A program made the translations under genes and the position numbers. From a virus (taxonomy: Duplodnaviria; Heunggongvirae; Uroviricota; Caudoviricetes): a stretch of 7,097 bases of DNA. The notes under the pieces are model-generated. The model saw nothing but the letters and a program-made list of their open reading frames with translations. It did no database searches and had not been told where the DNA came from. Positions within the stretch are counted from its first letter, which is position 1, and the number at the start of each line of letters is the position of its first letter. The DNA lies in the IMG/VR virus record IMGVR_UViG_2778261064_000012. One strand, written 5' to 3'. Shown piece by piece: positions 1 through 7,097 of the stretch.

Positions 1-602
1 GACGACCAGAGCGTTTTGTTCTGCAGCTGGTCTGTGGTGCTGTCCGGTGTCATCCTGCGCATCCGGATATTGAACGGGCGCGGAGGCAGGTTATCCACCA
101 CCACCGAGGCCAGATACTGCGAGGTGGTTTTGCCCTTAATGGTGATGTCTTTTTCCGTCACCCAGCCACCGTTACGTTGTATCTGAACCAGCAGGCGGAC
201 TTCCGACGGATTCCTGTCCCCCTTTGAGGTGGTTTCCACCAGTGCCTGCACACCGAAGGTAAAGCGCAGACGGTCGATATTTGCAGACGTGATGGTCCGG
301 GTGATCGGCGTGTCATATTTCACTTCCGTACCCAGCACCGTCTCGGAGCCAGAGGATTCAAATCCCTCCGGCGGAGTCTGCTCCTGCTCACCTGCCCGGA
401 ACACCACCGTGACACCGGAGATGTTGGTATTCCCCTCAGTGTCCAGCACCGGCGTACTGTTCAGCAGCACGCTTTTTAATCCATCCACCGGACCTTCAAT
501 CGGCCCTTCACTGATGGCATCAATCACACTCAGCAACTGCGTTGATTTGAGATTATCCTTCGCTTCGCGCGGGGTATGCCCCTTACTGCTGCCTTTACCC
601 AT
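1..602 (-). CDS. J: Tail tip / central tail fibre protein J (host-specificity protein), N-terminal ~200 aa only; the CDS runs off the window start
   Basis: ATG at 602..600 on the minus strand, preceded by GGAG 8 nt upstream. My translation begins MGKGSSKGHTPREAKDNLKSTQLLSVIDAISEGPIEGPVDGLKSVLLNSTPVLDTEGNTNISGVTVVFRAGEQEQTPPEGFESSG..., which I recognise as essentially the lambda gpJ N-terminus. The frame stays open to position 1. It is absent from the ORF track because it has no stop inside the window. Confidence 0.9.
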   Translation of the reverse strand, partial: MGKGSSKGHTPREAKDNLKSTQLLSVIDAISEGPIEGPVDGLKSVLLNSTPVLDTEGNTNISGVTVVFRAGEQEQTPPEGFESSGSETVLGTEVKYDTPITRTITSANIDRLRFTFGVQALVETTSKGDRNPSEVRLLVQIQRNGGWVTEKDITIKGKTTSQYLASVVVDNLPPRPFNIRMRRMTPDSTTDQLQNKTLWS

Positions 603-614
603 TCGTCATGCTCC

Positions 615-644
615 ATAAACGACAAAACCGCCCGGAGGCGGTTT
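615..644 (-). terminator. Putative intrinsic terminator / attenuator or RNA-stability hairpin in the I-J intergenic region
   Basis: The minus strand reads AAACCGCC-TCCG-GGCGGTTT (perfect 8-bp stem, 4-nt loop; plus 625..644) followed by TGTCGTTTAT, a U-rich but interrupted tract. It sits in the 60-nt gap between the I stop (665..663) and the J start (602). Confidence 0.3.
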
Positions 645-662
645 CACATAAAACATTTTGCA

Positions 663-1310
663 TCAGCGACCAATCACCACAACCTGACCACCGTCCCCTT
701 CGTCTGCCGTGCTGATCTCCTGAGAAACCACCCGCGAACCCACACGCATTTCACCGTACAGAACAGGCAAAACATTGCCCTGAGCAACCATGTTATCCAG
801 TGAGGAGAAATAGGTGTTCTGTTTGCCGTTATCTGTACTGGCTGCCGTGGACGTCCTGGCTTTCGGTGCCAGCATCTGCGCCACACCGCCCAGGATCATA
901 CTGGCCCCTGCCGCATACATGCCCGATACAGCCGCGGCACCCAGCCAGCCCACAGGGTTCCACCATGCCACCGCAATCAACGCCGCCCCCAGCACCACCT
1001 GAAATACACCGCCACTTTTAGCTCCCGCCAGACGCGGCACGATATGGATCACGGCACCATTTTCCAGCGGCTCATTAAGACGGGCAGATAATTCGGTTTC
1101 ACCTGCATCACGCCCGGCAATGCGCACCTGATACCAGCCCTCATTCAGTTTCTGGCGAAACGACGGAAGCTGCGTGGCCAGCGCCCGGATGGCTTCGGCC
1201 CCCGTTTTCACACGAAGGTCGATGCGGCGGCCAAATCGTTGTAAATCCCCGTAAAGGCAGATGCGTGCCATGCCCGGTGACGCCAGAGGGAGTGTGTGCG
1301 TCGCTGCCAT
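663..1310 (-). CDS. I: Tail assembly protein I (215 aa)
   Basis: ORF with ATG at 1310..1308 and TGA at 665..663. The translation MAATHTLPLASPGMARICLYGDLQRFGRRIDLRVKTGAEAIRALATQLP... and the C-terminus ...DNGKQNTYFSSLDNMVAQGNVLPVLYGEMRVGSRVVSQEISTADEGDGGQVVVIGR match lambda gpI as I recall it. It has the same 103-nt out-of-frame overlap with K as in lambda. Confidence 0.85.
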   Translation of the reverse strand: MAATHTLPLASPGMARICLYGDLQRFGRRIDLRVKTGAEAIRALATQLPSFRQKLNEGWYQVRIAGRDAGETELSARLNEPLENGAVIHIVPRLAGAKSGGVFQVVLGAALIAVAWWNPVGWLGAAAVSGMYAAGASMILGGVAQMLAPKARTSTAASTDNGKQNTYFSSLDNMVAQGNVLPVLYGEMRVGSRVVSQEISTADEGDGGQVVVIGR

Positions 1311-1951
1311 TTGTCGGTATACCTCTCTCGTTTGCTCAGTTGTTCAGGAATATGGTGCAACAGCTCGCCGTCGCCGCAGTAAATGGCGGCATGATTCGGC
1401 ACCGATGAACCAAAACAGCACAGCAGCACATCGCCCGGCTGCGCCGCTGACAACGGCACCTGATACAGCCCTGTGGCCTCCAGATTATCCAGATAGAGAT
1501 TCTGACCGTTACGCCACCAGTCATCCTCGCGATGAAAATCCGGCATCTCAATCCCCGCCAGATGGTAAGCGTCCCGGAACAGCGTGTAACAGTCCGTCAC
1601 CCCGTGCTCAAAGCGCCGCCCGGTGAGATGCGGCACACAGCGGAACTTATGAATCGCCCCCCGGCAGACCAGCCACCACGGCAAATCACTCTGCACCTGC
1701 AGTCGCCGGTCGGCCTCACTCAGCCAGGGCAGACCACCGGGGTGGCTGTGCACCAGCGCCACAATCTCACCCTGCATTTCTGCCCGCAGCCAGTCCTCCG
1801 GCGACATCCGGAAATAATCCTCCGGCTCACCGGAGATATTCACGCAGGGAAAATATCTTTCCCCTTCCGGCGTTCTCACCACGAAGCCGCACGACTCCGC
1901 TGGCGCACATCGCCGGGCGTGCGCCAGAATCGCTGATTCTGTCTGTGTCAT
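1208..1951 (-). CDS. K: Tail assembly protein K (247 aa) with an N-terminal JAMM/MPN metallopeptidase-like domain and a C-terminal NlpC/P60-like domain
   Basis: ATG at 1951..1949, five nt after the L stop (TAA 1959..1957). The translation MTQTESAILAHARRCAPAESCGFVV... contains an exact JAMM signature H-S-H-x7-S-x2-D (VHSHPGGLPWLSEAD) preceded by a Glu-containing segment (PEGE), and a Cys/His-containing C-terminal half (VTDCYTLF ... HAAIYCGDGELLHH) consistent with NlpC/P60. Order and sequence match lambda gpK. Confidence 0.85.
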   Translation of the reverse strand: MTQTESAILAHARRCAPAESCGFVVRTPEGERYFPCVNISGEPEDYFRMSPEDWLRAEMQGEIVALVHSHPGGLPWLSEADRRLQVQSDLPWWLVCRGAIHKFRCVPHLTGRRFEHGVTDCYTLFRDAYHLAGIEMPDFHREDDWWRNGQNLYLDNLEATGLYQVPLSAAQPGDVLLCCFGSSVPNHAAIYCGDGELLHHIPEQLSKRERYTDKWQRRTHSLWRHRAWHASAFTGIYNDLAAASTFV

Positions 1952-1956
1952 GGGAT

Positions 1957-2655
1957 TTACTGCGAAAGTTTGTTAATGGAAAGGAAGCCGCCAAAGTTGC
2001 CGACATTATTGCGAAACTTACAGCCACTCAGGCATTTGCTGCATTTATCCTTAGTGATATCGGACGTCGGCTGGTCATATTCATCCGCGACCGCCGGACC
2101 GTTATAACCGCACTCATCACCGCGATAGGTCCAGGTGCAGGTATTAGCCAGCATGATGCGCCCCGGAAAAACGGCACCATCCGTTTCCGTCGGTGTGGAC
2201 AGTACAAAAGAGGCACTGACCGCGCTCAGTTCGCTGCACTGCTCGATGCGCCAGCGGCTGATCACCTCCTGCTCCGGATCGGCTTCGCTGTTTCCGTTGA
2301 CGAAGTTCACCGCATCCAGAAAACGGGCGTAAACCTTACGCCTGACCACCGTTCCACGGACCAGACTCTGCAGGTCTTCCGCCATCCCGGTGACCATGCC
2401 GTGCAGGTTAGAAACCGTCAGTGTCGGACGGGCAGCACTGCCCTTGCCGTTCAGTTCAAATCCCGTCCCCTGAATGGGGTATGCCTGATACTGACGCCCC
2501 TGCCAGGTAACCGGCTCACCTTTTTCGTTCTGCTCATTACAGAAAAAATAACGTTCACCACCGACCTCTGTCAGATCAATTTCCCAAAGCACCACCTGGG
2601 CTGACTGACTGAGGCGTGTCGTCTCATGATGTGTTTCCTGTGGAATATCCTGCAC
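1957..2655 (-). CDS. L: Minor tail protein L (232 aa), with a C-terminal cysteine cluster
   Basis: ORF starting at GTG 2655..2653 (the track shows it as M), with AGGAGG at 2666..2661 giving 5-nt spacing. The translation MQDIPQETHHETTRLSQSAQVVLWEIDLTEVGGERYFFCNEQNEKGEPVTWQGRQYQ... looks nearly identical to lambda gpL from memory. The C-terminus carries five cysteines (CTWTYRGDEC ... DKCSKCLSGC). Confidence 0.9.
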   Translation of the reverse strand: MQDIPQETHHETTRLSQSAQVVLWEIDLTEVGGERYFFCNEQNEKGEPVTWQGRQYQAYPIQGTGFELNGKGSAARPTLTVSNLHGMVTGMAEDLQSLVRGTVVRRKVYARFLDAVNFVNGNSEADPEQEVISRWRIEQCSELSAVSASFVLSTPTETDGAVFPGRIMLANTCTWTYRGDECGYNGPAVADEYDQPTSDITKDKCSKCLSGCKFRNNVGNFGGFLSINKLSQ

Positions 2656-2664
2656 CAGAGCCTC

Positions 2665-2994
2665 CTATGCCACGACCTGTTCAAAATCTGCCGTTATGGT
2701 TACCCACAGCGCCCCCACGCTTGCCGACCATTTACGACAAACCACCCTAATCGGTTTCCAGTCATAAGGTGGCGTCCACTGAAATGCGCGGACGCCACCG
2801 TGCCGTTCCAGAAAGGCTTTTAAAGATGGGTGTTCACATTTACGAACACGTATCGTCACGCTGTAAATCGACAACTGGTTATTCAGTCCCGCCGCACGAC
2901 GCTGTTCATAACCATCGCCCAGCTTCACTGTCACCACTTTCGGCTCTGATACCACATTCATATCCGGGCGCACTTTCCAGTGAAACGTCTCCAT
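2665..2994 (-). CDS. M: Minor tail protein M (109 aa)
   Basis: ATG at 2994..2992 overlaps the H stop (TAA 2996..2994) as TAATG. The translation METFHWKVRPDMNVVSEPKVVTVKLGDGYEQRRAAGLN...FLERHGGVRAFQWTPPYDWKPIRVVCRKWS...ADFEQVVA resembles lambda gpM (M..F.WKV.P...GDGY.QR...GLN ... EFEQVV) but is clearly more divergent than L/K/I/J. Confidence 0.85.
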   Translation of the reverse strand: METFHWKVRPDMNVVSEPKVVTVKLGDGYEQRRAAGLNNQLSIYSVTIRVRKCEHPSLKAFLERHGGVRAFQWTPPYDWKPIRVVCRKWSASVGALWVTITADFEQVVA

Positions 2995-5900
2995 TACCGA
3001 TATGCTCCACTTAACCGACCACCATCACGGGCCTGCTGTTGCATAAAGTCCGCTGCCGCTTTTTTCCCAAGGTCATAAACCACCTTCAGGGCAGCCGGAC
3101 CTATCTGCCCGTTCGTGCCATCGTTATTGATCTCGATGTTGTACTGCGGGGCAAACATCGCCATACCTGAACCACCAATATCCGCCACAACCCCCAGCTT
3201 ACCGTCAGCACCACGACGCAGTGGCAGAATGGCTTCAGGTCCAGCTTCCCCCATCACACCCGCGCCTTTTGCAAAAGCAAAAAACGTCGGACGGTTAACC
3301 ACCGTGCCACTGTAGCGACTCAAATCAGCCGACTGATAAACACCGCCATCAGCATTGGCTACAAAATCAAAAGGCAGCGCGGAAGCAATGCCTTTTACCG
3401 CTTTCATTAAAGCTATCTGAGCCATGATTCTGGACATATCTGACAGCACAGAAGAGGTGAAGGATTTGAAATTGAGTTTGCCTGTAGTACAGAATGTCGC
3501 CAGCCAGTCACTCATGCTACTGAACGCAGACGTGAACAACTGTTCCACTGTCCCGGCTGTGTTATCCGCTTTCTCAGTGACATTCTGGAGTGCACGCAGG
3601 ACTCCGTTTTTCCAGTCACCCTGAGCAATTTCAAGCTGTTGCCAATAACGGCGATTCTCATTCAGTTGTCGGTTCAGGCTCTCCGTCAGCGCCTGCTCGG
3701 CCTTTCTGTAGTCATCCGTGTTATATGTCCCTTTCTGCTCACTATCCCGCCTCAACTGCTCCAGCTGTTGCTGGTATTTCTGGCGAAGACTCAGTTGTAC
3801 CTGATATCGCTGCCTCTGCTGATCACCCATACCCACCGTGGCGATATCCAGGTCATGTTGCTGACGCTGAGCGCGCTCTTCTTCAGCCAGTTGACTGGTC
3901 AGCTGAATTGTTTTTTTCTTCAGCTCGTTGAGTGCCGTCTGTTTCTGAAGCTCCTGCTGTTTTACATCCAGCAGCGTCAGTGCCTGAATCAGTTCATCTT
4001 TACGGGCCAGCACACTCTTTTCATCTGCCGTCAGTTTTTTCCCGTCCAGGTCGCTGATGCGCTGCTGCAGAGCCAGAAGCTGTTTATGCGCTTCTGTCAT
4101 CTTTTCAGTGGCAATGCCTGCTGACTGTCTTGCAGCAGCAATCTGCCCTTCCACCTGTGCCTGTTGCTGACTGTACTGCAGCAATAACCGGGTGGCCTCA
4201 TCATTACGGGTTTCGCGTGTTTTTTTCTTACCGGATGCCAGGGCTTTCTCGTAACGTTCATTTTCACGTTGTATCGCCGCATCCCTGACAGCCTGGTCGG
4301 CGTACTGCATGGCATTAATACGCGCAATTTCACGCTGATGTCGTGCTGCTTCCGTTTCATTCATCCGGTTCAGTGCAGCATTTTCAGCATTACGTCGTTT
4401 CTGTTGCTCCTGATAATTCCGCTCTGCCTGCTCTTTTGCATCCTGCAAATCCTTCTGGCGTTTTTTCTCCTGAAGATCGTTAAGACGCTGCTGATCGTAT
4501 TCAACCTGAGAAGATGATGCCGTCCAGGGGAGTCTTTTCGCCCGCGACACTTTCTCCTGTAAAGTGACAATCTGTTCATCCAGCGAGTCTTCACGACCAA
4601 TATTCATGGCCGCATCCCAGAAACGACTCCATAAATCAGACAGATACTTCAGCGTACTACCAAGCGCATTGAGGTTATTATCAATATCCGCAGTACGCCG
4701 ACCGGTTTCCTCTGCCAGTGCAGACATGGCTATCCGTGCAGCATCACTGGACCGTCCCTGCTCCCCAAGGACGCGTATCTGCTCAAGCTGAGTGGCAGTA
4801 AGAAAATGCAGCTCATTGTCCAGAGCCTTCGCGGCATTTACAGGATCATCCTTCAGCCGCTTAAACTGATTTATGGTATCGCTGACCGACTGGCCAACCG
4901 ATCGCTCCATCTGTGCGGCAGCTCTCGCCACCATACCGATATCGTTTCCACGAAATGCACCACTACCCACCACCTGAGCCAGCGCACCGGCTGCAGCATG
5001 TTGCGTGATACCATTCCCGGAAATAGCACGACTGAGCGTCCACAGCTGCCCGGCAGTGACTCCGGCATAATGCCCCGTCAGCGACAGCTGGCGGTTAAAT
5101 TCTTCCCCCTCCTTCTGACCGTCATACCAGGCTTTACCCAGACCATAGACAGCCGCGGCAATACCGCTAATAACCCCGCCAAGCATCATGCCTTTCGGTG
5201 ACATCAGTGTGTCTATCCACCCGGCACGGTTAGCCAGCGTTATCCCGGATCCCCTCAGCGCACCTAAATTGCCGCGGGCCAGTTCACCTATCAGAACGCC
5301 TATCTCCTGGCGGGCCGCTGCACTTTTCAGCCCCAGCGAATGCGTGGCTTTTCCTGCCTGCTCCATTTTGCGGATATACACTTCTGCAGCACTGCTTACC
5401 CCCAGCTGGGCAGCCTTAGCACGAAGCAACTCAGAAGAAGAAAGATTCTGGCGGGTTGCCTGCTCTTTAAGCTGACGGATAAACGCCACTTTCTGTCGGG
5501 TAGCCTCTTCCTCAGCCTGTGTAAGAACACGGGTTTTCGCCGTAACCTCAGAAATCAGCGCCAGATAATCCTGCTGACCAATCCCGCCACTGTTTCTGGC
5601 CTGTCGGATCTGCTGCTGAATACGCTGTAATTCCTGCAGACCCGCACTGGCCTGTTTCACACTGTCAATCTGACGATAAAACGCAGCAGCCGCTTTATCC
5701 TGAGCCTCCGCCAGAGCCATGGCCTGCGCCTGTTCCTCGCGCATTTTCTGGCTCAGCGCCTCCATGCGCTGGCGGGTTTTCTCCACCTCGCGGGCCATGC
5801 GTTCATGAGCCTGTGCGTTCTTCTCCACCGTCTGCGCATGGACGGATGCGGCTGTTGCAGCCGAAGACGCCGCCTGCGTTGTCTGCCGGGCGGCCTGAGT

Positions 5901-6050
5901 CTGACGCTCCATAAAACGCTGCATACGGGCAGAAGACCGTTCTGCATCGCTGGCTGCACCATTCAGAAGGTTTTTGATACGGGGGATTTCATTTTTAAAC
6001 TCTGCCGCATCAATCCCCAAATCAATGACCAGGTTGGCTATCTGGTCCAT
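2994..6050 (-). CDS. H: Tail length tape measure protein (1018 aa from the ATG at 6050)
   Basis: Single long minus-strand ORF. I place the start at ATG 6050..6048 (MDQIANLVIDLGIDAAEF..., aligning with the lambda gpH N-terminus MAEPVGDLVVDLSLDAARF), with GGAGG 8 nt upstream. The track's 1028-aa version begins at a TTG at 6080 inside T. It has long Ala/Gln/Glu/Arg-rich coiled-coil-like stretches, a hydrophobic Gly/Ala-rich segment (GMMLGGVISGIAAAVYGLGKAWY), and a lambda-type C-terminus (NNDGTNGQIGPAALKVVYDLGKK...RDGG). Confidence 0.9.
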   Translation of the reverse strand: MDQIANLVIDLGIDAAEFKNEIPRIKNLLNGAASDAERSSARMQRFMERQTQAARQTTQAASSAATAASVHAQTVEKNAQAHERMAREVEKTRQRMEALSQKMREEQAQAMALAEAQDKAAAAFYRQIDSVKQASAGLQELQRIQQQIRQARNSGGIGQQDYLALISEVTAKTRVLTQAEEEATRQKVAFIRQLKEQATRQNLSSSELLRAKAAQLGVSSAAEVYIRKMEQAGKATHSLGLKSAAARQEIGVLIGELARGNLGALRGSGITLANRAGWIDTLMSPKGMMLGGVISGIAAAVYGLGKAWYDGQKEGEEFNRQLSLTGHYAGVTAGQLWTLSRAISGNGITQHAAAGALAQVVGSGAFRGNDIGMVARAAAQMERSVGQSVSDTINQFKRLKDDPVNAAKALDNELHFLTATQLEQIRVLGEQGRSSDAARIAMSALAEETGRRTADIDNNLNALGSTLKYLSDLWSRFWDAAMNIGREDSLDEQIVTLQEKVSRAKRLPWTASSSQVEYDQQRLNDLQEKKRQKDLQDAKEQAERNYQEQQKRRNAENAALNRMNETEAARHQREIARINAMQYADQAVRDAAIQRENERYEKALASGKKKTRETRNDEATRLLLQYSQQQAQVEGQIAAARQSAGIATEKMTEAHKQLLALQQRISDLDGKKLTADEKSVLARKDELIQALTLLDVKQQELQKQTALNELKKKTIQLTSQLAEEERAQRQQHDLDIATVGMGDQQRQRYQVQLSLRQKYQQQLEQLRRDSEQKGTYNTDDYRKAEQALTESLNRQLNENRRYWQQLEIAQGDWKNGVLRALQNVTEKADNTAGTVEQLFTSAFSSMSDWLATFCTTGKLNFKSFTSSVLSDMSRIMAQIALMKAVKGIASALPFDFVANADGGVYQSADLSRYSGTVVNRPTFFAFAKGAGVMGEAGPEAILPLRRGADGKLGVVADIGGSGMAMFAPQYNIEINNDGTNGQIGPAALKVVYDLGKKAAADFMQQQARDGGRLSGAYR

Positions 6051-6372
6051 AACGCACACCTCCGGAAATACCTTCCCCAAGATGCATCAGTTCTTCGTCC
6101 GTTCGCTCCGGTATCCCGTTCTCTTCCGGTAAAAGGCTGAAATCAGCCACCGCAGCATCACTGCTGCCGGACACCATTCTCACGATCAATGCCTTCAGCG
6201 AGGCAAACTGCGCATCCATCCACACATCACTGAAGCTCTGCATCCGGAAATAATCGCCCCACTCACCAAGCTCAGTGGCCGACATTTCCGACAGCATCCG
6301 CCGCCAGTCTGCCCGCCGGAACTCCCGGGCAAGCCGCATGACAAACTGCATTTCCCGCGTCAGGACTTTTCC
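6022..6372 (-). CDS. T: Tail assembly chaperone T-frame segment, expected to be made only as a G-T fusion by -1 programmed ribosomal frameshift
   Basis: An ORF in the -1 frame relative to G, open from the T-frame stop at 6387..6385 through to TGA 6024..6022. It overlaps the last 8 codons of G and the first 29 nt of H. Position between G and H matches lambda T. The track lists only the part from an internal ATG (6351). The start coordinate is given at the putative slip site. Confidence 0.7.
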   Translation of the reverse strand, partial: GKVLTREMQFVMRLAREFRRADWRRMLSEMSATELGEWGDYFRMQSFSDVWMDAQFASLKALIVRMVSGSSDAAVADFSLLPEENGIPERTDEELMHLGEGISGGVRYGPDSQPGH

Positions 6373-6746
6373 GGCGTCAGCGCCTCATGCTCATCATCCC
6401 CGGCATTATCAATGGCCCCCATACCGCTCAGCGACAGAACCATCTCCGCCCCCGCACCCAGGGCATCATACGACCATGTTGTAATAACGGATGCGCAAAG
6501 CGTCTCTACATCCTTAGACTGATCCGCATTCCACAGTGAGCGGGAAACCAGCCAGGCATTGATATCCATCCCCATCCGCAGAAAAGCAATCTGTCGTTCA
6601 GCCTCCGGCAGTTCTCCCTCACCGGCATCAAACTTTGCCGTTCGCTGCTGAACAAACGCCAGATATTCAATTCTCTGCAGCCCGGACAGCTCACTGAGCA
6701 CCACGGACTGTTTTTCATAATTAAACGTGCCCTGTTTCAGAAACAT
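6360..6746 (-). CDS. G: Tail assembly chaperone G (128 aa from the ATG at 6746; a tandem ATG at 6749 is also possible)
   Basis: ORF ending at TGA 6362..6360. Two adjacent ATGs at 6749 and 6746 follow GGTGGAG; the second gives better SD spacing (6 nt) and the product MFLKQGTFNYEKQSVVLSELSGLQRIEYLAFVQ..., like the lambda gpG start MFLK. The track's longer version starts at a TTG (6788) that lies inside the upstream hairpin. Confidence 0.8.
   Translation of the reverse strand: MFLKQGTFNYEKQSVVLSELSGLQRIEYLAFVQQRTAKFDAGEGELPEAERQIAFLRMGMDINAWLVSRSLWNADQSKDVETLCASVITTWSYDALGAGAEMVLSLSGMGAIDNAGDDEHEALTPEKS
6366..6372 (-). other. Putative -1 programmed ribosomal frameshift (slippery) site for G-T fusion
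   Basis: The minus strand reads CTG ACG CCG GAA AAG TCC TGA in the G frame. The heptamer G-GAA-AAG (GGAAAAG) lies inside the only 22-nt window where the G and T frames are both open. Lambda uses G-GGA-AAG at the equivalent position. Confidence 0.6.
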
Positions 6747-6762
6747 CATGTTCTCCACCTGC

Positions 6763-6786
6763 AAAAAAGCCCCGGATAACCGGGGC
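6763..6786 (-). terminator. Rho-independent terminator-like hairpin between V and G
   Basis: The minus strand reads GCCCCGG-TTAT-CCGGGGC (perfect 7-bp GC-rich stem, 4-nt loop; plus 6769..6786) immediately followed by TTTTTT (plus A-run 6763..6768). It lies in the 60-nt V-G intergenic gap, and the G ribosome-binding site follows directly. Confidence 0.45.
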
Positions 6787-6806
6787 AAATGATGAGTATC
6801 GTCCTG

Positions 6807-7097
6807 TTAACCTGCAGCGCTGACAGTCACCGCAGCCACAGCCACAAAATTCCCGTCAGCGGTCATGCCCACAATGCTGACACTGCCCTGCTTCACGCCT
6901 TTCACCGTGGCCACAAGCCCGTTCAGGGTCACCGTGGCAGTCTGTGGATCTGACGAATGCACACTGATCGCTTTGTCACTGGCTCCGTCAGGTTTTACTG
7001 TAAAGGTCAGCGTGGTGGTTGTGTAACTTCGCGTTTTTTTCTGGGCTAATTGACGCGCAATTCCGGGCGGGGAGCGCGCAACCCAAAAGCCCAGAAT
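6807..7097 (-). CDS. V: Major tail (tube) protein V, C-terminal ~96 aa including an Ig-like (Big_2-type) domain; the CDS start lies beyond the window end
   Basis: The minus-strand frame is open from 7097 to TAA 6809..6807. My translation is ILGFWVARSPPGIARQLAQKKTRSYTTTTLTFTVKPDGASDKAISVHSSDPQTATVTLNGLVATVKGVKQGSVSIVGMTADGNFVAVAAVTVSAAG*, with the alternating Thr/Val/Ser/Ala beta-strand pattern typical of a bacterial Ig-like domain, as found at the C-terminus of lambda gpV. It is absent from the ORF track because it has no start codon in the window. Confidence 0.8.
   Translation of the reverse strand: MLGFWVARSPPGIARQLAQKKTRSYTTTTLTFTVKPDGASDKAISVHSSDPQTATVTLNGLVATVKGVKQGSVSIVGMTADGNFVAVAAVTVSAAG

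What the first reader, a model, noticed from the sequence alone, without database searches (positions are those of the whole stretch)
6363..6387. G-T frameshift window with a variant slippery heptamer (GGAAAAG rather than lambda GGGAAAG)
The G frame and the -1 T frame are both open only between the T-frame stop (6387..6385) and the G stop (6362..6360). That 22-nt window contains CCG-GAA-AAG. The A-site shift AAG to AAA is canonical, but the P-site codon is GAA (Glu) rather than lambda's GGA (Gly), so re-pairing to GGA keeps only two of three positions. This is either a lower-efficiency variant of the conserved tail chaperone frameshift or a single-tRNA slip on A-AAG, and it would set the G:GT ratio.
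Basis: partly seen in the sequence, partly recalled or inferred. Interest (0 to 1): 0.45.

Follow-up and report, generated by a model that had tools for sequence, protein, structure and literature searches.

The report
Known G-T tail chaperone frameshift site
This is the ordinary programmed -1 ribosomal frameshift site that joins the phage tail assembly chaperone genes G and T, and its heptamer GGAAAAG is already annotated as the slippery sequence in phages N15 and phi80, so it is a known variant and not a new one.

Summary
On the minus strand, gene G (PF06894) ends at TGA 6362..6360. The -1 frame encoding T (PF06223) is closed upstream by TGA 6387..6385. The 22-nt overlap contains G GAA AAG (6372..6366) in the X XXY YYZ register.

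The window is an E. coli lambdoid prophage of the mEp460/cdtI type. This G-T module occurs in 1846 of 5426 complete E. coli genomes.

I compared 22 divergent lineages. The heptamer sits at the position that aligns with lambda's GGGAAAG. Thirteen lineages have GGAAAAG. Base 1, a synonymous site, always equals base 2. The ATG at 6351 that databases use as the T start is not conserved. No downstream RNA structure is conserved.

GenBank records of N15 and phi80 label exactly GGAAAAG as the "slippery sequence for -1 translational frameshift". HK97 carries the same heptamer, and the Gifsy-1 record notes the frameshift. Peng et al. 2019 found G GAA AAG less slippery than G GGA AAG in vitro.

Best reading: two-tRNA -1 slippage with near-cognate re-pairing of tRNA-Glu (a G·U pair at the middle position). 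It yields a GT fusion of about 242 aa at low frequency.

A GAGG lies 10 nt upstream, the spacing seen in dnaX. It may help, but the comparative support is weak.

Novelty: already known. Interest: low.

The parts
6360..6749 (-). Gene G, tail assembly chaperone. It is 129 aa from ATG 6749, or 128 aa from the second ATG at 6746. Stop is TGA 6362..6360.
   Evidence: ORF list. Pfam PF06894 Phage_TAC_2, E=1.8e-39. PGAP names it 'phage tail assembly chaperone G' in a 100% identical prophage.
6366..6372 (-). Slippery heptamer G GAA AAG. The 0-frame codons are GAA (6371..6369) and AAG (6368..6366). The -1 codons are GGA (6372..6370) and AAA (6369..6367).
   Evidence: Sequence. Invariant and in the same register in 13 divergent lineages. 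Annotated as the slippery sequence in N15 and phi80.
6363..6384 (-). The 22-nt window in which both the G frame and the -1 (T) frame are open.
6385..6387 (-). TGA that closes the T frame upstream. It overlaps the SD-like tGAGG.
6022..6366 (-). T-frame extension read after the shift: 114 codons from GTC 6366..6364, then the stop at 6024..6022. The predicted GT fusion is about 242 aa with junction ...LTPEK/VLTREMQF...
   Evidence: Translation. Pfam PF06223 Phage_tail_T, E=5.1e-15. T-frame conservation begins at the heptamer (G-K-V) in all relatives, including lambda.
6383..6386 (-). SD-like GAGG, 10 nt before heptamer base 1. This is the dnaX spacing. It is a candidate weak stimulator and is unproven.
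   Evidence: It meets the published criterion of 6-17 nt before base 2 (PMC4066793). Comparative support is mixed.
6349..6351 (-). ATG that PGAP and most phage records use as the start of a free-standing 109-aa T. It is probably not the real start.
   Evidence: Annotation. The Met is not conserved in relatives. The only purine-rich stretch ends 2 nt before the ATG.
2994..6050 (-). Gene H, tape measure protein. It lies immediately downstream and overlaps the T end by 29 nt. It gives the context that defines the G-T-H arrangement.
   Evidence: Pfam TMP_2, Tape_meas_lam_C and TMP_4. Annotation.

Best explanation
This is the programmed -1 ribosomal frameshift site of the lambda-type tail assembly chaperone pair G/GT.

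Most ribosomes translate G to its stop at 6362..6360. A small fraction take a different path:
1. tRNA-Glu sits on GAA in the P site and tRNA-Lys on AAG in the A site.
2. Both slip back one base, onto GGA and AAA.
3. The ribosome then reads GTC CTG ACG... in the T frame as far as 6024..6022.
4. The product is a GT fusion (...TPEK-VLTREMQ...).

The G part of GT should bind the tape measure protein H, and the T part should recruit the major tail protein V, as in lambda.

Re-pairing is exact for tRNA-Lys (AAG to AAA). It is near-cognate for tRNA-Glu: G:C at the first position, G·U at the middle position and A:U at the wobble position. The site is therefore intrinsically weaker than lambda's G GGA AAG.

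Shown here: gene identities, frames, and the position and conservation of the heptamer.
Inferred: the two-tRNA mechanism, from conservation of base 1.
Not measured: the efficiency and the existence of the fusion protein in this phage.

The confidence of 0.88 is for the claim that this is the G/GT -1 frameshift site. For the two-tRNA detail specifically I would give about 0.65.
For: Gene identity and order:
- The order is V-G-T-H-M-L-K-I, with G = PF06894 and T = PF06223.
- The window is 100% identical to an E. coli prophage and about 99% identical to mEp460/cdtI-type phages.

Position and conservation of the heptamer:
- It lies inside the only G/T overlap. That overlap shrinks to 16 nt in one Salmonella lineage and still contains the heptamer.
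- It has the same register in all lineages.
- It aligns with lambda's GGGAAAG, and T-frame similarity starts exactly there.
- Synonymous choices are frozen: GAA 10/10, AAG 14/14, and a preceding codon ending in G 14/14. Other conserved four-fold sites show 40-93% for the commonest base.
- Base 1 equals base 2 in 22/22 lineages: G before GAA, GGA or GCA, and A before AAA.

No conserved independent start for T:
- ATG 6351 is absent in Salmonella, Gifsy-1, L011, L013, N15, phi80 and lambda.

Public records and literature:
- N15 and phi80 records label GGAAAAG as the 'slippery sequence for -1 translational frameshift'.
- The HK97 joined CDS, 'translated due to a -1 frameshift', carries CGG GAA AAG.
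- The Gifsy-1 record says T is made 'by translational frameshifting'.
- The role of gpG/gpGT and their roughly 30:1 ratio in lambda are described in PMC5009743.
Against: - No protein-level or reporter evidence exists for this particular phage clade in anything I could search.
- In a reconstituted E. coli system, AUG GAA AAG gave mainly 0-frame product (PMC6924986). The heptamer alone is therefore poorly slippery, and how enough GT is made is unexplained.
- No conserved downstream structure was found. The consensus fold is -1.4 kcal/mol with no covariation, and the single-sequence z-score is -1.66.
- Conservation of base 1 could in part reflect shared ancestry and the commonness of CCG, GCG and CTG codons.
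- Public annotation (PGAP and most phage records) treats T as a separate gene.
Confidence: 0.88

Rival explanations
1. Single-tRNA slip. Only tRNA-Lys re-pairs, from AAG to AAA on the tetramer A AAG. The P-site tRNA-Glu contributes nothing, as at the CGA AAG sites of B. subtilis cdd and IS1222.
For: A_AAG is the most shift-prone tetramer in E. coli (PMC4066793). Natural sites A_CGA_AAG and G_CGA_AAG work without good P-site re-pairing (PMC5009743). The Ewingella-like relatives use GGCAAAA, where P-site re-pairing is poor. [quoted passage not shown]
Against: Base 1 of the heptamer is irrelevant for a tetramer slip and is synonymous in G, yet it equals base 2 in 22/22 lineages across Pro, Ala, Leu, Arg and Ser codons. 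Tetramers without stimulators are barely above background, 0.147% against 0.112%, and no conserved stimulator was found here.
Confidence: 0.2
2. T is made on its own from ATG 6351, as annotated by PGAP and most phage records. This could happen by re-initiation of ribosomes that terminate at the G stop 8 nt upstream. In that case no frameshift is needed.
For: An ATG lies 8 nt after the G stop and opens a 109-aa ORF covering the whole Pfam T domain. Databases annotate it that way.
Against: The ATG is not conserved in the Salmonella, Gifsy-1, L190, L011, L013, N15, phi80 or lambda lineages, whereas the -1 frame is always open back to the heptamer. There is no properly spaced Shine-Dalgarno sequence. 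From established knowledge of lambda, a T protein without the G domain cannot tether V to the G-coated tape measure protein (PMC5009743).
Confidence: 0.06
3. The weak heptamer is boosted by the internal Shine-Dalgarno-like GAGG 10 nt upstream (6386..6383) pairing with 16S rRNA, as in dnaX. This clade would then be an SD-assisted version of the G-T frameshift.
For: GAGG-N10-GGAAAAG reproduces the dnaX spacing and meets the published criterion. Among 18 lineages with non-canonical heptamers, 6 have an SD-like motif at exactly this spacing, against 2.5 expected under synonymous-codon shuffling (P about 0.005). With a gap of 10-13 nt the count is 9 against 4.7 expected (P about 0.009). None of the 3 GGGAAAG lineages has one in range.
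Against: Using the published 6-17 nt criterion, the enrichment is not significant: 10 observed against 7.9 expected, P = 0.19. The tail of G is rich in Glu, Gly and Ala, which produces GAGG and GGAG by itself. N15, phi80, HK97, Kp4865-4, L112, L109 and L326 use GGAAAAG without any SD-like motif. The exact-spacing test was partly chosen after seeing the data, and the lineages are not fully independent.
Confidence: 0.25

Closest known systems
Phage lambda G/GT programmed -1 frameshift (G GGA AAG). Levin, Hendrix and Casjens 1993 and Xu, Hendrix and Duda 2004, 2013, 2014, as summarised in PMC5009743.
   Same: The gene order V-G-T-H is the same, and so are the Pfam families for G and T. The heptamer lies at the aligned position near the 3' end of G. 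The -1 T frame has no conserved start. No conserved downstream structure is present.
   Different: Base 3 of the heptamer is A, not G. The P-site codon is therefore GAA (Glu), and re-pairing to GGA needs a middle-position G·U. G is only 36% identical to lambda G. The 0-frame stop follows one codon after the site, against five in lambda. T is shorter: 114 codons after the site, against 145 codons from the heptamer's first base in lambda (coordinates; the whole -1 ORF is 159 aa).
G-T frameshift sites of phages N15, phi80 and HK97 (GenBank NC_001901, FN582354, NC_002167)
   Same: The heptamer GGAAAAG is identical and in the same register. It is explicitly annotated as the slippery sequence for the -1 frameshift in N15 and phi80, and it lies inside a joined frameshift CDS in HK97.
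   Different: The G proteins are only distantly related to the window's G, about 33-35% identity for phi80-type. These phages have Ala-Glu-Lys or Arg-Glu-Lys rather than Pro-Glu-Lys. They have 5 or 6 sense codons between the site and the G stop, and no SD-like motif upstream.
Salmonella prophage Gifsy-1 gpG/gpT (NC_010392)
   Same: It belongs to the same P-E-K-S clade (56% identity to the window's G) and has the same ACG CCG GAA AAG TCC TGA ending. Its record states that T is made by translational frameshifting.
   Different: It lacks the ATG that corresponds to 6351. Its upstream SD-like motif is AGGA at a different spacing.
E. coli dnaX -1 frameshift (A AAA AAG with an upstream SD-like sequence and a downstream stem-loop)
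   Same: tRNA-Lys slips from AAG to AAA in the A site. An SD-like element lies 10 nt upstream in the window.
   Different: There is no conserved downstream stem-loop. The P-site tRNA is Glu with near-cognate re-pairing. The expected efficiency is far lower.

Membership tests
Lambda-type tail assembly chaperone G/GT -1 frameshift | Two overlapping ORFs lie between the major tail protein gene and the tape measure gene. | tested here: met
   The order is V (Big_2 C-terminus), G, T, H (TMP_2, Tape_meas_lam_C).
Lambda-type tail assembly chaperone G/GT -1 frameshift | The upstream ORF is homologous to gpG and the downstream -1 ORF is homologous to gpT. | tested here: met
   PF06894 E=1.8e-39 and PF06223 E=5.1e-15. 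Alignments with lambda G and T.
Lambda-type tail assembly chaperone G/GT -1 frameshift | A slippery heptamer in the X XXY YYZ register lies inside the overlap, at the conserved position. | tested here: met
   G GAA AAG at 6372..6366, in the same register as in all relatives, and aligned to lambda G GGA AAG. XXX is GGA rather than a homotriplet, but the identical heptamer is the annotated slip site of N15 and phi80.
Lambda-type tail assembly chaperone G/GT -1 frameshift | The downstream ORF lacks a conserved translation start of its own. | tested here: met
   ATG 6351 is present only in the E. coli sub-clade. The T frame is open back to the heptamer in all lineages.
Lambda-type tail assembly chaperone G/GT -1 frameshift | A GT fusion protein is produced at a few percent of G and is required for tail assembly. 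| not testable with these tools
   This needs a reporter assay, a western blot or mass spectrometry.
dnaX-type stimulated -1 frameshift | A Shine-Dalgarno-like element lies about 10 nt 5' of the heptamer. | tested here: inconclusive
   It is present in the window (GAGG 6386..6383). At the exact spacing the count is 6/18 against 2.5 expected, P about 0.005. With the published 6-17 nt criterion it is 10/18 against 7.9 expected, P = 0.19. It is absent in N15, phi80 and HK97.
dnaX-type stimulated -1 frameshift | A stable stem-loop or pseudoknot lies 5-9 nt 3' of the heptamer. | tested here: not met
   The RNAalifold consensus is -1.42 kcal/mol with no compensatory pairs. The single-sequence z-score is -1.66.
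Single-tRNA A_AAG tetramer or hexamer slip (cdd, IS1222 type) | Frameshifting depends only on Z ZZN. The base 5' of the P-site codon is free to vary. | tested here: not met
   Base 1 equals base 2 in 22/22 lineages, although it is a synonymous site in G and is not decoded in T. This is comparative inference, not a functional test.

The most novel reading that the evidence does not exclude
In the mEp460/Gifsy (Pro-Glu-Lys-Ser) clade, the intrinsically weak G GAA AAG heptamer is tuned by an internal Shine-Dalgarno-like GAGG at the dnaX spacing of 10 nt. A near-cognate P-site re-pairing plus an rRNA-mRNA contact would then set the G:GT ratio. This would differ from lambda, which has the stronger heptamer and no such element.
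Probability: 0.2. Interest if true: 0.3.

Novelty: already known. Interest (0 to 1): 0.12.

Why it matters
There is little new biology here. The G-T frameshift is a textbook case, and GGAAAAG is already recorded as its slippery sequence in N15, phi80 and HK97.

The practical point concerns annotation. PGAP and most phage records list T of this clade as a free-standing 109-aa protein starting at a non-conserved ATG. This G-T module is present in about a third of complete E. coli genomes (1846 of 5426), so the GT fusion protein is missing from a very large number of proteomes.

The comparative table of natural heptamers at one homologous site may also be useful. It contains GGGAAAG, GGAAAAG, AAAAAAG, GGAAAAA+stop and GGCAAAA+stop. 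It is a small natural experiment on how much P-site mismatch a low-level frameshift tolerates.

Tried and rejected
- **Downstream stimulatory RNA structure.** The single-sequence fold of 6372..6270 was not significant (z = -1.66). The alignment fold of 17 lineages had no consensus and no covariation. Rejected.
- **Natural G-T fusion proteins as evidence of the shift site.** Two such proteins turned up in the protein database (P0026, P0044). They are in-frame deletions or assembly artefacts, not heptamer indels. Uninformative.
- **SD-like enrichment.** Measured against the raw background in G genes it looked strong (12/19 against 18%). It largely disappeared once the amino-acid sequence was held fixed. 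I kept it only as a weak hypothesis.
- **Extra viral-contig scans for diversity.** The lambda G, L013 G and L014 G queries returned mostly identical or no sequences.
- **Literature searches for GGAAAAG as a phage slippery site.** I found no phage paper. Licznar et al. 2003 (the NNA_AAG series) is not held. Xu et al. 2004 I cite from memory and did not look up. The key evidence came from GenBank feature annotations.
- **Transcriptional slippage.** I set this aside from general knowledge, because a run of four A is too short. No test was run.

Full report
**What the window is**

All genes lie on the minus strand. In order they are:
- the C-terminal Ig-like domain of the major tail protein V;
- G (PF06894, E=1.8e-39);
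- a -1 ORF matching T (PF06223, E=5.1e-15);
- the tape measure protein H;
- M, L, K and I.

The DNA is 100% identical to a prophage of E. coli strain Es_ST80. It is 98-99.9% identical to phages mEp460, cdtI, Tritos, Ayreon and relatives.

The G-T segment is found at 95% identity or more in 1846 of 5426 complete E. coli genomes. The lambda-type G-T is found in 3704 of them.

**Checking the observation**

On the minus strand the G frame ends ...GAG GCG CTG ACG CCG GAA AAG TCC TGA, with the stop at 6362..6360. The -1 frame has TGA at 6387..6385 and is then open to 6024..6022. The two frames overlap only in 6384..6363.

The heptamer G GAA AAG is at 6372..6366, in the X XXY YYZ register.

The 7-mer alone is not improbable. 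There are 2 copies in the window against 1.04 expected. The other copy, at 5354..5348 in H, is in the register GGA AAA G.

**Comparative evidence**

I collected G-T junctions from several sources:
- bacterial genomes;
- viral contigs;
- metagenomes;
- GenBank phages.

I reduced these to 22 lineages.

*Heptamers at the homologous site.* In all lineages a heptamer sits in the same register inside the G/T overlap. T-frame protein similarity begins exactly there, at G-K-V/A.

| Heptamer | Lineages | Where |
|---|---|---|
| GGAAAAG | 13 | window/mEp460, other E. coli, Salmonella, Gifsy-1, L190, L011, L013, L109, L326, phi80, N15, Klebsiella Kp4865-4, HK97 |
| GGGAAAG | 3 | lambda, Stx2a-type, Serratia-type |
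| AAAAAAG | 1 | Stx2_95 / Stx1 |
| GGCAAAA | 4 | Ewingella-like clade |
| GGAAAAA | 1 | Ewingella-like clade |

In the last two groups the heptamer is followed directly by TAG.

*Size of the overlap.* In one Salmonella lineage the overlap is only 16 nt (TTCGCCGGAAAAGTCC). That leaves no other candidate site.

*Synonymous sites.* Among 15 representatives below 93% nucleotide identity:
- Glu is GAA 10/10;
- Lys is AAG 14/14;
- the preceding codon ends in G 14/14.

Other conserved four-fold sites in G show 40-93% for their commonest base. The G genes overall use AAA over AAG 61:27.

*Base 1.* Heptamer base 1 equals base 2 in 22/22 lineages. It is G before GAA, GGA or GCA, and A before AAA. Base 1 is a synonymous position in G. 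It is not decoded as part of T if the shift happens on the heptamer. Its conservation therefore points to selection on re-pairing of the P-site tRNA, that is, to two-tRNA slippage. This is an inference from comparison and is not fully free of phylogenetic non-independence.

**Independent initiation of T**

PGAP and most phage records annotate T as a 109-aa ORF starting at ATG 6351. That Met is missing in Salmonella, Gifsy-1, L190, L011, L013, N15, phi80 and lambda. The only purine-rich stretch upstream ends 2 nt before the ATG. Some re-initiation after the G stop cannot be excluded, but it is not the conserved route.

**Stimulators**

*Downstream structure.* None is conserved. The RNAalifold consensus is -1.42 kcal/mol with no compensatory pairs. 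The window's own fold is not significant (z = -1.66).

*Upstream SD-like element.* GAGG (6386..6383) lies 10 nt before the heptamer, which is the dnaX spacing. It satisfies the criterion used by Sharma et al. (SD-like motif 6-17 nt before base 2; PMC4066793). I tested enrichment with the amino-acid sequence held fixed and synonymous codons shuffled, across 18 non-canonical lineages:
- at the exact spacing, 6 observed against 2.5 expected (P about 0.005);
- with the published 6-17 nt range, 10 observed against 7.9 expected (P = 0.19).

N15, phi80 and HK97 have no such motif. I therefore treat the SD-like element as a possible local enhancer and nothing more.

**What is already known**

- The N15 record marks 10027..10033 as the "slippery sequence for -1 translational frameshift". 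The phi80 record FN582354 marks 10194..10200 the same way. Both are GGAAAAG.
- HK97 has a joined CDS "translated due to a -1 frameshift". It carries CGG GAA AAG in the same register.
- The Gifsy-1 record, from the same Pro-Glu-Lys-Ser clade as the window, says T is made "by translational frameshifting".
- Peng et al. 2019 (PMC6924986) compared G GGA AAG and G GAA AAG in a reconstituted E. coli system. They call the latter unfavourable because of a second-position mismatch for tRNA-Glu, and they report mainly 0-frame product.
- Sharma et al. 2014 found A_AAG to be the best tetramer, but barely above background without a stimulator.
- Atkins et al. 2016 list natural CGA_AAG sites and summarise the gpG:gpGT ratio of about 30:1 and its role in tail assembly.
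- From memory, not verified here: Xu et al. 2004 confirmed the frameshift experimentally in five further phages.

**Mechanism proposed**

1. tRNA-Glu on GAA and tRNA-Lys on AAG slip one base back, onto GGA and AAA.
2. Lys re-pairs perfectly. Glu re-pairs with G:C, G·U and A:U.
3. The next codon read is GTC (6366..6364).
4. The product is a GT fusion of about 242 aa with junction TPEK/VLTREMQ.

The efficiency is probably lower than lambda's. The measured value is unknown.

**Verdict**

The feature is an ordinary, already documented variant of a well-known recoding site. The main practical consequence is that the GT fusion is systematically missing from public annotation of this very common prophage module.

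Noticed in passing
window 6349..6351 (-); L191 7410..7739: PGAP and most phage records annotate T of this clade as a free-standing 109-aa ORF starting at a non-conserved ATG, with no joined GT product. The module is in 1846 of 5426 complete E. coli genomes, so the GT fusion is missing from many proteomes.
   Followed up: partly
L012 1902..1911; L274, L277 and L278 1201..1210; L276 1201..1210: In an Ewingella-like clade the homologous site is GGCAAAA or GGAAAAA, and the slip codon AAA is the last sense codon of G, followed directly by TAG (5/5). All heptamers ending in AAAG are followed by a sense codon (17/17). This suggests a stop-codon-assisted slip on A AAA with poor P-site re-pairing.
   Followed up: partly
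L360 and L366 (Stx2_95 and Stx1_131719 phages), G 3' end: These Stx phages carry the dnaX-type heptamer A AAA AAG (ACA TCA AAA AAG) at the position homologous to lambda's GGGAAAG.
   Followed up: no
window 6769..6786 (-): A terminator-like hairpin, GCCCCGG-TTAT-CCGGGGC followed by TTTTTT, lies between the V stop and the G start. It is also annotated as a rho-independent terminator in mEp460 and Ayreon. It probably lowers expression of G, T and H relative to V.
   Followed up: partly
window 5348..5354 (-): A second GGAAAAG lies inside the tape measure gene H, but in the register GGA AAA G, which is not a slip register. The count is consistent with chance.
   Followed up: yes
window 1208..1310 (-): The ORFs for K (JAB plus NlpC/P60 domains, 1208..1951) and I (663..1310) overlap by about 100 nt as listed. 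PGAP annotates the same overlap. The true start of I was not examined.
   Followed up: no
proteins P0026 and P0044: Two database proteins carry both the G and T Pfam domains in one chain. They result from internal deletions joining G to the T frame, not from an indel at the heptamer.
   Followed up: yes
L001 2374..2391 (mEp460 record): The mEp460 record annotates a second 'rho-independent terminator' inside gene T. It was not examined here.
   Followed up: no

Follow-up and report, generated by a model that had tools for sequence, protein, structure and literature searches.

Genes and features around the V-G junction

The window, that is, the whole 7,097-nucleotide stretch of viral DNA analysed here, carries part of a lambdoid tail operon, and all of its genes lie on the minus strand. 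Read in the direction of the genes, it opens with the terminal 76 nt of a Mu-like prophage (7022-7097, minus strand), which end in ...CGCGAAGTTACA and interrupt the major tail protein gene V. Only the last 70 codons of V are left (6810..7021, minus strand), encoding an Ig-like domain (Pfam Big_2, E = 6e-8), and the TAA stop codon of the translated frame (6807..6809, minus strand), preceded by GCAGGT, aligns with the V stop of phage mEp460. Further along the same strand are the tail assembly chaperone gene G (6360..6749, stop codon 6362-6360), whose product matches Pfam Phage_TAC_2 from residue 1 (E = 2e-39), and the T reading frame (6022..6351; Pfam Phage_tail_T, E = 4e-15), the G-T frameshift partner, which is in the -1 frame relative to G. 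The tape measure gene H follows as a 1028-codon ORF (2994-6080, minus strand; TMP_2, E = 3e-49; Tape_meas_lam_C, E = 2e-23), which is listed from a TTG at 6080 and whose start overlaps T. Within 6022-6365 of the minus strand, G ends ...CCG GAA AAG TCC TGA, and a slip site here would differ from the GGGAAAG of lambda. Judged by ORF coordinates, the V-G gap of about 57-60 nt is the only sizeable non-coding stretch from V through I, since all other junctions either overlap or measure less than about 10 nt.

The boundary inside V is sharp. In megablast comparisons, position 7021 is exactly where homology to phage V genes begins, while 7022-7097 is identical (100%) to prophage ends that adjoin, in other E. 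coli genomes, a truncated fliH or a truncated chbG. Every matched prophage end stops at the same ...TTACA, and unrelated target DNA comes directly after it. Prophages with the identical end carry tail-fibre and DUF4376 genes directly upstream of it; baseplate J/gp47, YmfQ and invertible tail-fibre genes precede a diverged copy of this end (87% identical). On these comparisons, 7022-7097 belongs to a transposable phage of the Mu-like kind, with insertion at random. The insertion in V at 7021/7022 was found in none of 5426 complete E. coli genomes. The original prediction had placed a hairpin directly after the major tail protein gene; its position past the V stop stands, but V itself is a 70-codon remnant cut at 7021/7022. 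Because so little of V is left, the lambdoid prophage is probably defective, and because V is disrupted, the copy of the hairpin in this genome is probably a relic. Read from the Mu-like right end, this hairpin is also the first terminator to be reached.

At the other side of the gap, the start of G needs a comment. G was aligned with the G of lambda, 21, phi80, Gifsy-1 and mEp237. It had been argued before that an N-terminal extension of G from a TTG is not real, and this is borne out: the TTG (6788-6786) overlaps the first base of the hairpin stem and has no upstream ribosome-binding site, all seven aligned G homologues begin with MFLK or MFLN at an ATG, and the match to Phage_TAC_2 already begins at residue 1 when the protein is started at the ATG. 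Between the two tandem ATG codons, the one at 6746 appears more likely to be the start than the one at 6749, because it is better spaced from GGAG, whereas the mEp460 record annotates the first ATG.

An intrinsic-terminator architecture in the V-G gap

The order of elements on the minus strand is the V TAA, CAGGACGATACTCATCATTT, the hairpin, TTTTTT, GC, AGGTGGAG, AAC and ATGATG (6749-6744). The hairpin (6769..6786), which can be read from the sequence and is recovered by both the terminator scan and the fold prediction, is composed of the arms GCCCCGG (6786-6780) and CCGGGGC (6775-6769) with the loop UUAU (6779-6776). All seven pairs of the stem are G-C, and UUUUUU (the T6 tract at 6763..6768, minus strand) runs from the first base after the stem. 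The stem begins 20 nt past the V TAA, in non-coding sequence and on the coding strand; from the size of ribosome footprints, this is probably beyond the melting reach of a terminating ribosome. The hairpin and U-tract end 2 nt ahead of the G ribosome-binding site AGGTGGAG (6753..6760, minus strand), which is conserved among relatives save for a few single-base variants. With its GC stem, short loop, U-tract and non-coding position past a stop codon, the hairpin plus U6 has the canonical architecture of an intrinsic (Rho-independent) terminator, set between V and G in a lambdoid tail operon of the cdtI/mEp460 type. Because a T-tract is missing from the plus strand at the hairpin, the terminator element is unidirectional. 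The original prediction had described a 7-bp GC stem with a 4-nt loop and six U, situated past the V stop and ahead of the G ribosome-binding site; the minus-strand sequence matches it exactly, the placement is correct, and the proposed span of 6747-6806 properly brackets the hairpin.

Fold prediction gives -15.0 kcal/mol for the hairpin alone and pair probabilities of 0.98-1.00 in 111-nt and 181-nt contexts, so that the stem is stable (pair probability at least 0.98), as had been supposed. When a 76-nt segment is folded, the hairpin is the entire centroid structure. The z-score of this whole segment is only -0.87, so that it is the local hairpin that stands out rather than any larger fold. 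A larger fold masking the G start was rejected, since its probability is at most 0.01 in the 111-nt and 181-nt contexts and it is absent in Gifsy-1 and Citrobacter.

How often such a structure arises by chance was estimated within the window. A consensus terminator scan found 11 terminator-like sites, against 6.6 +/- 3.0 in shuffled sequences, and generic scan matches therefore mean little. The hairpin ranks first among the 11 sites and is the only one with seven of seven GC pairs. When the whole 7.1-kb window was shuffled 400 times with dinucleotides preserved and both strands were scanned, only 3 shuffles gave any hairpin of -15 kcal/mol or lower followed by at least 5 T in 7 bases; this count was taken before demanding the correct strand or the correct 58-nt gap. 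The second-best site (1819-1836, minus strand; TCTCCGG-TGAG-CCGGAGG, then ATTATTT) is weaker and falls within the K-like coding region (1208-1951); such matches are expected by chance.

Among RNA families, the Rfam 15 covariance models gave no match anywhere in the window at E <=1. Pas sRNAs of EPEC have an intrinsic terminator and are located among phage structural genes. In prophage PP6 of EPEC strain E2348/69, PasB is antisense and sits between I and J, and the V-G gap measures 14 nt. A Pas sRNA (PasB) was rejected as an identity for the element, since no site in the window matches its probe sequence with 3 mismatches or fewer.

Terminators annotated in related phages

A terminator at the V-G junction is already known, because it is annotated in the public records of phages mEp460 and Ayreon. 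In mEp460 (JQ182728.1), positions 8751-8774, between the major tail protein and gpG-like genes, are annotated as 'rho-independent terminator', and in Ayreon (MF807953.1) positions 8742-8782 at the same locus are annotated as 'terminator'; both annotations are computational predictions as well. The mEp460 hairpin differs from that of the window by one base, a C to T change in the loop-closing pair that gives G.U. The flanking V and G genes of mEp460 are 96.9% identical to those of the window, but V is intact in mEp460 and truncated here. Apart from this truncation, there is no difference of substance between the window and the annotated terminators of mEp460 and Ayreon, which occupy the same locus. 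Megablast with the junction found 17 phage records at 96.7-99.8% identity, including cdtI, mEp460, Ayreon, Tritos, HannyBb and PhiR47_1, and matches in 1843 of the 5426 complete E. coli genomes.

Other terminators are annotated in mEp460 after the protease/scaffold gene, which is taken to be a capsid fusion, inside T, after J and after lom. The site after the protease/scaffold gene (mEp460 6310-6396) consists of two successive hairpins, GGCCCGTAAGGGC followed by T7, which is the annotated terminator, and then CAGCCCCTGAACGGGGCTG; it parallels the hairpin after the major tail gene. mEp460 also encodes a Q-like 'late gene regulator', mEp460_050, so that the cdtI/mEp460-type family has a Q-type late operon. 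The earlier caveat that a terminator would not necessarily stop transcription in a Q-antiterminated late operon was thus apt.

Conservation of the hairpin in close and distant relatives

Close relatives were represented by 80 IMG/VR loci with 24 junction haplotypes, whose G is 96-100% identical to that of the window. No substitution occurs in the lower six pairs, GCCCCG/CGGGGC, and 79 of the loci have them complete, the bottom C having been lost in the remaining one. Most loci close the loop with G-C, 15 with G.G, 7 with G.U and 4 with A.C. Besides this pair, the variation is found in the loop flanks, the 5' spacer and the ribosome-binding-site region, where changes are scattered. The T-run of these loci is 6-7 nt long, and T5-T7 covers all cdtI/mEp460-type haplotypes seen.

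Deeper comparisons are provided by Gifsy-1 (G 56-58% identical) and a Citrobacter prophage (G 56% identical), in which the DNA of V and G is about 70-73% identical to the window. All 12 arm bases of the lower six pairs are unchanged in both, the rest of the gap being unalignable, and the loops differ (GUUC and ACUC, respectively). The hairpin is kept in all 54 Gifsy-1-type loci. The U-tract is degenerate in both cases, as UUCUAU (TTCTAT) in Gifsy-1 and UUUGCGGG (DNA TTTGCGGG) in Citrobacter. The expectation that the hairpin would be conserved at V-G junctions of related prophages is therefore supported in the close relatives (79 of 80), Gifsy-1 and Citrobacter. In the junction alignments, no compensatory base changes were found inside any homologous lineage; the stems are invariant, so that there is no covariation statistic. 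Even so, the alignments indicate that the hairpin has been under purifying selection, and selection on structure is suggested because the arms are invariant while the loops vary freely, because the arms survive where the flanks are lost, and because unrelated hairpins recur at the V-G junction.

Two classes of V-G junction in lambdoid tail modules

The junction was surveyed in one genome per species together with reference phages, and two classes were recognized. Class A junctions, found in lambda/O276, 21, phi80, several Enterobacter prophages and E. albertii, have a gap of 9-23 nt and no hairpin. Class B junctions have a gap of 36-77 nt (236 nt in one Serratia locus) and always a GC-rich hairpin, although the hairpin sequences are unrelated. 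In Buttiauxella the hairpin is AGCCACAC-ACCG-GTGTGGCT followed by T6, in Serratia it is AAAAGCAGCG...CGCTGCTTTTTTT, and in Symbiopectobacterium two hairpins stand in tandem. These three unrelated lineages carry full T6-T7 tracts, whereas Atlantibacter (AGGGGGC-GTGA-GCCCCCT) and the mEp237/N15-type (CGGGGC-GAAA-GCCCCG) have the hairpin without a U-tract. The Buttiauxella contig (DASXXQ010000249.1), whose G is 42% identical, shares only a 38-nt match with the window and has its own V-G terminator hairpin, unrelated to that of the window.

The N15/mEp237-type set is composed of 80 loci with 33 junction haplotypes, in which G is 54-100% identical. Its arms CGGGGC/GCCCCG are invariant in all 80 loci around 12 different loops, and none has a U-tract. 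The hairpin of this type starts 2-4 nt past the V stop, where a terminating ribosome would cover it.

Lambda shares the order V-G-(G-T)-H and a homologous G (33% identity) with the window. However, the V-G gap of lambda, 21 and phi80 is 10-15 nt without a hairpin, in place of the 57-60-nt gap with a hairpin in the window. Since these phages and many Enterobacter prophages, with gaps of 9-15 nt, manage the same ratio of V to G and H without it, the hairpin is dispensable for the tail-assembly programme. A different arrangement was observed in the Stx2a phage Stx2a_JNE110649 (about 773-1000), in which the main V frame stops at TAAAAAAAG and a different frame, open for about 225 nt up to the G start, encodes the rest of the C-terminal Ig-like domain. 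From the sequence, the Ig domain may be added by programmed frameshifting on an A-rich slippery run, or the shift may be a sequencing indel.

Possible functions of the hairpin

Unmodified E. coli RNA polymerase terminates at sites made of a hairpin and a U-tract, while Q-loaded polymerase is termination-resistant and reads through terminators. Stable 3' hairpins are also known to block 3'-to-5' exonucleases. As for the dose of the products, each lambda tail takes about 190 copies of V but a handful of tape-measure molecules; the earlier statement on a far lower demand for the downstream proteins is safer when applied to the tape measure and G-T than when applied to G.

It is quite likely that the hairpin would terminate unmodified polymerase in vitro. 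On balance, the sequence comparisons favour a combined reading, in which the element would be an intrinsic terminator largely read through by Q-modified polymerase, and the hairpin would act as a leaky attenuator or a 3' decay barrier in favour of V mRNA. RNA polymerase without the phage Q modification would stop at the hairpin; it could come from stray transcription in the lysogen or, in this genome, from read-out of the inserted Mu-like prophage. Polymerase that comes from the late promoter and carries the Q modification would mostly read through, and attenuation may be negligible during lytic growth because such polymerase is termination-resistant. RNA ends left by residual termination or by downstream endonuclease cuts would then be shielded by the hairpin against 3'-to-5' exonucleases, so that the RNA segment ending in V would outlast and outnumber the segment of G, G-T and the tape measure. 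In lytic growth, the element would thus be a weak attenuator and, more importantly, a decay barrier enriching RNA that ends at V. The hairpin would be the conserved core of this device and the U-tract an optional addition. The hairpin can be regarded as the selected core because several lineages keep it without a U-tract, and termination may also be used where the tract exists, because T5-T7 is kept in the cdtI/mEp460 lineage and tracts are found in three unrelated lineages.

Some precedents are available. The T7 terminator T-phi after capsid gene 10 and the f1/M13 terminator after coat gene VIII are leaky terminators past the most abundant structural gene. Like these, the hairpin terminator of the window lies directly past a high-copy structural gene inside a longer operon, and partial read-through is expected. 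Unlike these, the family of the window uses host RNA polymerase made termination-resistant by a Q-like factor, so that attenuation may be minor. Intercistronic mRNA-stabilising hairpins are known from the malE-malF REP, Rhodobacter pufBA-LM and E. coli papB-papA, where the mechanism is a block of 3' exonucleases. In the window, too, a stable hairpin stands at the 3' end of a cistron needed in excess; however, it is a single copy and no REP repeat, in contrast to malE-malF. The U-tract-free N15/mEp237-type hairpins fit this stabilising model best. Leaky terminators that balance expression inside phage operons have been documented by full-length RNA sequencing (PMC9163698). A literature search gave nothing specific on experimental data for terminators after major tail genes in lambdoid late operons, and no in vitro, transcript 3'-end (Term-seq or 3' RACE), RNA-abundance or half-life data for this hairpin or its homologues.

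The closest alternative is that the hairpin is purely an RNA decay barrier or processing element, which would block 3' exonucleases after cleavage of the late transcript, with the U-tract being incidental. Hairpins kept with degenerate tracts in Gifsy-1 and Citrobacter, or without any in Atlantibacter and all 80 N15/mEp237-type loci, are what such a barrier predicts, and Q-modified polymerase, by established knowledge, would ignore a terminator anyway. Yet the T-run is held at 5-7 in every cdtI/mEp460-lineage haplotype seen, and the full T6-T7 of Buttiauxella, Serratia and Symbiopectobacterium suggests that the tract is selected where it is present; we therefore regard a barrier with no part for termination as unlikely. 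Less probable still is that the element works only in the prophage state, as an insulator: in lysogens it would shield the tail genes further on from stray or read-in transcription, started for instance at cryptic promoters upstream or in inserted elements, and it would have no role in lytic stoichiometry. The element is indeed a canonical terminator for unmodified polymerase, the late region of mEp460 has several of the kind, including around lom, and in the window it is the first one downstream of the inserted Mu-like prophage end. Insulation leaves unexplained, however, why unrelated hairpins repeatedly stand directly after the gene for the most abundant tail protein, and why conserved hairpins without a U-tract occur at the same junction. 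Overall, the comparative data lean to the hairpin, rather than termination, as the conserved function.

Two further explanations carry very little weight. A translational role, in which the hairpin would separate V and G translation (a block to re-initiation or coupling) or would mask the G start and so lower chaperone synthesis, is suggested by the gap of 57-60 nt, compared with 10-15 nt in lambda-type phages where coupling is possible, and by one minimum-free-energy fold (76 nt) that paired CAUCAU (6794-6789) with the G start AUGAUG. This outer helix, however, falls to a probability of 0.01 or less in longer contexts and has no equivalent in the Gifsy-1 or Citrobacter junctions, and the G ribosome-binding site lies outside the hairpin, so that a translational role would be most surprising. 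The same holds for a neutral leftover, or a DNA-level recombination linker at the module boundary with no RNA function: lambdoid phages are mosaic, and identical arms GCCCCG/CGGGGC do occur in lineages with diverged flanks, but the identities of V and G to the window co-vary over 89 loci with no sharp break at the hairpin, and invariant arms, free loops and unrelated hairpins at this site in other lineages point to selection on RNA structure. As a mosaic or recombination breakpoint, the hairpin is not supported by these 89 loci.

Beyond the combined reading of a leaky terminator and decay barrier, a wider proposal can be made tentatively. Directly after the tail-tube gene, GC-rich hairpins might have evolved repeatedly and independently in siphophage tail operons as a post-transcriptional device, which would set the ratio of V to G, G-T and the tape measure by RNA 3'-end protection and not by termination. 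We hold this general form to be possible though rather doubtful; if true, it would explain why the N15-type hairpin is conserved without a U-tract. In the U-tract lineages, the 3' end of V, whose hairpin and U6 make up an Hfq-type module, might further be set free as a stable small RNA derived from the 3' UTR.

Implications for lambdoid tail operons

By itself, the hairpin of the window matters little, as it confirms a predicted terminator already present in public annotations and corrects the start of G. The Mu-like insertion in V is of greater consequence for this genome than the hairpin. What the comparison adds is that V-G junctions fall into two classes, one tight and lambda-like and the other with a longer gap that always holds a GC hairpin, with or without a U-tract. 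Phages mEp460 and N15 are both culturable. The two junction classes offer an experimental handle on how Q-antiterminated late transcripts may be shaped post-transcriptionally into unequal protein doses.
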